Source of the DNA: Escherichia phage Sciku
Sequence record: MK931439.1
Direction: 5' to 3' (one strand)
Length of the DNA: 43,130 bases
Shown here: positions 1-43,130 of the stretch, piece by piece
Layout of the letters: the number at the start of each line of letters is the position of its first letter
Position numbering within the stretch: position 1 is the first letter of the stretch
The notes under the pieces: generated by a model
The model's database searches: none
What the model was told of the DNA's origin: nothing
Seen by the model: only the letters and a program-made list of their open reading frames with translations
Made by a program: the position numbers and the translations under genes

Positions 1-51
1 AGGGCGCGTCTGATGCGCTCTGATGGTCAGACGCATATGTCAGGGGGTTAT

Positions 52-597
52 ATGAAACTTACACTTAAGCAACCATCACCTGAGGTGGTGCAAGCTGCAC
101 ATGAAGAGGCTGTTAGTGCCAACCGTCGCCGTAAACGACCACGTGGCAAACAGAGCCTTTACCAGTCATCCCGTAATTCCGCTGCATTGTGGGACCCGGA
201 CTATTGCGACGAGTTAATCCGGTTCTTCGACCGCAACTCGTGGGAACTCGTACCTACGTCCAAAGGTGACGAACGCCCGTTGATTCAGGATAAACCCCCG
301 TCACTGGCCCGCTTCGCCTTACATATCGGCGTCACTATCCCTATTATTAAGCTGTGGTTGCGTGAAATTACCGCATTTGCCGAAGCCTATGAAACCGCTC
401 AGGCGCTGGAAGAGGCGTATTTCACCGAGACAGGCGCGGCCGGTATCTCCGCTACGTTTGCTGCCGCTAAGCTGGGCCTAAGCAAAGAGAAACCGGTTGA
501 ATCTACTGAAAAAACCGCGCCGACTGAGATTGTGTTCACTGTGGCAGAGCCCGTAGGTAAAATCGTTACCACGAACATGGGTGAGGTAGAGGAATGA
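52..597 (+). CDS. putative terminase small subunit
   Basis: ORF directly upstream of and overlapping (ATGA) the large terminase; ATG at 52 preceded by GGGGG; assigned by position only. Confidence 0.35.
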   Translation: MKLTLKQPSPEVVQAAHEEAVSANRRRKRPRGKQSLYQSSRNSAALWDPDYCDELIRFFDRNSWELVPTSKGDERPLIQDKPPSLARFALHIGVTIPIIKLWLREITAFAEAYETAQALEEAYFTETGAAGISATFAAAKLGLSKEKPVESTEKTAPTEIVFTVAEPVGKIVTTNMGEVEE

Positions 598-1844
598 GTA
601 TTCAGCTATCAGCCCCTCAGGCGCTGTTCCTGAACTGCGATAACAAATACAAGGCCTATGTCGGTGGCTTCGGCAGCGGCAAGACGTTTGTCGGCTGCCT
701 CGACCTGCTTACGTTCATGCTTAAGCACCCAGGTACGCGCCTTGGTTACTTCGGCCCGACCTACCCGGCTATCCGCGACATCTTCTACCCGACATTCGAG
801 GAAGCTGCTAACCTCCTGGGCCTTGATGTGCTGGTTAAATCCGGCGACAAAGAGGTCGTCGTTACGCGCGGTAAGACTGTAATTGGTACAGTAATCTGCC
901 GCTCGATGGATAACCCCGGCTCGATAGTCGGCTTCAAAATCGCTGCTGCGGTAGTCGATGAATTAGACGTACTGAGCCGTGAGAAAGCGGAGCTAGCGTG
1001 GAACAAAATCGTGGCCCGTATGCGTCTGGTTATCCCTGGCGTAATTAACCACATCTCCGTCACTACGACGCCGGAGGGGTTCAAGTTCGTCTACGCCAAG
1101 TTCAAAGAGAACCCGACACCTAGCTACTCTATGGTGCAGGCGTCAACTCATGAGAACGCCAGGTTCCTGCCGCCGGATTACATCAGCTCGCTGACCGAGA
1201 CCTACCCGGCGCAGTTGATTAACGCCTACCTTAATGGTGAGTTCGTTAACCTTACTTCTGGCAGTGTCTACTACGCCTACGACCGACGAAAGCAACGCAG
1301 TAAAGAGACAATCAAACCTGGTGACACCCTGTACATCGGGCAGGACTTCAACGTTACGAAAAACGCCAGCGCCGTGTATGTGCGACGCCCTAACGGGTGG
1401 CACGCGGTAGCAGAACTGAAAGGGCTGTTCGACACTCCTGACACCGTGCGCGTTATTACCGAGAAGTGGAAGTCGCAAGGCCACCGCATCGTCGTGTATC
1501 CGGATGCCAGCGGAAAGAACCGCAAGACCAACTCGGCGTCAATCTCTGACATAGCCTTACTCCAGCAGGCCGGGTTCGATGTGCGGGCTAAATCTGCCAA
1601 TCCGCCGGTTAAGGACCGTGTTTTAGCCGTGAATACCGCGCTGGAAAAAGGTAAGCTGTGGGTTAATGACCACTTATGCCCTGAGATAGCGAAGACTCTG
1701 GAGCAACAGGCGTACGACGACAACGGTGAGCCAGCTAAAGACGGCGTCATAGACCATATGGCGGATGCGCTTGGTTATCCTGTAGTTTACGAGATGCCGG
1801 TGGTTAAACCAGTAATCAACATCCCGGTGACTTTCGCACTTTAA
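594..1844 (+). CDS. terL: terminase large subunit
   Basis: N-terminal Walker A P-loop VGGFGSGKT; 416 aa; terS-terL-portal order. Confidence 0.85.
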   Translation: MSIQLSAPQALFLNCDNKYKAYVGGFGSGKTFVGCLDLLTFMLKHPGTRLGYFGPTYPAIRDIFYPTFEEAANLLGLDVLVKSGDKEVVVTRGKTVIGTVICRSMDNPGSIVGFKIAAAVVDELDVLSREKAELAWNKIVARMRLVIPGVINHISVTTTPEGFKFVYAKFKENPTPSYSMVQASTHENARFLPPDYISSLTETYPAQLINAYLNGEFVNLTSGSVYYAYDRRKQRSKETIKPGDTLYIGQDFNVTKNASAVYVRRPNGWHAVAELKGLFDTPDTVRVITEKWKSQGHRIVVYPDASGKNRKTNSASISDIALLQQAGFDVRAKSANPPVKDRVLAVNTALEKGKLWVNDHLCPEIAKTLEQQAYDDNGEPAKDGVIDHMADALGYPVVYEMPVVKPVINIPVTFAL

Positions 1845-1856
1845 GAGGATTATTCA

Positions 1857-3326
1857 ATGTTAACTATGAACGGTCAGAATCAGGGTGTTAAGACAAAACA
1901 CCGGGAATGGCTGCATCACTTTGATAAATGGCAGAAGGTGCGCCATGCGCTGGAAGGCGACCTTATCCGTTACCTGCGTAACGTCGGGAAGAACGAGCCT
2001 GACCCGACTTACGCCGCCCAACGCCAGGAGGAATACGAGAACGGCGCTATCTGCTACAACTTCACCAAGCGCACCCTGTCGGGTATGGTCGGCTCAGTTA
2101 TGAGAAAAGACCCTGAGCAGATTATTCCTCGTGAACTGGAGTACCTGTTACGCAATGCCGACGGTTCTGGTGTTGGCCTGTGGCAGCACGCGCAGGATAC
2201 GCTGATGGAGATTGACTCAGTAGGCCGTGGTGGTTTGCTGGTTGACGCCCCGGAAACAGCCGCAGCAACGGCAGCCGAACAGAACGCCGGATTATTAAAC
2301 CCGGTCATCGCATTCTACACCGCAGAGAACATCATCAACTGGCGACTCACTCGCGTAGGCTCGGTTAACCGCGTCACGATGGTAGTGCTGCGCGAGGTAT
2401 GGGAGTATTCAGAACCTGGTGCGGAGTTTGAAACCAAATTCGGCGAACAATACCGCGTTCTCGACTTGACTGATGGCCGCTACCGCCAGCGCATATACCG
2501 TTTCGATGCCGAAGGTGGTGCGCAGGGTGATGTAAAAGAAATCTTCCCGGAACTGGGCGAACAGTTGCGCGGAAAAATCCCATTCACGTTTATTGGTGCG
2601 AGTAATAACGACGCGACGGTTGATGACGCACCTTTGCTGCCGTTGGCAGAACTCAATATCGGACATTTCCGCAACAGCGCAGACAATGAGGAATCTAGCT
2701 TCGTCGTAGGTCAGCCTACCCTGTTTATCGCCCCAGGCGAGAATATGAGCATGGAGCAGTGGAAAGAGGCCAACCCTCACGGCGTGCGCATGGGTTCACG
2801 TTCAGGCCACAACATCGGCTACGGCGGCAACGCGTTTCTGGTTCAGGCCGGGGAGAATAACCTCGCCAAACAGAACATGCTGGACAAGGAGAATCAGGCC
2901 ATCCAGATCGGCGCGCAGCTTATCACGCCTACCCAGCAAATCACCGCTGAATCCGCCCGCCTGCAACGTGGTGCCGATACTTCCGTAATGGCGACTATCG
3001 CGCGTAACGTAAGCATGGCGTATACAGAGGCGCTGCGCTGGGTAGCTGCGATGCTGGGCCTGCGCGAAGGTGTGGAAATTGAGTTCAAGCTGAATATGGA
3101 GTTCTTCCTGCAACCGATGACTGCGCAAGACCGTGCGCAGTGGATGGCGGACATTAACGCCGGTTTACTTCCTGCAACTGCTTACTACGCCGCGTTGCGT
3201 AAGGCCGGGGTAACTGACTGGACTGACGAGGAGATTACAACGGCGATTGAGGACGCACCTGTGCCGTTAGGTGCTGTTACTCAGGTAGCTGGTGAGATTC
3301 CGCAGTCGGCGCAACAGCAGGAGTAA
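1857..3326 (+). CDS. portal protein
   Basis: 489 aa ORF immediately after terL; size and position typical of portal; no diagnostic motif checked. Confidence 0.7.
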   Translation: MLTMNGQNQGVKTKHREWLHHFDKWQKVRHALEGDLIRYLRNVGKNEPDPTYAAQRQEEYENGAICYNFTKRTLSGMVGSVMRKDPEQIIPRELEYLLRNADGSGVGLWQHAQDTLMEIDSVGRGGLLVDAPETAAATAAEQNAGLLNPVIAFYTAENIINWRLTRVGSVNRVTMVVLREVWEYSEPGAEFETKFGEQYRVLDLTDGRYRQRIYRFDAEGGAQGDVKEIFPELGEQLRGKIPFTFIGASNNDATVDDAPLLPLAELNIGHFRNSADNEESSFVVGQPTLFIAPGENMSMEQWKEANPHGVRMGSRSGHNIGYGGNAFLVQAGENNLAKQNMLDKENQAIQIGAQLITPTQQITAESARLQRGADTSVMATIARNVSMAYTEALRWVAAMLGLREGVEIEFKLNMEFFLQPMTAQDRAQWMADINAGLLPATAYYAALRKAGVTDWTDEEITTAIEDAPVPLGAVTQVAGEIPQSAQQQE

Positions 3327-3331
3327 AGGAA

Positions 3332-3358
3332 AAGGCCCTGTTATGGGGCCTTAGTTTT
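3332..3358. terminator. bidirectional rho-independent terminator
   Basis: AAGGCCC-N7-GGGCCTT hairpin followed by TTTTAT, between convergent portal gene and antisense gene. Confidence 0.6.
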
Positions 3359-3878
3359 ATTTAAATCGTGCGGGTATTAGCACCATAAATGCTGAGTTTG
3401 AAAATGATATTTTGCAACCTCTGGTTTGATCCTGGAAATCGAAACGAGCAATTACATTTTTGTATGCCTTAGAAATCTTGTACGCGTCAGCTAAATACTG
3501 CATAGCGAATCCTATACTATCAACCGCACCTGGCTCGATGCGCGCCACGCGCCTCCAGTCAGGAAAGTTTCCGTCTACAACATCTACCGGAAGTGTACAT
3601 ATAAGAGAACGACTATCGTCATAGAAGGAAACACTGCCGTTGGTATGGTTCACCTCCGCGTAGTTAAATTTAGATGGTTCTCTACCTTTGATGTCTATGA
3701 GAATCCCCTTCTCAACGTTTGTCTTCACATTGTCACAGAACAATCTACGACCATCCGTAGACACTATCAATCCTTCCGGGTCTATGTAAAAAGCGTTCAA
3801 ATAGTAGCGCGCATCATTTTTAGCCCTGCAGATTTTCGCCCCTACATACGCAGGGAAAGTAATAACGGTAGTAATCAT
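3357..3878 (-). CDS. hypothetical protein (antisense moron)
   Basis: 173 aa from ATG at 3878 with AGGAGG RBS 6 nt upstream; opposite strand to all flanking structural genes; no recognisable motif. Confidence 0.55.
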   Translation of the reverse strand: MITTVITFPAYVGAKICRAKNDARYYLNAFYIDPEGLIVSTDGRRLFCDNVKTNVEKGILIDIKGREPSKFNYAEVNHTNGSVSFYDDSRSLICTLPVDVVDGNFPDWRRVARIEPGAVDSIGFAMQYLADAYKISKAYKNVIARFDFQDQTRGCKISFSNSAFMVLIPARFK

Positions 3879-3904
3879 TTTATGCCTCCTGTTTAAGTTA
3901 ACTG

Positions 3905-3934
3905 AATAGTACCCTATTATATTGGTGTCTGCAA
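3905..3934 (-). promoter_or_regulatory. sigma70-like promoter with AATAG-N4-CTATT operator (type B)
   Basis: minus strand: -35 TTGCAG (3934-3929), 17-nt spacer, -10 TACTAT (3911-3906); palindrome AATAGtaccCTATT at 3905-3918. Confidence 0.45.
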
Positions 3935-3978
3935 ATATCATTTTTATGCGTTACACTGACACCACTACAGGAGGGCAT

Positions 3979-5022
3979 ATGAGCTTACTAACATCATTAA
4001 TCAGCCACCAGATTTGGCTGCAACGCACCGCATCCGGTGAAGTGAAGGACCTCACACCATTCATTCAGGAGATGCGAGATGAAATCAAAAGGCAGGTGCT
4101 GTTGTTCGGCGACGACGGGCGGAGCACAGCGCGTCTGAATAAACTATTGCGCGACCTCGAGGAAGCACTTACCGGGCTAACCGGCGACTGGCAGACTAAG
4201 CTGACAGAAGACCTTAAGGAGCTTGCAGCGTATGAGGCTGAGTGGAATGTGAAGACACTCACGGCTAACGTTAATGCGGAATTTGTTACCCCGACCGCTG
4301 AACAGGTGTGGTCCGCCGCCGTGTTTCAACCACTGGCGCTAAGCGAAAAGCCCGTTGACTTCACGAAGCTTATGGAAGGCTGGGGTGAAACGGAAGTAGC
4401 TCGCCTCGTTACCGGCGTTAAGATGGGCTTTGTGCAGGGCCGGACAACACGACAGATTATCAAGAGCGTTGTTGGCAACGGTGGGCTATCGGATAAATCA
4501 GCCAACAACGCCGCCGTTGTAATCCGCACCGCTCTTTCACACGTATCTAACGAAGCCCGTAACGAGACTTATCGACAGAACAGTGACATCATCGAGAAAT
4601 ACGAGTGGGTATCCACGCTTGACAGTCGTACCAGCACAATCTGCAAGGCCAGAGACGGCATGACGTGGGGAATCGGTAAAGGCCCTATGCCCCCAGCCCA
4701 TCCGAATTGTCGAAGTACCACAGCACCTGTAATCAGTTCAGAGTTCTATTTCCTTGACGCGGGCGCAAAACGTGCGGCTAAGGGGGCAGATGGAGGTACA
4801 CAAGTTAGCGCGGATACCACTTATTATGAGTTTCTGAAACAGCAACCAGCGTGGTTTCAGGACCAGGCGTTAGGCCCGGTGCGCGGTAAGATTTTCCGCA
4901 ACAGCGGTATATCGCCGGAAGAGTTTCGCGTAATATCTGTAGATGGTTTCGGGAATCCGCTCACGCTTAAGCAGATGGCGGAACTCGATAAACGTGTTGC
5001 TGATTATCTGAAAGGGGAATAA
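3979..5022 (+). CDS. head morphogenesis / minor head protein
   Basis: ATG at 3979 with AGGAGGG RBS; position after portal typical of Mu F / SPP1 gp7-type proteins; family call is positional. Confidence 0.5.
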   Translation: MSLLTSLISHQIWLQRTASGEVKDLTPFIQEMRDEIKRQVLLFGDDGRSTARLNKLLRDLEEALTGLTGDWQTKLTEDLKELAAYEAEWNVKTLTANVNAEFVTPTAEQVWSAAVFQPLALSEKPVDFTKLMEGWGETEVARLVTGVKMGFVQGRTTRQIIKSVVGNGGLSDKSANNAAVVIRTALSHVSNEARNETYRQNSDIIEKYEWVSTLDSRTSTICKARDGMTWGIGKGPMPPAHPNCRSTTAPVISSEFYFLDAGAKRAAKGADGGTQVSADTTYYEFLKQQPAWFQDQALGPVRGKIFRNSGISPEEFRVISVDGFGNPLTLKQMAELDKRVADYLKGE

Positions 5023-5483
5023 TGATGGGCTTTTTCAAAGTAACTGATGTACCTTCGCGCCGTGTTGTCCAGTACGCCCGCGTGTCAGGCTCCGGCGAGA
5101 ACGTGACCTACGTTGAAGATGAAAGTGTACTGGGTACACCTGTAGACGAGATGCCGTATGCAGATAAAACTGGTATCGCCATCACGGCGGCAGGTATGCT
5201 TTACGAGATTCCGTATCTGGAAGACGCAGGTGACGTGTACTTCTCCGTGCAACCGAAAGACGCGGAACTGGTAGACGGAAGCGCGGTAATCACGGTAGAA
5301 GTTAAGGCGTATAAAGCACCATATTCGCTGACCTGGTACAAAGACGGGAAGGAAGTCGTTAACGCACCAGAAGAAGCTTTGTCTCTGACGGTTAACGCTG
5401 CAGGCGAATACTTCGTTAAAGTTACTGATGCCGATGGTGTAGAGGCTGTGAGTAAAGCGGCGAAGGTTACTAAGCCGGAATAA
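5022..5483 (+). CDS. Ig-like domain protein, possible capsid decoration protein
   Basis: C-terminal YSLTWYKDGKEV...GEYFVKVTDADG resembles an immunoglobulin-like strand pattern; similar motif in 8219-8560. Confidence 0.4.
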   Translation: MMGFFKVTDVPSRRVVQYARVSGSGENVTYVEDESVLGTPVDEMPYADKTGIAITAAGMLYEIPYLEDAGDVYFSVQPKDAELVDGSAVITVEVKAYKAPYSLTWYKDGKEVVNAPEEALSLTVNAAGEYFVKVTDADGVEAVSKAAKVTKPE

Positions 5484-5486
5484 ACT

Positions 5487-5508
5487 AAAGCCCCGAAAGG
5501 GGCTTTTT
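5487..5508 (+). terminator. rho-independent terminator
   Basis: AAAGCCCC-GAAA-GGGGCTTT hairpin followed by TT. Confidence 0.65.
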
Positions 5509-5572
5509 AGCGCCTGTGATTATTCCAGTTATTCCACTCAATTGTAAATGTTGGAATAAACTATTCGAATAG

Positions 5573-5601
5573 TTGACTTTTCACTAAAAATGTGCTAAGC
5601 T
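5573..5601 (+). promoter_or_regulatory. sigma70-like promoter (copy 1 of duplicated promoter-leader unit)
   Basis: TTGACT (5573-5578), 17-nt spacer, TAAGCT (5596-5601); palindrome CTATTCGAATAG abuts the -35 at 5561-5572. Confidence 0.5.
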
Positions 5602-5642
5602 CCACCTGAGCTTGTGAAGTATGAACAAGCGACCGCGGCGCG
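5573..5642 (+). repeat. conserved about 70-bp promoter-leader block, copy 1
   Basis: near-identical to 37503-37572 at a constant offset of 31930; contains a 38-nt identical core CCTGAGCTTGTGAAGTATGAACAAGCGACCGCGGCGCG. Confidence 0.7.
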
Positions 5643-5781
5643 GGCAGGTAACGGAGCGGGACGTAAGTCCTGAGTGTAGTTACGCTGACGCGTTCGGAAG
5701 GGCCATACTCTATTGCTTGTGTAAAAAGTAACTGGTTTACTGAGATTACGCCGTTTCTATGTTTAAATGATAAGGACTAGC

Positions 5782-5808
5782 GCCCAGCTTTAAGGCTGGG
5801 CTTTACTT
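5782..5808 (+). terminator. terminator-like hairpin closing promoter-leader unit 1
   Basis: GCCCAGC-N6-GCTGGGC stem followed by TTTACTT, just upstream of the spanin RBS. Confidence 0.45.
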
Positions 5809-5825
5809 ATCGAGAAAGGAGAAAC

Positions 5826-6212
5826 ATGAATCCTAAAGCAACTGTCGTAGCTGGAGCATGTTTCATCCTCCTGACATACGGCTACGGAATCTACCAGTAT
5901 CGCAGCGGCTGGAACGAAGGCCGGGCGAATCTCGTTTCGCAGCAACAGCAGGAAGCACAGGCTGAGTTAGCGAAGAAAACACAACGGCAGCAGCAGGACG
6001 AATCTAAGGCCGCCGCCGCTGACAACGAAGGCAAGACGAAATCAGAGGTGATTACCCGTGAAGTCGTTAAGTACATTAAAACGCCTGGCCGCAGCGTGTG
6101 CACTTTCGACGATGCTCGCGTCCTGCTCAAGTCCCACGCCGTTGCCAACGCCAATTCCATCCCCGGATACGACGATGATGCAGCCGCCGTGCAAACTGGC
6201 ACCGCCAAGTAG
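5826..6212 (+). CDS. Rz-like inner-membrane spanin
   Basis: N-terminal transmembrane segment VVAGACFILLTYGYGIY then Q/E/K-rich coiled-coil-like region; AAGGAG RBS; Rz1-like gene overlaps in another frame. Confidence 0.6.
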   Translation: MNPKATVVAGACFILLTYGYGIYQYRSGWNEGRANLVSQQQQEAQAELAKKTQRQQQDESKAAAADNEGKTKSEVITREVVKYIKTPGRSVCTFDDARVLLKSHAVANANSIPGYDDDAAAVQTGTAK

Positions 6213-6321
6213 CGACGCTGACGAGGATTTAGCTATCGACGTTCAGAACGCCGAATGTGTACGGCAACTGAGACTGAAAGTGTTCATGTTGCAGGATTAC
6301 GTGAGGAATATTCTGGAATAG
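6058..6321 (+). CDS. Rz1-like outer-membrane lipoprotein spanin
   Basis: lipoprotein signal with lipobox LASC then proline-rich SSPTPLPTPIPSP; starts inside Rz in a different frame and extends past its stop; GTG start assumed. Confidence 0.55.
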   Translation: MKSLSTLKRLAAACALSTMLASCSSPTPLPTPIPSPDTTMMQPPCKLAPPSSDADEDLAIDVQNAECVRQLRLKVFMLQDYVRNILE

Positions 6322-6403
6322 TTGCCTTGCATGTTGGAATAATTTATTCTTGACATGTAAATCCGGGTGGCCCGGGTTCCAACGTCCAGGGGACATACTG
6401 AAT

Positions 6404-7105
6404 ATGAATCGTTTTTTACGTTATCCGTTCCAGGAAGAAGCTGGGGCAGAAGATAAAGCCGGTGGCGGTAGCGCACCGAAAATGTTCACCGCTGAAGAAG
6501 TTCAGGCGCTGATTGAGAAAGAAGTTGCAGGGCTTAAGGCCAATCAGGAAGCATTACTGGCAGAGAAGAAAGAAGCCGCTCGTAAAGCAAGAGAGGCTGA
6601 AGAAGAACGGCAGCGCGCGCACCAGGAGGCGTTAAAGGCCGCTGGTAAGATGGACGAGTTCGAAAAGACGATTCGTAGCCAGTATGACCCGGTGTTAGCC
6701 GAGAAAGATGGCCGCATCTCCAAAATGGCAGAGCGCATCCTCGGTAGCGAACGTAAAGCGGTGTTAGGCTCTTTCGCGGGTGACTTCATTACCCCGGAAG
6801 CAGTAGACATTCTTGCTCCGTTCGTTAAGACTGAGTTTGATGGCGATGATGTGGTTACTAAGTTTGTTGGCGCAGATGGCAACGTAATCACAACTGACCC
6901 GGAACAGTTCCGCAAATACCTGCGTGAACACAAAGCGTTTTCGCATTTGATTAAAGCAAATGCAGCTTCCGGCGGCGGGGCTTCCGGCGGCAAAGGCGGC
7001 GGGGCCGCACCAGCGTTTAAAGACATGAACGAAGCGGAGCGTTTAGCTCTGTACAAATCGAACCCTGCCGAATTTGAACGGCAACTTAAAGCCCTGAGGA
7101 AATAA
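6404..7105 (+). CDS. putative scaffolding protein
   Basis: ATG at 6404; charged helical E/K/A-rich sequence; directly upstream of the capsid gene. Confidence 0.5.
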   Translation: MNRFLRYPFQEEAGAEDKAGGGSAPKMFTAEEVQALIEKEVAGLKANQEALLAEKKEAARKAREAEEERQRAHQEALKAAGKMDEFEKTIRSQYDPVLAEKDGRISKMAERILGSERKAVLGSFAGDFITPEAVDILAPFVKTEFDGDDVVTKFVGADGNVITTDPEQFRKYLREHKAFSHLIKANAASGGGASGGKGGGAAPAFKDMNEAERLALYKSNPAEFERQLKALRK

Positions 7106-7107
7106 TA

Positions 7108-8157
7108 ATGGCAATTACCACTATCGGCGATATCGTAACTGGCAACGTACCCGTCCTTCTGTCCTATATGACTGAGGACCCGGTAGAGAAAACTGCGTTC
7201 TTCCAGTCCGGCATCCTGGCCCCGACCCCGTACGCTGCTGAGATTGCTCGCGGTCCGTCCAACGTCGCTAATATTCCTTTCTGGAAAGCGATTGATACCT
7301 CTATCGAGCCGAACTACTCGAACGATGTATATCAGGACATCGCCACTCCACGCAACGTACAAACCGGTGAGATGATGGCACGCGTCGCTTATCTGAACGA
7401 AGGCTTCGGACAGGCAGACCTGACTGTTGAACTGACCAGCCAGAACCCGCTGCAATCTGTTGCCGCTCGTCTGGATAACTTCTGGCAGCGTCAGGCACAG
7501 CGCCGTCTGATTGCTACCGCTCTCGGCCTGTATAACGACAACGTAACGGCAACCGATGCTTACCACGAGCAGAACGACATGGTTATCGACGTGTCTGCGA
7601 CTCTGGGCTTCGATTCTGGCGCGTTCATTGACGCTACCCAAACCATGGGTGACGCGCTGATGGGTAATGGTGGTGAAGTGCTGGGGGCAATCGCGATGCA
7701 TAGCTTCGTGTATGCGCAGGCGCGTAAGCAACAGCTTATCGACTTCATCCGCGATGCCGACAACAACACCATGTTCGCCACCTACCAGGGCTACCGCGTG
7801 ATTGTTGACGACAGCATGACCGTAGTTGGTACTGACTCTAGCCGTAAGTTCATCTCCATCATCTTCGGCAACGGCGCTATCGGTTATGGCGAAGGCAATC
7901 CGTCCAATCCGCTGGAATACGAGCGTGAAGCGTCCCGCGGTAACGGCGGTGGTGTTGAAACCCTGTGGACCCGTAAGACCTGGTTGCTGCATCCGCTGGG
8001 TTACAGCTTCACCAGCGCGGTAATCACCGGTAACGGTACTGAAACCGTAGCCCGCTCTGCTTCCTGGCAGGACCTGGCGAACGCCTCCAACTGGAACCGC
8101 GTTGTTGACCGTAAGCATGTGCCGATTGCCTTCCTGGTAACTGGTGTAAGGGCTTAA
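7108..8157 (+). CDS. major capsid protein
   Basis: 349 aa ORF after the scaffold gene and followed by a strong terminator; positional call. Confidence 0.65.
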   Translation: MAITTIGDIVTGNVPVLLSYMTEDPVEKTAFFQSGILAPTPYAAEIARGPSNVANIPFWKAIDTSIEPNYSNDVYQDIATPRNVQTGEMMARVAYLNEGFGQADLTVELTSQNPLQSVAARLDNFWQRQAQRRLIATALGLYNDNVTATDAYHEQNDMVIDVSATLGFDSGAFIDATQTMGDALMGNGGEVLGAIAMHSFVYAQARKQQLIDFIRDADNNTMFATYQGYRVIVDDSMTVVGTDSSRKFISIIFGNGAIGYGEGNPSNPLEYEREASRGNGGGVETLWTRKTWLLHPLGYSFTSAVITGNGTETVARSASWQDLANASNWNRVVDRKHVPIAFLVTGVRA

Positions 8158-8173
8158 GGTTAAGTTATAATCG

Positions 8174-8197
8174 AGAGGGACTTCGGTCCCTCTTTTC
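8174..8197 (+). terminator. rho-independent terminator
   Basis: AGAGGGAC-TTCG-GTCCCTCT hairpin followed by TTTCATTT. Confidence 0.65.
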
Positions 8198-8218
8198 ATT
8201 TACTAAGAGGACTCCTCA

Positions 8219-8560
8219 ATGGCAGACGTATTGAAACGACGCACTACGGGTGTTTCTGCGGATACAGTTGGCGCTAAGATTGACATGGAGACTATTTCTC
8301 CAGCGTCTTTCTCCTCCGCGCTCGCTGCAACCACATCCGTCACAGCGGGTGAAACTATGACACTGACCGTAACAGTAACTGGCGGTCTGGAGCCATATTC
8401 ATATCAGTGGTACAAAGATAACAACGCTATCGCCGGGGGTACCGCGGCTACCTATGCTAAAGCGTCGACCACTACCGCCGATTCCGGCACGTATAAAGTG
8501 GTTGTTCACGATGTGTATGGTAATATTATCTCCAGCAGCACTGTAGCAACTGTGTCTTAA
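8219..8560 (+). CDS. Ig-like domain protein, possible capsid decoration protein
   Basis: YSYQWYKDNNAI...SGTYKVVVHDVYG resembles the Ig-like pattern in 5022-5483; Thr/Ser/Ala-rich. Confidence 0.4.
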   Translation: MADVLKRRTTGVSADTVGAKIDMETISPASFSSALAATTSVTAGETMTLTVTVTGGLEPYSYQWYKDNNAIAGGTAATYAKASTTTADSGTYKVVVHDVYGNIISSSTVATVS

Positions 8561-8596
8561 TACAATGGCCCTTCGGGGCCATAATAAGGAAAGGTC

Positions 8597-8776
8597 ATGG
8601 CAGATAATTACGTAATCCGCGAAAAGTACACCCACGTTGATATTGTTGATGGTCAGGTGATGCCAGTGCGCGGTGTTGTAGATGCGGATGAGCTTGTAGC
8701 AACACAACCGGATAACGAAGAAGCACACAACAACGGTGGTGGTACTAAGCGTCGTCGCCGTAAGTCTGAGGAATAA
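8597..8776 (+). CDS. small hypothetical protein
   Basis: 59 aa ORF below the track cutoff; AAGGAAAGG RBS; basic C-terminus KRRRRK. Confidence 0.3.
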   Translation: MADNYVIREKYTHVDIVDGQVMPVRGVVDADELVATQPDNEEAHNNGGGTKRRRRKSEE

Positions 8777-8779
8777 TTT

Positions 8780-9292
8780 ATGCCGCTAATCGTGGAAGAC
8801 GGGTCAATAGTCCCGAATGCTGACAGTTACGTTAGCCTGGCCGACGCCCGCGCGTTAGCGGCTAATTATGGTCTTGAGCTACCAGCTGACGATACCACCG
8901 CAGAGGTGGCCCTGCGAAATGGTGCTACGTACGTCGGCCTGTCCGAACCGCAGATGTGTGGTCGCCGTGTGTCCGCCGAGCAGTCGCTGACATACCCGCG
9001 CACCGGGGTAACGCTGAACGGCTTCCCTGTGGCTAACAATGTAATTCCTAAGCAGGTAATTCTTGCACAGGTAATCGCCGCAGTAACATATGGCGCAGGT
9101 ACAGAGGTGAGGGCTAACTCCGACGGACGTTCAGTACAGACTGAGCGCGTAGAGGGTGCAGTAACCGTCACCTACTTCAACAACGGTAGTTCTGGCGCTA
9201 CTACGTCAATCACCGCAGCAGACGACGCCTTGCGCCCGCTTCTTTGCGGCGGCCTTAACAATGGCTTCTCATTTAACGTGTACCGGGGTTAA
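8780..9292 (+). CDS. putative head-tail connector protein
   Basis: 170 aa ORF between capsid and tail genes; positional call only. Confidence 0.35.
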   Translation: MPLIVEDGSIVPNADSYVSLADARALAANYGLELPADDTTAEVALRNGATYVGLSEPQMCGRRVSAEQSLTYPRTGVTLNGFPVANNVIPKQVILAQVIAAVTYGAGTEVRANSDGRSVQTERVEGAVTVTYFNNGSSGATTSITAADDALRPLLCGGLNNGFSFNVYRG

Positions 9293-9294
9293 AA

Positions 9295-9909
9295 ATGGCG
9301 AAGACTAAAACAGAGATATTTACGCTAATCGGGTCTGAATTACCGGATAACACAACCGGGCTAATCACCCCAGCTAAGTTACGCGGGGTGCTAACCCAAA
9401 TGGCTGACTCGCCGATTTATGTCACACCCGGCGTGAAAGAGGTTGAGGTGCTACGTGCCGCATCGACCATAGCACAAGCGCCAACCGCAGTAGATACCGC
9501 ATTGCAGTTAACTTTCGGCTCTGCTCAGGGAAGCGCATCCGACCCCGTGATGATTAACACGGCAGGTTTGGTTACGTTCAACACCGCAGGTAACTACGCC
9601 GTTCGCATCAAGTTACAGGCGGGGCGCACGGGTGCTAGCGGTACATCAATCCTGTTATCGCGTATTCTTCCGAACGGCTCTCAGTACGGCTCGCCAGCTG
9701 CCACGAAACTGGTAAGCGCGGACGTGACCATCCCGATTGAATCCCGCGTCGTTATTAGCCCAACCGCGGGCCAGACTTTTGCCGTTCAGATTATGCGGGA
9801 TAGCGCCGGGAGTAACTTCGGTGGCGTATACCCTCAAGCGGCTACCGTAACTGCATGGGGTACCGCACCGTCCGCGCTACTGGTTATCTCGAGACTGGAG
9901 GCTGCGTAA
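9295..9909 (+). CDS. hypothetical structural protein
   Basis: 204 aa ORF tightly packed in the head-tail joining region. Confidence 0.35.
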   Translation: MAKTKTEIFTLIGSELPDNTTGLITPAKLRGVLTQMADSPIYVTPGVKEVEVLRAASTIAQAPTAVDTALQLTFGSAQGSASDPVMINTAGLVTFNTAGNYAVRIKLQAGRTGASGTSILLSRILPNGSQYGSPAATKLVSADVTIPIESRVVISPTAGQTFAVQIMRDSAGSNFGGVYPQAATVTAWGTAPSALLVISRLEAA

Positions 9910-10268
9910 TGGGTACAGCTTTCAGTAAACGTATGCAAGGCGTGGGCACACGCCTGCTAACCAAATTTGGTAGCACGGTGTCTCTGGTTCGCTCTGGCTC
10001 GAAAGTGTGGGACGAAGTTCTCGGCGAGTACGTCTGGTCTGACGATGAAGTGTTGCCGTTGAAGGCTGTTCCGGTTCCGGTTAACGCAGGACTGGTAAAC
10101 GGTACGACGATTCGGGCTGGCGACATGATTGTTAAAGCCGATTACAGCGTCGTTCCGAAGATGGAAGACAAGGTGCAATTCGGCGGTGAGCAGTGGTCGG
10201 TAGTAGCCATCGAGAAGAAGATGGTTAACAATGATGTCGTGGCCTACTTTATTCAGGTGAGAAAATGA
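9909..10268 (+). CDS. putative head-tail joining protein
   Basis: ATG at 9909 overlapping the upstream stop; positional call. Confidence 0.35.
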   Translation: MGTAFSKRMQGVGTRLLTKFGSTVSLVRSGSKVWDEVLGEYVWSDDEVLPLKAVPVPVNAGLVNGTTIRAGDMIVKADYSVVPKMEDKVQFGGEQWSVVAIEKKMVNNDVVAYFIQVRK

Positions 10269-10660
10269 GTTTCGCGCTTGATGTCTCTAAGTTCGTTGAG
10301 AAGGCGAAGAAGAACCCTGAAACGGTTATGCGTCAGGTGTCTATCAAGCTGTTTTCCGCTATTATAAAGGTGAGTCCGGTAGACAAAGGGCGTTTTCGTA
10401 TGAACTGGATGGCGTCGGGAGGAACCCCCGCTTCCGGAACTACAGACGCTACCGACAAGTCTGGTAACATCGCAATAGGAAACGCCACTAGTTTTGTGCT
10501 GAAAGCCGCAGACTGGTACGAGTTTACGCTGACTAATAACCTGCCGTATGCGCAACGGCTGGAGTACGGTTGGTCGCAACAGGCCCCGCAAGGTATGGTC
10601 AGGACTAACGTGTCACGTTTCCAGCAACTAATTAATGAAGAAGCCAATAAGGTAAAATGA
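10265..10660 (+). CDS. putative tail completion / neck protein
   Basis: 131 aa ORF with ATGA overlap to the neighbour; positional call. Confidence 0.35.
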   Translation: MSFALDVSKFVEKAKKNPETVMRQVSIKLFSAIIKVSPVDKGRFRMNWMASGGTPASGTTDATDKSGNIAIGNATSFVLKAADWYEFTLTNNLPYAQRLEYGWSQQAPQGMVRTNVSRFQQLINEEANKVK

Positions 10661-11073
10661 TGGGCTACTTTGAAGACTTAACCAAAGCGTTCGACGTGCC
10701 GCTGGTAGCCTTCGGAAACACCAACGGCATCAAGATAGCGCTTGAGAACATCGACGCTCCGACGTCAACCGATACGCCATACCTTGCGAGTTACATGCTA
10801 CTGGCGGATACCGAGCAGGCCGACTTATTTTTCACAGAGCAACGCGCCGGTGTTTATCAGGTGGACATTAACTACGCATCGGTGAAAGGTAGCGCGCCAA
10901 TCAATAAAATGGCAGACTTACTTAACACGACATTCAAAGCAGGTAAGTCTTTTTCACGTAACGACATCTGCGCCGAAGTGCAATCGGTTAGCCTGGGGCC
11001 GCTGATTGTAGAAAATGGATGGGCTAAAAGACCATTGTCGATTAACTTTATTGCATTCACCAAGAGGCTGTGA
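10657..11073 (+). CDS. putative tail terminator / minor tail protein
   Basis: 138 aa ORF overlapping the upstream gene; positional call. Confidence 0.35.
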   Translation: MMGYFEDLTKAFDVPLVAFGNTNGIKIALENIDAPTSTDTPYLASYMLLADTEQADLFFTEQRAGVYQVDINYASVKGSAPINKMADLLNTTFKAGKSFSRNDICAEVQSVSLGPLIVENGWAKRPLSINFIAFTKRL

Positions 11074-11075
11074 AT

Positions 11076-12242
11076 ATGGCTACAACTCCTTTTAAGGGCG
11101 CGAATACCGCGCAATTCTATGTGGCGGAAACTACCCCGGGCGTGACACCGACTTCCCCGGTATGGTCGCCGTTGCGTAATACTGGCGGCGTTCCCGCGAT
11201 TACCCGCGACACTTTGACCTCCAACGAACTGGACGGCAGCCGCGAAACTACGTCAATTCGCACTGGTAACAAACAGGTTAGCGGTGAATACGCCATCGAG
11301 CTTAGCTCTAAAAGTCAGGATGACTGGCTGGCAGGTGCTTTAGGCTCTACGTGGCAATCAGGTGTATCCTTAACTGACCTGTCAATTACCGTCGCACCGG
11401 CAGGCAAGACGTTCACCCGTGCTGATGGTAGCTTTATTAACGACGGCGTTGAAGTAGGCGACCTGATTGCGTTTACCAACTTAACGGGAGATAACGCAAA
11501 ACCGTTCATCGTCACTGCGGTAGAGGCACTGGTAGTGACCGGTGCGGGCATCCAGCACACTCTCACCACAGAGACCGCTACTACTGCTGCTAAGACCGGC
11601 GACAAACTGGAAACCGGTAGCCAGTGTAAGACGTTCTCTATTCTCACATGGTACAAAGGCCAGTGCGGCGGGACTGACGCGTACACGCTTACCAAAGGTG
11701 TAGAAGTTTCTGGTTTCACTGTTGAGCAGGCCGTTAACGCGATGGTAACGGGCAGCTTCCCGTTCATCGGGCGCAGCCAGGAGATTCTCACCGAGCCGCC
11801 GTCTGGTTCTGATTTCTCCTCTGTTACGTTTGGTGATGAGCCGTTCTCCTCAGTTGACGTTTCTGTGTTCGATGGCTCTACGCCGTTGCGTTGTGATAGC
11901 TTTACCATCACCAACGACAACAGCGCGTCCGCGCAGTTCGAACTCGGCAACACTAACGTTGCGTTTGTGGAACGTAGCCGCGCGGCCAACACCTTCTCCA
12001 TCTCCGGTAAGCTGTACGACATGGTGATGATTCAGAAGTTTATCAACGAACAGCAGGTAGAGATTAACTCTATTCTGGCGGGGGTAAACGGGGCTATGTC
12101 TTTCAGTCTGAAACGTGCAGAACTCACGGCGGTTACGCCAGAGATTGGTGGTCCTGAGTCAATCACTCAGAGCATAGAAGGACAGTCCACAGGCAATCAA
12201 TATCAATCTTCTATTGTAATACAGCGCATTAGCTACGCGTAA
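11076..12242 (+). CDS. putative major tail protein
   Basis: 388 aa from ATG 11076; Thr/Ser/Gly-rich; upstream of chaperone and tape-measure genes; followed by a strong terminator. Confidence 0.5.
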   Translation: MATTPFKGANTAQFYVAETTPGVTPTSPVWSPLRNTGGVPAITRDTLTSNELDGSRETTSIRTGNKQVSGEYAIELSSKSQDDWLAGALGSTWQSGVSLTDLSITVAPAGKTFTRADGSFINDGVEVGDLIAFTNLTGDNAKPFIVTAVEALVVTGAGIQHTLTTETATTAAKTGDKLETGSQCKTFSILTWYKGQCGGTDAYTLTKGVEVSGFTVEQAVNAMVTGSFPFIGRSQEILTEPPSGSDFSSVTFGDEPFSSVDVSVFDGSTPLRCDSFTITNDNSASAQFELGNTNVAFVERSRAANTFSISGKLYDMVMIQKFINEQQVEINSILAGVNGAMSFSLKRAELTAVTPEIGGPESITQSIEGQSTGNQYQSSIVIQRISYA

Positions 12243-12271
12243 GGAAAAGGCCCCGAAAGGGGCCTTTTCCT
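12243..12271. terminator. bidirectional rho-independent terminator
   Basis: AAAAGGCCCC-GAAA-GGGGCCTTTT perfect hairpin with A-run upstream and T-run downstream. Confidence 0.7.
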
Positions 12272-12429
12272 TATTCCTTCAATTGCATTGGGTAGAAGTT
12301 AACGAGTTCTCCTTTATCCCGAAGCCGTGAATATTCATCTAACGCATCTTGCTGGCTACTCACTGCATAAATATCGTTCCACTCGTCCCATTCTTTGTCG
12401 TATACGCGGATTACATATATTGTTTTCAT
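12271..12429 (-). CDS. small hypothetical protein (moron island)
   Basis: 52 aa ORF MKTIYVIRVYDKEWDEW...; starts 8 nt after the upstream stop. Confidence 0.3.
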   Translation of the reverse strand: MKTIYVIRVYDKEWDEWNDIYAVSSQQDALDEYSRLRDKGELVNFYPMQLKE

Positions 12430-12436
12430 AATATTT

Positions 12437-12667
12437 TCACACATCAATGTTACTCCTGTACTCCCGTAACTTCTCCAGGCTTTCGATTGCCTCAGCTAAG
12501 TCTGTCCAGGTGTCCTTGTGACCACGTAAACCCATACACAATAGCTTCTTCAATGCGTGCTGTAACGCCGGGTCGCGTATGTCGAAGGCGCGTAGCACGT
12601 CGTAAACGTCTACAGTCATAGTGCTGCCGTAGGTGTTTGTCATTGTGCGGTTGTATTTATTTGTCAC
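12437..12667 (-). CDS. hypothetical protein (moron island)
   Basis: 76 aa minus-strand ORF; no motif recognised. Confidence 0.4.
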   Translation of the reverse strand: MTNKYNRTMTNTYGSTMTVDVYDVLRAFDIRDPALQHALKKLLCMGLRGHKDTWTDLAEAIESLEKLREYRSNIDV

Positions 12668-12857
12668 TGTTAACTCTCTTAAATCTGGCTATGCCTGACT
12701 CGTTAATGTTGCCTATTTCAAAGAAGCTGCGATATTTAGGCGAATACATTCTTACATCGCCATTCTCTAGGGTGACTCCTTCGTACACCGCACCTACTTC
12801 GAACCCATTTTTCTCTGCATACGGACTTACCTCGGTGCATTCATACATGTCTTTCAT
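12657..12857 (-). CDS. hypothetical protein (moron island)
   Basis: 66 aa minus-strand ORF overlapping both neighbours. Confidence 0.4.
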   Translation of the reverse strand: MKDMYECTEVSPYAEKNGFEVGAVYEGVTLENGDVRMYSPKYRSFFEIGNINESGIARFKRVNSDK

Positions 12858-13984
12858 CCCAGCATCTCCGGTGAAATAGTTAAACGTGCGACCTCGCCGT
12901 ATTCGGCGCTATAAGTAATTACATTTGCACTGCGGCCTGACATCCACCCGCCGCGGGAGGCGTAGGCATCTTTAGCCGCCAGGGTGCGGTGTTGTTCAAC
13001 AATCATGTTACGGCTTTCTACAATCTTTTGGTGGTGCAGGTGACCTACGTGGGCGTAGCTGTAAACACTCTCGCCGAACGCTTTGCGGAACTTGGCAATC
13101 ATAACCGGTTCGATAATGTCGAATCGCGCCTTATGCCCGTGATGAAAGAACAGCGTCGTTTTGCCGTGTTGCACCATCTTGTAAACATCCGGCGACGTGT
13201 CGACAATCACTCGGCTGTCGTTTGAGTATAAAGTCGCGAACATTTCCGCCAGCCATACGGACCCTACAGGATCGTGATTTCCTTGCACGATAAGCAAGCG
13301 AACGGTTTTATGTTTAACCAGCGCCATATCTACAACACGGCGGACCATACGAATCATGTAGCGGACAAGTTTCTGGTAGCGAGTGTCCGCGTCCAACACA
13401 TGACGTGACTCAGGTGTAACGGCGTCCAGACTATCGAAGTGTACGAAGTCTCCTAGCAGATTAATAACCCCTGTTCCTGCATCCGGTGCTTTCTGAAACG
13501 CCGCATCGAACCATCGAGAGAACAGGTCTTCCGCAATCTTCATATCCCAGTCGTCGCCGCTCTCGTCGGCCCATGCCAGCATACCAAGATGAAAATCAGA
13601 CACGGTGTAAAGATTGAGTAGCTTGTCGTCGCGTTTGGCTCGAGTCGCTTTAACAGGAGCAACGGGCGTAATCTCTGACTTCATGCCTTCGATCACGGCT
13701 TTCATCAATTCAACCTGACGTTCGGCATCGGTGTCGGTCTTAACCCATTGCAACTTAGTGTTGCCGAACTCATCCACAAGTGACGACGTTCCTTTAATCT
13801 TGTAGCCGTCCGGCACAAGGTGGCTAACGTCGCGCCCGTGACCTACGCCTTTCTTCGCCAGCTTCGCTTTACGGATACGGATAACGCGGTCTGAGATTCC
13901 ATACTTACGTGCGATATCAATAATTTTTGTTCCGGCGTTCAATTCTTCCCGTAACTGTTCGTCGGTTATTTTCTTATGAGCCAT
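12854..13984 (-). CDS. HTH domain - calcineurin-like metallophosphoesterase fusion protein
   Basis: N-terminal HTH-like IIDIARKYGISDRVIRIRKAK; then metallophosphoesterase signature blocks SDFHLG, GDFVHFD, GNHD, HHGH, GHLHH; GAGGAA RBS. Confidence 0.7.
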   Translation of the reverse strand: MAHKKITDEQLREELNAGTKIIDIARKYGISDRVIRIRKAKLAKKGVGHGRDVSHLVPDGYKIKGTSSLVDEFGNTKLQWVKTDTDAERQVELMKAVIEGMKSEITPVAPVKATRAKRDDKLLNLYTVSDFHLGMLAWADESGDDWDMKIAEDLFSRWFDAAFQKAPDAGTGVINLLGDFVHFDSLDAVTPESRHVLDADTRYQKLVRYMIRMVRRVVDMALVKHKTVRLLIVQGNHDPVGSVWLAEMFATLYSNDSRVIVDTSPDVYKMVQHGKTTLFFHHGHKARFDIIEPVMIAKFRKAFGESVYSYAHVGHLHHQKIVESRNMIVEQHRTLAAKDAYASRGGWMSGRSANVITYSAEYGEVARLTISPEMLG

Positions 13985-14023
13985 GCTTTACTTCCTCGTG
14001 TTTAGGATTTGTCCTATACTAGC

Positions 14024-14215
14024 TCACTTCTCTTTGACGTTCGAGTTGCACGCCCAGATTAAAATAAATACCCACGGCAGCAGAACCCAACCGAGAAACA
14101 GATTAGCCATGAATATCGCTAATTTAGCTTTATGGTTGCGCATATGCGCCACGAGAAATGGGATAAAATAAACTAAAACGATAATGATTAAGAAGAACAT
14201 AGTAATACCTGTCAT
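14024..14215 (-). CDS. small two-TM membrane protein, putative superinfection-immunity (Imm-like) protein
   Basis: 63 aa from ATG 14215 with AGGAGC RBS; two hydrophobic helices; LFLGWVLLPWVFILIWA resembles the Imm-type motif as I recall it. Confidence 0.45.
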   Translation of the reverse strand: MTGITMFFLIIIVLVYFIPFLVAHMRNHKAKLAIFMANLFLGWVLLPWVFILIWACNSNVKEK

Positions 14216-14255
14216 GGTGTAGCTCCTGTTCGAGTTAACATTGTTGGTGTAAGTG

Positions 14256-14285
14256 AATAGTATCCTATTATGTTGGGGTGCGCAA
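14256..14285 (-). promoter_or_regulatory. sigma70-like promoter with AATAG-N4-CTATT operator (type B)
   Basis: minus strand: -35 TTGCGC (14285-14280), 17-nt spacer, -10 TACTAT (14262-14257); 26-bp block here is an exact inverted copy of 37811-37836. Confidence 0.5.
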
Positions 14286-14393
14286 GTAATGTGATAGAAT
14301 AATTTTGCGCCTAGTGTCGCACACGAAAAGCGGGTGGTTCCCGTCTGGCGCATTTACCATTAACCTGTAACCTCTTAACCAAAGGATTAAAGA

Positions 14394-14810
14394 ATGAAAC
14401 TTTCTGATTTTTATTACGAAGCTGAGGCAGAAAAAGGCGCCCGTATGCCGATACCACTGAAAGACGGCACCGATTCAGGGGAGTGGCTGAACGTTGTTTC
14501 ACCGGAGGCAGACGTTGCTGTTAAAGCTATGAGGGCGTTTACACTTGCGTACCGCGCGGCATTAGGTAAATTGAAACCGCTTCGCGATAAATGCGAGGAA
14601 CTGAAAGATTTCTCGGAATACAACATCAAGATGGAAGACGCCGCAACGGACCTTAACCGCCAGTTAGCGCTTGAACTGGTTAACGGTTGGAGTCTCGACG
14701 ATGAATTTAATAAAGAGAACCTGAATACTCTTTTCTCACAATATAAACGACTCGCTGAACACGTTGTTGTTTTCCACAATGAACAGCTTCACCAATTGCA
14801 GGAAAAGTAG
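14394..14810 (+). CDS. putative tail assembly chaperone
   Basis: 138 aa acidic ORF directly upstream of the tape measure; followed by an ORF in the -1 frame. Confidence 0.5.
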   Translation: MKLSDFYYEAEAEKGARMPIPLKDGTDSGEWLNVVSPEADVAVKAMRAFTLAYRAALGKLKPLRDKCEELKDFSEYNIKMEDAATDLNRQLALELVNGWSLDDEFNKENLNTLFSQYKRLAEHVVVFHNEQLHQLQEK

Positions 14811-14815
14811 ACGCG

Positions 14816-15175
14816 TTGCTCCAGTTTGCCCGTTGGAACTTCATAACCCGCCACAAACGGCGGGAGTTTGACAGTATCGCCGACGGGCATAAAGCCGCGC
14901 TAATTGCTATGGGGGTTATGCAAGACGCGCCGGAAGCAACGCAGGACACAGGGCCGGAATGCCCCCCTGAGCTATTAACCACCTTCGAGAAGTACAGGGA
15001 AATCAAATTCACCCGCCGAGTGGACGATGATGGCATCAAGATGTACCCGCGCGAACAGTTAAGATGGTCGGATTTAGTGGCATACAGCACCGTTTCAGGC
15101 CAGAATATAGGCATGTTCGAATCTGACATCATCATGAGCTTAGACGCTATTTTCGAGGGTAGAAACGATGGCTGA
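14816..15175 (+). CDS. putative -1 frameshift extension of the tail assembly chaperone
   Basis: -1 frame relative to 14394-14810 and open from 14783; overlaps the tape-measure start. Confidence 0.35.
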   Translation: MLQFARWNFITRHKRREFDSIADGHKAALIAMGVMQDAPEATQDTGPECPPELLTTFEKYREIKFTRRVDDDGIKMYPREQLRWSDLVAYSTVSGQNIGMFESDIIMSLDAIFEGRNDG

Positions 15176-17504
15176 TGTAGCTAGTTTAGTTGTAAAAGTA
15201 TCAGAGCAAGGCGCGAAAGCTACATCAGACCGTCTTGATAACCTTTCCAAGTCTGCAAAGGTAGCCGGAGCTGCGGTAGCGGGCCTCGCTTCCATCGTCG
15301 CCGCTACCGCGTACAAGGCCGCACAGGAACTGGTAGACTCCCAACGGCAACTGGACAAGATGTCCGCCAGCCTGAAAACACTAACCGGAAGCACGCAGGG
15401 TGCAAGACAGGCGTTAAGCATCCTGCAAGACTTCGCGCGCGACACCCCGTATGGTCTTGAACAGGCGGTAGAGGGATTCCGTAAACTGGTGGCTCTCGGC
15501 CTTACACCGTCAGAAGAAGCGTTGCGCTCCTATGGCAACACTGCCGCTGCTATGGGTAAAGACCTTAATCAGATGATTGAGGCCGTTGCGGACGCCAGTA
15601 CATTTGAATTTGAGCGCCTTAAAGAATTCGGCATCAAGGCCAAGCAAAACAAAGACGATGTTGAATTTACATTCCAGGGCACCACTACGGTAGTTAAGAA
15701 GAGCGCTGCCGACATCGAGCAATACCTGCTCAACATTGGTAACGTAAACTTCGCGGGGGCTATGGCGGACCAGGCCAACACACTTAACGGCGCCATCGCC
15801 AGTGCCAGCGACTCATGGTCGCAGTTAAAAATGACACTGGCTACCAGCCTTGATGTTGGTGCTCTTGCGGAGCCTATCCGGTACATCGATGATTTAATCC
15901 AGGAACTTAACGCACAGGTAGCATCCGGCGAACTCGCTGCTGAGATGCGTATGTGGGGCGACATCGCGTCAGAAGTGGGAAGCGCGATAGAGATGTCGTT
16001 CGACGCGGCATTTGGTTTCGTAGGCGACGCAATAAACGGGCTGAATGAACTTTGGGACTTTAGTAGTAAAAGTATCACCGATAGCGGTGAACAAACGGCG
16101 ACAACCATCGCGGAATCAGCCGCCGATGCGCTCGATTTCATTGCGGAAGAATTTACCGCGATGGAGCGATTCTTTGAAGATATGGTTAAAGGGGCACAGG
16201 ACGCTGGCCGGTTGGTGAAAGCTGCCTTCACACCAGGGGAATCTGTAGACGTAGCAAAAAACATTAACTTCCAGTTAGGGATGGCACTGGATACTCAGCG
16301 CGATGTTGCGGACCTGACCCGTAAAAGTTTCCGCGAACAGGTGGAGGCTCAGCAAAATATTGTCGCGCTTAAACGCGCGGCATATGACATCGACAAAGAA
16401 GCCGCTAAGGGAGAAGGTCTTAGTAAATTTAAGGTAACTGGTACTGGTGGCGGATCCGAAGATGATAGCGCAGGTGCAAAAGCCGCTAAGAAAGCCGCAG
16501 ATGCGTTCGAGCGCCAGAAGAAAGCCGCTGAGGATTTCTACTACCAGTCGATTCATCTCAATGATGACGTATTCCAGAAAATAGAAGCCAACCAGGAACA
16601 GCAGCTAACCAAGCTACAGGAGTTTTACGGCAATCAGCTTCTTAGCGACCAGCAATACGAGAACGCTAAAACTCAGATTATGCTGGAGGCGGACACTGCA
16701 CGTCAGGAAGAACTCGCCAAGCGAGAGAAAGAACGGCAGGAAAAGAACCAGAAAGGCGAGGACTTCATGGCTCAGATTATGGGTCAGAATGCCGCAGAGC
16801 TTGAGCTTTTGGAGATTCAGGAACAACAAAAACTTGACGTTGCAGACCGATATCGCGAACAGAACCTTATTAACGAGGAGCAGTACCAGGCTGCGGTTAA
16901 TGCTATAAACGACCAGTATGCTTTGAAACGTGCCAACGCTACCGGTAACGCTTTCGGAATGATGGCGGATAACATGAAGGCCTCACTAGGGGAGGCGTCT
17001 GCCGCATACAAAGCGTTTGCCATTGCGCAGGCCACCATCGCCACATACACATCCGCCATCGAGGCTTATAAATCTGCATCGGCTATCCCTATTGTTGGAT
17101 GGGTGCTCGGGCCTGTAGCAGCAGCTACAGCGGTAGCGGCAGGTCTCGCTAACATCAGCAAGATTCGTTCGGCCCGTGAGCAGGGCGGTAACTTAGCCGC
17201 AGGTCAGTTATCTACTATCGCGGAACGTAACAAGCCAGAAGTTATTATGCCTGCAGGGGCGTCACGCGTACGTACCGCGGAACAGATGCGCCAGATTATG
17301 GGCGAGAACGGCAACAAGTCAGGCGGTGACAGCGTGACAATCGTCAACAACACCACCGGACGAGTTGATTCCGCCGTTACAGAGCGTGACGACGAAGGGC
17401 GGTTACGTGTTATCATCAGTGAAACAGTATCGGCGGCGTTACAAGACAGCAACAGTGCAATCTCCAAGTCCCGCCGGGCTACACGAAACCAGCCAGGGTA
17501 TTAA
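15168..17504 (+). CDS. tail tape measure protein
   Basis: 778 aa, Ala/Gln/Glu-rich helical sequence with a hydrophobic segment near the C-terminus; follows the chaperone pair. Confidence 0.8.
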   Translation: MADVASLVVKVSEQGAKATSDRLDNLSKSAKVAGAAVAGLASIVAATAYKAAQELVDSQRQLDKMSASLKTLTGSTQGARQALSILQDFARDTPYGLEQAVEGFRKLVALGLTPSEEALRSYGNTAAAMGKDLNQMIEAVADASTFEFERLKEFGIKAKQNKDDVEFTFQGTTTVVKKSAADIEQYLLNIGNVNFAGAMADQANTLNGAIASASDSWSQLKMTLATSLDVGALAEPIRYIDDLIQELNAQVASGELAAEMRMWGDIASEVGSAIEMSFDAAFGFVGDAINGLNELWDFSSKSITDSGEQTATTIAESAADALDFIAEEFTAMERFFEDMVKGAQDAGRLVKAAFTPGESVDVAKNINFQLGMALDTQRDVADLTRKSFREQVEAQQNIVALKRAAYDIDKEAAKGEGLSKFKVTGTGGGSEDDSAGAKAAKKAADAFERQKKAAEDFYYQSIHLNDDVFQKIEANQEQQLTKLQEFYGNQLLSDQQYENAKTQIMLEADTARQEELAKREKERQEKNQKGEDFMAQIMGQNAAELELLEIQEQQKLDVADRYREQNLINEEQYQAAVNAINDQYALKRANATGNAFGMMADNMKASLGEASAAYKAFAIAQATIATYTSAIEAYKSASAIPIVGWVLGPVAAATAVAAGLANISKIRSAREQGGNLAAGQLSTIAERNKPEVIMPAGASRVRTAEQMRQIMGENGNKSGGDSVTIVNNTTGRVDSAVTERDDEGRLRVIISETVSAALQDSNSAISKSRRATRNQPGY

Positions 17505-17507
17505 CCA

Positions 17508-18908
17508 ATGAGTGATTTGAGATTCCCTATGTCCCTTCGACCAATAGTGTCGAAGGGGTACTCCCAAACGCGAGGGAGTAATATCTGGCGTACAGAAGTG
17601 CAAGGTGGCGTACCGCGACAGGGGCGTGATACATACTTTGAGCCAGTGCCGATTAGCGTTACGCTCGTCGTATCGTCGCTCGGGCGACAGGCGTTCTATA
17701 GCTTCCTGAACAACATAGACGGCGGTGCGTCTTCATTTATCATGCCGCACGATACGGGTTTAGGTCTCGAAGACCACCAGGTACTTATTACGTCGGACAT
17801 TAGCGACAGCACCGACGATGGTAAAAACTGGGTAATTACTTTCACAGCAACCGCGGAGCGGACTGCGATTCAGGAAGATACCTGCCTTACGAAGAATCTA
17901 CCGGATTTGTTCGGTTGTTATGGGGATTGCTTAGGTGGATTCCTTAAAGCATACGGAGCCGCGCAATCAACGTTTCCACGAATTTGGAGCAATGAAGGGC
18001 CTGCCGGATACCCGCCGATTAACCTTCTGGCGTCCACGCTGGATAGCCGTATTGTGTACGACGGACCGCAGGTTTACTACATCAACCGAAACGGCAATCT
18101 TGTGCAGTCCGCCGTCAATGAATGGCCTATTACGTTTATTGATGGGGTCGCTGTTGGGCGTGTGCCGCCGGAGGTTGGTGGTCTAAACCTACTAAAAATG
18201 TCAGAGGACTTATCGGATCCCGTATGGGCAAAAACAAGGACTACTGTTACATACGGCGGAACGCAAGACCCTACCGGCGGAACGGGCGCATCCAAACTAG
18301 TCCCAACAACAACCACTGGTATTCACCACGTTTCACAATTGATAACCCCGGAAGCATCTACGGCATACACCTATTCTGTTTTTGTGAAAGCAAATGGGTA
18401 CAATAATGCTATTGTTCAGATCGGAGTATTTGCTAGTCAGGTGGCAAGTAATCCTGTTTATGTAGACCTATCTACGGGGGTGATAACATCAGCTAATGAC
18501 TATTCAAGATGCGGGATAATAGCAGTAGGTGATGGCTGGTTTAGAGTATGGGTGCGAGTTATTACTAATTCCTCCCCGACAAGTATAAACGCGTCTGTGT
18601 GGGCCTCTGACGCTGCTAACAACACGTCTTTCCCAGGTGATGGTGTTAGTGCTATATCAGTTTTTGGCGCCCAAATGGAGAAATCTAATAATTCATCGTC
18701 GTATGTTAAAACCGAAGAAAATTTAATTACACGCCCCGCGGCATCGGCAAAAGTAACCATGAATGGTGCGGCAAGCATTGACATTACCTATTCCGACGGC
18801 ACTGTGGTAAACGTTCCGTCTGTTGACGGTTACGCCACCATCCCCCAAGCGGATTCTGCGTGGGGTAGCAAATATATCACCCGTATTGATTTTAATGTGG
18901 ACGGTTAA
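17508..18908 (+). CDS. minor tail protein
   Basis: 466 aa ORF immediately after the tape measure. Confidence 0.5.
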   Translation: MSDLRFPMSLRPIVSKGYSQTRGSNIWRTEVQGGVPRQGRDTYFEPVPISVTLVVSSLGRQAFYSFLNNIDGGASSFIMPHDTGLGLEDHQVLITSDISDSTDDGKNWVITFTATAERTAIQEDTCLTKNLPDLFGCYGDCLGGFLKAYGAAQSTFPRIWSNEGPAGYPPINLLASTLDSRIVYDGPQVYYINRNGNLVQSAVNEWPITFIDGVAVGRVPPEVGGLNLLKMSEDLSDPVWAKTRTTVTYGGTQDPTGGTGASKLVPTTTTGIHHVSQLITPEASTAYTYSVFVKANGYNNAIVQIGVFASQVASNPVYVDLSTGVITSANDYSRCGIIAVGDGWFRVWVRVITNSSPTSINASVWASDAANNTSFPGDGVSAISVFGAQMEKSNNSSSYVKTEENLITRPAASAKVTMNGAASIDITYSDGTVVNVPSVDGYATIPQADSAWGSKYITRIDFNVDG

Positions 18909-18911
18909 CTT

Positions 18912-19427
18912 ATGAGTCAGGAATCAGTAGAAGCAGCCTATCGCCGTAAGCTGGCATCAAACCCCGACGGCGAGATTGACTACACGACGCTGGAGATAGT
19001 GCATCCGCTTCTTTCGAAGCGGTATTTACTTGTGCGCGGAACTTCTGACCTGACGGCAACGTTAGAGACCGGAGAAGTAGTTACGTTTGAGGCCACACCA
19101 ATGGAGGCTAAAGGGGCCGCCAACAATAACGACATGGACCAGCGAGCATCGTTCGCATTGCCCGATATTGGAAACCAGTTAGACGATGAGATGGATAGGA
19201 TACCGCCCGATAATACCGTGTTGCCTAAGTTTATATTCCGCCGTTTTGTTAGTACCGATTTGTCTTACCCGGCTGACGGGCCTGTTGTGTATGAGTTGCA
19301 GTCGATAAACCAGGAAAAGGGGCTATTTACCGCCTACGTTGGCGTTCCTATGTTGAACCAAAGGGCCACTGGTGAACTAATGACCCCTTCAGTAATCCCA
19401 TTGTTACGGGGCGTTTTGTCCACATGA
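18912..19427 (+). CDS. minor tail protein
   Basis: 171 aa ORF in the tail-tip cluster. Confidence 0.45.
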   Translation: MSQESVEAAYRRKLASNPDGEIDYTTLEIVHPLLSKRYLLVRGTSDLTATLETGEVVTFEATPMEAKGAANNNDMDQRASFALPDIGNQLDDEMDRIPPDNTVLPKFIFRRFVSTDLSYPADGPVVYELQSINQEKGLFTAYVGVPMLNQRATGELMTPSVIPLLRGVLST

Positions 19428-19789
19428 ATATTAATTCTTATACAGGGTTGCCGTACGACTTTCGCCGTCGTAATTGCTGGCACCATGTCCGTAACGTTCG
19501 TGCGGATGTAGGCCTCTTTACGCCTGAGTTTAACGTCGCTTCGCCAACACAGATTAACGACGCCTTCGAAGAAGGCCATAAAGATACTAAAGGCCTTGTA
19601 CGCGTAGAAACTCCGCAAAACTTCGATGCCGTGCTGATGGCAACACGGCACAGAAACCGTGTAATCTGGCACGCCGGAGTATACTATGACGGTATGGTTA
19701 GTCATTGCGAGCTGGCGAGTCGCCAGGTACGGTTAGACCGTCTGGAAGACTTGCGCGAAACTTATGCGGAGATAGAATTTTGGCGCTGA
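19424..19789 (+). CDS. tail assembly protein with NlpC/P60-like peptidase motifs
   Basis: RRRNCWHHVRNV and HAGVYYDG resemble the Cys and His catalytic regions of NlpC/P60 domains found in lambda K-like proteins. Confidence 0.55.
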   Translation: MNINSYTGLPYDFRRRNCWHHVRNVRADVGLFTPEFNVASPTQINDAFEEGHKDTKGLVRVETPQNFDAVLMATRHRNRVIWHAGVYYDGMVSHCELASRQVRLDRLEDLRETYAEIEFWR

Positions 19790-22335
19790 CATTACATTAC
19801 ACCCGTAACGAAGACGGTACTTTCGACCGCGAACGGCACAACGTACCGCCGATGGAATACGTCGTCGCTAACATCCCCGACGGGGTGCCTGTACGTATTT
19901 ACCGTGGCGAGATCGGCGAGGACACGGAAGTAACTGAAGATTTCGAAGCGCTGAAAGAAGACGATGTTTTCCATATTATCGAAGGCGCTGGTGGCGGTGG
20001 CGGTTTTCTGGGTAAACTCCTGGACCCTTTGGGTGTGCTTAAATTTGTTACCAAGTTGATTTCTCCGTCGCAGAAAACGCCTAAAACGAGTTTAGCGAAC
20101 CAGCAGGCTGAGTCCCCCAACAACAGCCTGACGGACCGAAGCAATAAACCCCGTCCATATGAACGGTCGTATGATATTTGCGGCAGAGTCCAGACTATCC
20201 CTAATGACCTCATGACTACCTATAAAATATTCGATGAATCTGGTCGCATTATTGAATACGGATACTACGATGCCGGTCGTGGGTATCTGGACATCAAGGC
20301 CGAAGATATTACCGACGGCGATACTAAGGTACAGGAGATTACGGGGACCTCTGTCGCGGTGTACGCGCCGTTTACATCCCCCAACAATACAAATACCCCG
20401 CAGCTTCTGGTGGGGGAACCTATCAATCAGAATCTTTATATAACTATCGCGTCTAATGAAGTAGATGGAGCCGTTCTTAAAGCCCAGAACGATATTCGGG
20501 TCAACCCAAGCGACACGGGCCGCGTGAGATATGACTCTGCTACAAAAATTGGATACCTGTATGACGACACGGGGGATTCTGGCTTCGCGGAAATATTATC
20601 TGTTGGTGACACCGCGTCGTTCAATAACTTTGACGTTCCGGACGTAACAAATACCAACGGCAACTTTCGTGTTCTTTATGTCGATAACTTCGAGCTGCGG
20701 GTCGACACCGGCGGCGCGTCTAATTGGGCTGCTTTAGGCTCAACCACCTATTCACTTTCCCAGAGAAGTGACACGTGGGTAGGCCCCGTGGATACGTATG
20801 AAAGAACATTAACCGACTGGACCACCTTAAACCGCCTGGAAGTTGAACGCGTAGTAGCCAACATCGCTGCCGCTAACGGTATGTATAAAGACAACGGCAG
20901 TAAATTGCGTACGTCGGTAACTATTGAACTCCAATACCAACTACTCGATGAAACCGGTGCCCCATACGGGAGTATCTATTCAAAACAGGCCGTTATATCT
21001 GGTCGGTCCGCCGACTACACCGGAGTTACTATTTACGCCGACTTGCCCATGAGGTCGAAAGTTAGGGTACGTGCCCGTCGTGTTACCAACCTGGACCTTG
21101 ATTTCGAGGGCACCGTGGTAGACGAGGTTTCCTATATCAACCTTTACGGTCAGGTCCGTGACACTACGCCACATTACGGCAATCGTACCACCGTACACTC
21201 GGCACGTAAGCAGACGCCGCGGGCCGCAGAGATTAAGCAACCACAGTTACGTATGGTCGCCACAGAGATGGTGTACAAATACCTCGGTAATGGTGTATTC
21301 GACACCGTAATGACACCGAATACTCAGGCCATTCAATCATTAATACGTCTCGCCCGTGACCCGGTAGTAGGTAATCTCAACCTAACAACATCCAATATGG
21401 ACAAGTTGTTAGCGACTCAAACCGAAATAGAAAACTATTTCGGTAACGTTGAGGCTGGGCAATTCTGCTACACTTTTGACGACTATAAAATGACCATGCA
21501 GGATATCATCAGCACAATAGCCGATGCTATTTTCTGCACTCCATATCGTAAAGGGCAAGACATATTACTGGATTTCGAGCGCCCGCGTATGGGGCCGGAA
21601 ATGGTATTCACACATCGAAGTAAGACAACAGCTTCGGAAAAGTGGACGCGCACATTCAACGACGCTCAGGTATACGATAGTCTTAAGTTCTCCTACATCG
21701 ACCCAGATACTAACGTAAAAGAGACCATCAGCATTCCCGCCGAGGGCGGTGTTAACACAGAAACGTATGACTCTAAAGGTATACGTAATTATCGTCAGGC
21801 GTACTGGGCGGCGTACCGTCGGTACCAGAAGAACCTGTTGAAGAAGGTGACGGTATCATTCACGGCGACAGAAGAAGGGGTTTTTGTGCTTCCAGGACGG
21901 GCAATAAGCGTAGTTAAAGGTTCACGCGTAGCACCCCAAGACGGTTATGTTATTGCGGTTAATGGCCTTACCCTGACGCTATCACAGCCTGTTACGTTTA
22001 CCCCAGGAGATGACCACTCCATCATCCTCAAGAAGCGAGACGGAGGAGTTCAAAGTGTTGCCGTTGTGCCGGGAAGCCACGACCGTGAAGTGGTTATGCT
22101 ATCTGCGCCACAGGAAGCAATCTACACGGGGAATAGTGCGCTAAAAACTGAGTTTTCATTCGGCAACGAAGCAAGGCATAATGCTCAGATGATTCTTGTT
22201 TCCACAGTTGACCCCGGAGATGACAGAACAGTCAAGATTACGGGTTACAACTATGACGACGGATTCTATAAATACGATGGCGTCGCGCCATACGGCAGCG
22301 GTTTCTCCGACGGATTCAGCAATGGTTTTAATTAA
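19780..22335 (+). CDS. tail tip / host specificity protein (J-like)
   Basis: about 850 aa ORF after the NlpC/P60 gene; start set at in-frame TTG 19780 preceded by GGAGA (uncertain; the track ORF opens at 19705). Confidence 0.55.
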   Translation: MALTLHYTRNEDGTFDRERHNVPPMEYVVANIPDGVPVRIYRGEIGEDTEVTEDFEALKEDDVFHIIEGAGGGGGFLGKLLDPLGVLKFVTKLISPSQKTPKTSLANQQAESPNNSLTDRSNKPRPYERSYDICGRVQTIPNDLMTTYKIFDESGRIIEYGYYDAGRGYLDIKAEDITDGDTKVQEITGTSVAVYAPFTSPNNTNTPQLLVGEPINQNLYITIASNEVDGAVLKAQNDIRVNPSDTGRVRYDSATKIGYLYDDTGDSGFAEILSVGDTASFNNFDVPDVTNTNGNFRVLYVDNFELRVDTGGASNWAALGSTTYSLSQRSDTWVGPVDTYERTLTDWTTLNRLEVERVVANIAAANGMYKDNGSKLRTSVTIELQYQLLDETGAPYGSIYSKQAVISGRSADYTGVTIYADLPMRSKVRVRARRVTNLDLDFEGTVVDEVSYINLYGQVRDTTPHYGNRTTVHSARKQTPRAAEIKQPQLRMVATEMVYKYLGNGVFDTVMTPNTQAIQSLIRLARDPVVGNLNLTTSNMDKLLATQTEIENYFGNVEAGQFCYTFDDYKMTMQDIISTIADAIFCTPYRKGQDILLDFERPRMGPEMVFTHRSKTTASEKWTRTFNDAQVYDSLKFSYIDPDTNVKETISIPAEGGVNTETYDSKGIRNYRQAYWAAYRRYQKNLLKKVTVSFTATEEGVFVLPGRAISVVKGSRVAPQDGYVIAVNGLTLTLSQPVTFTPGDDHSIILKKRDGGVQSVAVVPGSHDREVVMLSAPQEAIYTGNSALKTEFSFGNEARHNAQMILVSTVDPGDDRTVKITGYNYDDGFYKYDGVAPYGSGFSDGFSNGFN

Positions 22336-22347
22336 AGAGGACTCTAT

Positions 22348-24720
22348 ATGTCAAGCGGATGCGGTGACGTTTTAAGCCTGGCGGATTTACAAACCGCCAA
22401 GAAGCACCAGATTTTTGAAGTTGAGGTTATCACTGGTAAATCCGGCGGTGTCGCCAGTGGTGCGGATATCGATTATGCGACCAACGCGGTTACTGGTCAG
22501 ATGCAGAAGACTCTCCCCGCCGTGTTGCGAGATGCGGGGTTCTTCCCGGCATCTTTTGATTTCACTACCGGCGGGACATTATCGACTACAGACCGCAATA
22601 AGGTCGTTTATGACCCAGTAAGCATGGCCTGGTATTCATGGGGTGGTTCTTTACCAAAGGTCGTCCCCGCGGAAACTAACCCGTTACTGGACACAAATTG
22701 GAAACCGCAAACAGACCCGAATCTACGCAATGACCTTGAAAATGGCATGTACAGAACGGACGCAACCGCCGTTAAATATGTCCCTGGGGTGGTTATAGAT
22801 AGCACAACAGATAACCGGGCCGCATTGTATGCATTCCCTGGCAAAGTTTATATCCCAAAAGACGTCCAGCTACGCTGTAATTTCCTGCCAGATGATGATG
22901 TAACAAAATTTACTGGTGAAGGAAAAATTCTCACGCGCGACCCATGGGGTAACGAGCACATTTTCGACGTTTCACTGGCAACTCATGGGAGCAAATACAC
23001 TGCATTCAACGTAATAAACCAGTTCGCTCGCCGCAATACGCTATGTCGTGTTGGTATCGTTGGTGACTCAATCACAGACGGTGCATACGGAACCGGATGG
23101 GTAGCCAACCCAACGGATTCAAACGGGGACCTGTCCTCGACTAATTATGACCACAATAGCAATGGTGGCGCAGGCTCCTGGTTCCGTACCTTCACGGACT
23201 GGCTTAACCGATTTACAAAAAATGGTGCTTTCATCTTTAAAGCAGAAAACTGCGCATCTTCTGGAAAGCGACTTATTGACGGGTGGGCTAATCGTAATTT
23301 CGACCATGGCTTTTTCAAAAACACTGCATACGGGAATGTTCCACCGGATGTCTGCTTTATGTCTATGGGCGTTAACGATAACGGCCTACTGAATACGTTA
23401 GGGTTCGATCAGTACTTATTCCGTTTTGAGCAGTTTATCCGTAAAGCATGGGGCTATGGATGTGCTGTCTGCGTTGTTTCAATGAACCAGAATGGCTCAC
23501 AATGGGCGGCTCTCGAGGCATCAATCAAGAAGCATATTGAACGCCTGTTCCCCGCGGTAGAGTTCCTCGATCTCTCTCAGGCAGTAACTGAGATGTACAG
23601 AGATGTCGGTAGCTACACCTTAGAAGAAATTTGCCGTCGTCCTACCAATGGCTCTTTCGACTACACGCACTTTGCGCCCCTTGGTCACCAATATATTGGC
23701 GCTTATGCCGCGACCAAGGTTATGCCTTATCGCGTCCATAAGGCCACAAAAGGGAATAATTTCCTGCCGGTGTCGCCTAACGATATCCAACCATTCGGGT
23801 ACCCTTCCGGCAGTACATATGACGTTTCTATGGAGCGACTTAGCGGAAATTCATACCTGAATGGGCTTACCGGATGGGGCGTGGTTAAGCCCGCTACTGA
23901 AAATTTAACCATACGATATTTTGTCTGGTGTGATACTTCTGACATATCAATGGTTATTTTTGAACCATATAACCCTACTTACATTGGTTCCAGGCGCGCA
24001 AATACTGTATCAATACGCCAACAAGATACCCGTAATACAGCATATAGCTCCGGTAATATCGCGAGTAATGGCGTCTCATCGTTTACGAACAAACTCACCA
24101 CACGAACTGGAATCCTTAGAAAAGGACTGAATCAGATTGAGATTGTTTACGATGGTACGCCGTCGAAAGTATACCCTCCCGCTCTGTTATTCAGAGGAGA
24201 GCTGAACGAATCATGTTCTCAGAACGCCTCTGTATACTTGGCTGCAAATGCGATAAAGGGTGTTTACGGGCAGGTAATAGATAAAGCAGATCTCTTATTA
24301 GCGTATGGTGCAGAAACAGCAAATGATGAAGCGCCGGATATGTACGGCGCTACTAAGTCATCAAATGTTCAAAATGTTGTCCTGTCAGCTTTGCCCGTTG
24401 GTTGTGGTGTTGTTTTTTACTACAAACCCACGTCACGAAGTGGAGTTGTCGCCAAGAGAGTGGCGACTGGCATCGAGATCTCGACGATGCTTTTTGGCGC
24501 ACTTACTGTTATCGGCACCTTGACTTGCGATGTGACCGGCGAAGTCATGCTCACAGCCGGCCTGGCACCTTCAGTACCTACAATAACAGTTAAACCCACT
24601 ACCGGCGGCACTGTTCAACAAGCTGTTACTGGTCACTCTGGCGGCAAGATAGCCCTGATTAACAAGGGGGCTTCCGGTAACACAATAACGGTTAAATCTT
24701 CATCTCAATTCGTCATTTAA
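22348..24720 (+). CDS. tail fibre / tailspike with SGNH-hydrolase (esterase) domain
   Basis: 790 aa; SGNH block I GIVGDSITDGAYG and block V DYTHFAPLGH in the central region; last structural gene, followed by a terminator. Confidence 0.65.
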   Translation: MSSGCGDVLSLADLQTAKKHQIFEVEVITGKSGGVASGADIDYATNAVTGQMQKTLPAVLRDAGFFPASFDFTTGGTLSTTDRNKVVYDPVSMAWYSWGGSLPKVVPAETNPLLDTNWKPQTDPNLRNDLENGMYRTDATAVKYVPGVVIDSTTDNRAALYAFPGKVYIPKDVQLRCNFLPDDDVTKFTGEGKILTRDPWGNEHIFDVSLATHGSKYTAFNVINQFARRNTLCRVGIVGDSITDGAYGTGWVANPTDSNGDLSSTNYDHNSNGGAGSWFRTFTDWLNRFTKNGAFIFKAENCASSGKRLIDGWANRNFDHGFFKNTAYGNVPPDVCFMSMGVNDNGLLNTLGFDQYLFRFEQFIRKAWGYGCAVCVVSMNQNGSQWAALEASIKKHIERLFPAVEFLDLSQAVTEMYRDVGSYTLEEICRRPTNGSFDYTHFAPLGHQYIGAYAATKVMPYRVHKATKGNNFLPVSPNDIQPFGYPSGSTYDVSMERLSGNSYLNGLTGWGVVKPATENLTIRYFVWCDTSDISMVIFEPYNPTYIGSRRANTVSIRQQDTRNTAYSSGNIASNGVSSFTNKLTTRTGILRKGLNQIEIVYDGTPSKVYPPALLFRGELNESCSQNASVYLAANAIKGVYGQVIDKADLLLAYGAETANDEAPDMYGATKSSNVQNVVLSALPVGCGVVFYYKPTSRSGVVAKRVATGIEISTMLFGALTVIGTLTCDVTGEVMLTAGLAPSVPTITVKPTTGGTVQQAVTGHSGGKIALINKGASGNTITVKSSSQFVI

Positions 24721-24724
24721 ATAC

Positions 24725-24750
24725 AAAAGGCCCCTTTCGGGGCCTTTTCT
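24725..24750. terminator. bidirectional rho-independent terminator
   Basis: AAAAGGCCCC-TTTC-GGGGCCTTTT hairpin between convergent structural and replication blocks. Confidence 0.7.
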
Positions 24751-24888
24751 CTACTCTTCGGATAACTTCTCCAGTACAAACGCCAGTTGCGCATTAGCGG
24801 CGTCTCTCTGTTGCCGTAGTCGTAGAACCTCTTCTTCGAGTTCCTCGATACGTTTTTGCAATGCCGGAATTGGGGCTATGATGTTCAT
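24751..24888 (-). CDS. small coiled-coil hypothetical protein
   Basis: 45 aa ORF whose ATG overlaps the helicase stop (ATGA); heptad-like IEELEEEVLRLRQQ. Confidence 0.3.
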   Translation of the reverse strand: MNIIAPIPALQKRIEELEEEVLRLRQQRDAANAQLAFVLEKLSEE

Positions 24889-27350
24889 TTCTTACCTCGT
24901 CTCTTCATGTAATTAAGCAATTCTTCCTGTACAGATTTCTTCTCGTCGGTGCGCGCGGCAACAACCTCATCCAGCGTGTCTTTAGCGACGATGTGATAGA
25001 GGAACACCGGGCGCTCGTGTCCAGCCTGTTTCTGACGAACAGGGCCTATGCGCTCGACAACCTGCAAATAGTGCTCGAGGTTCCATCCCTGACTTATAAA
25101 CGCCAGATGATGCCCTCCATCCTGTAAATTCAAACCATGGCCGGCTGACGCGGGATGAACACATAAGATTTCGATTTCACCACGGTTCCACGCTTCCATC
25201 TGCTTATTACCCTTAGCTCCTTTGGCAAACGCCTTAGCCTGCGGGAATCGCTTAAGTATGCGCTCCAGTTCGTGTTTAAACTGATAGGCCACCAGTAACG
25301 GCGCGCCCTGCAACTCCTCAACAATGGACTCCAGTGCGTCCAGTTTCGTGTCATGCACTTTCTCCCAGTCTTTCGTTGCTTCGCCATCTGGCCCTGATAC
25401 ATACACGGCACCGGACGCAATCTGGAGACACTTTGATGTCTTCGCTGCCGCGTTAGCGGCTTCAACTTCCCCGCTCTCGAGTTCCGCAAATAACTTCTCC
25501 TCCATATCGATGTACGCCTGACGCGCTTTCTTCGGCAGGTCTATTTCAACAGGAACGATAATCGGCGCTTCGCAACCGAACCACTCTGCAGCATCGATAG
25601 TGAGACTGATATCCTTCATCTTCTGATGAATCTCGGTATCCGCGCCCGGGCGAGCGTGATACTCACGCGCCATAGCCGATTTGCCTTTCTGTATCGAATT
25701 AAACCAGCGGTCGGTAAACGCCGTATACGAAGAACCAAGTCGCTCGCCTGCGTCTATAAACCAGTTCTGCCCCCACAAGTCTTTGAGGCCGTTTGGTGAC
25801 GGCGTACCGGTCAGGTTGATAAAACGCTTAACCTTACCAAACGCCACTTTACTAAGCGCCTTTGCTCGCTTGCTGCCACCAGAACGGCTGCGGAACGATT
25901 TAAGCTTCGTGCTCTCGTCGGCAACGATAACTGTGAAAGGCCAGTCGTCTTTGCCGTAGTAGTCAATCAGCCACTCGATAACTTCGTAGTTAGTGCACAC
26001 CACGTTAGCGTCGGACTCAAGCGCCGTGATGCGGCGCTTCTCCGAACCGGTCGCATCTACTACACGCAGGCACGGGAAACCCCAACGTGCCTGTTCCGCG
26101 GGCCACGTGCCAGACGCAACACGCAACGGGGCGAGGATTAACACGCGGTCGTCGTCATTAAGTTGCCCATTACGGAACAGGCGGTTGAGAACCCACAACG
26201 TTGAGCTTGTATTGTGCGTGACAGTGAAGTCCCCCAATAAAAACCTACTGTCACCGTCGATAGTGAAGCCGAAATAATCATCTACGCCGACCGGGGTTAT
26301 GGATTCTATACCAACGTTAAGCACGTTCTTATTAATATTACGCTTCGGTAAATTCTGGTGGCGTCCTCGCACGAAAGGTACCTCAGAAAAATCGCCAGAT
26401 ACCGACACACGGAAGTAGTCACCCCAAACATCAGTGTTTGCGCAACGCTTACGAGTTTTCTTCTTGTAAGCAGCAAAACCAAGAGAACGGCATAGATAGC
26501 AAAAATCATCAGCAAGTCGCTCGCTTACCGAAATCCAGTCAAAACCCGCTTTAGACAAATCGCAGTAACCATCACTATCCAGAAGCCCCGCCAGCAATTC
26601 TAACCGCTGTCGCCGGTCGCCGCATTTGTAACTATGCGGTATATGCTTATTGTTCAGGACACCCGCCGATTTCAGCGCGTGCGTAAACCCGTGCTTCTTA
26701 TGACCTGTGTTGCCGTAAGATATACTCCATGTAAGTCCTTCTTTTCGTATTTGCATCCCATTACGTGCTGCGTACGACTCAAGATAAGCCCTTATTTCCT
26801 TTTCGTTCTCTCCTGATGTTATGGCCCCCGACGACGAAGTACCGTCACCCAGCCATAACCCCATAAGGTACGGAGGCAATAAAGCCTCGTCCTGCTCTTT
26901 CCTTGTAAAATCGACAGGTACCCGCCAACCCTTAAGATACCCATTAGGTCCGGTTACATATTTCGGCAACTTAAGCCAGTCGCGGACGCTTATGTCGAAA
27001 ACGGTATTATCTGGCCATGAACCTTTTGCAATCCCTGTAGTAGTTCGCAGGGATAATATATGGCTTTCGTTGACCGTATACGACTCTCCTTTTCGCGGTT
27101 TAACCTCGTACATCATCTCCCGGCCTCTACCGAGAGACAGTACATTTCTAGGCGTTGAATCCGGCCCCATAAGCACGTCACCGACGATGACGTCTTCTAC
27201 TTTCTTGGTCGTACCGTCAAACATAATAACTTCCGTCCCGCGTTTCAGGCACTTGCCGCTGCCCATACTAGCCCAGATATTGCAACGTGGGTGCTGTAAC
27301 ATAAACGACGTCATTATTTTCTGGTATTCCCTGCGCCTAAATTTACTCAT
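24885..27350 (-). CDS. SNF2-family helicase precursor containing an intein
   Basis: motif I ASMGSGK|T interrupted after Lys33 by a 347-aa insert; C-terminal helicase region with GHGLNLQ; mature protein predicted 474 aa. Confidence 0.8.
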   Translation of the reverse strand: MSKFRRREYQKIMTSFMLQHPRCNIWASMGSGKCLKRGTEVIMFDGTTKKVEDVIVGDVLMGPDSTPRNVLSLGRGREMMYEVKPRKGESYTVNESHILSLRTTTGIAKGSWPDNTVFDISVRDWLKLPKYVTGPNGYLKGWRVPVDFTRKEQDEALLPPYLMGLWLGDGTSSSGAITSGENEKEIRAYLESYAARNGMQIRKEGLTWSISYGNTGHKKHGFTHALKSAGVLNNKHIPHSYKCGDRRQRLELLAGLLDSDGYCDLSKAGFDWISVSERLADDFCYLCRSLGFAAYKKKTRKRCANTDVWGDYFRVSVSGDFSEVPFVRGRHQNLPKRNINKNVLNVGIESITPVGVDDYFGFTIDGDSRFLLGDFTVTHNTSSTLWVLNRLFRNGQLNDDDRVLILAPLRVASGTWPAEQARWGFPCLRVVDATGSEKRRITALESDANVVCTNYEVIEWLIDYYGKDDWPFTVIVADESTKLKSFRSRSGGSKRAKALSKVAFGKVKRFINLTGTPSPNGLKDLWGQNWFIDAGERLGSSYTAFTDRWFNSIQKGKSAMAREYHARPGADTEIHQKMKDISLTIDAAEWFGCEAPIIVPVEIDLPKKARQAYIDMEEKLFAELESGEVEAANAAAKTSKCLQIASGAVYVSGPDGEATKDWEKVHDTKLDALESIVEELQGAPLLVAYQFKHELERILKRFPQAKAFAKGAKGNKQMEAWNRGEIEILCVHPASAGHGLNLQDGGHHLAFISQGWNLEHYLQVVERIGPVRQKQAGHERPVFLYHIVAKDTLDEVVAARTDEKKSVQEELLNYMKRRGKK
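26211..27251 (-). mobile_element. intein with LAGLIDADG homing-endonuclease domain
   Basis: begins with Cys (TGC at 27251-27249), ends His-Asn (26216-26211) before Thr +1; two LAGLIDADG motifs YLMGLWLGDGT and LLAGLLDSDGY; in frame, 1041 nt. Confidence 0.8.
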
Positions 27351-27538
27351 TTCAGCACCAGCACCAGCTCTTTACGCCCGAACGCCGTAACGTTACCTGT
27401 TACATCTTCAATAACCAGTTTACCGTTAGACTCGACGAACACCGTATCAACGGCAACAGGGCGACGGGTCTTAACGTTGAAAATCATATCGCCTGGTACG
27501 ATGTCACGTGCTGGTTTGCGGTCATATTCGTGTTTCAT
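27347..27538 (-). CDS. hypothetical protein
   Basis: 63 aa ORF whose stop overlaps the helicase ATG. Confidence 0.4.
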   Translation of the reverse strand: MKHEYDRKPARDIVPGDMIFNVKTRRPVAVDTVFVESNGKLVIEDVTGNVTAFGRKELVLVLK

Positions 27539-27568
27539 TTCTCAATTCCTTATATTGTTGGTGTAGGG

Positions 27569-27856
27569 CTAACTATAATAGTTCGCTATTAGGTCGTCAA
27601 CCTGTTTAAACGAACCAACGACAAAAACATTTGCACCACGTTTACGCATCCGCTCGTGCTCTCGTAGCTGGTGGGGGTCCGGCTTCGTGTTTTCATCTTT
27701 CTTAACCTCGACGAACCAGATGACGCTGCCGGGGAGGATTACCAGCAGGTCAGGGGCGCCCACTCTATTTTCGTACGACAATTTGCGTACGAGGCCCCCC
27801 AGGGCCTCGAATCGGTCTTTTGCGTATTTCTGAACAACTCCTTCTTTAGTCGCCAT
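27569..27856 (-). CDS. VRR-NUC domain nuclease
   Basis: 95 aa with PD-(D/E)xK-like core GAPDLLVILPG...FVEVKK typical of VRR-NUC. Confidence 0.6.
   Translation of the reverse strand: MATKEGVVQKYAKDRFEALGGLVRKLSYENRVGAPDLLVILPGSVIWFVEVKKDENTKPDPHQLREHERMRKRGANVFVVGSFKQVDDLIANYYS
27572..27600 (-). promoter_or_regulatory. sigma70-like promoter with AATAG-N4-CTATT operator (type A)
   Basis: minus strand: -35 TTGACG (27600-27595), 17-nt spacer, -10 TATAGT (27577-27572); palindrome AATAGttcgCTATT 27577-27590. Confidence 0.5.
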
Positions 27857-28337
27857 GGTTACAGAAATCTCCGTGTAGTGATTCTCTCGCCGCGCAGACT
27901 ACTTTGTACGCTTCCTCCTTTGTCGAAAAAGCACCGAAATATATGCGCTTCCCGTTCACGGTTATCCTTGCCCTAAATTTACCTCTTTCAGGTGATACCC
28001 CCTTTAAACATGAGGTGTTGTCACGCCTTACCCTTGCGTTTCTGGTATTCTCCCACCTGGTCGCTAACCGCAGGTTGCAAATCCGATTATCCGCACGGTC
28101 GCCGTTTATATGGTCAACCTCCTCCGGCGGCATATCACCGTACACCCACCACCAAGCCAATCGGTGTGCCGGATAGTGGACGTTTCTGAACACAACTTTC
28201 ATATACCCAAGGTCAGTGTAGTTATTTATAGCTTTCCCCGGAACAGACCGCGGACCACTTCGCTTAACCCATTTGAATACCCCAGTATCAGGGTCGTACG
28301 ACAGGAAATCTTTTATATCGTCACTTGGTGCTTTCAT
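27846..28337 (-). CDS. HNH homing endonuclease with AP2-like DNA-binding domain
   Basis: HNH core HRLAWWWVYGDMPPEEVDHINGDRADNRICNLRLATRWEN; C-terminal AP2-like GVSPERGKFRARITVNGKRIYFGAFSTKEEA; ATG 28337 with GAGGGG RBS. Confidence 0.75.
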   Translation of the reverse strand: MKAPSDDIKDFLSYDPDTGVFKWVKRSGPRSVPGKAINNYTDLGYMKVVFRNVHYPAHRLAWWWVYGDMPPEEVDHINGDRADNRICNLRLATRWENTRNARVRRDNTSCLKGVSPERGKFRARITVNGKRIYFGAFSTKEEAYKVVCAARESLHGDFCNHGD

Positions 28338-28419
28338 AATACGCACCCCTCACGTTTCGTATGCTCAATCCCGCAGCGCGGGCAGATTCGGCAGTCTTCT
28401 TCGTATAACCAGTAAATTT

Positions 28420-28551
28420 TCATTCCAGCACCCACATATAAATTGCGATGAACATGCCTAATACGGCAACCATCATGCCGTATTGGCCCTCGTGGCAGTA
28501 GACACCGGCGGCGAATCCTGCCAGTACCGCGATAATTAGTTTACTTAGCAT
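28420..28551 (-). CDS. small hydrophobic membrane protein
   Basis: 43 aa ORF MLSKLIIAVLAGFAAGVYCHEG...; start overlaps the polymerase stop. Confidence 0.3.
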   Translation of the reverse strand: MLSKLIIAVLAGFAAGVYCHEGQYGMMVAVLGMFIAIYMWVLE

Positions 28552-30712
28552 AACGCTTCATCTCCGCACCTTCCGCTACAAGAGGGAAGCCTTCTGCCCA
28601 CTCAGGCAGAGAACACATTAATTTTTCCAGTTCGCCCACCGTGTACTCAGATGTATCGGGGGTTTCGCAGATAATCTCATCGTGAACATGAAGTACAATT
28701 GGATAGCCGTTTGCTTCTACGTTCAGCAGGGCGTTAGCCAGCAAATCACGGCACAGCGCCTGAGTGCAGTTTTCCACGAGTTTACCGGAGTAGGTGTACT
28801 GGAAGCCCCACTGACGGGTTAACTGATTCTCTCCCTGGTACTTGATATGCACGTTAGTAGACACCTTCCCGTCTTCGTCTGTCTCTTTCGACACGCTCAA
28901 CCCGATGCCTGGATAGGACATAACGCGGCCAGACGGCAACGTCATGCGCAACCACCAACCGGCGACTTTGTTGCCGTTGTTGTCTGTATCTACGTTACGC
29001 GAAAACTTAACGCCCCGCGGCCCTGCGGTGAACTCTTTGCCTGGATTGCGGATAGCAGCCATAGCTGCGTCTTCAATATCTCGCCAGAATTGTACTATCG
29101 CTGGATTGGCCTCTCGGTACATGCGTTTCAGAGCGTCACATGTTCTCCATACTTTCTTATCAAGTATATATGATGGTCGGTCATCCTTTTCACCAGGACG
29201 TGGTGGTCGCTTGGCTTCCTGAATACGTGCCCACTCGTAACCGCGTGCAGTAGCAGCCCAAATATGGTCCGGGAAAGTTCCGTCTAAAGTGCGTGTCATA
29301 TCATTCAAATCAAGACCTAAGTTTTTAGCAAACGTGACGAAAGCACCGACACCACCCGCGTAGCCGAGGCCCAGAACCATTGCTTTGGCTATTTGTCTTT
29401 GGTCCTTTGTTACGTCGTCATAACTAACGTTGAACACGGTTGATGCGAGTTTCTTATACACATCAACCCCGTTTACAAATACTTCTATTAAATCGTCTTC
29501 ACCAGCAAGCCACGCAAGCCCGCGGCCCTCGACGTTAGAGTAATCAGCGACGACAAACTTGTGCCCTTCTTCTGGTATGATGCAGCTACGAACCGTCGAT
29601 GCCGTTAGCTTGGCTACGTCAAAACGGCGATGAGCACGGCCTTTAAGTAGCGCTGAAATACCTTTATCCAGTTCCTCATCATGGTAATACCCGCGAGCCA
29701 GGTTCTGTGGCTGGAAGCCTTTACCAGCAAATCGTAACGTACGCTTGGCCCCACCATACTGGATGCAACCCCGGCGGCGGTCGTCAGACGAGCGACCTAA
29801 CAGCAATGGGTTGTATTTCGTGGACGCCGTGGACGCGGCCCCGAGGCGCATTTCAATAATCGTACGCGCATCGTCCTGTAAATCATCATCCGCCAGCAGG
29901 TCATTCAGCGTCGACTTCTGTGCGTTGTGGATGCGGTGGGCGGGGGCGAGTTCACGCAGAATCGGCAGGAAGTCTTTACCGGTGAGTGAGCAGCCGTATT
30001 TGCGCTGGGCTTCTTCCTGCAACTGCGCCTTGTGCTTCTCTACGGCTTCAATCGCTGCTTCCGCCAGCGCAACATCAACCTTGAACCCACGGTCATTGAT
30101 TAACTGGTCCAGTTCCAGTACACGGTCTTCGAACTCAGAGTTACCCCACCGCGGCAGCTTATGGAATACTTCACGCATCGCGGTGATGTCGCTCACGGCG
30201 TACTTGATGAACAGCGCCCACTCGTCCGAGTGCGTTTCGGCGGTGTAGCGGCGGATTTTGTAGTTCTTCGGTGTCGGTTTAGAAAAACGCTTAATCAGCG
30301 CCTTGCCGCGTTTGTCTTTCGCGTTGTCTGCAGACACGCCCAGCACTTCACACAGCGCGTCAAGTGAACCCGGCAGCGCGTGACGAAATGCCCAAATCAT
30401 CGTATCAATGGTGTTGCTTACAGGAATATCAAAGCCCCAACAGTGCTTCATGATGAGCCTATCGAACATTGAGCCGTTGTGCCACACCATCTTAATGCGG
30501 CTGTTTGGCTTAGCCAGACGGCGTAACGCGCGGTGCAAATCTCCCGGCATGTCGCTGCCGTCGGTGCAATCCCATGCCTGTACAGGCTCGTCGTCAAAAG
30601 CATAGGTACAGATGAGCACTTCGGTGGTTGGGTGTTCGGCGTAAGCGTAGGAGCCAACTTTCTTTAAATCGGCCTCGGAGAATGTTTCAAAGTCTAAGAA
30701 CAGGTAACTCAT
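28541..30712 (-). CDS. family A DNA polymerase with 3'-5' exonuclease domain
   Basis: Exo I motif FLDFETFS at N-terminus; motif B KAMVLGLGYAGGVGAF; motif C VLHVHDEI. Confidence 0.85.
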   Translation of the reverse strand: MSYLFLDFETFSEADLKKVGSYAYAEHPTTEVLICTYAFDDEPVQAWDCTDGSDMPGDLHRALRRLAKPNSRIKMVWHNGSMFDRLIMKHCWGFDIPVSNTIDTMIWAFRHALPGSLDALCEVLGVSADNAKDKRGKALIKRFSKPTPKNYKIRRYTAETHSDEWALFIKYAVSDITAMREVFHKLPRWGNSEFEDRVLELDQLINDRGFKVDVALAEAAIEAVEKHKAQLQEEAQRKYGCSLTGKDFLPILRELAPAHRIHNAQKSTLNDLLADDDLQDDARTIIEMRLGAASTASTKYNPLLLGRSSDDRRRGCIQYGGAKRTLRFAGKGFQPQNLARGYYHDEELDKGISALLKGRAHRRFDVAKLTASTVRSCIIPEEGHKFVVADYSNVEGRGLAWLAGEDDLIEVFVNGVDVYKKLASTVFNVSYDDVTKDQRQIAKAMVLGLGYAGGVGAFVTFAKNLGLDLNDMTRTLDGTFPDHIWAATARGYEWARIQEAKRPPRPGEKDDRPSYILDKKVWRTCDALKRMYREANPAIVQFWRDIEDAAMAAIRNPGKEFTAGPRGVKFSRNVDTDNNGNKVAGWWLRMTLPSGRVMSYPGIGLSVSKETDEDGKVSTNVHIKYQGENQLTRQWGFQYTYSGKLVENCTQALCRDLLANALLNVEANGYPIVLHVHDEIICETPDTSEYTVGELEKLMCSLPEWAEGFPLVAEGAEMKRYAK

Positions 30713-30771
30713 TATTTTCGACCCTTAGTAAAAAGGCCCAATGAAGGGCCTTAGTTAAATCGATTCAGATA

Positions 30772-31398
30772 TTAGCGACGGCGACGTTCGCGGCGCGGTG
30801 CTGCATCTTCATCGTCGTCTTCCAGGTCATCGACACTTGCGGCGACTTTAGAACCACCGAACGCTTTACCTTCGCCAACATATTTAATTGCCAGAAGGTT
30901 AACACCGAGGACTTTGTATTTCTGGCTGAACCAGATTTCGACGCTTACGTTAGCAACGCAGCCGCTGTAAACCTGTTCACCTTCAATCTGTTCGCCGTCT
31001 ACGTTGAAGTCCTGTTCTACCTGAGTCTCACCTTTTTTAGAGGTTACAATCAGTGGCTGTTTCTGCGCCTTCGCTTTGAAGTAGAAGCCTTCCGGGAAAT
31101 CTTCAAACGGATTGTCGCGCTCGGCAATGTCTTTAATCGCGCATTTATCCATGTGCTTACCTTCGCCGTAGTTGGACTTCATCCATTTCTCGGCGGCGGC
31201 GGCACCTAATGCTTCTTCAACTACAGCATAAACAGCGTCGTATAGCGCGTCGATTTGAGCATGGTCGGACGGCAGGATAATCGTTGCGCTGTACTGGCCC
31301 TTAGTGATTGAGCCATCATCGTTTTCACGGTCTTTTTCGCGTTCGAATACGTTAACCCATGCAGTGTTTACTTTACGCAGATTTAATTTCAGTCCCAT
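30772..31398 (-). CDS. putative ssDNA-binding protein (DUF2815-like)
   Basis: 208 aa with acidic C-terminal tail DDLEDDDEDAAPRRERRRR; sits between polymerase and a nuclease-like gene. Confidence 0.45.
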   Translation of the reverse strand: MGLKLNLRKVNTAWVNVFEREKDRENDDGSITKGQYSATIILPSDHAQIDALYDAVYAVVEEALGAAAAEKWMKSNYGEGKHMDKCAIKDIAERDNPFEDFPEGFYFKAKAQKQPLIVTSKKGETQVEQDFNVDGEQIEGEQVYSGCVANVSVEIWFSQKYKVLGVNLLAIKYVGEGKAFGGSKVAASVDDLEDDDEDAAPRRERRRR

Positions 31399-31456
31399 CG
31401 TGATTTCTCGCTTTTAAGTTTCGTTTACTCCGGGAAGCTGCCCGGCCAGTGATTTA

Positions 31457-31485
31457 ACTATAATAGTTTGCTATTCAGGTGTCAA
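31457..31485 (-). promoter_or_regulatory. sigma70-like promoter with AATAG-N4-CTATT operator (type A)
   Basis: minus strand: -35 TTGACA (31485-31480), 17-nt spacer, -10 TATAGT (31462-31457); palindrome AATAGtttgCTATT 31462-31475. Confidence 0.55.
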
Positions 31486-31675
31486 CACTTTATTTACTAT
31501 CTGGGTTAATTACATGCCTTACATCAATCTTACCTTTGTTAACCATTCGGATAATTTTACCCATCTCGTCGTGCATTACCATATTAAATACGCGGCGTAT
31601 CGTTTTGTTTTTACCTAGCTTTGCCCCGTTTCGGTACTGTTCTACGTAGCTTTTTTTGCAATTCTTGAATCGTAC

Positions 31676-32917
31676 TCATTCTAAATCCTCCTCTGTTACA
31701 CGGTCCCACTCAGGCCGTTTATCGTCTGCCGCGGCGACGCATGGCGCTCCCGGCTTACGGGTAATGAAGTCTTTCAGTTCTTCTTCCGGGATAACTTTAA
31801 CAGCTTCTGTCGGCGTCATGAGCACTTCTTTAGTCAGCTTGTCGCCGTAGAGTTCTGCTACTTTCTCTGCATCTTTCCACGCACGATTACCAGGACGACC
31901 CTCGACCAACTTGTACCCTGGCACTTTCTTACCGGAATGTAACGCAGCTGCCATCGCTTTCTCAACCTTGTCGATGTGCTGTCGTAACAGCGGTAACTTC
32001 TCATACTCAGCGACGAGTTGCTCAGGTGTCAGTTCAAGCGCAAAGTCGTCCTCCAGTTCTTCTGCCAGTACCGCGTTAACCGTCTTCGTACGTGCGGCGC
32101 ACTGTTCAGAGAACCGACACCACTGACAACCATCGACCGACGGCTTGAAGTCCGACGCTTTCAGGTTCTTCTTGCCACGGGAATAGGCATCTAACGTTAA
32201 CAGCGCACGTTTCTGCGCGAACTTAGCGAACAGTTCCAGACCTTCAACCGAGATGTCCCACTCTGACGCACCACCAGCATACGGCTGGAAGATGACAAGA
32301 CGAACGGTTGTTATGCTATAACGTCTCTTGAGTCGGCGATAAACACCGAGAGCGTAAAGCATAAGCTGTTTGTTTTCTTTCGCTTCGACACGATGTCGCC
32401 CGGTTTTCAGGTCGCCGATGATAAGCATGTACTCGTCGGTGTTGGCCCGTTCCTGAACGGCGACAAGGTCAGCGGTCCCGAACGTCTCAACGCCTTCATA
32501 GCCTGGATGCAATACCTCAGTAAGATTTACGCGCATTTCCAGCTTGGCGTAAGTCGCTACGTCGATAATCGCTTTGCAGTAATCGGTGTACTTGCGCACC
32601 TGCTCAATCATATCCGCCGTAATTAGTACCGCGCCTTTCATTGGGCTGATTAGTGCCTTAATCTGGCCTCTACCCTCATCCAGCACATAAGCGCCGACTT
32701 CGCGCTCTAACGGCAACGCAGTCCCGCGGATATAGGCGTTGAGATGGACCTCTGCTATGGTGTGGCACGCGGTCCCTGTAACGGCGGCTTTACCAGACGT
32801 GTTAGGAATATCTTTTTCACAGGCCAGTGACGCACTGCACGTCAGCCACTTCTTAGCACCCGACGGTGACAATATGGCGTGCACATCATTATTGCCCCCG
32901 CGTTCCTTTAAAATCAT
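31676..32917 (-). CDS. PD-(D/E)xK-type nuclease (DUF2800-like)
   Basis: ATG 32917 overlaps upstream stop (ATGA) with GGAGA RBS; N-terminal ILSPSGAKKWLTC and Cys-rich C-terminal cluster as in Cas4/RecB-like nucleases. Confidence 0.55.
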   Translation of the reverse strand: MILKERGGNNDVHAILSPSGAKKWLTCSASLACEKDIPNTSGKAAVTGTACHTIAEVHLNAYIRGTALPLEREVGAYVLDEGRGQIKALISPMKGAVLITADMIEQVRKYTDYCKAIIDVATYAKLEMRVNLTEVLHPGYEGVETFGTADLVAVQERANTDEYMLIIGDLKTGRHRVEAKENKQLMLYALGVYRRLKRRYSITTVRLVIFQPYAGGASEWDISVEGLELFAKFAQKRALLTLDAYSRGKKNLKASDFKPSVDGCQWCRFSEQCAARTKTVNAVLAEELEDDFALELTPEQLVAEYEKLPLLRQHIDKVEKAMAAALHSGKKVPGYKLVEGRPGNRAWKDAEKVAELYGDKLTKEVLMTPTEAVKVIPEEELKDFITRKPGAPCVAAADDKRPEWDRVTEEDLE

Positions 32918-33186
32918 ACCCTGTTCTCCCACTGGTCAATTAAATGTCTCGTCTTATGGTCGCAATGTAAGGCCCATCCATACATCGACTCGAAGACATA
33001 AAAGTCAGGTTTGGCGAATGTCGTGCGCTTAATCTGCGACACGTGACGGCCTGTATCTTTGGGCCGTGGTGCTTTGCCTAAGTACGCCATTTCTTCCATC
33101 TGATGCGCACCGGATGGCGCACGCAATAGCCACAACGCCTCGGTGTTATCGCGCCTGTCTACGGCTCGGTAGAGTTGGTAAATCAT
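32914..33186 (-). CDS. hypothetical protein
   Basis: 90 aa minus-strand ORF translationally coupled to the downstream nuclease gene. Confidence 0.4.
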   Translation of the reverse strand: MIYQLYRAVDRRDNTEALWLLRAPSGAHQMEEMAYLGKAPRPKDTGRHVSQIKRTTFAKPDFYVFESMYGWALHCDHKTRHLIDQWENRV

Positions 33187-33229
33187 AATTCCGACCCTCA
33201 GTTAAAGCGGCCCGGAGGCCGCAGGATAA

Positions 33230-33721
33230 TTATTCTTCTTCGAAATACTTGTTCTTGATTGCCGTCAGGCGCTCCAGGTATTCAACCAGGTCTTCGTCTT
33301 TAATCGCGGCAATCTTCATCTTCTTACCGGTGAACTCTTCCAGCAGTTCATCGGAGTCATCGCACGCGGCATCGCTCGGGCCTTCGTTAATCGCACCGTC
33401 GATAGCCTGAATCTGGTCGCGCAGAGACTGGTAATCGACTTCTTCTTCCGGTTCTGGCGTCGGCTCCTCTACTTTAGCTTTACGCGGCTTGCGTTTCGGC
33501 TTCTCTTCTTCTTCCGGTTTAGTGTCGACTACGTCTTCACCTTCAACCGGGATTTCTTTTGTTTCTTCTTTAATACTTTCAGAGAACTGCTCAATTTTAT
33601 GCGCGGCTACTGCGGCGGCCTCTTTGGCAGTAGTTGGCGCGAACTGTTTTGCACTGTTCGCAGCAATCAGTTCATGGGCAACTACGAAACGCTCCAGTAA
33701 TTTCAGAAATTGTTCTAACAT
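33230..33721 (-). CDS. acidic hypothetical protein
   Basis: 163 aa, Glu/Asp-rich with a central lysine-rich patch; GGAGAGAAA RBS. Confidence 0.45.
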   Translation of the reverse strand: MLEQFLKLLERFVVAHELIAANSAKQFAPTTAKEAAAVAAHKIEQFSESIKEETKEIPVEGEDVVDTKPEEEEKPKRKPRKAKVEEPTPEPEEEVDYQSLRDQIQAIDGAINEGPSDAACDDSDELLEEFTGKKMKIAAIKDEDLVEYLERLTAIKNKYFEEE

Positions 33722-33736
33722 TTGTTTCTCTCCTGT

Positions 33737-33886
33737 TTATTTATACTTAACGGTTTTGACTAACTGGCCTGTTGCTTTGTCGAAGAAGCCAACACGATTG
33801 TTGCTTACGCTATATCGTGCGGTTTCTTTAGTTCCAAATGCGATATCAAGGCCTAACAGAATCTTTGCTTTGCGGTTGTTAACCAT
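33737..33886 (-). CDS. small hypothetical protein
   Basis: 49 aa ORF, first gene downstream of promoter 33917-33945; AGAGGAGAGA RBS. Confidence 0.35.
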   Translation of the reverse strand: MVNNRKAKILLGLDIAFGTKETARYSVSNNRVGFFDKATGQLVKTVKYK

Positions 33887-33916
33887 TGTGTCTCTCCTCT
33901 CGTTTGGTATGGGCTA

Positions 33917-33945
33917 ACTATAATAGCGAACTATTCACTTGTCAA
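33917..33945 (-). promoter_or_regulatory. sigma70-like promoter with AATAG-N4-CTATT operator (type A)
   Basis: minus strand: -35 TTGACA (33945-33940), 17-nt spacer, -10 TATAGT (33922-33917); palindrome AATAGcgaaCTATT 33922-33935. Confidence 0.55.
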
Positions 33946-34009
33946 TGGGTTTTTCTAAAATAATTAATATGGTACTATTCACGCATCAACTAACTAAGGA
34001 GTAACTGAC

Positions 34010-34225
34010 ATGCAACCATCTGAACTAGGCATCCGTGTAGAACAACGCCGTAAAGAACTCGGCATCTCCCAGCGCCGTCTGGCTGTCCTGACTGGCGTTT
34101 CCCAGGGCGCGATTAACCAACTGGCACTTGGGGTAACTCAGGACGTCCGCCCGGCGACGCTGTTTAAACTGGCGGAAGTGCTGGAGATAGACGCCAAGTG
34201 GCTGGCGTTAGGTGAAGGGGCTTAA
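34010..34225 (+). CDS. Cro/CI-type helix-turn-helix transcriptional regulator
   Basis: 71 aa; HTH ISQRRLAVLTGVSQGAINQLALG typical of XRE/Cro family; AAGGAG RBS; only plus-strand gene inside the minus-strand block. Confidence 0.7.
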   Translation: MQPSELGIRVEQRRKELGISQRRLAVLTGVSQGAINQLALGVTQDVRPATLFKLAEVLEIDAKWLALGEGA

Positions 34226-34256
34226 TGCCCCTTTCTTTTTATAGCAACTTATCGAG

Positions 34257-34553
34257 CTATTCCAAATTCTTAATCGTGTGTTGCACGTTCAGGTACTGAA
34301 TCCACGCAAAAAGCCATACGCTTAACGGAAAACTAACCACAGCTGCCGTTCTGAAAACAATGTGGACGGTACACGCTACAATTTCCTTTACCGTCATATC
34401 CAGAACGTGGCGCAATTCTGCAACTTCCTCTAACGCTAGCTTGCAAGCAGGCCACCATTGGTGTGCTACACAAGAAACACATGTCAGGTACGACGGGCGG
34501 TATCCAGCCCTCACTGCTTTAAACGGGTTATCTATAAAATCGTAGATATTCAT
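34257..34553 (-). CDS. hypothetical protein
   Basis: 98 aa ORF with Cys-rich N-half and hydrophobic C-terminus; start overlaps primase stop. Confidence 0.4.
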   Translation of the reverse strand: MNIYDFIDNPFKAVRAGYRPSYLTCVSCVAHQWWPACKLALEEVAELRHVLDMTVKEIVACTVHIVFRTAAVVSFPLSVWLFAWIQYLNVQHTIKNLE

Positions 34554-36811
34554 TCCAAATCCTCTTCTGTCACTATCAGCATCTCATTCGGCTCGTATAT
34601 TGTCTTCGGAATCTTGTTATCGTTTATGCCCCACGGCAGCCGATATTGCTTAGGTATAGGCCTGTTGTTATTATCCAGCCCAGAGACGATAACCCCGGCC
34701 TCGTGCATCTCCTCCAGTTTCTTTCGAAGGTCGTTATTAGCGTTAATCGGTACACCATAACTATCTTCTTTCACCGCTTTGACGATAGCGGACATAGAAA
34801 ACCCTCGCTTGTCGTCGCCCTGCTCCTGCAATTTACCTAATGCGTAAATAACCGTAGCTTCTTTGGTACCCAGTTTCTTGAACTGGCCTACCTTTTCTTT
34901 AACGGCTTCCTTCTGTTCGTCGGTCATACCTTCTACTTTCTTCACGAAGACAGAGAAGGCGTTAAAGTTAACAAAGACATCGATGTGCGGATTTCCCGCG
35001 TCAAAATCTCGTACATCGTCACTGCTATACCCTTCCGGAAGCACCATGAAGTTGTGAGTTGGTTCTTTCTTTTCCGGCGGCTCCGCTATCTGAATCTTCT
35101 GTATTACGAATCCTCTGGCTTTCTGCCGTTCTCCGTTTCGGTTCTTTATGTGATACAGGTTTATCTCTAAGTTATTGTCGTTGTCTGGTTTATGCAGGAA
35201 CATCCCGTTATCGATGGAGTTGTGAAAGTCGCTCCCACCCTTCGGCATCATGCCGTTTTCAGACGGTACGGTTTCGTCGATGTTTTTAGTCGGGTGCACC
35301 ATAGCGCCTACCGCAGCGTTAAGCGTCGACGCTATTTCGTTAAGCGCCTGCGCCGCTTCTTTCATCGACCTGTTGTCGTTCTCGTCGAAGCCTGGTATGC
35401 AAGTTTGTAGGGTATCAAACGTAACCTTTACAATTTTCTCTTCACCGGCGACACGGCGCATCATTCTTACCGCCTGGCGGCGCCATGCTTCATCAAGTAA
35501 ATTACACCCATCGGCAACACAATCGATAATGTGCAAGCGGTCCAGGCTATCCCCGAGGGCAATCTGCAAAGACTTTTTATGTCGCTCGAACGACTGTGCG
35601 CCTTCACCGGCGAAAATGAACGCATGTCCTTCTGCAACCTCTGCCCCACCGAACGCATATCTTTTTTCGGCGGCAATAGCGGCGTCAATCGCCATACTAA
35701 ATGTCGACTTACCAGTGTGGGACTTTGCGCAAATGTAAAACGATTCGTTAGTCTGCATAAGGCCGTCTACGACGGAGTAAGCAGGTTCTTTTTCAACTTC
35801 CGGCTCGTCTTCGAGGTCTTCCAGAGTGCAAGTTACAGGCTCTTCATTCTCTGTGCGGTGTAATTCCTCAATCTCTTCGTCCGGTAAATCAGGCAGAGCC
35901 GCACGAATGCTGTTAATACTGATAGGTTGCTTGTCTACGTTAAGCTCGTCCGGAAGACCGCACATACGCAGAGCCAAATGTTGTCGGCGGTTAAGCTCGG
36001 TGCAAGCGCCGTTGTTTGTGTGCTGGCACACGAAGCGCACTTCTTTACCATCAAGCATAATGCTGGTAGAGCCTTTGCCGGTGTGCAGGTGTTCGTTAGG
36101 GCAAGGCACTTCGTACCCGCGACCGGAAGATAAAGCGTCAAGGCCAAGCTCCGCTTCGCAGAAATGCGCTATATCCGCGTTAAGCCCATGCTCATCGGCA
36201 GCAAGGGTCTTAGCTTCACGTTTACGCAACCCCATTTCTTCGGCTTTCTTGATGTACCGCTCGGCACGGATAACACGCCCTTCTGTAACCGTTATCTTCG
36301 ACTCTTTATGCGGCAGGTAGATAAGGCGGTTGCCATCTTCTGTGCAGTGGTCACGCAGCGCTTCGTCTATCTCTAACTCTGCACAAATGGCGCGTTGTAC
36401 CATCCACGCATCGTTAGAGTTAAACGGCGTGCGTGCAGGTACAAGAACGCGAAAGGCGTAATCCCCGTTTTTACACGCGTGCTGATGCGACGCCGTTGTG
36501 TGCAGAATGTTGAAGAACGGCGCGTTCTTGAATTTGCGCGTCAGGTCGCGGTACTGAGCGCGGTTGAGATGGTCAAAGTCGAACTTAACCACACTGTCTT
36601 CCAGAATCGCGTTCTTACGGCGACCGCCAACCGGCGCAATAGCTTTCTGCTTAATCTTGGCCGCGTCGTACTCTTCCTTAGTCCATGACGGGTCTACGGA
36701 CAGACGCTTCGATGTATCGCAGACATACTCTACAAACTGCTCCAGTGGCATTTCACGGGCTACCGGGTTTTTATCGAATGTGTTACGCAGCGTTGCAAAA
36801 ACAATATTCAT
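34550..36811 (-). CDS. DNA primase / helicase
   Basis: 753 aa; Cys/His cluster CPNEHLHTGKGSTSIMLDGKEVRFVCQH; Walker A AKSHTGKST in the central domain. Confidence 0.7.
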   Translation of the reverse strand: MNIVFATLRNTFDKNPVAREMPLEQFVEYVCDTSKRLSVDPSWTKEEYDAAKIKQKAIAPVGGRRKNAILEDSVVKFDFDHLNRAQYRDLTRKFKNAPFFNILHTTASHQHACKNGDYAFRVLVPARTPFNSNDAWMVQRAICAELEIDEALRDHCTEDGNRLIYLPHKESKITVTEGRVIRAERYIKKAEEMGLRKREAKTLAADEHGLNADIAHFCEAELGLDALSSGRGYEVPCPNEHLHTGKGSTSIMLDGKEVRFVCQHTNNGACTELNRRQHLALRMCGLPDELNVDKQPISINSIRAALPDLPDEEIEELHRTENEEPVTCTLEDLEDEPEVEKEPAYSVVDGLMQTNESFYICAKSHTGKSTFSMAIDAAIAAEKRYAFGGAEVAEGHAFIFAGEGAQSFERHKKSLQIALGDSLDRLHIIDCVADGCNLLDEAWRRQAVRMMRRVAGEEKIVKVTFDTLQTCIPGFDENDNRSMKEAAQALNEIASTLNAAVGAMVHPTKNIDETVPSENGMMPKGGSDFHNSIDNGMFLHKPDNDNNLEINLYHIKNRNGERQKARGFVIQKIQIAEPPEKKEPTHNFMVLPEGYSSDDVRDFDAGNPHIDVFVNFNAFSVFVKKVEGMTDEQKEAVKEKVGQFKKLGTKEATVIYALGKLQEQGDDKRGFSMSAIVKAVKEDSYGVPINANNDLRKKLEEMHEAGVIVSGLDNNNRPIPKQYRLPWGINDNKIPKTIYEPNEMLIVTEEDLE

Positions 36812-37003
36812 TTCTTTTTCTCCGCACGTTCTAAGGCTTCCAGCATACGGCGCATTGCGCGTTCATCTTTACCGGTGCGAAGAAGTCTGCGCCGTGTTTC
36901 TGGCGGCGTAGCTGTGGAACTATTAATTTCGCCATTGTATAATCCTTGTGCTTACTTTGATGATTTGTGCTTCGGCCCCGACGTCCTAGCGTTGGGGTTT
37001 CTT

Positions 37004-37216
37004 TTATTTATCGCCTGCAAACCACGCGTGCGCAGAATCATAGAAACGACATTTACTTAATACCTCGATTGGCATCTTAATAATGCGCGTCGGTTCCGAC
37101 AAATGATTAGGCTTACATATTTCTGCATAGAATCCGCTGTCAGTAATTTCTGACGCAAACTTAAACCAGTATTTAACTTTACCGTCTTCAAAGTAACAAC
37201 CCATACGCCCAATCAT
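37004..37216 (-). CDS. hypothetical protein
   Basis: 70 aa ORF overlapping (ATGA) the stop of the upstream HTH gene. Confidence 0.4.
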   Translation of the reverse strand: MIGRMGCYFEDGKVKYWFKFASEITDSGFYAEICKPNHLSEPTRIIKMPIEVLSKCRFYDSAHAWFAGDK

Positions 37217-37395
37217 TTCACGTTCTCCTTAATCCATGCTTCAACTTTATTACGGTCAAATGTACCCGGTAAACGGCGGCCCATTACTTTAATACAGCAG
37301 TCAGGGAATTTACCACTGCGCAGCCAGTTATTAATTGTCTGACGTGTCACACCGATACGTTCTGCTACTTCATTCTGGGTCATGTAATGTTGCAT
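37213..37395 (-). CDS. small HTH DNA-binding protein
   Basis: 60 aa from ATG 37395 with AGGAGA RBS; HTH-like QNEVAERIGVTRQTINNWL; first gene of the leftward block. Confidence 0.55.
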   Translation of the reverse strand: MQHYMTQNEVAERIGVTRQTINNWLRSGKFPDCCIKVMGRRLPGTFDRNKVEAWIKENVK

Positions 37396-37426
37396 TTTTA
37401 TATCTCCTGTTTGTTTGGTGAAGCTG

Positions 37427-37455
37427 AGTATAGGATAGCGGGAATGTAAAAGCAA
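37427..37455 (-). promoter_or_regulatory. sigma70-like promoter for the leftward replication block
   Basis: minus strand: -35 TTGCTT (37455-37450), 17-nt spacer, -10 TATACT (37432-37427). Confidence 0.4.
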
Positions 37456-37502
37456 CCAAAACGCCACACAAAGTTACTAAGATACAAAAGATGCTTCAGG
37501 TA

Positions 37503-37531
37503 TTGACTTTTACTAAGAAATATGGTAAGCT
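37503..37531 (+). promoter_or_regulatory. sigma70-like promoter (copy 2 of duplicated promoter-leader unit)
   Basis: TTGACT (37503-37508), 17-nt spacer, TAAGCT (37526-37531); same architecture as 5573-5601. Confidence 0.5.
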
Positions 37532-37572
37532 CAGCCTGAGCTTGTGAAGTATGAACAAGCGACCGCGGCGCG
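37503..37572 (+). repeat. conserved about 70-bp promoter-leader block, copy 2
   Basis: near-identical to 5573-5642 with the same 38-nt core; weaker similarity continues for about 70 nt. Confidence 0.7.
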
Positions 37573-37717
37573 CGGCAGGCGAAACGAGCACGTGTAGCGT
37601 GTGGAGTGAGGCTCGCTAGCGCGTTTGGGAGGCCCCAAGTCTATTGTAATTCCAGCCTAAGTAGCTAAGTTACTGATTTGCCGTAGGTTAGAACCGCCAG
37701 CTCACTCACTCACTCTT

Positions 37718-37750
37718 GGTGCCTTCGGCACCACGTTCGTTTCGTTTCGC
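37718..37750 (+). terminator. terminator-like hairpin closing promoter-leader unit 2
   Basis: GGTGCC-TTCG-GGCACC hairpin followed by ACGTTCGTTTCGTTTCG; preceded by a (CTCA)x3 repeat. Confidence 0.4.
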
Positions 37751-37800
37751 TCGCTACCCCCCTTAAACGAAAGAATCACAACGGCAACGTAACTAATCTC

Positions 37801-37829
37801 TTGCACACCCCAACATAATAGGATACTAT
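37801..37829 (+). promoter_or_regulatory. sigma70-like promoter with AATAG-N4-CTATT operator (type B)
   Basis: -35 TTGCAC (37801-37806), 17-nt spacer, -10 TACTAT (37824-37829); palindrome AATAGgataCTATT 37817-37830. Confidence 0.5.
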
Positions 37830-37863
37830 TCACTTATCGAAACGAGACAGAGGAGTGAGGGCT

Positions 37864-38055
37864 ATGTTTAAGAAGGGTCAGTTGGTTAAATACTCCGACG
37901 ATAAACACGGCATAATTGAATTAAAATCTGCTTTATTTCCAGGAGAGTACGTAGTTACCATGCAAAATGTGAGAGGAGTAAATTCACAAATATACGTAGC
38001 GGAGGAGAACTTAAAACTAATCGGCAACAATTTTAAATTCAAAGAGGCGAAGTGA
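37864..38055 (+). CDS. small hypothetical early protein
   Basis: 63 aa from ATG 37864 with GGAG RBS; first gene after promoter 37801. Confidence 0.4.
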   Translation: MFKKGQLVKYSDDKHGIIELKSALFPGEYVVTMQNVRGVNSQIYVAEENLKLIGNNFKFKEAK

Positions 38056-38243
38056 TGGAAGAATTAATTTACGACGTATACGTCGACGGGGTTATCTCAG
38101 AAACGACAAGTAATAAAGATTACGCAATAAAGCTGTATATGTATTACGCGGCCATTGTAGGAAAGATGGTAGAAGTGCGGGAGCGAACGGCATCGAATCA
38201 TGGTGCCAGTGCCGACGACTCTGAGGGAGGTTGCCGTAAATGA
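38052..38243 (+). CDS. small hypothetical protein
   Basis: 63 aa ORF overlapping the upstream stop. Confidence 0.4.
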   Translation: MMEELIYDVYVDGVISETTSNKDYAIKLYMYYAAIVGKMVEVRERTASNHGASADDSEGGCRK

Positions 38244-38431
38244 GAATTCGTATAACTGATGTTGAACAAACATGCCCTGAGGAATACCAGGACGTTAGCC
38301 TTGCGTACTTTGGCGTCTCTGTTGGTGATGAGTTCGACGTAGGGATTAGTTGCGAATATGGGTTTGTTGTAAATCATCGCGGCGAGAATTTGTTCGTCCG
38401 TAATTCTGAATGCGAAGTTCTGGAGGACTAA
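38240..38431 (+). CDS. small hypothetical protein
   Basis: 63 aa ORF overlapping the upstream stop; acidic. Confidence 0.4.
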   Translation: MRIRITDVEQTCPEEYQDVSLAYFGVSVGDEFDVGISCEYGFVVNHRGENLFVRNSECEVLED

Positions 38432-38434
38432 GTT

Positions 38435-38596
38435 ATGAGAGAAGCGTTCGAACGGTGGGCCGTCGTTGAGGGTCTGCCGGTTAACAAGGGTTCGAAGAAA
38501 GAGTACCTGAACGTTAAGACGCGTCTCGCGTGGCGGGCGTGGAAAGCTGGTGCGCAATATCGTGCCGGTATGACAGGTGGTGTAACAGGTCAATAG
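38435..38596 (+). CDS. small hypothetical protein
   Basis: 53 aa ORF below track cutoff; GGAGGA RBS 7 nt upstream. Confidence 0.35.
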   Translation: MREAFERWAVVEGLPVNKGSKKEYLNVKTRLAWRAWKAGAQYRAGMTGGVTGQ

Positions 38597-38733
38597 TTTA
38601 GGATTTTACTGAGTGACTTACGCTGCTACACAGCAGCGTATCATTTTTCTCATTTTTGTCCTATTTCACCAAACGCAACAATCGAATCGACTATTGCAGG
38701 AGATGCAATAATACAAACACCAATAAAATTTAC

Positions 38734-38762
38734 TTGCACGCTGGGGAAGAATAGGATACTAT
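38734..38762 (+). promoter_or_regulatory. sigma70-like promoter with AATAG-N4-CTATT operator (type B)
   Basis: -35 TTGCAC (38734-38739), 17-nt spacer, -10 TACTAT (38757-38762); palindrome AATAGgataCTATT 38750-38763. Confidence 0.5.
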
Positions 38763-38885
38763 TCATTTACACAAACGAGAGGAGAGGCAGAATATGGTTA
38801 CTTTGATGATTATGGAGTTCGAAAACAGCGCTGCAACTTACCGCGACATGTTCAACGAAACGATTAGCTAAGCAGGAGAAATAAG

Positions 38886-39095
38886 ATGGTACAGAGATAC
38901 GAGATAATAAGATGGGGTCTGCCGGAGATGGCTAAGTACCCATACGGTGACTACGTTGAGTATGACAGCTATAAGGAACTGGAGGCCCGACTGGAAGAAG
39001 TCAACGCTGAGTTACAGAAATACAAAGACCAGTTCCCGGATTACGTCGAGTGCGCGAACTGCGGGTCGGTTACACATGTGGAAGGGGTGGATTGA
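38886..39095 (+). CDS. small hypothetical protein, paralog A (MVQRY family)
   Basis: 69 aa; N-terminus MVQRYEI and Y-x-EY-x-SY-x-ELEA pattern shared with the next gene. Confidence 0.45.
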   Translation: MVQRYEIIRWGLPEMAKYPYGDYVEYDSYKELEARLEEVNAELQKYKDQFPDYVECANCGSVTHVEGVD

Positions 39096-39349
39096 TGGTG
39101 CAGAGATACGACTTAACAGAATACTACGTGAGTGGTGCGGTAGATATAACGCCTGTCCCGGACTCGCATGAAGGGCGTTATGTAAGCTACGAAGACTACG
39201 CGCAACTCGAAGCTGAACTCATGAAAGTAAAAGCCGCAGCCCGTTGTCTTGTGCGAGAAGCAGGTAAGGTGTATAGCGATTATAGTGACGTTATAGCACC
39301 TGAGTTTGTAGACCAGCAAACCATACACGAACTAGGTATTCTGTTATGA
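39095..39349 (+). CDS. small hypothetical protein, paralog B (MVQRY family)
   Basis: 84 aa from ATG 39095; N-terminus MVQRYDL; same pattern as 38886-39095. Confidence 0.45.
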   Translation: MVQRYDLTEYYVSGAVDITPVPDSHEGRYVSYEDYAQLEAELMKVKAAARCLVREAGKVYSDYSDVIAPEFVDQQTIHELGILL

Positions 39350-39639
39350 GCCTTGCAACTGACATCCTGAAACGCAGCGGCCTTGCGCCGCTGTCGCCGA
39401 GAGCAAACACTCAGATATACAAGCGCCGCCGTAATACGCTGTACCCAGAGATACAGGAACGACGTAAAGCTATCCGCGCCTGTGGATTCCAGAACGGGAA
39501 GGCCGTGAATCTCGGTGAGTTTAAAACACAAGAACGCGCCGCAATCGCTAATCGACTATTTAATTACTGGAAATCGCTGGGGTACGATGATATTCCGACG
39601 AAACCCCAGAGACGACAATACATCTGGAGGCACAAATGA
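39346..39639 (+). CDS. hypothetical protein
   Basis: 97 aa basic ORF with ATGA overlaps on both sides. Confidence 0.4.
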   Translation: MSLATDILKRSGLAPLSPRANTQIYKRRRNTLYPEIQERRKAIRACGFQNGKAVNLGEFKTQERAAIANRLFNYWKSLGYDDIPTKPQRRQYIWRHK

Positions 39640-40073
39640 CTACTATCGCGTTTGACGGAAAGACGATGGCCTGTGACACCCGAGTAACCGGAGACCACAT
39701 CTACAACACAGATACCAAGATATATGAGAACGAGTTTGTTGTTATCGGTGTAGCAGGCAATGCTGAGGCTGGTATCCTTTTAGTGAAGGACGATAGTATT
39801 TTAGTGCCTAAGCACTACGATTTTGATTTCTCTGCTTTGGTGTGGGTTAAAGACATCGAAACGTTGTGCAAAGTAGAATTCTATAAATCATGGGATTGTG
39901 CACTAAGTTCGGTTATCCCTGTTGCAGATGGTTTTGCCGCCGTCGGTTCCGGTGCACCTTATGCACTGGCGGCTATGTATTTAGGTAATACGGCAACACG
40001 TGCAATTACTATAGCAGAGCAATTCGACCCTAACACCGGCGGCAATATTATTACCAAACAACTATTAGGATAA
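39636..40073 (+). CDS. HslV-like (proteasome-type Ntn-hydrolase) peptidase
   Basis: N-terminal MTTIAFDG with Thr2 as candidate nucleophile; GVAGNAEAG and AVGSGAPYALAA align with HslV GFAGGTADA and GSGGPYAQAA as recalled; 145 aa; GGAGG RBS. Confidence 0.6.
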   Translation: MTTIAFDGKTMACDTRVTGDHIYNTDTKIYENEFVVIGVAGNAEAGILLVKDDSILVPKHYDFDFSALVWVKDIETLCKVEFYKSWDCALSSVIPVADGFAAVGSGAPYALAAMYLGNTATRAITIAEQFDPNTGGNIITKQLLG

Positions 40074-40132
40074 TTCCTAACCGTGCTATCCTCCAGTTAC
40101 TGCATACTTAATACGCACCTGGAGGATTCATC

Positions 40133-40441
40133 TTGGATAAATTTACTGAAACAGTGCCGGTGTGGCTTCTCACCGCCGCACTGGTCGGTGGATTGGTCGG
40201 ACTAAGACAACATAAAAAGTCTATATCCGGTCCAGTCGACGGACTGGTATTTCTTCTCACCGGCTTCGCGTGTGCCGTTTTCGGTGCACCTCTTGCCGCT
40301 CAATGGTTCGGTATTACCGGTGAGCGCGAGATAGCTGGCCTCGGATTCATCATTGCCGTTCTCTGGATGCCTATCTATTCCCGCCTTTCTGGCATTGTCG
40401 CCGGAGAATACATCGCACGTCGCGGAGGTGGCAATGAATGA
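40133..40441 (+). CDS. putative holin
   Basis: 102 aa with several predicted transmembrane helices and a charged C-terminus; immediately upstream of the endolysin. Confidence 0.45.
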   Translation: MDKFTETVPVWLLTAALVGGLVGLRQHKKSISGPVDGLVFLLTGFACAVFGAPLAAQWFGITGEREIAGLGFIIAVLWMPIYSRLSGIVAGEYIARRGGGNE

Positions 40442-40715
40442 GTTATTCTGGTTTGGCGGTATGCTCGCAATCGGGGGCACATCGCTGTTTAACGTATACC
40501 ACCCCAGTGTAGACGATGGCCTGTTTGGTCGTGTGCTGTATATTCTCACTGCTATTGTCTGCGCTGCCGGTTGTATCCACCTGTTACAGGGCAGCGTGTC
40601 ACCAACGTTGCCGGAAACACTAATCACCCTGGTAGCGCTGCGACAGATTCGTCAATCGTGGCTGCATTACCAGTCGAAAGGAGGACATAAGCGTGTCTCG
40701 AAACATTTCAGATAA
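40434..40715 (+). CDS. membrane protein, possible second holin / antiholin
   Basis: 93 aa from ATG 40434; hydrophobic helices FWFGGMLAIGGTSLF and VLYILTAIVCAAGCIHLL; overlaps both neighbours. Confidence 0.4.
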   Translation: MNELFWFGGMLAIGGTSLFNVYHPSVDDGLFGRVLYILTAIVCAAGCIHLLQGSVSPTLPETLITLVALRQIRQSWLHYQSKGGHKRVSKHFR

Positions 40716-41196
40716 TGGATTGCAGTTCAAGAAAGCGTGGGAGAAGTTTCGTGGAACTGCGTACAAAGCCACAAAGAACGAGAAATACTGGACTATAGGC
40801 TGGGGCCATACCGGGCCAGATGTGTACGAAGGGCAGAAGATTACCGAGGGTCAGGGGTTGCTGTTACTTAACCGTGATATGCAGTGGGCGGTGAAAGCAG
40901 TAGACGAGGTGGCGCATCCATCGCTTACCCAGGCCCAGTTTGATGCCGTTGTTGACCTGGTGTTTAACGCCGGAACTGGTGTTATCGCAGCGACTACCGG
41001 AACCGGTAAGGCGCTACGGCAGGGGGACATCGCAGCCTTACGGCACAAGATGAGCCAGTTCATTAACCAGCGCAACCCTAAGACCGGTAAACTTGAACCT
41101 GTTCTGGGCCTGCGCCGTCGTGTAGCGGGTCGCCTGGCGTTGTTCGACGGTAAACCGTGGCAGGAGGCGGAGGATATCGGGAGGGCTGTTAAATGA
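40693..41196 (+). CDS. endolysin, phage lysozyme (GH24-type)
   Basis: EKFRGTAYKATKNEKYWTIGWGHTG matches the catalytic Glu ... TIG-GHTG region of lambda/P22/T4-type lysozymes; QFDAVVDLVFNAG; GTG start with AAGGAGGA RBS. Confidence 0.85.
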   Translation: MSRNISDNGLQFKKAWEKFRGTAYKATKNEKYWTIGWGHTGPDVYEGQKITEGQGLLLLNRDMQWAVKAVDEVAHPSLTQAQFDAVVDLVFNAGTGVIAATTGTGKALRQGDIAALRHKMSQFINQRNPKTGKLEPVLGLRRRVAGRLALFDGKPWQEAEDIGRAVK

Positions 41197-41325
41197 TGGA
41201 CGAATACGAAGGTGTTTAGTATTATGGTTAAGCCAAGTTTTTCGTATTTGCATACTAAGCCTTGGTAAACCTGAAGCAGCAGCCCAAGCGGTGGAGACTG
41301 CGTAGGGTTCAGAGGCTTATGACCG

Positions 41326-41356
41326 AAACCCGGACCGCGAATCCGGGTTTTATTTT
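41326..41356 (+). terminator. rho-independent terminator
   Basis: AAACCCGGA-N7-TCCGGGTTT hairpin followed by TATTTTACC. Confidence 0.55.
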
Positions 41357-41430
41357 ACCATTTGACACCTGAGACTAATCCGACGATACTTAAATCACCT
41401 CCTGCTCCATCCCTCTGCTCTCCAGTTTTA

Positions 41431-41463
41431 TCCCGGCCCTGACCCAGCCGGGATTTTTTTTTT
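41431..41463 (+). terminator. strong rho-independent terminator
   Basis: TCCCGGC-N9-GCCGGGA hairpin followed by a run of 10 T. Confidence 0.75.
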
Positions 41464-41485
41464 ATCTATTTTCTGTAATGACTAG

Positions 41486-41514
41486 TTGACTATTATTCTG
41501 ACACCAATTATATT
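41486..41514 (+). promoter_or_regulatory. sigma70-like promoter
   Basis: TTGACT (41486-41491), 17-nt spacer, TATATT (41509-41514). Confidence 0.45.
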
Positions 41515-41606
41515 TACTCCATCGACGAATCAGCTAATGTTAATATGAGCCTGGATGATTTTATGACTATTGTTGAGCAGGTTCTGGCGTTTTATGGGGA
41601 TGTAAA

Positions 41607-41774
41607 ATGAAAATCACAGATATCGAAGCATTCAAAGATGCACAACTGATGGCACGTATCGCTGTCAGTAACCTGAGCACTACTGTACCAGCGGACGCGT
41701 TCTGGTTCACCGCGATGCAGACACTGAAAGCAGCTTATGCAGGAGAGAAGAAATGGGCGAACAAGGTCAAGTAA
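41607..41774 (+). CDS. small hypothetical protein
   Basis: 55 aa ORF MKITDIEAFKDAQ...; below track cutoff; GGGGA RBS. Confidence 0.35.
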   Translation: MKITDIEAFKDAQLMARIAVSNLSTTVPADAFWFTAMQTLKAAYAGEKKWANKVK

Positions 41775-41914
41775 GCCAACCATTACGCGTAGGCCGTAAA
41801 GTCAGTCACACCCCGTTCCCGACACGCAAGGAACTGATGAAACGTAACAGTTTCCCGGGGCCGGACAAGAACAAGTATCTAAATCGCATGTGGGGAGAGC
41901 GTAAAAATGACTGA
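41753..41914 (+). CDS. small hypothetical protein
   Basis: 53 aa basic ORF with AGGAGAGAAG RBS; overlaps upstream gene in another frame. Confidence 0.3.
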   Translation: MGEQGQVSQPLRVGRKVSHTPFPTRKELMKRNSFPGPDKNKYLNRMWGERKND

Positions 41915-42095
41915 CCGTGAATACGAAAAGATGATGGTAGAGGCCGCGCACGGCAAAACGCAGAACGCTAAAGCCGAAATAGGGATACTTGATAAGTGGA
42001 TAGAAGAACAGGCTCGATACCTTGACCGCCTGATGGAACGCCGCCGTGAACTGATTAACCGGTTCAACCTGAACAAAGGTGACACCAATGCCTAA
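41907..42095 (+). CDS. small hypothetical protein
   Basis: 62 aa ORF; charged helical sequence. Confidence 0.4.
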   Translation: MTDREYEKMMVEAAHGKTQNAKAEIGILDKWIEEQARYLDRLMERRRELINRFNLNKGDTNA

Positions 42096-42327
42096 AATCA
42101 CAATTGCATCGCTCGAGCGTCGTATCCTGGTGCTCGAGTCGGAGAAACAGACGTTAGGCGGGCAACTGTATATCAATGGTGAGTTTCAACTGGAGGCGTT
42201 TAAGTTGCTTCTTGATAAGTTGAGGGAGGACGAAAAGCCTCACGAGCACGATTACTACCTACATGTGGTTGATGGGATACACCAGGCAACGTGCATTAAA
42301 TGTGGTAAAGCGTATGGAGTCGCCTAA
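42088..42327 (+). CDS. small hypothetical protein
   Basis: 79 aa from ATG 42088; C-terminal Cys/His pair HQATCIKCGKAYG. Confidence 0.4.
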   Translation: MPKITIASLERRILVLESEKQTLGGQLYINGEFQLEAFKLLLDKLREDEKPHEHDYYLHVVDGIHQATCIKCGKAYGVA

Positions 42328-42496
42328 ACCAGTAGTCATTGATGGTGTCCTGTGGAAACCATACGCGGTTAACCACATCGACGCCGACGGAAAGAAGTTC
42401 AGCTTCTACATTTTTGCGATTAGCCGTGAGCACGCCGCTTGTGTGGTAGATGATATACGAGAAACGGCGTGGCTTGGCGATGAGATAGTGGGGTGA
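42314..42496 (+). CDS. small hypothetical protein
   Basis: 60 aa from ATG 42314 (MESPKPVV...). Confidence 0.35.
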   Translation: MESPKPVVIDGVLWKPYAVNHIDADGKKFSFYIFAISREHAACVVDDIRETAWLGDEIVG

Positions 42497-42641
42497 GTAT
42501 GTTCGATAATATTGACGCAGCAATCGAAGAAGCAATCTGGCGTCGCTACAACGGTGAGCAACAACGGCACTTCTGCCTGGTGCAGCGCGGTAACATGATT
42601 GCCGTAGTGCAGGACCGCGATAATAAATACCCAAATGCAAT

Positions 42642-42902
42642 GTGGACGACGAGGAATTTCTTAGGATGATTACCAGCATTCCGAACCTGATTAAAGAATA
42701 CGGCACGATGGCGGAGACATGCCGACAAACCGGCATCAATGAAATGACGATTCGCAAGTACAGCAAAGACGTAGACTGCGAGCGCCATGTAATTTATAAC
42801 AACCGCCTGATGACGCACGTCAGGACAAGCCCGGTGTTATTCACACGCCGTGGTATCACGAAGACTGAGCAACGTATCGCACGAGAGGAGGGTGATGTAT
42901 GA
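42642..42902 (+). CDS. small hypothetical protein with possible HTH
   Basis: 86 aa; segment AETCRQTGINEMTIRKYS is HTH-like; start uncertain (GTG at 42642 or ATG at 42666). Confidence 0.35.
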   Translation: MDDEEFLRMITSIPNLIKEYGTMAETCRQTGINEMTIRKYSKDVDCERHVIYNNRLMTHVRTSPVLFTRRGITKTEQRIAREEGDV

Positions 42903-43054
42903 AAAAGTTAACGGTGTACTGGAAGACAGGCGCTACATCAGAACTTGATGTTTTCAGCGTAACGCAATGTGAGAAGTTCTGGTACGCCGAAACATTCAAC
43001 GGTGAAGTGAGAATCCCGTTAGCACTGGTAGACGGCAGGGATATCACCGGGTAA
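42899..43054 (+). CDS. small hypothetical protein
   Basis: 51 aa ORF with GAGAGGAGGG RBS; followed by a terminator hairpin. Confidence 0.35.
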   Translation: MKKLTVYWKTGATSELDVFSVTQCEKFWYAETFNGEVRIPLALVDGRDITG

Positions 43055-43063
43055 CCAACCATC

Positions 43064-43088
43064 AAGCCCTCTACGGAGGGCTTTTCTG
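43064..43088 (+). terminator. rho-independent terminator
   Basis: AGCCCTC-TACG-GAGGGCT hairpin followed by TTTCT. Confidence 0.55.
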
Positions 43089-43130
43089 TACATCCAGCCC
43101 AATCCCCTTATATAATCCCTTTAGACGCGT

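Follow-up and report, generated by a model that had tools for sequence, protein, structure and literature searches.

The antisense gene that separates the portal and head-morphogenesis genes of Escherichia phage Sciku is clearly a DnaN-derived fragment of the beta sliding clamp, reduced to 173 aa and 19.5 kDa, which we refer to here as the mini-clamp. The beta clamp is the bacterial docking hub for proteins of replication, repair and cell-cycle control and is a target of antibiotics. In alignments of the large phage family to which the mini-clamp belongs, the residues kept most strictly are those of the pocket that receives the clamp-binding motif.

The DNA analysed, hereafter the window, is the whole 43,130-nucleotide stretch of sequence record MK931439.1. 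It is 99.9% identical over its whole length to Escherichia phage Shashou (MK931440; Kagunavirus, Guernseyvirinae), the exception being a 1,020-bp deletion relative to Shashou positions 38849-39868, and between 3000 and 4300 the identity to the Shashou record is 100%. The Shashou copy of the gene, CPT_Shashou_004, carries the HHpred-based GenBank label 'DNA polymerase III sliding clamp'. The mechanical minus-strand ORF covers 3357..3941 (194 aa); a start at the ATG at 3878 gives the 173-aa product, agrees with the GenBank CDS and RBS in Shashou and fits the N-termini of all homologues. A first-pass annotation of the window had proposed an antisense gene of this length between two neighbouring morphogenesis genes, with a strong AGGAGG RBS, an operator-bearing promoter and a bidirectional terminator, and all four were recovered. 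Gene, RBS, promoter and two-way terminator are in place at the coordinates in Table 1, and they amount to more than chance. The terminator, which had been drawn over 3332-3358, is a hairpin at 3332-3352 that is terminator-like on both strands, with 9 pairs, the tail AGTTTTATTT and -13.5 kcal/mol on the + strand and 7 pairs, the tail TTCCTTTACT and -11.3 kcal/mol on the - strand. A near-identical hairpin accompanies the gene in fPoEco01 and Snoke, and the Snoke record annotates terminators on both strands. No RNA families were found in the window in Rfam.

Comparison with the fPoEco01 and Snoke copies indicates purifying selection on the mini-clamp gene (dN/dS 0.14-0.16, dS ~0.39). The gene was detected by tblastn in 228 phage records, of which 207 have it intact across 80% or more of its length. 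Its G+C content is 42.7%, compared with 50.1% for the window and 55.3% and 52.5% for the flanking genes.

Table 1. Coordinates of the mini-clamp cassette and of related features in the window
Feature	Coordinates	Strand	Remarks
Accessory cassette (terminator, antisense gene, operator/promoter)	3327..3950	both	boundaries approximate; from junction comparisons
Intrinsic-terminator-like hairpin	3332..3352	both	AAGGCCC(tgttatg)GGGCCTT; U-rich tails on each side
CDS of the 173-aa mini beta-clamp	3357..3878	-	stop codon 3357-3359
aa 115-173, domain III C-terminal motif (DnaN 312-366)	3360..3536	-	Y128, I168-P169-A-R171; profile aligned over 115-171
aa 56-114, domain II motif 2 (~DnaN 190-250)	3537..3713	-	ends V101-D-G-N-F-P106-D-W-R-R110-V111; HMM alignment, model, conservation
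aa 1-55, domain II motif 1 (~DnaN 136-186)	3714..3878	-	beta-alpha-beta-beta-beta; R24-Y25-Y26-L27-N28, T41-D42-G43-R44-R45-L46; HMM alignment, model, conservation table
Shine-Dalgarno AGGAGG	3885..3890	-	six bases before ATG 3878; also the annotated RBS in Shashou
Operator-like palindrome	3905..3918	both	AATAG-TACC-CTATT; overlaps the -10
Promoter	3906..3934	-	-35 TTGCAG (3934-3929), 17-nt spacer, -10 TACTAT (3911-3906); one of four copies in the window
Gene behind four-copy promoter: mini-clamp	ATG 3878		
Genes behind four-copy promoter: superinfection-immunity/phosphatase island	ATG 14215		
Genes behind four-copy promoter: two blocks of small genes	ATG 37864, ATG 38794		

The first-pass annotation recognised no motif in the translation. 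This statement could not be upheld: phmmer, a family HMM and Foldseek each identify a beta-clamp fragment, and GenBank already speaks of a clamp. In a phmmer search of PDB sequences the protein matched E. coli DnaN in three collinear pieces, namely residues 16-48 with DnaN 144-179 (RYYLN...TDGHRL), residues 99-117 with 235-253 (VDGRFPDYRRV), and residues 116-171 with 311-365, where the C-terminus reads ...VVMPMR. A profile built from 114 family members aligned with E. coli DnaN in two blocks, 137-260 (E 1e-21) and 312-366 (E 4.4e-7), and in the PDB it matched full-length beta clamps only, the enterobacterial clamps scoring highest. AlphaFold2 predicts a compact fold (pLDDT 95.4, pTM 0.91), and a Foldseek search with this model returned E. 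coli beta clamps as all of its top PDB matches, so that the structure prediction proposed in the first-pass annotation led to the clamp fold. No family member with a solved structure was found in the PDB by Foldseek and profile searches.

Domain libraries describe the protein less well. Pfam gave no match to the 173-aa protein even at E<=10; for some relatives PF02767, the central domain, is precomputed. TIGR00663, the NCBIfam model for DnaN, scored 15.1 bits against a cut-off of 137.65 and covered only profile positions 146-247. PHROG 3007 was matched over its full length (E 2.3e-33; residues 13-172 aligned with positions 12-186 of the 190-position profile). This family bears the label 'RusA-like Holliday junction resolvase', which was rejected, the fold being that of a clamp and the RusA family (PF05866) giving no Pfam match; the misannotation has propagated to RefSeq records. 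The PADLOC defence models contained no families for the mini-clamp at E<=1. By its repeated beta-alpha-beta-beta-beta motifs the protein belongs to the DNA clamp fold superfamily, and in its sequence the hydrophobic cleft that receives clamp-binding motifs between domains II and III of DnaN is kept. It lacks the three-domain organisation of about 366 aa that defines DnaN (TIGR00663; PF00712, PF02767 and PF02768) and the head-to-tail dimer interface, both segments of which are missing from the family HMM alignment. Neither label now in use for the family fits the sequence evidence: 'DNA polymerase III sliding clamp', that is, a complete clamp, overstates the protein, and 'RusA-like' misstates it.

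In the family HMM alignment the mini-clamp is without domain I and without DnaN 254-311. The dimer interface of DnaN is made by domain I and residues 272/273, the I272A/L273A mutant being monomeric (PDB 1JQJ/1JQL), and with both regions gone the canonical head-to-tail interface is therefore absent. In the model, domain II motif 2 has no inner helix, and residues 64-72 are coil. The peptide cleft of the clamp is formed by domain II motif 1 (R152, L155, T172-L177), the linker between domains II and III (P242, R246, V247) and the last motif of domain III (Y323, V360-R365) (PMC3716654). From these assignments of cleft and interface residues, the order of motifs around the ring would be IIb-IIa-IIIb-IIIa-I'b and the three retained motifs would be spatial neighbours. 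The mini-clamp would thus correspond to one uninterrupted quarter of the ring that has the docking cleft at its centre, with the removed parts flanking it on both sides. The half of domain III that is left should expose a surface that is normally packed on the missing half, a hint of oligomerisation.

Conservation was assessed in 145 members with at most 50% mutual identity, taking columns conserved at ~85% or more. There are 15 such columns, R24, Y26, L27, G29, T41, G43, H44, I60, G103, P106, R110, Y128, M168, P169 and R171, equivalent in DnaN to R152, Y154, L155, G157, T172, G174, H175, I194, G239, P242, R246, Y323, M362, P363 and R365. Eleven of the 15 are in a list of 20 pocket residues (hypergeometric p 5e-9), and 7 of the 10 residues named in the paper on the UmuC-clamp structure (PMC3716654) are among the 15 (p 1e-6). 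The C-termini of distant members resemble that of E. coli DnaN: IMPMRL in Dhillonvirus, VVMPMRL in Skatevirus and IVMPMRI in phage ZCKP8. The Shashou copy departs from the family at three conserved pocket positions, with A29, R44 and I168 at the places of G157, H175 and M362, and its closest relatives have H44 and M168. Pocket residues are the best conserved in true clamps as well, and their retention fits any function that uses the pocket, polymerase tethering included.

The family is very large, and no function has been reported for it in the literature searched. Profile searches found 1,024 proteins in a collection clustered at 90% (95-206 aa in the 120 listed) and 6,434 matches at E<=1e-10 among 50%-identity representatives (110-234 aa in the best 150 listed). 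In BFVD, short structural twins occur in phages of Serratia, Pantoea and Burkholderia, with TM-scores of at most 0.88, and weaker short matches in phages of Rhodococcus, Gordonia, Bacillus and Xanthomonas, beside full-length phage clamps. The literature searches returned no functional study of short phage clamps, the mentions being routine genome annotation; the paper on the fBC-Eco01 genome, for example, treats the protein as a standard clamp (PMC9825357).

In other phages, too, the gene is found in antisense islands within the structural gene block, a short one in Dhillonvirus WF5505. In Skatevirus LPST10, Deseoctovirus DS8 and Klebsiella phage ZCKP8 it is last or next to last in the island, behind genes annotated as an acidic 'anti-restriction' protein and a ParB-like protein, neighbours that are typical company for early host takeover. 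Drexlerviridae were at one stage considered as carriers and were dropped, as the records examined belong to Skatevirus, Deseoctovirus and one unclassified phage. In Klebsiella and Salmonella prophages the gene follows a CI-like repressor and heads an operon of a PD-(D/E)XK exonuclease, an Enc34-type SSB, a variable slot and PolA; this position beside exonuclease, SSB and PolA in enterobacterial prophages is as compatible with a part in replication as with one in takeover. Shashou also encodes PolA, and no DNA polymerase is annotated anywhere in the genome of LPST10. With carriers of both kinds, the mini-clamp is therefore not tied to one polymerase.

The promoter of the mini-clamp belongs to a small set within the window. 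The pattern TTGC[AG][CG]-N17-TACTAT occurs exactly four times, and every copy lies 27-41 nt upstream of a Shine-Dalgarno sequence and ATG on the same strand. In all four, a palindrome AATAG-N4-CTATT overlaps the -10. The same palindrome is found inside the spacer of consensus promoters of the form TTGACA-17-TATAGT at 31460 and 33920, the latter adjoining a cro-like gene, and the window contains 7 copies of an 18-nt core, TGAATAGTACCCTATTAT, where 0.04 would be expected. The mini-clamp promoter thus shares its operator with the other non-structural promoters of the phage. A generic sigma-70 scan did not list the promoter at 3905-3934, because its hexamers match only 7 of 12 consensus positions; the four-copy pattern, and the conservation of the element upstream of the gene in fPoEco01 and Snoke, bear out its assignment in the first-pass annotation. 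The element is also kept in M01. In Kagunavirus fBC-Eco01 the same consensus has been described as a repeated promoter motif (PMC9825357). We had also considered the repeated motif as a + strand promoter of the head-morphogenesis gene, since its orientation as written runs with the gene blocks. This was dropped after its copies were mapped to the neighbouring genes: the four of 'class 2' are opposite-strand promoters, each followed by a Shine-Dalgarno sequence and ATG. Inspection of 3900-3978 by eye yielded only weak candidates for a + strand promoter of the head-morphogenesis gene.

Comparison of the portal junction among related genomes, a check that the first-pass annotation had proposed, revealed an exchangeable slot. 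In K1G and fPoEco01 the portal and head-morphogenesis genes are parted only by a short intergenic terminator, AGCCCCGAAAGGGGCT, on the scale of 36 nt in K1G, and the mini-clamp gene is absent from K1G. Other cargo occupies this junction in two further phages: a 217-aa 'amidase' in EcoPhCCP1, and in M01 a same-frame antisense ORF of 93 aa whose promoter element is identical and whose terminator stem is similar. The cassette itself is present there in 6 of the 110 records that match 3000-4300. Copies at 60% identity or more were found in 26 phage records, compared with the 110 that match the portal-to-head-morphogenesis query, and in 11 of the 30 related records listed the match is limited to query 331-939 (or 331-928), equivalent to 3330-3938 in the window, and is located elsewhere in the genome. 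The cassette of fPoEco01 and Snoke, hairpin and promoter included, follows the decoration-protein gene and replaces the terminator found there in the window; comparison of the junctions in K1G, in fPoEco01 and at 5440-5840 of the window indicates that the whole intergenic segment is exchanged. In Salmonella phage SE1 the gene lies behind small ORFs that carry no annotation, upstream of the gene preceding that of the major capsid protein, which is the scaffold position in Shashou; its promoter differs, being an operator-bearing TTGACA-17-TATTGT with an ACAATA/TATTGT palindrome. The cassette thus occupies three different slots in the head modules of Guernseyvirinae, the gene always being antisense to the head genes. 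As judged from these sequence comparisons, the gene is accessory in the subfamily, and the cassette is a self-contained, horizontally mobile unit of a virulent Kagunavirus.

The first-pass annotation called this unit a moron, which in the strict sense is a gene expressed from a prophage. Part of the description stands: like the morons of temperate phages, the cassette is an extra, self-contained unit that has a promoter and a terminator of its own and separates genes lying side by side in relatives; its base composition deviates towards low G+C, and its slot exchanges cargo. It does not belong to the prophage-expressed class of the Hendrix/Juhala definition, however, for its carrier is virulent and its promoter comes from the phage's own operator-controlled set. 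The record of Shashou, a Kagunavirus, has no annotated integrase or repressor, and no lysogeny-associated genes were reported for Kagunavirus fBC-Eco01 (PMC9825357). 'Moron-like accessory cassette' is the accurate term. The hairpin had also been taken to tie in with an antitermination hypothesis, transcription of the portal and head-morphogenesis genes having to pass it. A terminator hairpin stands at this junction in K1G as well, where the site is empty, so that transcription has to read through or re-initiate whether or not the cassette is there, and the cassette adds no specific evidence for antitermination.

As the strictest conservation in the family falls on residues of the cleft, a soluble, non-ring, peptide-binding module is the most likely form of the protein. 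Our preferred reading, to which we give slightly less than even credence, is of a soluble pocket module outside any ring, made early, carried on a mobile cassette, and capturing or recruiting host clamp-binding proteins. Host RNA polymerase would transcribe the mini-clamp gene early in infection from the operator-controlled promoter, beginning near 3899 and stopping at the hairpin at 3332-3352, and the Cro-like repressor, encoded at about 34010-34225, would later shut off its expression. In its non-ring state the protein would be a free peptide-binding module, the pocket of which would bind peptides with clamp-binding motifs of the QL[SD]LF type. No canonical motif of this kind was found in the Shashou proteome or in the co-transcribed neighbours in other phages, one weak hexapeptide in a 45-aa protein being the sole match, and the ligands are therefore probably host clamp partners. 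These would be the proteins that dock on the beta clamp, such as polymerases, clamp-loader delta, Hda and MutS/MutL, and the mini-clamp would act either as a decoy that captures them or as an adaptor that brings a partner to phage DNA. That the gene is present in LPST10, where no polymerase is annotated, speaks against Pol III being blocked in general; since a general sink for host Pol III would harm a polymerase-less phage, the ligand must be something narrower than 'all clamp partners'. We tentatively extend this reading, with more doubt than belief, to an unstudied large family of 'quarter-ring' clamp fragments in phages of many hosts, which would be free docking pockets, that is, soluble decoys or adaptors that rewire the host clamp-interaction network. 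In a more radical variant, four copies would assemble into a ring, a subunit architecture never seen in sliding clamps.

Other explanations of a short clamp with a conserved pocket were weighed against the capture or recruitment of host proteins. It is unlikely that the mini-clamp is a genuine processivity factor of unusual assembly, either a ring of four quarter-rings, such as a D2 tetramer with a pseudo-domain made up of two domain-III halves, or a non-ring tether like herpesvirus UL42 that holds PolA or Pol III through the pocket. In principle a ring could be closed by four quarter-rings, and the half of domain III that lies exposed lends itself to pairing, but domain I and DnaN 254-311 are gone, the interface residues 272/273 with them, the model shows domain II without its second inner helix, and no clamp-loader gene is annotated in the phage. 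Neither PolA nor the other phage proteins have a recognisable clamp-binding motif, and family members have pI values between 4.8 and 9.5 (median 7.0), so that a basic DNA-binding face is not conserved. The gene is, moreover, dispensable in the genus, K1G and most relatives having the same replication genes without the mini-clamp. We think it rather improbable that the protein is a decoy in counter-defence or competition, which, as an imitation of the clamp's docking site, would divert a clamp-dependent host nuclease or immune effector or would starve co-infecting elements of clamp partners, and would leave the phage's own replication unaffected. Its patchy, cassette-like distribution in exchangeable cargo slots is in keeping with such a role, as are its co-transcription with acidic 'anti-restriction' and ParB-like proteins in Skatevirus, Deseoctovirus and ZCKP8, the use of the same promoter class for an island with a superinfection-immunity gene, and the direct binding of RecBCD to the clamp that is reported in a 2025 preprint (10.1101/2025.08.20.671105). 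Against it, there was no PADLOC match, no known anti-defence family was matched, and the anti-restriction association is one of annotation only.

The clamp fold might also have been re-used for a partner that has no clamp-binding motif, such as a phage helicase-primase or exonuclease, the pocket residues merely stabilising the junction of domains II and III. Residues G157, I194, G239, D238 and D243 do look structural rather than ligand-contacting, and R44 and I168 are tolerated in the Shashou copy. We nevertheless consider this improbable, for the ligand-contacting residues R152, H175, R246, M362, P363 and R365 (PMC3716654) are 85-99% conserved among sequences that are otherwise less than 50% identical, and the DnaN C-terminus MPMRL is kept exactly in distant members. 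It is highly improbable that the gene is a functionless, decaying remnant of a captured dnaN. The protein is truncated relative to DnaN and the metagenomic relative P0015 is frameshifted, but a dN/dS of 0.14-0.16, the 6,434 cluster representatives at E<=1e-10, the strong RBS, the dedicated promoter, the terminator and the confident, compact predicted fold all speak against decay, and this reading appears to be effectively refuted by the conservation data already.

A natural, widespread protein consisting of the docking cleft only would give a handle on those clamp partners that are important in phage infection, and would be ready for use both in competing with clamp interactions and, as a minimal scaffold, in studies of pocket binding. 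If the mini-clamp is indeed a decoy or adaptor, takeover would proceed by imitation of the binding site of a hub instead of by blocking the hub. The locus is also a clean case of an exchangeable antisense cargo slot, made up of a terminator and an operator-controlled promoter, in the head-gene module of a virulent phage.

Among known systems, E. coli DnaN (PDB 1MMI/2POL) forms a closed ring around DNA that is lined by 12 helices and loaded by the clamp loader. The mini-clamp differs from it in size (173 vs 366 aa), in the loss of domain I and of the first half of domain III, in the inner helix missing from the model, and in being carried on a mobile phage cassette and non-essential in the genus. 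Full-length phage clamps, such as T4 gp45 and the DnaN homologues of 345-406 aa, are complete ring subunits that use phage or host loaders, whereas the mini-clamp is a quarter-ring with no annotated loader. The herpesvirus processivity factors UL42, UL44, BMRF1 and PF-8 consist of two complete domains and have a basic DNA-binding face that is conserved; in the mini-clamp family, in contrast, basic character is not conserved, and no partner motif is detectable in the phage polymerase. The nearest analogues appear to be E. coli beta* and phage clamp inhibitors such as Gp168 of Staphylococcus phage Twort. Beta* is a short, UV-inducible version of E. coli DnaN (26 kDa) that is produced from a start within the gene, reportedly described by Skaliter and by Paz-Elizur and colleagues in 1996, which keeps domains II and III complete and reportedly forms a ring-like oligomer that is still active as a clamp. 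Like beta*, the mini-clamp is a natural, N-terminally truncated clamp that is without domain I and keeps the docking pocket; unlike beta*, it also lacks half of domain III and constitutes a separate gene family. Gp168 (PDB 7EVP) is a small, clamp-binding inhibitor and an unrelated protein, which binds the clamp, whereas the mini-clamp would imitate the clamp's own docking site.

Judged by comparison of the phage sequences, the junction between the portal and head-morphogenesis genes, at which the window carries the mini-clamp cassette, is an exchangeable cargo slot. In phage M01 (L004 1820-2250) the promoter element is the same and the terminator stem similar, and they frame a 93-aa ORF at the junction; in EcoPhCCP1 (L019 1554-2207) an antisense 217-aa 'amidase' is found there, and in K1G the slot is empty. 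The tail-gene block of the window contains a second antisense island (12245-14285) with the same architecture as the cassette and a promoter of the same class.

An 18-nt core, TGAATAGTACCCTATTAT, is present in 7 copies in the window when up to 3 mismatches are allowed. The AATAG-N4-CTATT palindrome is intact in 6/7 copies, the remaining one (33964-33981) having ATATT as its second half-site. The copies sort into two promoter classes, that is, TTGACA-17-TATAGT, in which the palindrome lies inside the spacer, and TTGCRC-17-TACTAT, in which it overlaps the -10. The region of the cro-like gene is flanked by two of the seven copies, suggesting a single repressor regulon.

Coordinates of features in the window and in enterobacterial prophages
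Feature	Coordinates	Strand	Remarks
Island, two-way terminator	12245-12268	both	tail-gene block
Island, genes		minus	small ORFs, phosphodiesterase, Ser/Thr phosphatase-like protein, T4 Imm-like superinfection immunity protein
Island, promoter	-35 14285-14280; -10 14262-14257	minus	
Copies of the 18-nt core	3905-3918, 14256-14269, 31462-31475, 33922-33935, 33966-33979, 37817-37830, 38750-38763		core search of window
R44 codon	3747-3749		mini-clamp CDS
I168 codon	3375-3377		mini-clamp CDS
Prophage SSB-PolA slot	L008 9556-10580; L011 10181-11662; L012 10120-10758		comparison of collinear prophages

Two paralogous elements on the + strand of the window (5564-5810 and 37503-37745) form a candidate pair of phage small RNAs. 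Each consists of a good promoter (TTGACT-17-TAAGCT) followed by approximately 200 nt and a terminal hairpin. Identity is 91% over the first ~75 nt, beyond which only islands are conserved and some of the changes are pair-preserving. GenBank places tiny ORFs at both, 007 (+) and 056 (-), and an Rfam search gave no matches for either element.

The window and the Shashou record, MK931440, differ: they share 99.9% identity (41 mismatches, 3 gap openings), and 1,020 bp of the record (38849-39868), containing small hypothetical genes 062-065, are missing at window position 38850. At pocket positions 44 and 168 the residues of the Shashou mini-clamp are Arg and Ile, whereas 92-94% of the family, the nearest relatives among them, carry His and Met there. 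These positions correspond to H175 and M362 of DnaN, the latter being the gate residue, and the substitutions could reflect either an altered ligand preference or a slight relaxation of selection.

Many phage records of this clamp-fold protein, RefSeq NC_054645, NC_054650 and NC_071150 among them, have taken over its PHROG 3007 label, 'RusA-like Holliday junction resolvase'. In the DS8 record the product is named 'RusA-like', yet the attached note describes a beta clamp.

In enterobacterial prophages that are otherwise collinear, a variable slot separates the Enc34-type SSB gene from the PolA gene. Its cargo is alternatively a Band_7, SIR2_2 or Nmad5 protein, and on this gene content the slot looks like a defence-gene hotspot.

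Follow-up and report, generated by a model that had tools for sequence, protein, structure and literature searches.

Conserved operator-like repeats on two predicted promoters of Guernseyvirinae phages, with a NinH-like protein as candidate binder

Two clusters of a short repeat, TGGAATA(A), in the structural and lysis region of a Kagunavirus genome are non-random; chance is ruled out. The repeats are strongly conserved across related phages and are predicted to be sites of the protein-binding type, arranged on two promoters, here called PA and PB. The explanation that we favour, at about even confidence, is an operator array for a phage-encoded regulator, with occlusion or timing at the capsid promoter rather than simple activation. 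The protein that reads the sites is probably gp78, a NinH-like helix-turn-helix protein whose gene accompanies them.

The Guernseyvirinae comprise the Jersey-like Salmonella phages and the K1-specific Kagunaviruses, and are common in collections for therapy and biocontrol. To our knowledge, their transcription programme is essentially undescribed. The literature that we found on Jerseyvirus, Kagunavirus and Guernseyvirinae maps no promoters and nowhere describes TGGAATAA sites, and an RNA-sequencing study of phage K1B4 gives classes at the level of genes, without promoter-level resolution (PMC12645636). The present analysis supplies two predicted promoters, a defined operator, TGGAATAA-N-TTATTCCA, and a candidate regulator of the unit that encodes the most abundant virion proteins. 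It also flags an unannotated conserved RNA, and may be of use in the engineering of Guernseyvirinae phages.

Two non-random repeat clusters

The window (the whole 43,130-nt stretch that was analysed) is almost a copy of Escherichia phage Shashou, a Kagunavirus of the subfamily Guernseyvirinae. As the initial annotation had described, an 8-mer occurs within 5520–5559 twice directly and once inverted: TTATTCCA at 5520–5527 and 5529–5536, and TGGAATAA at 5552–5559 (cluster A). The three copies of (TG)GAATA in one orientation that it had listed at 6305–6342 are also present, as GGAATA at 6305, 6315 and 6336, every one on the + strand (cluster B). Additional copies that it did not list are TATTC/GAATA at 5562–5571 and TATTC at 6309 and 6345; clusters A and B alike hold five GAATA/TATTC 5-mers.

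The exact 8-mer is found in four copies in 43 kb, against 1.25 expected, and all four lie inside the two clusters. Across the whole genome, just two 60-bp intervals contain at least five GAATA/TATTC, and these are clusters A and B; the runner-up contains three. Not one of 1,000 dinucleotide-preserving shuffles of the genome gave any such interval, and in local shuffles of each AT-rich segment five copies were never reached (0 of 5,000; means of 0.29 and 0.26). Chance is excluded because shuffling never reproduces either cluster and because every exact 8-mer falls inside them. The initial annotation had proposed enrichment over a shuffled genome as the check on its claim and a chance k-mer frequency as an outcome that would count against it; the repeats are non-random on both.

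Table 1. Sequence features of the two repeat clusters and associated loci
Feature	Position	Strand	Remarks
Bidirectional intrinsic terminator hairpin	5487–5508		Ends the operon of head-morphogenesis/Ig-like genes; left of cluster A; stem covaries among relatives
Direct half-sites TTATTCCA-G-TTATTCCA	5520–5536	-	Centres at about -84.5 and -75.5 from the predicted PA start
Conserved block TGTAAAT	5543–5549	+	Between direct repeats and palindrome; - strand reads -35-like TTTACA
Operator O_A, TGGAATAA-A-CTATTCGA	5552–5568		17-bp imperfect palindrome, 2 mismatches to TGGAATAANTTATTCCA
Extra degenerate half-site TCGAATAG	5565–5572	+	Abuts the PA -35; Kagunavirus only, AAAAAG in Jerseyvirus
Promoter PA (predicted)	5573–5601	+	-35 TTGACT 5573–5578, 17-nt spacer, extended -10 TGcTAAGCT 5593–5601
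Conserved untranslated region of about 200 nt behind PA	5606–5808	+	5' hairpin, invariant CGGAAGGGC, covarying terminator-like hairpin 5782–5801
Direct half-sites AGGAATAT and TGGAATAG	6304–6321	+	10 bp apart, about -53 to -36 of PB; overlap the o-spanin end
Promoter PB (predicted)	6322–6350	+	-35 TTGCCT 6322–6327, 17-nt spacer, -10 TATTCT 6345–6350
Operator O_B, TGGAATAA-T-TTATTCTT (full repeat TGGAATAATTTATTCTT)	6335–6351		Centre 6343, about -14; right half contains the -10 hexamer
TTGACA of the initial annotation	6350–6355	+	Between the PB -10 and the predicted transcript start; not a -35
5'-UTR of the scaffold mRNA	6363–6394	+	Invariant hairpin CCGGGTGGCCCGG 6363–6375; hairpin GTCC-AGG-GGAC 6384–6394, including the ribosome-binding site
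Scaffolding protein and major capsid protein genes	6404–8157	+	PB-controlled unit (predicted); terminator after it, 8175–8196
Second copy of a PA-like core and the first ~45 nt of its RNA	37503–37579	+	91% identical, no TGGAATA sites
Candidate regulator, 78-aa NinH-like helix-turn-helix protein (CPT_Shashou_078)	42666–42899	+	About 0.3 kb 5' of terS

Predicted promoters and their transcripts

Conserved hexamers of the sigma-70 type, 17 bp apart, lie beside the repeats in both clusters and predict promoters PA and PB (Table 1). PA combines a good -35 with an extended -10, has a predicted start at about 5608, and keeps the form T(T/A)GACT-17-TGnTA(A/C)GCT in Jerseyvirus. The centre of O_A (5560) is 13 bp 5' of its -35, at about -48. 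The predicted PA would drive the conserved untranslated RNA and, beyond it, the spanin genes; the i-spanin gene starts at 5826, 3' of the untranslated region. Hairpins in this RNA covary and the folding z-score is -1.7. For a consensus fold over the clades the alignment is too divergent, and local hairpins alone are supported. Neither the whole window nor 5480–6420 matched an Rfam family at gathering scores, the best sub-threshold match reaching 17.7 bits against a threshold of 42. The annotated 36-amino-acid open reading frame at 5621–5731 is probably not a gene, as its frame is broken by 11-, 10- and 2-nt indels that separate the genera.

PB, with a predicted start at about 6357, matches 8 of 12 consensus positions and has a C within its -10. 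It was located through distant relatives, which at the homologous place carry promoters closer to consensus (TTGCAT-17-TATATT or TTGTTA-17-TATATT), 12–14 nt 5' of the invariant 5'-UTR hairpin; PB is placed where it is because these clearer promoters hold the same position with respect to that hairpin. With PB so placed, the best operator of cluster B covers the spacer and the -10. The initial annotation had instead taken TTGACA at 6350 for a -35 that lacks a -10, with the repeats upstream of it. No -10-like hexamer does lie 16–18 nt downstream of this TTGACA, but the hexamer is 3' of the PB -10, reads TTGTTA in Jerseyvirus and is absent in two loci (L129 and L132), so it does not serve as the -35. 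Nor do the repeats simply lie upstream of a promoter: at PB the best of them is in a position of the repressor type. The sequence likewise does not fit a class II activator bound at -41.5 of a promoter that uses this TTGACA, there being no usable -10 and the hexamer being unconserved.

Site grammar and conservation

The half-site unit is the 8-bp TGGAATAA. Paired half-sites keep a constant separation of 9 bp, and on this register the full site is a 17-bp dyad, which in phage phiEap-2 is the perfect palindrome TGGAATAAATTATTCCA. The palindrome of phiEap-2 sits 13 bp from the PA -35, exactly as the dyad centre does in Shashou; the PB region of that phage contains two dyads, 33 bp apart, and half-sites also occupy its PA spacer. 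In each of the five clades, a dyad has its centre over the PB -10.

Conservation follows the units closely. Among 47 distinct Kagunavirus and Jerseyvirus sequences, the units of cluster A are at least 90% conserved, as is TATTCCAGTTATTCC, its direct-repeat pair, with most spacers at 50–80% and the DNA left of the repeats at 10–40%. The direct-repeat string of 5520–5536 is identical in phiEap-2. The 14-mer GGAATAATTTATTC of O_B is invariant in an alignment of seven genomes, is shared by Kagunavirus, Jerseyvirus, Cornellvirus and phiEap-2, and recurs without a mismatch in the majority of 70 metagenomic loci, some of which have scaffold identities of 51–68%. Over five clades, the repeat units are among the best-conserved columns. 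The half-sites at 6304–6321 coincide with the 3' end of the o-spanin gene, its final codons and stop (RNILE*), so their conservation in Kagunavirus and Jerseyvirus is confounded by coding constraint; GGAATAG directly 5' of the PB -35 is also kept in clade C and Cornellvirus, which have no spanin gene there. An exact-palindrome scan of IMG/VR found 39 loci, with site clusters only in those of Guernseyvirinae. The other matches look like chance occurrences in AT-rich DNA, with the exception of one low-GC phage group, in which two dyads stand in tandem and the stretch retrieved contains no NinH-like gene. Non-randomness and conservation together support the view of the initial annotation that these are sites of the factor-binding type.

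Two readings other than regulator sites both fit the arrangement poorly. It is very unlikely that the repeats are core promoter elements, with TGGAATAAT acting as an extended -10 (TGnAATAAT) in extra or divergent promoters. A promoter scan does report TTTACA-18-TGgAATAAT on the - strand at 5548–5519, conserved in Jerseyvirus, but a - strand start there would in Shashou meet the terminator within about 25 nt. phiEap-2 has a - strand gene just past the repeats and TGGAATAAT could act as an extended -10 in PB, yet the essential final T is missing in several copies (TGGAATAAA at 5552, AGGAATACT in Jerseyvirus), and this reading accounts neither for the dyad symmetry and the fixed 9-bp pairing nor for the copies that adjoin a terminator and the link to a phage gene.

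A role outside transcription, as a terminase recognition (pac) site, an iteron origin, or the boundary of a recombination or insertion hot spot, appears equally improbable. Mixed direct and inverted repeats together with a candidate bending protein beside terS resemble the architecture of cosB and pac sites. Gene cassettes are inserted directly left of the repeats in many Kagunaviruses, and the inserted gene of phiEap-2 is flanked by inverted copies of the cluster. However, terS is 5.5–6.3 kb away from the sites and TerS type does not track their presence: two site-bearing clades, clade C and that of phiEap-2, have the same TerS type, of about 30% identity, as the site-less clades. Cumulative GC skew, which here mostly follows gene orientation and so makes a weak test, has its minimum at about 37.5 kb and its maximum at about 24 kb, with no switch at 5.5–6.3 kb. 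The exact register of the sites to the -35 and -10, kept over the clades, also argues against any such role.

A candidate regulator

Gene content was compared with the presence of sites in loci extending 10 kb to either side. The sites and a NinH-like gene are both present in 37 loci, and both are missing in 5 loci from 3 clades; no informative locus is discordant. Cornellvirus Shemara also carries both, whereas locus L244 and a more distant phage with a NinH-like protein, phiKp_24, have no such sites and were taken as uninformative. In the five site-less loci, hmmsearch at E ≤ 10 finds no NinH-like gene. The PB core is present in every NinH-positive locus that includes the full 10 kb 3' of the gene. 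Two NinH-lacking loci, L125 and L131, retain the PB -10 and the UTR unchanged, with a decayed left half-site (GATATTCTTT / GATATTATTT) and loss of the GGAATAG 5' of the -35. A better -35 in the NinH-lacking phages was considered and rejected, their TTGCAT matching three of six consensus positions against four of six for TTGCCT.

The gene in question encodes gp78. Pfam model PF06322 scores it at 29.7 bits, just under the cut-off of 29.8 (E = 5.9e-7; borderline), and its homologues carry a precomputed PF06322 assignment. Alignment of the gp78 family with lambda NinH by hhalign, with a lambda sequence entered by hand, gave a probability of 96% (E = 4e-9). Against Escherichia coli Fis, hhalign aligned the helix-turn-helix without significance, and a sequence search of solved structures with gp78 found nothing. 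The AlphaFold model has three helices and a beta-hairpin; a fold search with it returned weak, generic helix-turn-helix matches, with Fis at ranks 46–48.

Co-occurrence does not single out this gene. In the same small cluster 5' of terS, gp73 and gp74 (DUF2737) have a pattern equal to that of the NinH-like gene, and gp75 also co-varies with the sites, although it is present in one site-less clade too. Of this cluster, gp78 is the only recognisable DNA binder; gp73, gp74 and gp75 were set aside as binders for want of a recognisable DNA-binding domain. Two regulators encoded elsewhere were also rejected. The Cro-like repressor (34009–34224) shares only 39% identity with its phiEap-2 counterpart, against identical operators in the two phages, and its own divergent promoter region carries an AATAG-N4-CTATT family, not TGGAATAA; phiEap-2 lacks a homologue of the HTH_17 protein (record gene 055). 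We conclude that gp78 is the candidate binder and probably reads the sites.

A host protein conserved in the Enterobacteriaceae might do so in its place, whether Fis or another nucleoid protein, or an IclR- or ArgR-like protein that reads TGGAA...TTCCA or GAAT...ATTC. Phages that infect Escherichia, Salmonella and Enterobacter share one identical recognition sequence despite the divergence of their proteins. The IclR box TGGAAATNATTTCCA and the ARG box TGAATwwwwATTCA resemble the dyad, but differ in spacing (GAAT-N5-ATTC here, N4 in the ARG box) and in length (17 bp here, 15 bp for the IclR box). The G-N13-C outline with an AT-rich core is Fis-like (PMC7166090), yet the pyrimidine–purine steps of Fis at ±4/3 are missing. 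We regard a host protein as quite unlikely, given that neither the perfect co-occurrence with a cluster of phage genes nor the degeneration of the left half-site where that cluster is missing would be expected from it.

Lambda NinH is a dimeric DNA-binding and DNA-bending mimic of Fis that prefers a 15-bp G-N13-C dyad (PMC7166090). The operator here has a similar outline, T-G-N13-C-A with an AT-rich core, as would suit a NinH homologue: in TGGAATAAATTATTCCA, G2 and C16 are separated by 13 nt and the centre is wholly A/T, which is the 15-bp G/C core. The pyrimidine–purine steps of Fis and NinH at -4/-3 and +3/+4 are replaced by A-T, and the residue that reads the flanking G (Arg85 in Fis, Arg30 in lambda NinH) corresponds to an invariant Glu26 in the gp78 family, so the Fis-type recognition rule is not simply transferable. 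Lambda NinH further differs in having a degenerate motif only (consensus oligo ACCGATCAAGAATTGTGCAT), whereas the operator here is sharply defined, and in lacking a known target or function. The gp78 family has four invariant Cys/His residues, Cys19, Cys38, His41 and His51, which are not all present in lambda NinH.

Repression, timing or activation

In the explanation that we prefer, a phage-encoded, sequence-specific protein, for which gp78 is the best candidate, would read the TGGAATAA units on both promoters. At PB, helically phased half-sites at -36/-43 and -46/-53 would stand beside the full operator at about -14. As that operator lies over the spacer and -10, bound protein should compete with RNA polymerase, and the position of this main site suggests repression or timing. 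The capsid operon would then be under negative or timing control, possibly lifted when phage DNA replicates and titrates the protein away. At PA, the full operator at about -48, the half-site abutting the -35 and the direct half-sites at -75/-85 could let the protein bind cooperatively, form a loop of 783 bp with PB, or activate. What the sequences show is the sites, that they are non-random and conserved, their register to conserved promoter elements and their co-occurrence with the gene cluster; firing of the promoters as predicted, binding by the NinH-like protein and the choice between repression and activation are inferred.

The initial annotation had proposed sites for an activator of late promoters. 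One part of this holds: the clusters are at promoters of the structural and lysis region, cluster B immediately before the scaffold and capsid genes. Activation itself, in which a positive factor, NinH-like or other, recruits RNA polymerase to weak late promoters, seems to us the less likely of the two. It would act from -36 to -53 at PB and from -36 to -48 and -75/-85 at PA, with the site on the PB -10 in a secondary role or serving to reshape the spacer. In favour of activation, PB is weak, half-sites abut the -35 at both promoters in all site-bearing clades, and the sites are helically phased (10 and 21 bp). The controlled genes are needed in bulk late in infection, and the candidate gene is directly 5' of the late genes, as with other phage late regulators. 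Activation from upstream sites is also known for Fis, the structural model for NinH. In four of the five clades, however, the sole full dyad of PB is centred at about -14, on the -10, and in phiEap-2 the half-sites fill the PA spacer as well. PA has a good -35 and an extended -10, and the near-identical core promoter at 37503 has no repeats; PA thus shows no obvious need of an activator, and the sites look like an add-on to an otherwise complete promoter. Moreover, a PB just as weak (TTGCAT/TATTCT) persists, minus the sites, in the relatives that lack NinH.

Several observations sit uneasily with an operator array for a phage regulator. The direct-repeat pairs (5520–5536) are awkward for a symmetric dimer, and a repressor of the capsid promoter that is encoded beside the late genes is less intuitive than an activator. 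The equal co-occurrence of gp73 and gp74 and the weak fold matches of gp78 weigh on the choice of protein. Klebsiella phage phiKp_24 has a NinH-like protein, 48% identical, and no such sites. In L073 and phiEap-2, one cluster adjoins a terminator, not a promoter. More specifically, and more tentatively, the NinH-like protein may be a sharply sequence-specific regulator that reads 8-bp TGGAATAA units, paired directly or inversely on the 9-bp register, and gates the capsid and the RNA/spanin promoters across the lytic siphophages of the Guernseyvirinae, a possibility that we hold with limited confidence. Such a gate could serve as a copy-number (titration) timer of late expression, and would be the first biological role for the NinH family. 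Binding by the NinH-like protein would by itself give a widespread orphan phage family a function and a defined target.

Comparison with known systems

A repeated intergenic motif has been reported in the same genus as 'phage-specific promoters' of Kagunavirus fBC-Eco01, with the consensus tgAATAGTa-ccTATTat-T (PMC9825357). It resembles the repeats described here in its GAATAG/CTATT, but is a separate family, with a GAATA-to-TATTC spacing of 6 rather than 3, and is not at PA or PB. In the window it occurs at about 3904, 14255, 33966, 37817 and 38750, and on the opposite strand it reads as ordinary sigma-70 promoters, TTGCAC-17-TACTAT-TCA. The published reading of these elements in Kagunavirus is corrected accordingly.

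Ribbon-helix-helix repressors, such as omega of pSM19035 and MetJ, bind non-palindromic units in direct and inverted orientation, at constant spacing over or near promoters, and the array here is alike. Its unit spacing is 9 bp, in contrast to their 7–8 bp, and none of the co-varying genes was recognised as encoding a ribbon-helix-helix protein.

Further parallels are with lambda CI/Cro at OR and OL and with phi29 p4 at A2b, A2c and A3. In contrast to those systems, the phage here is strictly lytic, the protein is a candidate by correlation, just two promoters are concerned, both in the structural and lysis region, and the half-sites are also arranged as direct repeats on a 9-bp register. As in those systems, there are several short, helically phased dyad sites, some over the -10 and spacer and others just 5' of the -35, so that one protein could repress one promoter and help another; and clusters 0.5–1.2 kb apart would make looping possible.

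Placement and statistics of the repeats

The window is 99.9% identical overall to Escherichia phage Shashou (MK931440.1; Kagunavirus, Guernseyvirinae) and 100% identical across 5000-7200; the 30 mismatches and two to three small indels all lie after 12370. Record positions 38849-39868 (~1.02 kb) are absent from the window, with hypothetical genes 062-065 removed or truncated, and record 39869-44155 corresponds to window 38842-43130. The offset of record coordinates is +1/+2 beyond 12370 and about -1025 beyond 38842.

Positions of repeat clusters, promoters and neighbouring elements in the window
Feature	Position	Sequence or context	Basis
Small - strand cassette	3357-3945	Sliding-clamp gene; own TTGCAC/TACTAT promoter
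Cluster A	~5520-5572	Between terminator 5487-5508 (3' of Ig-like head-decoration gene) and i-spanin gene (5826)	Annotation
Direct pair, cluster A	5520-5536	TTATTCCAGTTATTCCA
Dyad, cluster A	5552-5568
Promoter PA	-35 at 5573; -10 at 5593-5601	TTGACT, 17-nt spacer, extended -10 TGcTAAGCT; 3' of cluster A	Predicted
PA untranslated region	5606-5808	Between PA and spanin genes
36-aa ORF	5621-5731		Annotation
Terminator-like hairpin	5782-5801	In PA untranslated region
Cluster B	~6304-6351	End of o-spanin gene (6058-6321), directly 5' of scaffolding gene (6404); major capsid gene at 7108	Annotation
Promoter PB	-35 at 6322-6327; -10 at 6345-6350	TTGCCT, 17-nt spacer, TATTCT	Homology to promoters of distant relatives
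Dyad, cluster B	6335-6351
Scaffold mRNA leader	6363-6394	Two hairpins
Second copy of PA	37503-37579
Paralogue of PA RNA	~37535-37740	Early region, antisense to annotated gene 056
TTGCAC-family promoters	~3890-3945 (-), 14240-14290 (-), 33955-33990 (+), 37800-37835 (+), 38735-38770 (+)
Further sigma-70 promoters	27570-27610, 31455-31490, 33915-33950 (-)
408-nt gap	~41199-41606 (record 42224-42631)	After endolysin gene	Annotation
gp78, NinH-like	42666-42899

The initial annotation had described TGGAATA(A) repeats in two clusters, and all of its copies are present: TTATTCCA at 5520 and 5529 and TGGAATAA at 5552 in cluster A, and GGAATA at 6305, 6315 and 6336 in cluster B. Each cluster holds five copies of the 5-bp core GAATA/TATTC, a density that no other 60-bp window of the genome reaches (the next best has three). 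The clustering is not random: none of 1,000 dinucleotide-preserving shuffles of the genome gave any five-copy window, and 0 of 5,000 local shuffles of each AT-rich segment attained five copies (means of 0.29 and 0.26).

Across several complete phages and 70 related loci from metagenomes, the unit is an 8-bp half-site, TGGAATAA, whose pairs keep a register of exactly 9 bp. Paired in inverted orientation, it forms a 17-bp dyad, TGGAATAA-N-TTATTCCA, which is perfect in Enterobacter phage phiEap-2 (TGGAATAAATTATTCCA) and to which the window dyads have two mismatches.

Conservation of the sites

The direct pair of cluster A is the same in Kagunavirus and phiEap-2; in Jerseyvirus only its final base, a variable one, differs. 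Most of the 70 loci have an exact copy of the 14-mer GGAATAATTTATTC, even some with a scaffold protein only 51-68% identical. The block GGAATAATTTATTCTTG does not vary among seven aligned genomes, in contrast to the bases next to it. Across 47 distinct sequences, conservation in cluster A is at least 90% for the units, mostly 50-80% for the spacers between them (a TGTAAAT block equals the units in conservation) and 10-40% for the DNA on their left. Half-sites at 6304-6321 also encode the C-terminal end of o-spanin (RNILE*, stop codon included); the GGAATAG abutting the -35 is retained in a third site-bearing clade (clade C) and in Cornellvirus Shemara, which have no spanin gene there. We conclude that the array probably consists of transcription-factor operators. 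Reading TGGAATAAT as an extended -10 fares worse, as some copies lack the final T and the dyads are left unexplained. A packaging site is unlikely because the TerS type does not co-vary with the sites, and GC skew gives no support to a replication origin.

The position of the small - strand cassette varies among Kagunaviruses, and elsewhere it carries HNH or other genes; it lies ~90 nt left of cluster A in L009-L032 and, in many Kagunaviruses, directly left of the TATTCCAGTTATTCC repeats, where it replaces the terminator and its junction delimits the conserved element on the left. In the phiEap-2 clade (L079 11499-11560; L073 1422-1480), the entire cluster recurs in inverted orientation (dyad, 7 bp, TGGAATAACTGGAATAA), abutting an intrinsic terminator that ends the upstream operon; no promoter follows. 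Thus, not every cluster is promoter-proximal, and this copy could be a looping partner or a roadblock. An unrelated group of low-GC phages in IMG/VR (L158, L168 and L182; GC about 0.35) has two intergenic tandem dyads, TGGAATAAT(C/T)TATTCCA, 14 bp apart, with no NinH-like gene within the stretch examined; these may be the same operator sequence in another system or a coincidence.

Predicted promoters at the two clusters

In Jerseyvirus, PA is conserved as T(T/A)GACT-17-TGnTA(A/C)GCT. In Shashou as in phiEap-2, its dyad is centred 13 bp 5' of the -35, at about -48; the direct pair lies at about -75/-85, and the phiEap-2 spacer is filled by further half-sites. A second copy of PA, extending ~45 nt into the transcribed region (91% identity), lacks TGGAATA sites, which indicates that the sites are an addition to an otherwise complete promoter. 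We found no mapped transcript starts for Guernseyvirinae in the literature.

The TTGACA at 6350 has no downstream -10, as the initial annotation described, but its assignment as a -35 fails: it lies 3' of the PB -10, is TTGTTA in Jerseyvirus and is absent from distant relatives. Those relatives have a clear promoter (TTGCAT-17-TATATT in L063/L132, TTGTTA-17-TATATT in L060/L129) 12-14 nt 5' of a scaffold 5'-UTR hairpin, CCGGGTGGCCCGG, that is invariant; homology places PB in the window, and its start is predicted near 6357. On this placement, the best operator of cluster B, centred at about -14, spans the PB spacer and -10, the -10 itself forming its right half. The other two half-sites lie at -36/-43 and -46/-53 (spacings of 10 and 21 bp), and phiEap-2 PB has two dyads 33 bp apart. 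Repeats upstream of a promoter, as originally proposed, thus hold for cluster A and not for the best site of cluster B.

In the scaffold leader, CCGGGTGGCCCGG lies ~6 nt past the predicted start and a second small hairpin, GTCC-AGG-GGAC, includes the ribosome-binding site; both are kept even in relatives without TGGAATAA sites, and they may act on mRNA stability or on how the scaffold/capsid unit is translated. PA is followed by a GC-rich untranslated region of ~200 nt, conserved from Kagunavirus to phiEap-2, that includes a hairpin at the 5' end, an unvarying CGGAAGGGC and a terminator-like hairpin with covariation. It has no match in Rfam, and the annotated ORF within it is disrupted by indels in relatives. 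A paralogue has the same promoter and a similar 5' part, with TTTGGGAGGCCC instead of TTCGGAAGGGCC. The region may act as a regulatory leader or constitute a small RNA of the phage.

Elsewhere, ordinary sigma-70 promoters form a family, TTGCAC-17-TACTAT-TCA, whose spacer is conserved (...AATAGGA). The TTGACA-17-TATAGT promoters, which are stronger, have an AATAG-N4-CTATT dyad in the spacer; two copies lie in the promoter region of the Cro-like protein, of which this dyad may be the operator. The TGGAATA operator is separate from the 'phage RNA-polymerase promoters' of Kagunavirus fBC-Eco01 (consensus tgAATAGTa-ccTATTat-T; PMC9825357), a motif that is the reverse complement of the ordinary sigma-70 promoters (TTGCAC-17-TACTAT). 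The phage encodes no RNA polymerase gene.

A candidate regulator

The confinement of sites to clusters (two in the window, three in phiEap-2) suggests a dedicated factor. The 78-aa NinH-like protein is the one Shashou protein with a recognisable DNA-binding domain that is well conserved in phiEap-2 (68% identity); the Cro-like protein is 39% identical, and phiEap-2 has no homologue of the HTH_17 protein. The NinH-like protein scores 29.7 bits against the Pfam NinH profile (cut-off 29.8) and hhalign gives 96% probability against lambda NinH; on these profile comparisons, it is a NinH homologue. Lambda NinH, a Fis mimic that dimerises and bends DNA, has a preference for a 15-bp G-N13-C dyad (PMC7166090), an outline shared by the operator here.

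In loci extended to +/-10 kb, the gene occurs 0.4-0.9 kb upstream of terS in all 37 informative site-bearing loci (Kagunavirus, Jerseyvirus, the third clade and the phiEap-2 clade) and in none of the 5 informative site-less loci, from three separate clades (profile search, E<=10). Cornellvirus Shemara has both, and the PB core is present in every NinH-positive locus that includes the full 10 kb downstream of the gene. Site-less L125 and L131 barely differ from clade C across the PB -10 and UTR; their left half-site has decayed (GATATTCTTT / GATATTATTT) and the GGAATAG 5' of the -35 is gone, as would be expected after loss of the reader protein with promoter constraint alone remaining. A host factor as binder fares worse, predicting neither the gene co-occurrence nor the left half-site decay.

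We consider it possible, although somewhat doubtful, that the NinH-like protein reads the sites. Two genes of the same small cluster, gp73 and gp74 (DUF2737), co-vary with the sites identically in these loci. The NinH-like proteins of Guernseyvirinae have an invariant Glu in place of the Arg with which Fis and lambda NinH read the flanking G, and the operator lacks the pyrimidine-purine steps of their sites. Direct-repeat pairs are ill-suited to a rigid symmetric dimer, a structure model (pLDDT 70) gave generic HTH matches only, and a Klebsiella phage with a 48%-identical homologue has no such sites.

An alignment of the Guernseyvirinae NinH-like proteins has four invariant Cys/His residues (C19, C38, H41 and H51) that could form a metal site; lambda NinH appears to share the two His only. 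The record sequence at the 408-nt gap encodes HEHDYYLHVVDG...CIKCGKAYGV, a peptide that also makes up the C-terminal part of gp76, and is either an unannotated coding sequence or a partial gp76/gp77 duplication.

Proposed mode of action and comparison with known systems

The array would serve as operators for a phage regulator. Every clade has a full dyad over the PB -10, and in phiEap-2 the PA spacer is filled with half-sites; the simplest common reading of this placement is that the bound protein would compete with RNA polymerase, and upstream sites would provide cooperativity or a loop between clusters (783 bp in the window). We favour net repression at PB only tentatively. The main rival, activation from the sites abutting the -35, fits phage biology better.

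Neither the operator nor a function of the NinH-like gene appears in the searchable literature. The main value of these findings lies in directly testable hypotheses, both for an orphan family of proteins and for a transcription programme that had not been described. In its working, the array would be similar to the operator arrays of lambda CI/Cro and phi29 p4.

Follow-up and report, generated by a model that had tools for sequence, protein, structure and literature searches.

A conserved antisense operon with an Imm-family gene and an HTH-metallophosphoesterase in the tail region of Kagunaviruses and other Guernseyvirinae

Layout and control signals of the operon

Five minus-strand genes that run against the structural genes of a phage tail module raise the question whether they are a moron island, as a preliminary description of this DNA had proposed, or a standing part of the genome, and what their products do. 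The window, meaning the whole stretch of 43,130 nt that was analysed, represents a Kagunavirus (Guernseyvirinae) and shows 99.8% identity to Escherichia phage Shashou, whose GenBank record already annotates these five genes plus a two-way terminator. ORF coordinates and the Shashou annotation agree in placing them, as described before, between the tail tube gene (11070-12242, + strand; PF18906, 4.5e-39) and two tail assembly chaperone genes (14394-15175, + strand; PF08748 and PF23812). The genes had also been described as antisense to all surrounding structural genes, which holds for the flanking late genes, but a second antisense gene is located in the late region at 3357-3878. Successive minus-strand ORFs, from the metallophosphoesterase (MPE) gene over p66 and p76 to p58, overlap by 4–11 nt according to their coordinates and thereby point to an operon, and all five genes are predicted to be translationally coupled. 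In comparison with relatives all of them, including the three small proteins p66, p76 and p58, are under purifying selection, with pN/pS values of 0.26 (Imm), 0.12 (MPE), 0.04 (p66), 0.10 (p76) and 0.39 (p58). A 30-aa CDS annotated in Shashou at 14268-14360 was rejected as a sixth gene because it overlaps with the conserved promoter and an RNA element.

The proposed promoter of the operon itself was recovered in silico at 14257..14285 on the minus strand, with the sigma-70-like hexamers TTGCGC (−35, 14285-14280) and TACTAT (−10, 14262-14257) separated by a 17-nt spacer. Its match to the consensus is moderate (3/6 and 4/6 positions, respectively). Across Kagunavirus, Jerseyvirus and two more clades the spacer varies in sequence, but its length of 17 nt and the two hexamers are conserved. 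A generic promoter/terminator scan called neither this conserved promoter, which was missed because its −35 hexamer matches only three of six positions, nor the terminator; conservation and folding served to establish both. The same scan proposed a second candidate promoter that overlaps the first one (14295-14267, minus strand; ATCACA-17-CATAAT). At the opposite end the postulated bidirectional intrinsic terminator could also be confirmed in silico. It is located at 12239..12274 between the convergent tail tube and p58 genes, and its perfect 16-bp hairpin (UAAGGAAAAGGCCCC gaaa GGGGCCUUUUCCUUA) is stable on each strand, with a dG of −29.6 kcal/mol on the plus and −28.6 kcal/mol on the minus strand (z −6.5 and −5.1) and none of 200 shuffles folding as well. 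Shashou carries it as an annotation on both strands, and it is kept at the 3' edge of the island in relatives with a different cargo. Sequence and conservation suggest that host RNA polymerase would start at the sigma-70-type promoter in a divergent control region of 178 nt, and that minus-strand transcription would stop at the bidirectional hairpin, which would also end the upstream late transcript.

The 178-nt control region also includes an int-alpA-like structured RNA (14304..14368, + strand), which lies within the leader of the chaperone/tape-measure operon and is a neighbour of the minus-strand operon, not a part of it. It matches the covariance model RF02996 with 32.5 bits (E 2.7e-5), just under the gathering score of 35.8. 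Across 14 distinct sequences 95.4% of the cells are paired and 4 pairs show compensatory changes; the covariation score of 0.276 was reached by 0/500 shuffles, and slid controls were without compensatory changes and did not exceed a covariation score of 0.074. The three-helix int-alpA structure is supported by covariation.

The metallophosphoesterase and its exchangeable neighbours

The second gene (12854..13984, minus strand) encodes a protein of 376 aa with an HTH (residues 8-44), a β-hairpin plus helix (61-102) and a binuclear MPE core (119-376). The HTH-metallophosphoesterase fusion recognised earlier was verified by an AF2 model (pLDDT 93.6) and by the metal-binding motifs D130-x-H132, G178-D-x-x-H182, G235-N-H-D238, H281-H-G-H284 and G314-H-L-H-H318, which correspond to the five motifs DxH, GDxx[DH], GNH[DE], H and GHxH of the binuclear MPE superfamily. 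In 140 diverse homologues D130, H132, G178, D179, N236, H237, H282, G314 and H317 are invariant, and H182, G235, D238, G283 and H315 are at least 90% conserved. The protein stays below the Pfam gathering cut-offs (22.2 vs 27; 19.5 vs 21.5), and as a sequence search against the PDB gave only marginal matches (SbcD, Mre11 and MPE-nuclease), the structure was needed for its assignment. In the structure comparison the model is nearest to the nucleases PolD-DP1, SbcD and Mre11 and not to lambda phosphatase, and because of its active-site motifs and fold we place the protein next to DP1, SbcD and Mre11. Motif II of Mre11 and SbcD reads GDxxH, and the nuclease-type core encoded here possesses the same motif II histidine. 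The label of a lambda-type Ser/Thr protein phosphatase used in Shashou is disfavoured, as the protein is closest to this type neither in structure nor in motifs (GDxVDRG, GNHE). Across records it is variously named phosphatase, DNA polymerase II small subunit, proof-reading exonuclease or DNA repair exonuclease; the evidence supports a probably nuclease-like MPE with an HTH over the lambda-phosphatase label.

Homologues of the MPE are found in 2,038 phage records, those of T1 (gp16) and Tls among them, and the family comprises 4,585 representatives of 50% clusters. In T1-like, Dhillonvirus-like, Webervirus and other phages the MPE gene has a core-like status. The orthologues of T1 (gp16), Tls and podovirus J8-65, the latter beside an exonuclease and endonuclease VII, are located in replication/recombination modules, and in the window the gene is co-oriented with the replication module of the phage. 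We found no biochemically characterised member of the HTH-MPE family in the literature. Fold and motifs suggest that this binuclear Mn/Fe-type MPE with its N-terminal, DNA-binding HTH most likely cuts or trims DNA in phage DNA metabolism, with replication or recombination intermediates or host DNA as candidate substrates.

The stretch 3' of the MPE gene appears to serve as a cargo slot, which is occupied here by p66, p76 and p58. The acidic 66-aa ORFan p66 (12657..12857, minus strand; pI 5.0), the start of which overlaps the MPE stop (ATGA), is found in 25 phage records, all of them Kagunavirus, with at least 92% identity, and the last gene of the operon encodes a second acidic ORFan of 58 aa (p58; 12271..12447, minus strand; pI 4.5) present in 22 phage records, only from Kagunavirus, with 51–98% identity. 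Neither of them gave a match in Pfam, PHROG, NCBIfam or PADLOC. Between them, p76 (12437..12667, minus strand; 76 aa) represents a protein family that is common among phages, with 777 phage records from many genera; it folds into a β-hairpin plus three helices and has the invariant residues K4, Y5, D20-V-Y22, P33-A34, Q36-H37, K40-K41, R48-G49, K51 and D56. For the five island proteins PADLOC returned no match and NCBIfam nothing meaningful, and a search for a host origin of the small genes left 12271-12860 unmatched in 5,426 complete E. coli genomes. A DUF3310-like domain in p76, suggested by one GenBank label, was rejected with no Pfam match in 18 family members, no PDB sequence match and no structural neighbour, and small ORFs after the MPE gene in J8-65 and in a Dinoroseobacter phage were rejected as p76 homologues by hhalign.

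Among 43 loci of relatives the cargo differs. Instead of p66, p76 and p58, a split polynucleotide kinase/phosphatase (PNK), HNH endonucleases, a Rha/antirepressor-like protein or a small membrane protein are encoded, with HAD_PNKP, HNH_3 and Rha/ANT as the alternatives recognised by Pfam. In 15 of the 43 loci a HAD_PNKP phosphatase (8.5e-19) and a P-loop kinase follow directly 3' of the MPE gene. PNK and p76 are alternatives in one slot, as none of the 43 loci has both (Fisher p 1e-5, uncorrected for relatedness), and the window contains no PNK, neither HAD_PNKP phosphatase nor P-loop kinase. The idea that p76 is a remnant of the P-loop kinase of relatives was discarded, as the two gave no alignment.

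The promoter-proximal position, slot 1 (14024..14215, minus strand), is occupied by an Imm-family superinfection-immunity protein of 63 aa, which starts at an ATG with an AGGAG RBS; an extension to 109 aa (up to 14353) would overlap the promoter. As the preliminary description had it, the first gene encodes an Imm-like membrane protein: PF14373 is matched with 50.0 bits, above the gathering cut-off of 27.9 (E 2.7e-13), phrog_1039 with 1.1e-26, and two hydrophobic helices are located at about residues 4-24 and 33-55 (hydropathy windows 1-27 and 31-58; GRAVY 1.27; pI 9.9). As a two-helix inner-membrane protein of the T4 Imm family it most likely blocks the entry of a superinfecting genome at the membrane, with the caveat that family membership alone is no proof of exclusion in this host. 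In a time course of a related Kagunavirus, expression of the Imm gene was highest together with that of DNA polymerase and methylase and not with that of the structural genes, although the data are coarse and the authors assigned it to the ‘late’ class (PMC12645636).

In 11 of the 43 relatives a 108-aa signal-peptide protein (phrog_14165) replaces Imm in slot 1. On the other side of the control region the tail assembly chaperone and tape measure genes (14394..17504, + strand) form a block whose alleles segregate together with those of the slot-1 gene. Within Kagunavirus the pairings of slot 1 with the allele of TAC1 are near one-to-one (13/13, 9/9 and 7/8, counting only loci with a called slot-1 ORF), with L014 as an exception and L062 as a second, probable one (tblastn), and between slot 1 and the cargo beyond the MPE gene there is free assortment. 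Two Imm alleles differ almost solely in the first helix. It is conceivable, albeit rather doubtful, that the slot-1 exclusion gene and the adjacent chaperone/tape-measure genes are matched allele cassettes, in which each tape-measure type would be combined with its cognate blocker, being one of two Imm TM1 variants or the periplasmic signal-peptide protein. A virulent siphophage might then exclude phages with its own type of injection machinery, and the pair would be driven from the compact divergent control region with the int-alpA-like RNA.

Conservation of the locus and alternative explanations

If the locus were a moron, in the sense of Juhala and Hendrix an added unit that is transcribed independently (PMC3594210), it should be present in some relatives and absent in others. 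This expectation did not hold: the MPE gene is located antisense between tail tube and chaperone genes in all 43 sampled Guernseyvirinae loci from several genera, and the 4.5-kb island region has matches in 452 phage records. Promoter and terminator also occur at the junction in each of the 43 relatives. The on/off pattern applies only to p66, p58 and the slot-1 alternatives. Comparison of base composition gave a split result. GC content, GC3 and codon usage of the MPE gene are typical for the genome, and p76 also has a native composition (GC of 0.508 and 0.489, with 0.50 for the genome and a mean of 0.516, sd 0.023, for long genes), but the GC of Imm (0.39), p66 (0.42) and p58 (0.38) is lower, these being short genes with noisy values. 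With the MPE gene in 43/43 relatives and its native composition, the complete island cannot be called an add-on; what stands of the moron reading is the self-contained, opposed transcription unit, the Imm gene and the moron-like character of p66 and p58, which appear to be true accessory genes of this kind because of their low GC and their restriction to Kagunavirus. Conservation in all relatives, as far as the backbone is concerned, is thus found, but a role in virion assembly is without support. Judged from sequence comparison, the island is not a recent insertion but a standing, already annotated feature of Guernseyvirinae, and only the promoter-proximal slot, p66 and p58 behave as exchangeable elements.

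We regard it as likely that the locus is a conserved, non-structural operon transcribed by host RNA polymerase, which combines superinfection exclusion at DNA entry with a DNA-processing nuclease. That the whole five-gene cassette was acquired recently and horizontally as one unit with dispensable exclusion, takeover or anti-defence functions is highly improbable. Its own promoter and terminator, the orientation against the late genes, the Imm-family gene, the low GC of Imm, p66 and p58 and the variable cargo would all fit to such an origin, but the backbone in every sampled relative, the 452 matching records and the native composition of MPE and p76 contradict it for the unit as a whole. Moreover, the MPE gene is core-like in other phages and p76 is distributed far beyond Kagunavirus, and the five genes do not travel together, as can be seen from the 25 and 22 records of p66 and p58.

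The MPE might also be part of an anti-defence cassette and degrade immune signalling nucleotides (the messengers of CBASS, Pycsar, Thoeris or type III CRISPR) or act on some other small molecule or on a phosphoprotein, with the acidic p66 and p58 as inhibitors of host defence proteins. This is unlikely, as an N-terminal HTH and a GDxxH motif would rather be expected of an enzyme acting on DNA, DNA nucleases are the top structural neighbours, the gene resides among replication/recombination genes in other phages and the small proteins have no PADLOC or other family match. Kagunaviruses are highly sensitive to restriction-modification systems and variably to Old, and this sensitivity gives no sign of a broad anti-defence capacity (PMC11990801). 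A very unlikely explanation is an end-healing module, in which MPE and polynucleotide kinase/phosphatase together mend RNA or DNA after cleavage by host nucleases and of which the window would contain a reduced version. The PNK pair right after the MPE gene in 15 of 43 relatives and the PNK two genes after the MPE gene of podovirus J8-65 argue for it, and MPE domains are described as end-healing phosphoesterases of bacterial Pnkp (PMC2190708). Against it, PNK is missing from the window, p76 is not similar to the kinase, and PNK and p76 replace each other in the slot. The two PNK genes form a mobile unit of their own, which is located 35 kb from the MPE gene in T1 and not near most other MPE loci; since PNK lies beside the MPE gene only in some Kagunaviruses and J8-65-like phages, an obligatory partnership of both was rejected.

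Significance and comparison with known systems

A GenBank genome that is almost identical already has the genes and terminators annotated, and hundreds of Jersey- and K1G-like phages have the same layout. For the very large MPE family, which is inconsistently annotated across records, we favour the label of a nuclease-like HTH-MPE. Kagunaviruses are in use for phage therapy and synthetic biology. For their engineering, the segment 3' of the MPE gene would be a natural cargo slot in a fixed backbone of promoter, MPE and terminator, and through the linkage between exclusion gene and tape measure the specificity of exclusion in virulent siphophages becomes accessible to inexpensive tests.

The closest counterparts of the MPE are T1 gp16, Tls GJGTLS_66 and PHROG 704 (‘DNA repair exonuclease’), which are orthologous HTH-MPEs of equal length and domain order (44% identity to the Tls and 51% to the J8-65 orthologue), but the T1 and Tls genes are part of a replication/recombination module and lie on the strand of their neighbours. 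To Mre11/SbcD and archaeal PolD DP1 the identity is only 12–17%, and unlike these the phage protein has no capping domain, no OB fold and no DP2 partner. The C-terminal helices with which Mre11/SbcD bind Rad50/SbcC are also absent, as the model ends with the core at residue 376, and no Rad50/SbcC or SMC-type ATPase partner is annotated in the 99.8%-identical genome; the N-terminal HTH and β-hairpin modules, in contrast, are unique to the phage family. Gp48 of mycobacteriophage A10ZJ24 is another phage MPE with all five motifs and phosphodiesterase activity. Its expression is early, it disrupts the DNA of the host, and some hosts cannot be infected normally without it (PMC12287305). Compared by its description, it belongs to a different MPE clade, with motif I at residue 10 and no HTH module.

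With respect to exclusion, the slot-1 gene resembles cor of T1, an exclusion gene antisense at the end of the tail block beside an annotated terminator, but Cor is an outer-membrane, FhuA-directed protein of another family, encoded by a single gene at another position. With T4 Imm it has in common PF14373, the small size, the two membrane helices and the origin from a virulent phage, and a BLASTp similarity to T4 Imm was noted by the annotators of Shashou; the 63-aa protein shares only the 42-residue domain, and exclusion in Guernseyvirinae is a prediction only. The archetypal moron, gene 15 of HK97, encodes an inner-membrane exclusion protein between chaperone and tape-measure genes with an effect that depends on the phage tail region: gp15 blocks genome entry, and the tail region of the incoming phage sets the specificity (PMC3594210). 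Slot 1 is similar in being a small membrane-protein gene with its own expression signals at the equivalent position of the tail operon and in the slot-1 allele tracking that of TAC/TMP. HK97 gp15, however, belongs to the YebO and not to the Imm family and is the product of a single-gene element expressed from the prophage of a temperate phage, whereas the slot-1 gene opens an operon of five genes, runs antisense to the tail genes and is carried by a virulent phage.

Conservation of the antisense operon among relatives

In a megablast search the region 11000-15500 matched 452 phage records, with Escherichia phage Shashou (Kagunavirus, Guernseyvirinae) as top match showing 99.8% identity over the entire query at the same coordinates. 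The structural genes occupy 13 to 24720 on the plus strand, followed on the minus strand by a replication module (24.7-37.6 kb) encoding helicases, a VRR-NUC endonuclease, DNA polymerase I, SSB and a RecB-like exonuclease, while small early genes and lysis genes are again on the plus strand. The annotation of the helicase gene (24885-27266, minus strand) includes a homing-endonuclease intein.

The tail tube gene (PF18906) is separated from two tail assembly chaperone (TAC) genes (PF08748, PF23812) by five minus-strand genes: those for the Imm-like protein (14024-14215, 63 aa), the HTH-metallophosphoesterase MPE (12854-13984, 376 aa) and the small proteins p66 (12657-12857, 66 aa), p76 (12437-12667, 76 aa) and p58 (12271-12447, 58 aa). 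Neighbouring genes overlap at their stop and start codons, as would be expected of a single operon. The preliminary description of five genes running opposite to the tail genes is borne out by the ORF calls and by pN/pS values of 0.26 (Imm), 0.12 (MPE), 0.04 (p66), 0.10 (p76) and 0.39 (p58), which indicate purifying selection on all five and thus that the small ORFs are genes and not chance frames.

To these genes the same description had assigned the character of a moron island, which holds only for parts of the locus. We retrieved 72 IMG/VR loci surrounding homologues of MPE, mapped the window proteins onto them and counted the 43 loci containing both flanking markers. MPE was never absent from the junction, being antisense between chaperone and tail tube in 43/43 loci, and the chaperone-tail tube interval ranged from 1.8 to 2.9 kb. 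Clustering of the ORFs revealed three slots, a pattern also seen in GenBank relatives. In the promoter-proximal slot 1 the Imm-like protein is replaced in 11 loci by a 108-aa signal-peptide protein (phrog_14165) and in others by a protein distantly related to it, and slot 2 always holds MPE. The variable slot 3, located 3' of MPE, is filled by p76 in about 20 loci and by a HAD_PNKP phosphatase together with a P-loop kinase (PNK) in 15. Also found there are HNH endonucleases, a 77-aa membrane protein, a Rha/KilAC protein, p66 and p58 (4 loci each) and reverse-strand homing-endonuclease-like ORFs. Composition divides the genes in the same manner, as MPE (GC 0.508, GC3 0.56, self-CAI 0.79) and p76 are genome-typical, whereas Imm, p66 and p58 have a GC of 0.38-0.42, values that are noisy for such short genes. 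Furthermore, p66 and p58 occur in 25 and 22 phage records, respectively, all from Kagunavirus, and p76 in 777 records from many genera. From the presence of MPE in all loci, the composition and the record counts we conclude that the backbone is ancestral and that moron-like behaviour is confined to slot 1 and some of slot 3 (p66, p58). As a whole the locus is a non-structural operon that is conserved but has exchangeable ends; it combines a known exclusion family, a widespread nuclease-like MPE clade, the widespread p76 family and two ORFans. Public records already carry its annotation; worth pursuing are the linkage between slot-1 and TAC alleles and a structured RNA element, both described below.

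The metallophosphoesterase and its genomic context

Metallophos family HMMs matched MPE only below threshold, and PDB sequence searches returned only marginal matches to SbcD, Mre11 and MPE nucleases. All five binuclear-metal motifs are conserved in an alignment of 140 MPE sequences, and in the confident AlphaFold model (pLDDT 93.6) the MPE sandwich is preceded by a tri-helical HTH and then a beta-hairpin with a helix, both in agreement with the HTH-metallophosphoesterase fusion proposed before. As MPE has no capping domain and no Rad50/SbcC is encoded in the genome, the protein is nuclease-like, yet outside the Mre11/SbcD family. Its own family comprises 2,038 phage records and 4,585 representatives at 50% identity, nearly all of 370-420 aa. 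Action of a phage MPE on DNA has a precedent in a mycobacteriophage MPE from a different clade, which is active as a phosphodiesterase, disrupts the integrity of host DNA and is host-toxic (PMC12287305).

In other phages MPE orthologues are found amid replication and recombination genes, as in Tls and an N4-like phage, after an exonuclease and endonuclease VII in podovirus J8-65, and between dam and the lysis genes in T1 (gp16). A second antisense, low-GC, non-structural gene of the Sciku late module (3357-3878, minus strand), with the portal on one side and head-morphogenesis genes on the other, is a DNA polymerase III sliding clamp according to the Shashou annotation. Together with the orthologue contexts this points to DNA-metabolism genes being scattered antisense through the late region of Guernseyvirinae.

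The HAD-type polynucleotide phosphatase and the P-loop kinase-like protein form a mobile pair, present in T1 and in slot 3 of Kagunavirus. The phosphatase is located at 7128-7613 of L029, the P-loop protein at 7616-8170 of L025, and L006 (6294-6821) is a further locus listed with the pair; the T1 copy (L081 4948-6534, gp64-gp62) is split by an HNH gene. J8-65 has the HAD phosphatase after its MPE but gave no match to the P-loop protein. Phage XY1 (locus L004, 2994-4727) has, next to a 384-aa MPE, an additional calcineurin-like ORF of 187 aa, and the window MPE DNA matches this stretch in parts only, a sign that the gene may have been partly duplicated or rearranged.

The divergent control region

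The tail tube and p58 genes converge on a 28-nt gap that is filled by a perfect 16-bp hairpin. With a dG of -29.6 kcal/mol on one strand and -28.6 kcal/mol on the other (equally stable shuffles 0/200), the hairpin confirms the bidirectional terminator described previously. Because the upstream late transcript meets this terminator, the chaperone/tape-measure operon needs its own promoter.

For the antisense operon a promoter of its own had also been predicted (14285-14257, minus strand, TTGCGC-17-TACTAT). It matches the consensus only moderately and is absent from the calls of a generic promoter scan. An intergenic alignment of 36 relatives showed that, despite a differing spacer sequence, both hexamers and the 17-nt spacing are kept in Kagunavirus, Jerseyvirus and two clades at greater distance, and on this basis we accept the predicted promoter as real. 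On the plus strand a promoter-like site (TTAACA-17-TAGTAT, 14235-14263) overlaps the -10 of the island promoter (14257-14285, minus strand). The two thus make up a compact divergent promoter pair, possibly a mutually exclusive one, and may compete with each other.

The conserved spacer also contains a match to the int-alpA RNA family RF02996 (14304-14368, plus strand), whose 32.5 bits are just below the gathering score of 35.8. Its three helices are backed by four compensatory pairs, with slid controls showing no compensatory change, and it is kept in Kagunavirus, Jerseyvirus and two further clades. This int-alpA-like RNA would belong to the leader of the chaperone/tape-measure operon. The 30-aa CDS CPT_Shashou_025 (14268-14360, minus strand) annotated in Shashou is unlikely to be a gene, as it overlaps both the conserved promoter and the RNA element.

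Slot-1 alleles and known exclusion proteins

Imm matches PF14373 above threshold, has two hydrophobic helices and a good RBS, and can thus be retained as the Imm-like membrane protein it was taken for. In the sampled loci slot-1 and chaperone alleles pair almost one-to-one across the nearly invariant spacer of about 150 nt: Imm type S0 occurs with TAC type 1 (13/13 loci), the signal-peptide protein with TAC type 2 (9/9) and Imm type S2 with TAC type 0 (7/8), while PNK and p76 are about equally frequent with each slot-1 type. The two Imm types differ almost exclusively in the first helix. An exclusion function matched to the tape measure could explain this linkage, a hypothesis we consider rather unlikely; proximity alone can produce it as well, since the homologous tract from slot 1 to TAC is about seven times shorter than MPE. 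In Jerseyvirus, moreover, a third Imm type is paired with a TAC and tape measure protein about 90% identical to those of the window. The phrog_14165 signal-peptide proteins replacing Imm (108-114 aa; loci L020, 1163-1489, and L075, 5166-5510) always accompany a different chaperone/tape-measure type and are candidate periplasmic exclusion factors.

In the only expression time course found, that of the Kagunavirus K1B4, the Imm gene shares a class with the genes for DNA polymerase and methylase, apart from most structural genes; sampling was coarse and covered several infection rounds (PMC12645636). Examples of other exclusion or defence proteins that act via the tape measure protein are SNIPE (PMC13190303) and, as described in a work cited in PMC3952083 (Bebeacua 2013), Ltp. 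By position Imm comes closest to HK97 gene 15, which was the earliest moron to be described and is located between the genes for chaperone and tape measure; it codes for an inner-membrane protein that causes exclusion in a manner dependent on the incoming phage's tail (PMC3594210).

Follow-up and report, generated by a model that had tools for sequence, protein, structure and literature searches.

A stand-alone metallophosphoesterase (MPP) that acts without Rad50 is described for phage T5, where A1 is both necessary and sufficient for the degradation of host DNA and works with a separate DNA-binding protein, A2; its reported structural neighbours are double-strand-break-repair nucleases and polymerase proofreading subunits (bioRxiv 10.64898/2026.04.02.716235). 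Another phage enzyme of this superfamily, the MPE of Cluster A mycobacteriophages (A10ZJ24 Gp48), is a phosphodiesterase that damages the host genomic DNA early and blunts the expression of defence genes (PMC12287305). In Pseudomonas putida, MPE/PdeM, the ligase-associated endonuclease of the DNA-damage response, is a small Mn2+ MPP acting on ssDNA; its gene is accompanied by those for a DNA ligase, an exonuclease and a helicase, and it leaves mixed 3'-PO4 and 3'-OH ends (PMC7826289).

The protein considered here is encoded in a 43,130-nucleotide stretch of DNA from Escherichia phage Sciku (MK931439.1), referred to below as the window. Its gene, the sole long ORF in this place, occupies 12854-13984 of the minus strand and codes for 376 aa before the stop codon; the coordinates of its parts and of the adjacent features are given in Table 1. 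The product has the same sequence as QEA09421.1 from phage Shashou (100% identity in tblastn), and the 3.2 kb around the gene match this Escherichia phage (MK931440; Kagunavirus, Guernseyvirinae) at 99.8% identity. The gene lies within a short minus-strand cassette (12271-14360) inserted between the plus-strand genes for the tail tube and the tail-assembly chaperone, the other members being an Imm-type superinfection immunity gene and several small ORFs, the first of which has its start overlapped by the MPP stop as ATGA. A promoter scan of the cassette gave no signal above background. In sister phages the slot of the three small ORFs is occupied by a Pnkp-type phosphatase and a P-loop kinase. 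BLASTP yields no alignment between the 76-aa ORF of the window and the K1G kinase, and the ORF was therefore rejected as a remnant of that kinase.

Table 1. Features of the MPP gene and its cassette in the window (strand: -, minus;., both)
Feature	Coordinates	Strand	Remarks
Whole gene, HTH-linker-MPP protein, 376 aa	12854..13984	-	stop codon 12854-12856; corresponds to CPT_Shashou_023, QEA09421.1
Shine-Dalgarno sequence GAGGAAG, 5' of the MPP gene ATG	13991..13997	-	GenBank record: 13994-13997
N-terminal three-helix HTH, aa 8-43, LuxR/GerE/sigma-70 region 4-like	13856..13963	-	pI 10.3
Family-specific linker module, aa ~58-105	13670..13813	-	G74 and W80 nearly invariant; between HTH and catalytic domain
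Binuclear metallophosphoesterase catalytic domain, aa 119-376	12857..13630	-	alignment, Pfam, predicted structure
Motif I SDFHLG, aa 129-134	13583..13600	-	metal ligands D130, H132
Motif II GDFVHFD, aa 178-184	13433..13453	-	D179 bridging ligand; Mre11-like GDxxH
Family-specific conserved insert VTPxSxHxLDxDxR	13379..13420	-	between motifs II and III
Motif III GNHD, aa 235-238	13271..13282	-	N236 ligand, H237 catalytic His
Motif IV HHGH, aa 281-284	13133..13144	-	H282 invariant
Motif V GHLHH, aa 314-318	13031..13045	-	H315, H317
Upstream cassette gene, Imm-type superinfection immunity protein	14024..14215	-	PF14373, E 8e-14
Three small downstream ORFs (66, 76, 58 aa)	12271..12857	-	first overlaps MPP stop (ATGA)
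Bidirectional terminator	12245..12268	.	GenBank annotation; closes the minus-strand cassette against the tail-tube gene

Both the exact protein (in GenBank) and its family (in PHROGs) are already known, so that spotting the protein discovers nothing new. Residues 4-375 align with positions 2-389/390 of the profile of phrog_704, labelled 'DNA repair exonuclease', at an E-value of 1.1e-161. A representative search yielded 4585 clusters at 50% identity (E<=1e-3), or 1127 at E<=1e-30, nearly all of them 370-420 aa long and aligned end to end, and tblastn found homologues in 2038 of 50,697 phage records (~4%). Thus, the HTH-MPP fusion, regarded as unusual in the initial annotation, is the fixed layout of phrog_704. 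The carriers include Guernseyvirinae, Dhillonvirus (HK578), Sodalis phage SO-1, the Drexlerviridae T1 (gp16), Sfin-1 and Klebsiella T1-like phages, the Klebsiella myophages vB_KpnM_KpV52 and vB_KpnM_IME346, the temperate phage mEp021, Vibrio phages, podoviruses of Ruegeria and Dinoroseobacter, Campylobacter CP30A and Rhodobacter RcAqua; further copies are present on large alphaproteobacterial chromosomal contigs. The labels given to these proteins conflict, ranging over phosphatase, phosphoesterase, DNA repair exonuclease, DNA polymerase II small subunit, transcriptional regulator and winged-HTH protein. NCBIfam returned no match for the window protein and the PADLOC defence-system models 0 families at E<=1, and no biochemical or genetic study of any family member was found in the searchable literature; a preprint on Tn-seq in phages does not include the family. 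About 2000 sequenced phages carry a member, among them T1 and many candidates for phage therapy directed at E. coli, Salmonella and Klebsiella.

The composition proposed from the sequence at the outset, an N-terminal helix-turn-helix (HTH) of about 45 residues preceding a calcineurin-like MPP, holds: the motifs are conserved in 65 sequences, the HTH is matched at the family level, and both parts appear in the AlphaFold2 model. For the window protein alone, the HTH matches are sub-threshold (Pfam HTH_Tnp_1, E 0.081; LrpA HTH, E 0.95). In comparison, its homologues match Sigma70_r4_2 (1.5e-9), GerE (2.4e-8), HTH_1, HTH_28, HTH_23 and others, and the best PDB match of the family profile is GerE (1fse, E 0.022). 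An HTH of the LuxR/GerE/sigma-70 region 4 type is therefore solid at the family level and a hint for the window protein taken by itself. The alignment-based model places three helices at residues 8-16, 21-28 and 32-43 of this basic segment, which varies more than any other part of the protein; alignments with homologues often begin at residue 25-60. Between the HTH and the catalytic domain, the same model shows a beta-hairpin (61-70/76-85) and a helix (87-103), a linker module that the initial annotation had missed.

The catalytic domain carries the five MPP motifs in order, with seven metal ligands and the catalytic His, which places the protein in the superfamily. The canonical order of these blocks had been read correctly, except that motif II is GDxxH(xD) and not GDxxD. 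In an alignment of the window protein with 64 homologues of 33-50% identity, D130, H132, G178, D179, N236, H237, H282, G314 and H317 are invariant, and H182, D184, D238 and H315 are conserved to at least 90%, as are T190, L197, D198, D200 and R202 of the insert between motifs II and III. Since the metal ligands and the catalytic His are retained across the 65 sequences (H315 in at least 90% of them), the window protein is predicted to be an active enzyme rather than a relic. The Pfam models Metallophos and Metallophos_2 do not capture so divergent a family: the scores stay below the gathering cut-offs (19.5 bits versus 21.5 and 22.2 versus 27, respectively), and few homologues match them (just 14 and 11 of 65 at E<=0.01).

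Single-sequence AlphaFold2 prediction was unusable (pLDDT 40), and the 65-sequence alignment was used instead, giving a model with pLDDT 92.9 and pTM 0.81 in which the MPP alpha/beta sandwich is unambiguous. The highest-scoring fold neighbours (scores in brackets) were the PolD DP1 proofreading exonuclease (15.7), Thermotoga maritima Mre11 (15.1) and Staphylococcus aureus SbcD (15.0), followed by LpxH (13.6), MJ0936 (13.5), other Mre11 and SbcD entries (12.4-13.5) and Rv0805 (12.2), with protein phosphatase PP5 (9.1) and P. putida MPE (8.7) further down. Foldseek against the PDB, which holds no solved structure of a phrog_704-type family member, placed Rv0805, DP1 and Mre11 on top, all with low TM-scores, and a BFVD search returned uncharacterised phage proteins only.

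On the level of profiles, the best MPP match of the family in the PDB was T. maritima Mre11/SbcD at an E-value of about 0.1 (range 0.098-0.5), the T. maritima Mre11 alignment spanning motifs I-II with the 'HLG...W' stretch. When the family profile was compared with single sequences by hhalign, the probabilities were 15.3% for T5 A1, 3.7% for E. coli SbcD and 0.4% for lambda NinI, T5 A1 being the nearest of those tested, though weakly. Against a family profile built from eight aligned T5 A1 homologues, the probability was 21.6% (E 1e-3); the 124 aligned columns start at motif III, reach the C-terminus and include NHDxxxSxWL and the terminal ITY strand, a match that hints at a specific relationship beyond the common superfamily but falls short of proving it. 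The 'phosphatase' label of CPT_Shashou_023 in GenBank refers to an HHpred match with lambda phosphatase; this identity was rejected at the family level by the structure comparison and by the hhalign value for NinI. Overall, the nuclease branch of the superfamily is favoured and the PPP phosphatase branch disfavoured. The profile search and structure prediction suggested in the initial annotation for placing the protein thus recovered a Mre11/SbcD/DP1-like fold, with no significant support for membership of a specific MPP family.

Gene neighbourhoods were compared in 80 IMG/VR loci (51-98% identity, with an 8-sequence alignment as the query), in which the ORFs were clustered and the recurrent neighbours annotated. 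Five contexts were distinguished. In Kagunavirus loci, the MPP gene is followed by small ORFs or, in 14 of 50, by a HAD phosphatase and a P-loop kinase, and HNH genes are inserted in some. The HAD phosphatase (161 aa) matches Pfam HAD_PNKP at 7e-20, its nearest PDB entries being Pnkp1, which belongs to an RNA-repair system (1.7e-6), and the polynucleotide kinase of T4; the kinase (184 aa) matches phrog_139 at 6e-46, a PHROG labelled dNMP kinase. The T7-like loci have the order DNA polymerase, 5'-3' exonuclease, MPP, HAD_PNKP and dGTP diphosphohydrolase, with RNA polymerase further along, and in a third group the MPP gene stands between 5'-3' exonuclease and endonuclease VII genes on one side and HAD_PNKP, kinase and ATP-dependent DNA ligase genes on the other. 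In lambdoid-type loci it lies between NinG and Q, ahead of holin and terminase, which is the slot of lambda ninI, and in HK578-type loci it separates the lysis genes from terminase. Elsewhere, it is found between the replication genes and DnaB (mEp021) or after helicase, VRR-NUC and Dam (T1 and Sfin-1), and a P-loop kinase is again located downstream in four alphaproteobacterial chromosomal loci. Linkage with the Pnkp-type phosphatase occurs in 3 of 11 clades (70% identity), and these three have otherwise unrelated genome architectures. No Rad50/SbcC-like protein was present in the annotated Shashou genome or among the annotated recurrent neighbour clusters. The K1G HAD phosphatase was also considered as an equivalent of T5 Dmp, and the two share the common HAD motif I only, too little to equate them.

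An important question is what such an enzyme acts upon. On balance, the evidence leans towards a stand-alone DNA nuclease held on DNA by its own HTH. It would be a binuclear metallophosphoesterase, probably Mn2+-dependent, with a core of the Mre11/SbcD/PolD-DP1 type that has neither a Rad50/SbcC ATPase partner nor a capping domain; the basic N-terminal HTH would hold the enzyme on DNA instead, and the family-specific hairpin-helix module would join it to the catalytic domain. During infection, this enzyme may cut or trim DNA, its targets being either phage DNA in replication or recombination, whose ends and structures it would process, or the DNA of the host, which it would break down, and our expectation is divided roughly evenly between the processing of phage DNA intermediates and host-DNA degradation. 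In many relatives, the products would probably be taken over by the proteins of the next genes, namely the T4-Pnkp-type 3'-phosphatase, the P-loop kinase and sometimes the ATP-dependent DNA ligase. 3'-PO4 ends of the kind left by P. putida MPE would explain the adjacent 3'-phosphatase and kinase.

This preference for a nuclease is based on several lines of evidence: motifs I-III are of the Mre11/SbcD type, (S/T)DxHLG, GDxxH and GNHD, rather than the GDxVDRG/GNHE of PPP enzymes; lambda phosphatase is all but invisible to the family profile in hhalign; the neighbours are DNA-metabolism genes, and the P-loop kinase recurs behind the gene even where this is located on alphaproteobacterial chromosomes; T5 A1 and Gp48 are precedents for DNA degradation by a phage MPP that stands alone; and the HTH is real and basic. 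The three roles listed in the initial annotation (dephosphorylation of host proteins, processing of DNA ends, degradation of nucleotide second messengers) were a reasonable choice; the sequence alone was said there not to discriminate between them, and the motifs, the hhalign comparisons and the neighbours now tip the balance toward the nuclease. Against a nuclease speak the non-significant links to Mre11/SbcD (E ~0.1; SbcD 3.7%) and T5 A1 (21.6%), the Pfam MPP scores below gathering thresholds, the position of the gene in this phage, outside the replication module and in a reverse cassette of accessory appearance, beside a gene for superinfection immunity, and the restriction of the Pnkp linkage to 3 of the 11 clades.

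The accessory look of the cassette is also what one would expect if the protein were a small-molecule or protein phosphodiesterase or phosphatase, that is, an accessory or counter-defence enzyme directed at cyclic (oligo)nucleotide immune signals, cAMP-type messengers or phosphoproteins. Such a function seems unlikely, and so does its corollary, in which the HTH would be an autoregulator of its own cassette by analogy with anti-CRISPR-associated HTH fusions. The Foldseek match, with its low TM-score, to Rv0805, which like CpdA is a class III cyclic-nucleotide phosphodiesterase, agrees with it, as does the ninI-like position in lambdoid loci: lambda NinI, a PPP Ser/Thr phosphatase of the MPP superfamily, occupies the same NinG-to-Q slot. 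The window protein, however, has SDFHLG, GDFVHFD and GNHD where a PPP enzyme has GDxHG, GDxVDRG and GNHE, and it has no profile similarity to that family.

The recurrence of a HAD phosphatase closest to Pnkp1 and T4 polynucleotide kinase, together with a P-loop kinase, could alternatively point to RNA end healing, with the MPP serving as a 2',3'-cyclic phosphodiesterase or 3'-phosphatase. The Pnkp of Clostridium thermocellum uses an MPP domain for this purpose. By analogy with T4 Pnkp/Rnl1 or bacterial Pnkp, the system might even repair tRNAs cut by host anticodon nucleases. Both the general and the tRNA-specific version are improbable, as no RNA ligase was seen in any neighbourhood, the sole ligase being an ATP-dependent DNA ligase; the MPP domain of Pnkp is of the lambda-phosphatase type, unlike the window protein; the Pnkp genes are absent from the window and from most clades; and the kinase belongs with a PHROG labelled dNMP kinase.

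It is very improbable that the protein is primarily a transcription regulator, for example an activator or repressor of late genes, that acts through its HTH and has an MPP domain which is degenerate or works as a sensor. Three observations suggest this: the likeness of the HTH to sigma-70 region 4 and LuxR effector domains, a weak match (E 0.0011) between aa 4-36 and phrog_836, labelled 'late transcriptional activator', and the label 'transcriptional regulator' of a homologue in one GenBank record. In comparison, the catalytic residues are conserved over a very large and divergent family, which argues for an enzymatic function, and the presumed effector shows the lowest conservation in the protein. 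A role as an accessory or proofreading subunit of a DNA polymerase, comparable to DP1 of archaeal PolD or to the B-subunits of eukaryotes, is likewise very improbable, given that identity to DP1 (a 3'-5' proofreading exonuclease) is only 12-13%, no OB fold is predicted N-terminal to the MPP domain, the phage has a family-A Pol I and no DP2-like catalytic subunit or B-family partner, and the gene does not adjoin a polymerase in most lineages.

If the protein is indeed a self-tethered, Rad50-free nuclease, it would represent a compact design for a Mre11-like enzyme and might account for host-DNA breakdown or end processing in the phages carrying it; the recurring pairing with a Pnkp-type phosphatase, kinase and ligase offers a concrete, testable model. 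A more specific version, possible although rather unlikely, is that it is the single-chain counterpart of T5 A1-A2, an HTH-guided, Rad50-independent MPP nuclease that many phages, T1 with its gp16 among them, would employ for the early demolition or disabling of the host chromosome. In that case, inducible defences would also be blunted, recycling or repair of the products would fall to the neighbouring Pnkp-type phosphatase and kinase, and a host-takeover nuclease of ~4% of sequenced phage genomes would have been overlooked under the name 'DNA repair exonuclease'. As a lead only, the T1 genetic locus '2.5', which we take to be concerned with host DNA degradation, might be T1 gp16; the T1 sequence record itself has no link to the genetic map.

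Compared with Mre11/SbcD, the window protein has the motif variants in common (SDFHLG, GDFVH and GNHD for (S/T)DxHLG, GDxxH and GNHD), although no sequence or profile similarity reaches significance. There is no room for the capping domain and the Rad50-binding helices of these nucleases, as the chain ends 58 aa past motif V, with strands of the core sandwich, and has no SbcD_C or Mre11_DNA_bind match in Pfam. What it has, in contrast, is the N-terminal HTH and the hairpin-helix module, and no Rad50/SbcC gene accompanies it. Mycobacteriophage Gp48, compared by its published description only, carries all five MPP motifs, and that description makes no mention of an HTH (PMC12287305). T5 A1 is reported to have the same kinds of structural neighbours as the window protein, but it is longer (556 aa), differs in its N-terminal half and works with the separate A2 where a fused HTH is found here; its homologues occur in 1135 phage records, a set of their own. 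They are encoded beside a gene for an A2-like DNA-binding protein and one labelled 'polynucleotide kinase' or Dmp (HAD) phosphatase, in parallel with the Pnkp and kinase neighbourhoods of the window-protein family.

The stretch immediately downstream of the metallophosphoesterase (MPP) gene, which joins a helix-turn-helix (HTH) domain to the phosphoesterase, is a polymorphic slot, and its content differs between otherwise near-identical Kagunavirus genomes. In Sciku, it holds three small ORFs. Among 50 related loci, 14 carry a Pnkp-type HAD phosphatase together with a P-loop kinase at this position; others have an HNH endonuclease gene or a Rha-like one instead. The P-loop kinase cluster appeared again within a few genes downstream of the family's copies on alphaproteobacterial chromosomal contigs (L087, L089, L090 and L100; 33–50% identity), which are often longer, at 420–640 aa by crude ORF calls.

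Among the ORFs of the Sciku slot, the 76-aa one matched phrog_2452 (9e-38, profile positions 150–220 of 235) as well as phrog_17613, labeled ‘ATPase’, and had no match in Pfam. Since the PHROG matches were confined to the C-terminal third of longer families, this ORF looks like a C-terminal fragment or a stand-alone domain. No similarity was detected between it and the K1G kinase, the occupant of the slot in sister phages. Directly upstream of the MPP gene, the same minus-strand cassette inside the tail gene cluster encodes a superinfection immunity protein resembling T4 Imm (PF14373, 8e-14).

Features of the Sciku genome considered here
Feature	Position	Strand	Remark
Second reverse-oriented gene within the structural module	3357-3878	-	Annotated ‘DNA polymerase III sliding clamp’
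Slot following the MPP gene	12271-12857	-	Compared with L003 4128-5167 (phage K1G)
76-aa ORF	12437-12667	-	GenBank label ‘phosphodiesterase’, no evidence given
Imm-like gene	14024-14215	-	
Helicase gene with annotated intein	24885-27266	-	

For the other reverse-oriented gene of the structural module, the sliding-clamp label is uncertain: the best PHROG match was phrog_3007, labeled RusA-like Holliday junction resolvase (2e-33), processivity-factor families matched less well (6e-7), and Pfam gave no match. Elsewhere in the genome, according to the GenBank annotation, the helicase gene is interrupted by an intein that carries a homing-endonuclease domain.

Homologues of the stand-alone phage MPP T5 A1 (sampled, with A1 itself, as loci L104-L111) are carried by 1135 phage records and range well outside Demerecviridae, for example, in the T7-like Agrobacterium phage Atu_ph02, giant Caulobacter phages and Flavobacterium Elemovirus. 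Two of them, from Vibrio phage D332 and Aeromonas phage AhSzq-1, have as neighbors an A2-like gene for DNA binding and a gene labeled ‘polynucleotide kinase’ or Dmp. The annotation of one Vibrio homologue reads ‘homeodomain-like protein’.

In lambdoid-type loci from IMG/VR (L062-L065, L071, L078 and L081-L086), the HTH-MPP gene lies between NinG and the antiterminator Q. Lambda itself keeps the Ser/Thr phosphatase NinI in this position, an MPP of an unrelated branch. The HTH-MPP gene may represent either a functional replacement or simply an occupant of a permissive insertion site.

Follow-up and report, generated by a model that had tools for sequence, protein, structure and literature searches.

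A T4 Imm-family protein encoded beside the tail chaperone and tape-measure genes of Escherichia phage Sciku and its likely role in superinfection exclusion

In the 43,130-nucleotide stretch of Escherichia phage Sciku DNA analysed here (MK931439.1; hereafter the window), the minus strand at positions 14024-14215 encodes a 63-aa protein which, judged by its sequence, belongs over its full length to the Imm superinfection-immunity family and shows every feature of membership that could be tested. On balance we favour the view that this T4 Imm-family protein resides in the inner membrane and that its function is most likely superinfection exclusion, plausibly exerted via the tape measure protein by analogy with T4. 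The protein would be made in the infected cell and placed in the cytoplasmic membrane, where it would stop the tail of a later-arriving phage from opening its DNA channel. It would most plausibly do so by binding the membrane-inserting part of the incoming phage's tape measure protein, and the second genome would thereby be kept outside the cytoplasm.

Direct reading of the minus strand at 14024-14215 gave the imm-like product MTGITMFFLIIIVLVYFIPFLVAHMRNHKAKLAIFMANLFLGWVLLPWVFILIWACNSNVKEK, with an N-terminal transmembrane helix followed by the conserved core of PF14373 and PHROG 1039. An earlier note, made from the sequence alone, had described a 63-aa protein with two hydrophobic stretches at this place, and both the open reading frame and the hydropathy profile bore this out: the hydrophobic stretches span residues ~4-23 and ~32-55, and a basic loop made of H24, R26, H28, K29 and K31 lies between them. 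The segment singled out in that note, NLFLGWVLLPWVFILIWA, corresponds to residues 38-55 of the 63-aa protein. A ribosome-binding site, AGGAG, is located at 14223-14227 on the minus strand, 7 nt before the ATG, and is annotated in MK931440.1 too. The longest mechanical open reading frame at this locus is 109 aa, with its ATG at 14353 (14024-14353); in relatives the N-terminal extension of this maximal version is broken or shifted out of frame, and the longer reading was therefore rejected.

The imm frame is short (63 aa) and sits in a stretch of lower G+C content (~0.41-0.44 versus ~0.50), as might be said of a chance open frame or of a decaying, functionless remnant. The probability of such an origin is nevertheless vanishingly small, given that the frame and its start are retained widely: the 63-aa start, or an equivalent start giving 59-63 aa, was kept in 36 out of 36 related loci drawn from two genera. 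The conserved core furthermore carries 13-27 synonymous against 2-20 non-synonymous differences (dN/dS ~0.02-0.15), a sign of strong purifying selection, the profile matches described below are significant, and the protein was found by tblastn in 370 phage records, mostly from Salmonella Jerseyvirus and Escherichia Kagunavirus. The imm open reading frame is a real gene under purifying selection, and start conservation together with selection rules out a spurious frame.

Variation within the protein was concentrated at one end. Across the 36 related loci (L003-L038), the first ~15 residues (14171-14215, minus strand), which form the start of the first helix, occurred in three unrelated versions, MTGITMFFLIII, MSSLPVSLILFALL and MSVFIGIIAF, fully exchanged between clades, while the remainder of the protein past this point was nearly invariant.

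Family membership was examined by profile comparison with the Imm family. The protein matched PF14373 (Imm_superinfect) with 51.8 bits, well above the gathering score of 27.9 (E = 7.7e-14), its residues 15-56 covering model positions 1-42 of 42. T4 Imm itself, taken from NC_000866, scored 58.2 bits on the same model. The protein also matched PHROG 1039, "immunity to superinfection", with E = 2.5e-23, a group that takes in T4 Imm as well (PMC9409062), and BLASTP aligned it with T4 Imm over 54 aa ungapped at 28% identity (E = 9e-12). The likeness to the T4 Imm core proposed in the earlier note was borne out by these comparisons. In alignment A1, residues Y16, P19, R26, W43, W48 and W54 were invariant. 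The word-index homologue search returned just 10 close relatives, and a five-sequence profile reached T4-like and bacterial members. In the resulting 48-sequence alignment A2, which spans T4-like, Guernseyvirinae and bacterial members, P19 was invariant and Y16, W43, W48 and W54 were at least 90% conserved. According to the BLASTP alignment, T4 R33 and W50 correspond to R26 and W43 here (an offset of 7), and both are conserved.

An AlphaFold2 model built from the 48-sequence alignment had a mean pLDDT of 90.8 and comprised four helices, at residues 3-16, 18-25, 31-41 and 45-57. When this model was compared with predicted viral structures using Foldseek, four of the five best matches were proteins with a superinfection immunity annotation, originating from Pseudomonas, Aeromonas, Serratia and Mycobacterium phages, and one was unnamed; all five had a probability of 1.00 and query-normalised TM-scores of 0.69-0.79. 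A family-profile sequence search of the PDB yielded no solved structure of the Imm family, returning only chance matches to photosystems (E > 0.4). Scans of imm and its neighbour genes with NCBIfam and PADLOC gave zero matches, and DUF3302 (PF11742), considered for the imm region, was discarded since its 27.3 bits fell below the cut-off of 32. From the hydropathy and the basic loop between the helices, the protein is predicted to sit in the cytoplasmic membrane.

The identity of this gene has been anticipated in public records. Over the 4.2 kb compared, 11000-15200, the window shares 99.8% identity with Escherichia phage Shashou (MK931440.1; Guernseyvirinae, Kagunavirus); matches to this region around imm occur in 406 phage records. 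In the Shashou record the orthologue, CPT_Shashou_024, is labelled "superinfection immunity protein" and described as similar to T4 Imm; many of the 370 phage records matched by tblastn bear a superinfection-immunity label. Two papers also state the resemblance to T4 Imm explicitly, one announcing the genome of the sister phage Schulenburg and the other dealing with Jerseyvirus SeF1 (PMC9409062). The Imm-like identity was hence already available in GenBank and two papers, and the finding is correct but ordinary, confirming the existing database annotation of a near-identical genome. In the literature searched, no experimental test of an Imm homologue from Guernseyvirinae came to light.

The genomic setting of imm was then considered. 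The gene heads a five-gene leftward unit (12271-14215) flanked by the tail tube gene on one side and by the rightward chaperone and tape-measure genes on the other. The second gene of the unit (12854-13984, minus strand) starts 39 nt past imm with its own ribosome-binding site, and profile matches assign to its 376-aa product an N-terminal helix-turn-helix domain and a calcineurin-like metallophosphoesterase domain (PHROG 704). This phosphoesterase gene comes after imm in all 36 related loci. Its public names are inconsistent (phosphatase, DNA repair exonuclease, DNA polymerase II small subunit), and it exists among relatives as two divergent alleles, with ~85-98% versus ~54-59% identity to the copy in the window. 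The distal, variable part of the unit consists of three small open reading frames of 66, 76 and 58 aa (12271-12857, minus strand), which in relatives are present, absent or replaced, with kinase or HNH genes in some annotated genomes. For the region corresponding to ~24885-27266 of the window (minus strand, placed via locus L001), the Shashou annotation records an intein-containing helicase, with a homing-endonuclease intein, and free-standing HNH genes. One relative, the SE2-like contig L036, carries inside the leftward unit (6473-6575, plus strand) a full-length match to ColE1-type RNAI (RF00106, 96.3 bits), which could be either vector contamination of the assembly or a real plasmid-derived insert.

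A perfect bidirectional intrinsic terminator, GGAAAAGGCCCC-GAAA-GGGGCCTTTTCC (12243-12270, both strands), closes the leftward unit and terminates the tail-tube transcript as well; it is annotated on both strands in MK931440.1. It is the sole strong terminator, five genes downstream of the imm start, and none was found directly after imm. Tail-tube transcripts should stop at 12243-12270, which bears on where the chaperone, tape-measure and downstream tail genes may have their promoter. On its upstream side imm is separated from the divergent chaperone gene by a 178-bp spacer, and no gene on the same strand precedes it.

Within this spacer we identified a candidate sigma-70 promoter on the minus strand (14257-14285) by upstream alignment, composed of TTGCGC (14285-14280), a 17-nt spacer and TACTAT (14262-14257). 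At the equivalent position Jerseyvirus has TTGCAT, 17 nt and TATTAT. Conservation was assessed by aligning 35 distinct upstream regions, and the sigma-70-like promoter, conserved in two genera, lies 29-63 nt upstream of the imm start codon, with a predicted transcript start near 14250 on the minus strand; the number of promoter-like sites in the imm region is not above that in shuffled sequence. An alternative, overlapping site, ATCACA, 17 nt, CATAAT (14267-14295, minus strand), emerged from consensus and alignment; its -10 element is a perfect TATAAT in many Kagunavirus relatives and poor in Jerseyvirus. The AT-rich hexamer at 14257-14263 can be read as a -10 element both ways, as TACTAT on the minus strand and as TAGTAT on the plus strand. 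A plus-strand promoter-like site comprising TTAACA (14235-14240), 17 nt and TAGTAT (14235-14263 overall) was rejected since its -35 element is deleted in one Kagunavirus clade. The minus-strand reading is favoured because the minus-strand -35 element alone is conserved in all clades, and host RNA polymerase would be expected to transcribe the unit from this conserved candidate site.

GenBank places a further open reading frame of 30 aa, CPT_Shashou_025 (14268-14360, minus strand), upstream of imm, and this was considered as the real first gene of the unit. It was rejected because neither its start nor its frame is conserved. The DNA of this region shows conservation at all codon positions alike, and an RNA motif that it overlaps on the opposite strand probably explains this better than a coding role would; CPT_Shashou_025 is probably not a gene. 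Given that the chaperone gene is divergent, that the 30-aa frame is not conserved as coding sequence and that a promoter-like site lies upstream, imm very probably stands first in the leftward unit. The promoter-proximal position proposed in the earlier note is consequently probably right, with no same-strand gene upstream and a conserved sigma-70-like site in place.

The RNA motif in question is an int-alpA element (RF02996) at 14304-14368 on the plus strand, directly upstream of the chaperone gene. The 65-nt match scored 32.5 bits against a gathering score of 35.8 (E = 2e-5 for the searched stretch), and in relatives L009 and L014 the element reached the gathering score with 36.6 bits. The structured part of the match is a 47-nt paired core at 14307-14353. 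Across 12 distinct sequences, 94.6% of cells in the structure were paired and three pairs had changed on both sides, compared with 34.5-57.1% pairing and almost no two-sided changes in controls with a slid register; most of these compensatory changes coincide with the division into two genera and so represent few independent events. Folding of the whole spacer on both strands was no better than for shuffled sequence (z ~ -0.4), and no further copies of the hairpin motif beyond chance were present in the window. The motif is absent from the Shashou annotation and does not overlap the predicted imm transcript.

The earlier note had termed the locus a moron island, a description that suits it poorly. 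In the sense of Juhala and Hendrix, a moron is an independent unit with its own promoter and terminator, a base composition unlike that of the genes around it, a sporadic, add-on distribution among related genomes and prophage expression (PMC3594210). Here, imm and the 376-aa gene are fixed at one position in 36 of 36 related loci and only the distal small open reading frames vary; imm has a promoter-like site but is without a terminator of its own, and these phages, from a virulent subfamily, are glycan-dependent siphoviruses. The G+C content over imm (0.41-0.44) is below that of the flanks (~0.50-0.55) and of the rest of the unit (~0.45-0.51), as is expected of a gene rich in hydrophobic codons, which tends to be T-rich. 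A conserved embedded leftward unit describes the locus better.

Early expression had likewise been proposed, and the one line of evidence that would point to it is the promoter consensus. The sole relevant transcriptome, an RNA-seq study of Kagunavirus vB_Eco_K1B4, places the peak of the Imm homologue and of DNA polymerase at 110 min or later (>= 110 min), with structural genes peaking before the Imm homologue. These data show that the imm homologue and its tail-gene neighbours follow different transcription schedules; as sampling over 120 min takes in several infection cycles, the timing does not discriminate between early and late expression.

The proposed mode of action of the Imm-like protein draws on recent work on T4. 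T4 Imm was reported to bind gp29, the T4 tape measure protein, at its helical-bundle domain, and the R33A and W50A substitutions in Imm to lower exclusion, in a preprint that presents a low-resolution complex (bioRxiv 10.64898/2026.03.06.709160). The tape measure protein of the present phage is a 778-aa protein (15168-17504, plus strand) containing a hydrophobic, predicted transmembrane segment at residues ~637-665 (17076-17162, plus strand), which would be the kind of target expected for Imm. No significant sequence similarity was detected between T4 gp29 and the 778-aa protein, and the T4 target is therefore not transferable by homology. When the two tape measure types found in Kagunavirus were compared, the C-terminal part (~500-778), including the hydrophobic segment, was 67-100% identical, whereas the middle (~200-450) was 15-30% identical; an N-terminal part (residues ~90-150) was conserved as well. 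In most cases the imm clade goes with the type of chaperone and tape measure, the exceptions being two recombinants (L008 and L014), so that the association may simply reflect linkage. These two observations, and the recurrence of Imm-family genes at the chaperone and tape-measure junction described below, would fit the tape measure protein as the target, if only indirectly. The tape measure proteins are themselves mosaic, as seen in the window and in loci L008, L014, L015 and L027. That of Jerseyvirus is ~81% identical to the one in the window, versus ~52% in many Kagunaviruses (the type of L015 and L019), and L008 appears to be a recombinant that bears a window-like tape measure C-terminus on a type-2 body.

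Two other readings of the gene deserve consideration alongside exclusion through the tape measure protein. The protein might protect the envelope against secondary adsorption, or set the timing of lysis, rather than exclude a second genome. T4 imm mutants do show such defects, Imm has been said to resemble a holin (PMC6832632), and in the K1B4 RNA-seq paper the homologue is placed among the genes that peak late and is termed lysis-related. In T4, however, these effects accompany exclusion and do not replace it, the K1B4 statement on lysis cites the T4 exclusion paper alone and gives no lysis data, and according to the Shashou annotation the phage has a separate and complete lysis set, with holin, antiholin and endolysin at ~41.1-42.2 kb and spanins at ~5.8-6.3 kb. 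We regard an envelope or lysis role as quite improbable.

Slightly less remote, though in our opinion still unlikely, is that the Imm fold acts here on another membrane target, such as a host transporter or channel used by unrelated phages or colicins, or serves in host takeover. Members of PF14373 also occur on large bacterial contigs (0.5-0.6 Mb) and fused to SHOCT domains, so that the family name need not fix the function; some phage members (L042 and T4) lie among early or replication genes and not among tail genes, and no sequence relationship links the tape measure proteins of T4 and of this phage. On this reading "superinfection immunity" would be a label taken from T4, with the activity itself lacking. 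Against this, R26 and W43 preserve the residues that T4 Imm requires for full exclusion, Imm-family genes are linked to chaperone and tape-measure genes in three siphovirus contexts, and conservation across the subfamily extends to the Imm core and to the tape measure protein's C-terminal part but not to that protein's middle. Superinfection exclusion, plausibly via the tape measure protein, thus remains the reading that we prefer.

The recurrence of imm at the junction of chaperone and tape-measure genes was followed across seven Imm-family genomic contexts. In all 36 related loci imm lies directly past the spacer that separates it from the divergent chaperone and tape-measure genes. On a metagenomic siphovirus contig, L040, an Imm-family gene (2218-2427, plus strand) is found on the opposite strand, with two small genes in the chaperone position on one side and, on the other, a gene for a 713-residue tape measure protein which is unrelated to that of the window. 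On a second such contig, L045, the Imm gene (1161-1364, plus strand) comes after a chaperone gene and is followed by a second small gene and then by a gene for an 826-residue tape measure protein. The L045 context is not fully independent, as its chaperone is a distant homologue of the one in the window (E = 7e-15) and its tape measure protein shows weak similarity in a single stretch that immediately precedes the hydrophobic segment (E = 7e-5). Other Imm-family genes are placed elsewhere, as in T4, in L042 (among early and replication genes), and in L043 and L044. Linkage to this junction as a general pattern is therefore suggestive.

It is possible, and we put it forward tentatively as something short of an expectation, that the Imm family is a general countermeasure against tape measure proteins in siphoviruses and T-even myoviruses, and that siphoviruses keep the gene beside the chaperone and tape-measure genes. 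If this were true, an exclusion protein would be passed on along with the tape measure protein that it recognises, the Imm core (the loop with R26 and W43) would contact the tape measure protein's conserved C-terminal part, the one that inserts into the membrane, and Imm's N-terminal helix, which is freely exchanged, would tune something else. The wider question is whether contact between Imm and the tape measure protein, as reported for T4, is a general rule, and small siphoviruses would offer a simple test system, with a 63-residue protein, a tape measure protein that has one clear hydrophobic segment, and phages in which imm and tape-measure types have recombined naturally. Kagunavirus isolates of the BASEL collection grow on E. 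coli K-12 with restored O-antigen. The matter has a practical side too: Kagunavirus and Jerseyvirus phages are popular candidates for therapy, and a working exclusion protein would cause co-infecting relatives to interfere with each other in cocktails, a point raised in PMC9409062.

Comparison with known systems places the protein closest to its orthologues at the equivalent position in other Guernseyvirinae, namely Shashou QEA09422.1, Schulenburg QEG06814 and SeF1 Gp_027, together with those of Salmonella phages SETP3 and SE2, which are labelled 'immunity to superinfection'. Identity is 100% with Ec1-ASingh and 98.4% with Shashou, from which the protein differs by one residue (I11 here, V11 in Shashou), and ~71-75% with the second Kagunavirus clade and Jerseyvirus. 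T4 Imm (P08986, NP_049660) is the founding member of PF14373. Both proteins match the family model over its full length, both are small with hydrophobic, predicted membrane-spanning helices, and in both an N-terminal transmembrane helix precedes a core with the residues Y, P, R, W, W and W. T4 Imm is the longer of the two, with 83 aa versus 63 aa; the present protein has a shorter N-terminus and lacks the ~20-residue hydrophilic C-terminal tail. T4 imm furthermore lies among early replication genes, whereas imm here is beside the tail chaperone and tape-measure genes, and T4 gp29 and the tape measure protein of the imm-bearing siphovirus are unrelated in sequence.

Comparable in position and in proposed mode of action is gp15 of phage HK97, a small inner-membrane protein whose gene lies between the chaperone and tape-measure genes (PMC3594210). 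HK97 gp15 blocks genome entry while leaving the receptor untouched, and its effect depends on the tail region of the incoming phage (PMC3594210). It belongs to the unrelated YebO family, in contrast to the Imm family here, and it is a stand-alone moron of a temperate phage's prophage, whereas imm heads a multi-gene unit of a virulent phage. A last comparison is the analogy drawn in the T4 preprint with small inner-membrane proteins that block the membrane insertion of an incoming helical pore-forming domain (bioRxiv 10.64898/2026.03.06.709160); these analogues share no sequence relationship with the imm protein.

Follow-up and report, generated by a model that had tools for sequence, protein, structure and literature searches.

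What does the gene that closes the rightward late block of Escherichia phage Sciku (MK931439.1) contribute to adsorption, and does its product cut a host polysaccharide, deacetylate it, or only bind it? We followed this question in the 43,130-nucleotide stretch of DNA analyzed here (the window), for which a first-pass annotation made from the sequence alone had proposed a tail fiber carrying an esterase. The gene is an open reading frame with an ATG start that encodes 790 amino acids and lies exactly where that annotation had placed it (Table 1). It is preceded by the tape-measure, minor-tail, and lambda J-like tail tip genes. The J-like gene ends at 22335, the Shine-Dalgarno sequence overlaps the final base of its stop codon, and a ribosome binding site is annotated at the same place in phage Shashou. 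A consensus terminator scan missed the hairpin that follows the stop codon, which was revealed by direct folding (dG of -17.3 kcal/mol, z of -4.4, with none of 200 shuffles equally stable). In Shashou, this hairpin carries a terminator annotation for each strand. The leftward replication genes run toward it from the other side; as a bidirectional intrinsic terminator, it separates the late (+) block from the early (-) block. Sciku itself is a siphovirus (Kagunavirus, Guernseyvirinae), not a podovirus. No second spike gene or counterpart of gp66, the fiber from which the spike of phage G7C branches, was found adjoining the gene, whose product appears from its sequence and setting to be the single receptor-binding tailspike of this Kagunavirus.

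Table 1. Features of the Sciku tailspike locus (positions in the window; aa, amino acid residues of the tailspike).
Feature	Position	Strand	Basis
Tailspike gene, Kagunavirus anchor and predicted G7C gp63.1-type esterase body	22348..24720	+	ORF, PHROG 21878, 4QNL
Shine-Dalgarno sequence AAGAGGA	22335..22341	+	Sequence reading; 6 nt upstream of ATG
N-terminal virion-anchor module, aa 1-~128	22348..22731	+	Kagunavirus similarity, K1ind1 match, PHROG 29731/20900
Tail_spike_N (TSP1/gp66-type) subdomain, aa 71-112	22558..22683	+	PF18668, 26.6 bits vs cut-off 25
Linker across the anchor/body recombination junction, aa 130-143	22735..22776	+	pLDDT <50; similarity switch
Imported enzymatic cassette	22759..24668	+	85% nt identity to Enterobacter hormaechei prophage tailspike genes (blastn, L002)
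gp63.1 'domain 3', aa 145-208	22780..22971	+	PF21562 Gp63_3rd_G7C, E 9e-30, 102.8 bits vs 27
SGNH/GDSL esterase domain, aa ~230-460	23035..23727	+	Predicted fold, Foldseek, PF13472 sub-threshold
Ser241 codon, block I nucleophile (GDS)	23068..23070	+	Conservation; aligned to GDS of 4QNL
Gly306 codon, block II oxyanion-hole glycine	23263..23265	+	Conservation
Asn343 codon, block III (GVND) oxyanion-hole asparagine	23374..23376	+	Conservation
Block V DYTH, Asp438 and His441 of the catalytic triad	23659..23670	+	Conservation; aligned to DTTH of 4QNL
Galactose-binding-domain-like beta-sandwich, aa 483-615	23794..24192	+	PF21988 G7C_GBD, E 5e-9, 36.4 bits vs 27
C-terminal ConA-like lectin-type beta-sandwich, aa 617-790	24196..24717	+	Predicted fold, probably that of the gp63.1 C-terminal domain
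GC-rich hairpin AAAAGGCCCC-UUUC-GGGGCCUUUU, A and U runs on its flanks	24725..24748	.	Direct folding

The esterase proposal rested on two short motifs, SGNH block I (GDS in GIVGDSITDG) and block V (DxxH in DYTHF). Both are present, at aa 236-245 (GDS at aa 239-241) and aa 438-442 (DYTH at aa 438-441), together with two blocks that had not been listed, block II SSG (Gly306) and block III GVND (aa 341-344, with Asn343). To evaluate the role of chance, we shuffled the protein 20,000 times with its composition preserved. Of the shuffled sequences, 28% contained GDS, 1.8% had GDS followed by DxxH 150-260 residues further on, and 0.1% had this pair with GxND in between. A chance origin of the full set is thus unlikely, and homology settles the matter anyway. 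The generic Pfam model PF13472 (GDSL_2) aligned over aa 238-448 but stayed below its gathering threshold (E 1.8e-4, 22.5 bits vs 32.9). The same was true of G7C gp63.1, for which PF13472 failed and PF00657 barely passed (26.7 vs 23.6). This SGNH subfamily is poorly caught by the generic GDSL models because of a long insertion between blocks I and II, which in Sciku comprises about 50 family-specific residues (aa 246-296) with invariant H269, G274, and W278.

Loss of the catalytic Ser or His in homologs had been named as grounds for giving up the esterase. Among 30 diverse homologs (81% to 28% identity), Ser241, Gly341, Asn343, Asp344, Asp438, and His441 were instead invariant, and Gly306 was kept in at least 90%. 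A wider count took in every retrieved homolog alignable to the SGNH region, 229 in total, and gave near-universal retention at the aligned positions: Ser241 in 223 of 224, Asn343 in 222 of 222, His441 in 150 of 150, Asp438 in 145 of 150, and Gly306 in 203 of 223. Judged from these alignments, strong purifying selection maintains the catalytic machinery across the homologs. This bears on whether the SGNH domain could be a catalytically dead or irrelevant binding module in a spike that acts as an adhesin only. A precedent of a kind exists in Salmonella phage epsilon15, whose esterase petal is not needed for infection according to earlier studies that a recent preprint (10.64898/2026.07.31.742079) cites. 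The Sciku protein, however, retains all five catalytic and oxyanion residues, which are strongly conserved across the family, and has no other enzymatic domain that would make the esterase redundant. We regard a purely adhesive role as very improbable.

The predicted structure agrees with the motifs. A delimitation of the SGNH domain by structure prediction had been suggested, and an AlphaFold2 model built on 30 homologs (mean pLDDT of 81.9, confident from aa 145 to 790) places an alpha/beta domain at aa ~230-460. Within it, strands and helices alternate over aa 233-458 at a pLDDT of ~90 (strands at 233-238, 297-301, 335-340, 373-378, and 405-408), in keeping with the three-layer alpha/beta/alpha fold of SGNH hydrolases and its parallel central sheet. 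Foldseek matched this central domain to the CE3 esterase 2VPT (TMt of 0.65) and the GDSL protein 4RSH (TMt of 0.79) with a probability of 1.00 each. By motifs, homology, and predicted fold, the presence of an SGNH esterase domain that had been called probable is borne out.

Across the rest of the protein, one relative stands out. The only strong match among PDB sequences was 4QNL, the structure of G7C gp63.1 (phmmer E 1e-96, aa 71-616), in which the GDS and DxxH motifs are aligned; identity to gp63.1 is 35% over 615 residues. The same entry ranked first when the whole model was compared with the PDB using Foldseek (E 9e-63, TM of 0.71, 774 columns), and PHROG 21878 'tail fiber protein' covers aa 71-786 (E 7e-148). 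PF21562 and PF21988, both defined on gp63.1, flank the SGNH domain here too, and by sequence and model the two proteins share domain order and probably folds across the entire body from aa ~71 to 790. The PF21988 region (aa 483-615) is all-beta in the model with a pLDDT of ~90. The C-terminal domain (aa 617-790) is the most distant part: it has no Pfam match, including to G7C's own PF22245, and BLASTP against the G7C C-terminus found no match. A profile-profile comparison of the two C-terminal domains with hhalign, using disjoint alignments, nevertheless gave a probability of 76% (E 2e-5). The whole body thus probably has the gp63.1 architecture, with a strongly diverged lectin-like domain, a likely determinant of specificity, at its C-terminus. 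Because identity to gp63.1 is 35% and the C-terminal domain is different, the substrate specificity of G7C is not transferable to Sciku.

These results change the description of the protein more than that of its active site. The first-pass annotation had described a tail fiber with an embedded SGNH domain; the domain is there, but it is not an insert, as the whole body from aa ~71 to 790 is gp63.1-like. The accompanying remark that the rest of the protein has no recognizable glycosidase motif stood up in a Pfam scan that gave no glycosidase, lyase, or beta-helix match. A right-handed parallel beta-helix or pectate-lyase domain is absent from both the Pfam scan and the model, which consists of the alpha/beta domain and beta-sandwiches; the reading as a beta-helix depolymerase was rejected on these grounds. 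The beta-helix tailspikes of the PDB (P22/HK620/CBA120 type) match only the N-terminal ~130 residues. An NCBIfam scan gave one weak, meaningless match only. A reading as a lipase was also considered and rejected. The protein is a predicted esterase-only tailspike body, for which 'tailspike' is a better name than 'fiber'.

The N-terminal part has a different history from the body. The tailspike gene is 99.8% identical in nucleotide sequence to that of Escherichia phage Shashou (MK931440.1), also a Kagunavirus, at identical coordinates, and the gene is also present in Schulenburg and Snoke, where identity is about 97.5%. All five differences between the Sciku and Shashou genes are non-synonymous, a pattern with a chance expectation of ~24% that we did not treat as evidence of selection. 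About 100 Kagunavirus records match only nucleotides 1-290 of the gene, at ~80%. In blastn comparisons, similarity to the kagunaviruses NRG857CP3 and fFiEco02 runs through the J-like gene and ends at 22711/22733 (codon ~122-128), and similarity to the Kagunavirus backbone resumes at 24714, just before the stop codon. At the protein level, the K1ind1 tailspike shares 65% identity over aa 1-131 and nothing beyond, and the tail spike N-termini of PHROG 29731/20900 match the anchor module. Similarity to G7C gp63.1 starts at aa 71, within the Tail_spike_N subdomain. By these comparisons, the anchor (aa 1 to ~128) is common to other kagunaviruses whatever their enzymatic body.

The sharing of this anchor bears directly on the annotation of the Shashou counterpart, whose product name in GenBank is 'tailspike endosialidase', with a note citing BLASTp similarity to the K1ind1 tailspike (the Schulenburg and Snoke counterparts have generic labels only). 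If that label were right, the Sciku protein would be an endosialidase as well. The cited similarity exists, but it is limited to the anchor, aa 1-131, and the K1ind1 tailspike itself has no endosialidase Pfam domain. A Pfam scan of the Sciku protein at E up to 1 found no endosialidase, stalk, Peptidase_S74, or beta-propeller domain, and its body is homologous to an esterase. The endosialidase reading is refuted at the level of sequence and fold, and we give it practically no credence. With the similarity confined to the anchor and no endosialidase domain present, the label is wrong; on the homology described above, the Shashou gene should be labeled an SGNH esterase (deacetylase) tailspike.

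The closest relatives of the remaining part of the gene, the cassette in Table 1, are tailspike genes in Enterobacter hormaechei prophages. Homologs P0002-P0041 are 85-90% identical in amino acid sequence over aa 133-790. The E. hormaechei prophage spikes are also 790 aa long (e.g., P0017) but have an unrelated N-terminus; their genes sit in a sipho-type prophage tail module and are followed by a gtrA/gtrB/gtrC-type O-antigen glucosylation cassette, with yedD and the fli genes adjacent. The same body occurs on a P22-type head-binding domain (P0045, PF09008) and on a longer anchor in E. coli prophages (P0042 and P0056, 912-914 aa). Taken together, the E. hormaechei and E. coli prophage spikes (P0017; P0045; P0042/P0056) are 79-90% identical to Sciku over aa 133-790 in all domains, including the C-terminal one, and their bodies are probably of the same specificity type as that of Sciku. 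The phages themselves differ: the prophages are temperate, with gtrABC seroconversion genes and unrelated spike anchors, whereas Sciku is a virulent Kagunavirus. Related bodies were also found in N4-like phages, in ~39-kb coliphages (Penshu1 and Pisces), in an Aeromonas phage, and in a 152-kb phage. The family is small, with 131 clusters at 50% identity (E <=0.001), or 44 at E <=1e-30, among 1.84 billion representatives; only 4 of 5,426 complete E. coli genomes have a near relative, at 76-79% nucleotide identity. From these alignments the gene is a mosaic in which a Kagunavirus anchor is joined to an imported enzymatic cassette. Recombination at two points, the anchor/body junction and the 3' end of the gene, would have brought in the enzymatic body as a cassette of ~1.9-2 kb. 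Kaguna- and Gamaleyaviruses have been described as exchanging receptor-binding domains at conserved junction motifs (PMC10408124).

What such a body may do can be approached through its characterized relatives. As summarized in two later papers (PMC10743462, PMC6393563), G7C gp63.1 is an O-antigen deacetylase (Prokhorov et al., 2017, Mol Microbiol 105:385) that strips the lateral O-acetyl group of the E. coli 4s O-antigen and leaves the backbone uncut. These summaries describe the deacetylation as essential for G7C to infect and report that rough mutants resist the phage, as do acetylation-deficient (wclK) mutants. Possum gp66 is an SGNH deacetylase, shown experimentally to act on Pectobacterium O-polysaccharide with the backbone left intact (PMC9569702). 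The suggestion in the first-pass annotation that such domains deacetylate O-antigen in some podoviruses fits the closest characterized relative, since G7C is a podovirus, although the carrier here is a siphovirus.

From sequence homology and the predicted fold, we consider it likely that this Kagunavirus tailspike with its gp63.1-type body begins adsorption by deacetylating a polysaccharide on the host surface. The anchor would dock the spike to the tail tip, and the presumed trimer would bind the O-acetylated polysaccharide, most probably LPS O-antigen. The Ser241-His441-Asp438 triad, with Gly306 and Asn343 forming the oxyanion hole, would then remove O-acetyl groups and leave the sugar chain uncut. 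On the pattern of G7C, adsorption would have to begin with this specific binding and deacetylation, after which the tail tip would reach the outer membrane, and host range would depend on the O-acetylation of the receptor. In this scheme we infer that the spike trimerizes, that it is catalytically active, which substrate it acts on, and that infection requires it, with homology as the ground for the esterase activity and the O-antigen substrate.

The same fold and chemistry could also serve an O-acetylated capsule or exopolysaccharide (K antigen, colanic acid, or an ECA-like glycan) in place of LPS O-antigen. That other kagunaviruses target capsule (K1 hosts; K1H in PMC10408124) makes such a substrate conceivable for the Sciku spike. 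SGNH receptor-binding proteins, proposed to be capsule deacetylases, are reported to be common in Klebsiella prophages, and the C-terminal domain, which probably bears the specificity, differs from that of G7C. Against this, the characterized relatives G7C gp63.1 and Possum gp66 both act on O-polysaccharide, and the closest homologs are found in prophages that carry gtrABC O-antigen glucosylation genes. We therefore think a capsular substrate rather unlikely and retain O-antigen deacetylation as the preferred function.

Comparison with other systems indicates what is particular to Sciku. G7C is an Escherichia phage of the genus Gamaleyavirus, an N4-like podovirus, in which the spike branches off gp66 on the neck; the Sciku spike is presumably attached to a siphovirus tail tip by its Kagunavirus anchor. 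With this anchor and a gene that directly follows the J-like gene, a branched attachment through a gp66-type fiber does not apply, a difference in virion context and not in the enzymatic body. The fibers of the Pectobacterium Cbunavirus phages CB1, CB3, CB4, and Nepra align with 99% of aa 133-790, right through the C-terminal domain, at ~32% identity, and PHROG 26143 matches aa 133-778. Cbunaviruses are, however, N4-like podoviruses of another host genus, and their fibers have an alpha-helical N-terminus on a connector fiber, unlike the Sciku anchor. The other Kagunavirus spikes (K1H/K1G, K1ind1, and fFiEco02) show the reverse pattern. They share the anchor, are likewise encoded between the J-like gene and the terminator, but their bodies are unrelated and of depolymerase type (endosialidases in K1H/K1G, an HK620-like spike in K1ind1, and a body with a Peptidase_S74 chaperone in fFiEco02), whereas that of Sciku is a predicted esterase. 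The epsilon15 spike, gp20, is also a tailspike with an SGNH esterase that removes O-antigen acetyls (10.64898/2026.07.31.742079). There, a beta-helix endorhamnosidase carries the esterase as an accessory petal at its C-terminus, whereas in Sciku the esterase is the only enzymatic domain.

The finding is a gp63.1-type esterase body on a Kagunavirus anchor, and it adds little conceptually, since the family, fold, and mechanism of such proteins were known before. A link between a Kagunavirus and an esterase spike was not found in the limited collection of literature searched. The analysis corrects a database annotation, the 'endosialidase' label in Shashou, and provides a clean example, with finely mapped boundaries, of a cassette exchanged between a virulent coliphage and prophages of Enterobacter. 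It also places the esterase cassette on several anchors and in several phage types (Kagunavirus, Enterobacter sipho-type prophage, P22-type anchor, N4-like, ~39-kb, and 152-kb phages). The proposed function predicts that host range depends on O-acetylation. If so, resistance could arise by loss of an acetyltransferase as well as by rough mutations, which matters for the therapeutic use of such phages.

We offer a wider reading only tentatively. A virulent siphovirus with an O-acetyl esterase as its only receptor-binding protein would have to get through an O-antigen layer that it does not cut. If the esterase is strictly required for infection, Sciku, Shashou, Schulenburg, and Snoke would provide a second, morphologically different system in which to test the proposal that deacetylation, proceeding processively, serves as a motor or a conformational trigger, as opposed to clearing a path. 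The 85% nucleotide identity of the cassette to E. hormaechei prophage spikes could mean that an acetylated O-antigen is common to the E. coli host and E. hormaechei, with possible cross-genus adsorption.

The spike gene differs from its counterpart in Escherichia phage Shashou at five nucleotides, all of which change an amino acid; 14 differences in total separate the two sequences over 14.4 kb. None of the five falls on a catalytic or invariant position of the spike, and the fact that all are non-synonymous is statistically unremarkable. P0017, the 790-aa Enterobacter prophage homolog, has the Shashou residue at positions 347, 644, and 697 and the Sciku residue at position 250. In the K1ind1 spike, cited for the "endosialidase" label that Shashou carries, the endosialidase Pfam domain was not found. 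The only Pfam matches in this protein were Phage_spike_2 and a weak Tail_spike_N, and the K1ind1 record describes its C-terminus as HK620 tailspike-like.

Features in and around the spike gene and in the compared loci (substitutions as Sciku/Shashou residue)
Feature	Coordinates	Strand	Remark
J-like tip attachment gene	19705..22335	+	upstream of spike gene
G250E	23096		spike gene
L347Q	23387		spike gene
K514E	23887		spike gene
I644R	24278		spike gene
R697Q	24437		spike gene
Helicase gene	24885..27350	-	directly downstream of spike gene, opposite strand
K1ind1 tail spike	L008 (phage K1ind1 locus):2832-4994		cited basis for Shashou label
Prophage tail module	L002 (Enterobacter hormaechei locus)		tape measure, minor tail proteins, NlpC/P60-like protein, 825-aa J-like protein, 790-aa spike

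The J-like gene starts at a TTG (19705) in the mechanical listing, as opposed to position 19780 in the Shashou annotation. Its 3' part (21136 onward) shares about 75% identity with other kagunaviruses, and this similarity passes unbroken into the spike anchor. Beyond the spike gene, where the late and early gene blocks converge, lies a GC-rich hairpin (24725-24748) whose perfect 10-bp stem is bordered by an A-run and, at its opposite end, a U-run. This hairpin is likely a bidirectional terminator. A consensus terminator scan did not pick it up.

The helicase gene contains an intein at roughly 26204-27255. These ~1,050 bp are absent from the kagunaviruses NRG857CP3 and fFiEco02, in which both flanks align, and the Shashou annotation places an intein with a homing endonuclease at this position. 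The mechanical ORF begins (27350) upstream of the Shashou-annotated start (27266).

The nearest relatives of the enzymatic body of the spike were found in a sipho-type prophage of Enterobacter hormaechei (GCA_039938775.1; JBDUUW010000001.1, L002:1-15131), which adjoins yedD and fliDST/fliC. Next after its tail module comes a gtrA/gtrB/gtrC-like cassette for O-antigen glucosylation. An esterase spike on such a seroconverting prophage suggests that the receptor is an acetylated Enterobacter O-antigen.

Follow-up and report, generated by a model that had tools for sequence, protein, structure and literature searches.

An intein with two LAGLIDADG motifs in the P-loop of an SNF2-like helicase of Guernseyvirinae phages

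Introduction

In the genome of Escherichia phage Sciku (MK931439.1; a stretch of 43,130 nucleotides, here called the window), the Walker A loop of a helicase is interrupted in frame by 347 codons. What this insert is, where exactly it begins and ends, and how it came to occupy an ATP-binding loop are the questions raised by the locus. A sequence-only reading of the window had proposed an intein with a LAGLIDADG homing endonuclease, splitting motif I of the helicase. The helicase region is 100% identical to that of Escherichia phage Shashou (MK931440.1), with matching coordinates, and we refer to Shashou below. Shashou, a wastewater phage obtained by isolation on E. coli, belongs to Kagunavirus (Guernseyvirinae).

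The intein has been named before. In GenBank, CPT_Shashou_037 is an 'intein-containing helicase' whose helicase and intein parts each have their own mat_peptide feature, and the genome announcement states that 'The helicase … in Shashou contains an intein' (PMC6776780). The finding is thus correct and already known, and there is nothing unusual about the element within its class, which is well known. The Salmonella phages Shelanagig, 5sent1, and fmb-p1 and several Jerseyvirus records carry the same 'intein-containing helicase' annotation. InBase lists helicase inteins of SETP3, SETP5, and SETP12. What we add to the record are two annotation corrections, to the helicase start codon and to the C-terminal intein boundary. 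By-products of the analysis are numbers that make the intein, which Jerseyvirus and Kagunavirus share, much more recent than its host gene, and the finding that intein relatives occupy this Walker A position in 11 or more families of P-loop NTPases.

Results

Organization of the locus

The precursor, an intein-containing SNF2-like helicase of 821 residues, is encoded on the minus strand at 24885..27350, as defined by the open reading frame listing and the starts of its orthologues. It reads …NIWASMGSGK^C…HN^TSSTLWVLN, where carets mark the junctions, and the flanks of the insert in the precursor are …HPRCNIWASMGSGK ^ C…HN ^ TSSTLWVLNRLF…. Three segments follow one another on this strand. The N-extein (27252..27350; 33 residues, from the reading frame and the orthologue alignment) ends in WASMGSGK, the first part of Walker A/SNF2 motif I. 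The intein (26211..27251) extends over 347 residues from Cys1 to His346-Asn347, a delimitation based on translation, Pfam, the match to PI-SceI, alignment, and a structural model. The C-extein (24885..26210; 441 residues plus stop) carries what remains of the SNF2-like ATPase core together with a putative Helicase_C lobe, as seen by Pfam and alignment. The N-extein is kept across genera as a protein, its nucleotides being merely 74–92% identical.

The strand of the insert, which had not been given, is the minus strand. Here, 26211..27251 forms 347 open codons, with CLKRGTEV first and FTVTHN last, and the plus strand of the same interval contains many stop codons. The minus-strand translation bears out the description of a 347-residue insert that follows ASMGSGK, begins with Cys, ends with His-Asn, and is succeeded by Thr-Ser-Ser.

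Intein-free orthologues define the insertion point

We compared the helicase genes of five relatives. The protein has 474 residues in Snoke and fFiEco03 (Kagunavirus) and in LPSE1 (Jerseyvirus), and 821 residues in VIPECOTPH05A and Shelanagig. In the alignment, all three short orthologues show one clean gap of 347 residues at GxGK^(T/S), which makes the insertion point exact. The loops of the empty alleles read GAGK^SSAT, GGGK^TSST, or GSGK^SGST, and that of the occupied alleles is GSGK^[intein]^TSST. An insertion into the helicase P-loop is confirmed by this comparison. We also looked for homologues carrying a collinear conserved domain in place of an intein, and in none of them does the segment occur without the splice-junction residues.

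When the Shashou helicase is spliced in silico, a protein of 474 residues with the loop MGSGKTSS is obtained. Excision had been predicted to restore GSGKTSS, and the spliced protein does have a contiguous P-loop, which is spanned by its match to the Pfam family SNF2-rel_dom. The E-value of this match improves from 2.6e-9 with the intein to 1.1e-12 after splicing (48.2 bits, cut-off 24.9; the match now begins at residue 28). The spliced helicase also matches phrog_62, 'DNA helicase', at 4e-199, and scores 20.3 bits with Helicase_C, for which the cut-off is 23.5.

The boundaries 26211–27251 are exact and lie nearer the truth than those of the GenBank mat_peptide. The latter (26208..27251, 'residues 6-353') wrongly takes in the Thr+1 codon (ACA, 26208..26210, minus strand), which the alignment identifies as the first C-extein residue, at once the Walker A Thr and the predicted +1 nucleophile. 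The intein ends at Asn347 (26211), and the Thr remains in the helicase. The GenBank coding sequence starts at 27266, the Met of MGSGK, which is 28 codons too late. The true start is at 27350, where the ATG overlaps the stop codon of the upstream gene (ATGA). All orthologues begin 28 codons upstream of the annotated start, with MSKF(Q/R)RREYQK…. The 28 residues lost, among them a Q-motif-like REYQ, are kept from genus to genus although synonymous change is saturated.

The insert is an intein of PI-SceI type

Profile searches, structure prediction, and conservation together indicate that the insert is almost certainly a class-1 intein of the PI-SceI type with an embedded double-LAGLIDADG homing endonuclease. 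Pfam recognizes Hom_end_hint at the N-terminus of the intein (E=2.4e-22; 80.5 bits, cut-off 32.1) and LAGLIDADG_3 at intein residues 215–272 (E=8.7e-8; 32.8 bits, cut-off 22.5), and the score for Hom_end, 21.0 bits, falls slightly below its cut-off of 21.1. Among solved structures, the best sequence match is PI-SceI (E=3.3e-16), followed by Prp8 inteins. The HMMER alignment to PI-SceI (1dfa) covers both intein ends, namely residues 1–53 and 127–347. The Hom_end_hint, LAGLIDADG_3, and PI-SceI matches are all much too strong to be due to chance.

An AlphaFold model of the intein, built with 42 homologues, has a mean pLDDT of 92.6 and a pTM of 0.92. Its top match in Foldseek is again PI-SceI (E=1.9e-23, TM 0.80), and further matches are TliVMA, PI-PfuI, the Prp8 mini-inteins, and the two-motif endonuclease I-DmoI. 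The gp41-1 and DnaB inteins are matched as well, and for the endonuclease domain the I-DmoI matches have an E of about 1e-5. Hom_end_hint and the model both indicate a Hint fold in the intein. Pfam, the PI-SceI alignment, the model, and Foldseek thus agree with the earlier proposal of a full-size intein with two LAGLIDADG motifs.

The residues expected for splicing and DNA cleavage are found in order along the minus strand. The Cys1 codon (TGC, 27249..27251) encodes the predicted N-terminal splice nucleophile of block A. Block B is N61-E-S-H64 (27060..27071), the NxxH form of TxxH that also occurs in PI-SceI. The first LAGLIDADG motif, YLMGLWLGDG (26841..26870; LMGLWLGDGT at residues 129–138), places Asp136 on Asp218 of PI-SceI in the HMMER alignment to 1dfa, and the second, LLAGLLDSDG (26568..26597; LLAGLLDSDGY at residues 219–229), lies within the LAGLIDADG_3 match and places Asp227 on Asp326. 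Asp218 and Asp326 are the two catalytic aspartates of PI-SceI. The C-terminal splice junction of block G is formed by His346-Asn347 (CAC AAT, 26211..26216). In the 42 aligned homologues C1, H64, D136, D227, and N347 are invariant, with conservation of at least 90% at N61 and H346. HN stands at the C-terminal end of 40 of 41 homologues, and the +1 residue is T or S in all 41.

A group I intron with a LAGLIDADG reading frame was considered and rejected: the reading frame runs on from the N-extein through the insert into the C-extein, and Hint blocks stand at either end of the insert. No second intein was found in the window's terminase, portal, capsid morphogenesis protein, DNA polymerase, exonuclease, or RepA-like helicase.

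Comparison with known inteins

The intein of S. cerevisiae VMA1, PI-SceI (PDB 1VDE, 1LWS, 1EF0), is the best match of the Shashou intein in both sequence and structure, with about 20–23% identity in the structure alignment. The two share Cys1, the NxxH form of block B, the C-terminal His-Asn, two LAGLIDADG motifs with their catalytic Asp pair, and an endonuclease domain lodged within the Hint domain. Both hosts are P-loop ATPases, subunit A of the V-ATPase for PI-SceI and a phage SNF2 helicase for Shashou. They differ in the +1 residue, Thr in Shashou and Cys in PI-SceI, and in length, 347 against 454 residues. About 80 residues of this difference fall between block B and the first LAGLIDADG motif (53–127 in the Shashou intein, 53–209 in PI-SceI), the interval that holds the extra DNA-recognition region of PI-SceI. 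With this shorter interval the DNA-recognition region is reduced, and target recognition may differ.

Within the Guernseyvirinae, the allele of the Salmonella phages Shelanagig, 5sent1, and fmb-p1 and of SETP-type Jerseyvirus phages has the same insertion point and the same length of 347 residues, is 93–99% identical to the Shashou intein in nucleotides, and shows no biological difference from it. One published phylogeny places a SETP3 intein near Prp8 inteins. For the Jerseyvirus/SETP3 helicase intein, the literature that we searched contained genome announcements and this one phylogeny, and no splicing or cleavage data.

A search of a protein database with the intein returned 1057 matches, the best at about 50% identity; the near-identical Guernseyvirinae proteins were absent from these results. 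Precomputed domain assignments place the matches in hosts with ResIII, DEAD, SNF2, UvrD, DnaB_C, PhoH, AAA, AAA_24, and AAA_33 domains, as well as in thymidine kinases, thymidylate (dTMP) kinases, and ABC transporter ATPases. Among 41 aligned metagenomic homologues (41–51% identity), the insertion site is GK^C…HN^(T/S) in 32 and SK^C… in one, and in the other eight the insertion occurs three residues earlier, at GKPG^C…HN^TGK(S/T)T. An intein placed after the invariant Lys and ahead of the nucleophilic Thr is what Kelley et al. (2016, PMC5050341) describe as the 'classic P-loop intein insertion'. Inteins of this kind (mycobacteriophage TerL1-a, DnaB-b, MCM-a, RFC-a) occupy the same position in the motif as that of Shashou; they are non-allelic insertions, in genes other than its helicase. 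Novikova et al. (2016, PMC4760082) list 15 inteins for HepA/SNF2 helicases of bacteria and discuss the clustering of inteins in P-loops.

The intein is younger than its host gene

Close relatives were surveyed by megablast of the phage nucleotide collection. Helicase DNA is present in 442–450 phage records and the intein in 175, of which 169 are Salmonella phages and three are Escherichia phages. Compared with Shelanagig (Jerseyvirus), nucleotide identity is 95.2% in the intein, 84.6% in the C-extein, and 75.8% in the N-extein, and the corresponding values for VIPECOTPH05A are 99.4%, 92.4%, and 77.8%. The difference between intein and C-extein is significant in both comparisons (Fisher p=1.5e-17 and 1.6e-19, respectively). 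Against Shelanagig, Nei-Gojobori estimates put dS at 0.20 in the intein and at 0.95 in the C-extein; against VIPECOTPH05A, the two values are 0.025 and 0.39. Constraint at the nucleotide level could contribute to the low divergence of the intein, although it is hard to square with a dS that is 5- to 15-fold lower.

The intein has a dN/dS of 0.05 (0.053 for the endonuclease domain alone), and the exteins, at about 0.03–0.05, are under strong purifying selection. A young dS, purifying selection, and a patchy distribution form the signature of a functional homing element that spreads horizontally. The data fit a recent horizontal spread of a constrained intein, and the allele is common to both sides of the Jerseyvirus/Kagunavirus boundary.

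Discussion

By analogy with the intein and LAGLIDADG families, we infer that the element splices, that the unspliced helicase is inactive, and that the endonuclease cleaves empty alleles and thereby homes. Translation would give the 821-residue precursor, presumably inactive because its ATP-binding loop is split. Splicing would start with an N-S acyl shift at Cys1, after which Thr+1 would attack the thioester; cyclization of Asn347, aided by His346, and an O-N shift would complete the reaction. The predicted products are a helicase of 474 residues, in which the GSGKTSS loop would be intact, and the 347-residue intein in free form. One indirect pointer to autocatalytic excision is that a phage isolated on E. 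coli can be assumed to be viable, and another is the strong purifying selection on the exteins. The free intein, or its endonuclease domain, could then cut intein-less helicase alleles of related co-infecting phages, and repair from the intein-bearing copy would spread the element.

Several other explanations of the insert bear on this proposal. We give practically no credence to a lineage-specific accessory domain that stays in the mature helicase: the segment is precisely missing from orthologues of the same and of the sister genus, which have a contiguous GxGK(T/S) loop, it breaks the Walker A loop for as long as it is in place, and it contains all intein blocks together with the predicted Hint fold. 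More thought is due to an intein kept as a post-translational regulator, whose conditional splicing (e.g. in response to redox state or temperature) would time helicase activity during infection. The insertion would inactivate the ATP site until splicing, and selective retention of P-loop inteins has been suggested (Novikova et al. 2016, PMC4760082). We nevertheless consider such a role very improbable here, since over half of the close relatives are without the intein, its distribution and young dS suit a selfish element, and no sensor is indicated in the sequence.

An intein that splices normally but carries a dead endonuclease, and is inherited vertically as an immobile passenger, is somewhat easier to entertain, if still unlikely. 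The DNA-recognition region is shorter than that of PI-SceI, and there is no obvious naive target. The healed Shashou site would read …GGCAGCGGCAAG^ACAAGCTCAACG… (AATATCTGGGCTAGTATGGGCAGCGGCAAG^ACAAGCTCAACGTTGTGGGTTCTCAACCGC as a synthetic site). When the healed 60-nt junction is compared with the phage collection, the closest intein-less allele is 86.4% identical over 59 nt, or 88.6% over 44 nt. No susceptible allele emerged from this comparison, and the surviving empty sites may be resistant variants or simply diverged. Against a dead enzyme stand the invariance of both catalytic Asp residues, the low dN/dS of the endonuclease domain, an intein dS 5 to 15 times below that of the flanking gene, and intein copies that are 99.4% or 95% identical where the exteins are 92% or 85% identical. 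The low dS and the near-identical copies point to recent horizontal movement, which would require an active enzyme or equivalent recombination.

Returning to a mobile intein, a more specific history can be put forward tentatively, and we rate it as a possibility with the odds against it. The Shashou intein may be a recent cross-genus immigrant, having homed from a Salmonella Jerseyvirus into an E. coli Kagunavirus, and may be part of a clade in which the endonuclease accepts Walker-A-coding DNA readily enough to jump from one P-loop NTPase gene to an unrelated one. That the intein passed from Salmonella phages to E. coli phages, and not the other way, is suggested only by prevalence. If this history holds, these phages would be a tractable system for both allelic and ectopic intein invasion. 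Guernseyvirinae can be grown with ease, and the intein is missing from about half of them; they could therefore suit experiments on intein homing in phage co-infections.

The sequence-only reading had also placed the insert in a conserved catalytic site of a replication protein. The P-loop site stands, and the replicative role probably does not: a RepA/DnaB-like helicase is encoded by a separate gene (34550..36811), which argues that the intein host is probably an SNF2-like accessory helicase of the recombination type.

The description of the intein endonuclease as a second selfish enzyme, alongside an HNH gene, is borne out by a free-standing HNH endonuclease gene (HNH_3 and AP2-like; Pfam HNH_3, 5.3e-15) that lies nearby, outside the intein, on the minus strand at 27846..28346. 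Full-length copies of this gene are found in Shashou and ZCEC5 only.

Selfish endonucleases at the 5′ end of the helicase gene

The 5′ end of the helicase gene appears to be a hotspot for selfish endonucleases. Many phages of the genera Kagunavirus and Jerseyvirus have an HNH gene unlike that of Shashou immediately before the helicase start, roughly 100 nt away from the site where the intein is inserted. This second, different endonuclease gene, exemplified by fFiEco03 (2701..3198 of L002, adjoining the helicase start), is I-HmuI-like and has 40% identity to the Shashou HNH. According to their annotation, some phages (TUMS_E4, TUMS_E6, and TUMS_E19) combine an HNH or homing endonuclease with a neighboring intein-containing helicase. 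Furthermore, the 99-nt N-extein is a mosaic, with nucleotide identities of 74–92% and groupings that depart from genus.

A remnant of the intein is observed in Salmonella phage JD01 (NC_073189.1, about 2990..3200 of L007). The N-extein, with its P-loop, has been deleted, along with all of the intein except its final ~44 codons, which are joined in a different reading frame to the initial ~25 codons of the HNH gene that lies upstream. This points either to a helicase ATPase that JD01 can do without or to an assembly error in the record.

The window itself carries a free-standing gene for an endonuclease with HNH_3 and AP2-like domains (27846..28346, minus strand), flanked by a VRR-NUC gene and two tiny ORFs. 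Among phage records, full-length copies of this gene are found only in Shashou and ZCEC5, with 97% identity; this restricted occurrence suggests a mobile homing-endonuclease gene.

Boundaries of the helicase and its intein

The GenBank start of the helicase CDS, at 27266, differs from the starts of its orthologues and drops 28 conserved N-terminal residues (MSKFRRREYQKIMTSFMLQHPRCNIWAS) encoded at the 5′ end of the gene (N-extein, 27252..27350, minus strand). In the orthologues, the start codon corresponds to the ATG at 27350, which shares bases with the stop codon of the upstream gene (ATGA). In LPSE1, the annotated helicase (1341 nt, 1151..2491 of L006) is likewise 28 codons short of the 474-aa ORF that begins at 1067.

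At the other end of the intein, the GenBank mat_peptide (26208..27251) includes the Thr+1 codon (26208..26210, minus strand). Taken as is, this boundary would yield a mature helicase reading GSGK-SSTLW, without the Walker A threonine.

An independent intein site in the capsid morphogenesis gene

A large intein has been reported in the capsid morphogenesis gene of Snoke and several Jerseyviruses (PMC6776784, PMC8425127). The helicase of Snoke, a sister phage, has no intein, and Shashou shows the reverse arrangement, with an intein-free capsid morphogenesis (Mu F-like) gene (3979..5022, plus strand). The two intein sites are therefore filled independently of each other.

The gene at 3357..3878 (minus strand) carries the annotation DNA polymerase III sliding clamp (beta-clamp-like). 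It lies on the opposite strand between the portal and capsid morphogenesis genes, an odd place for a replication gene.
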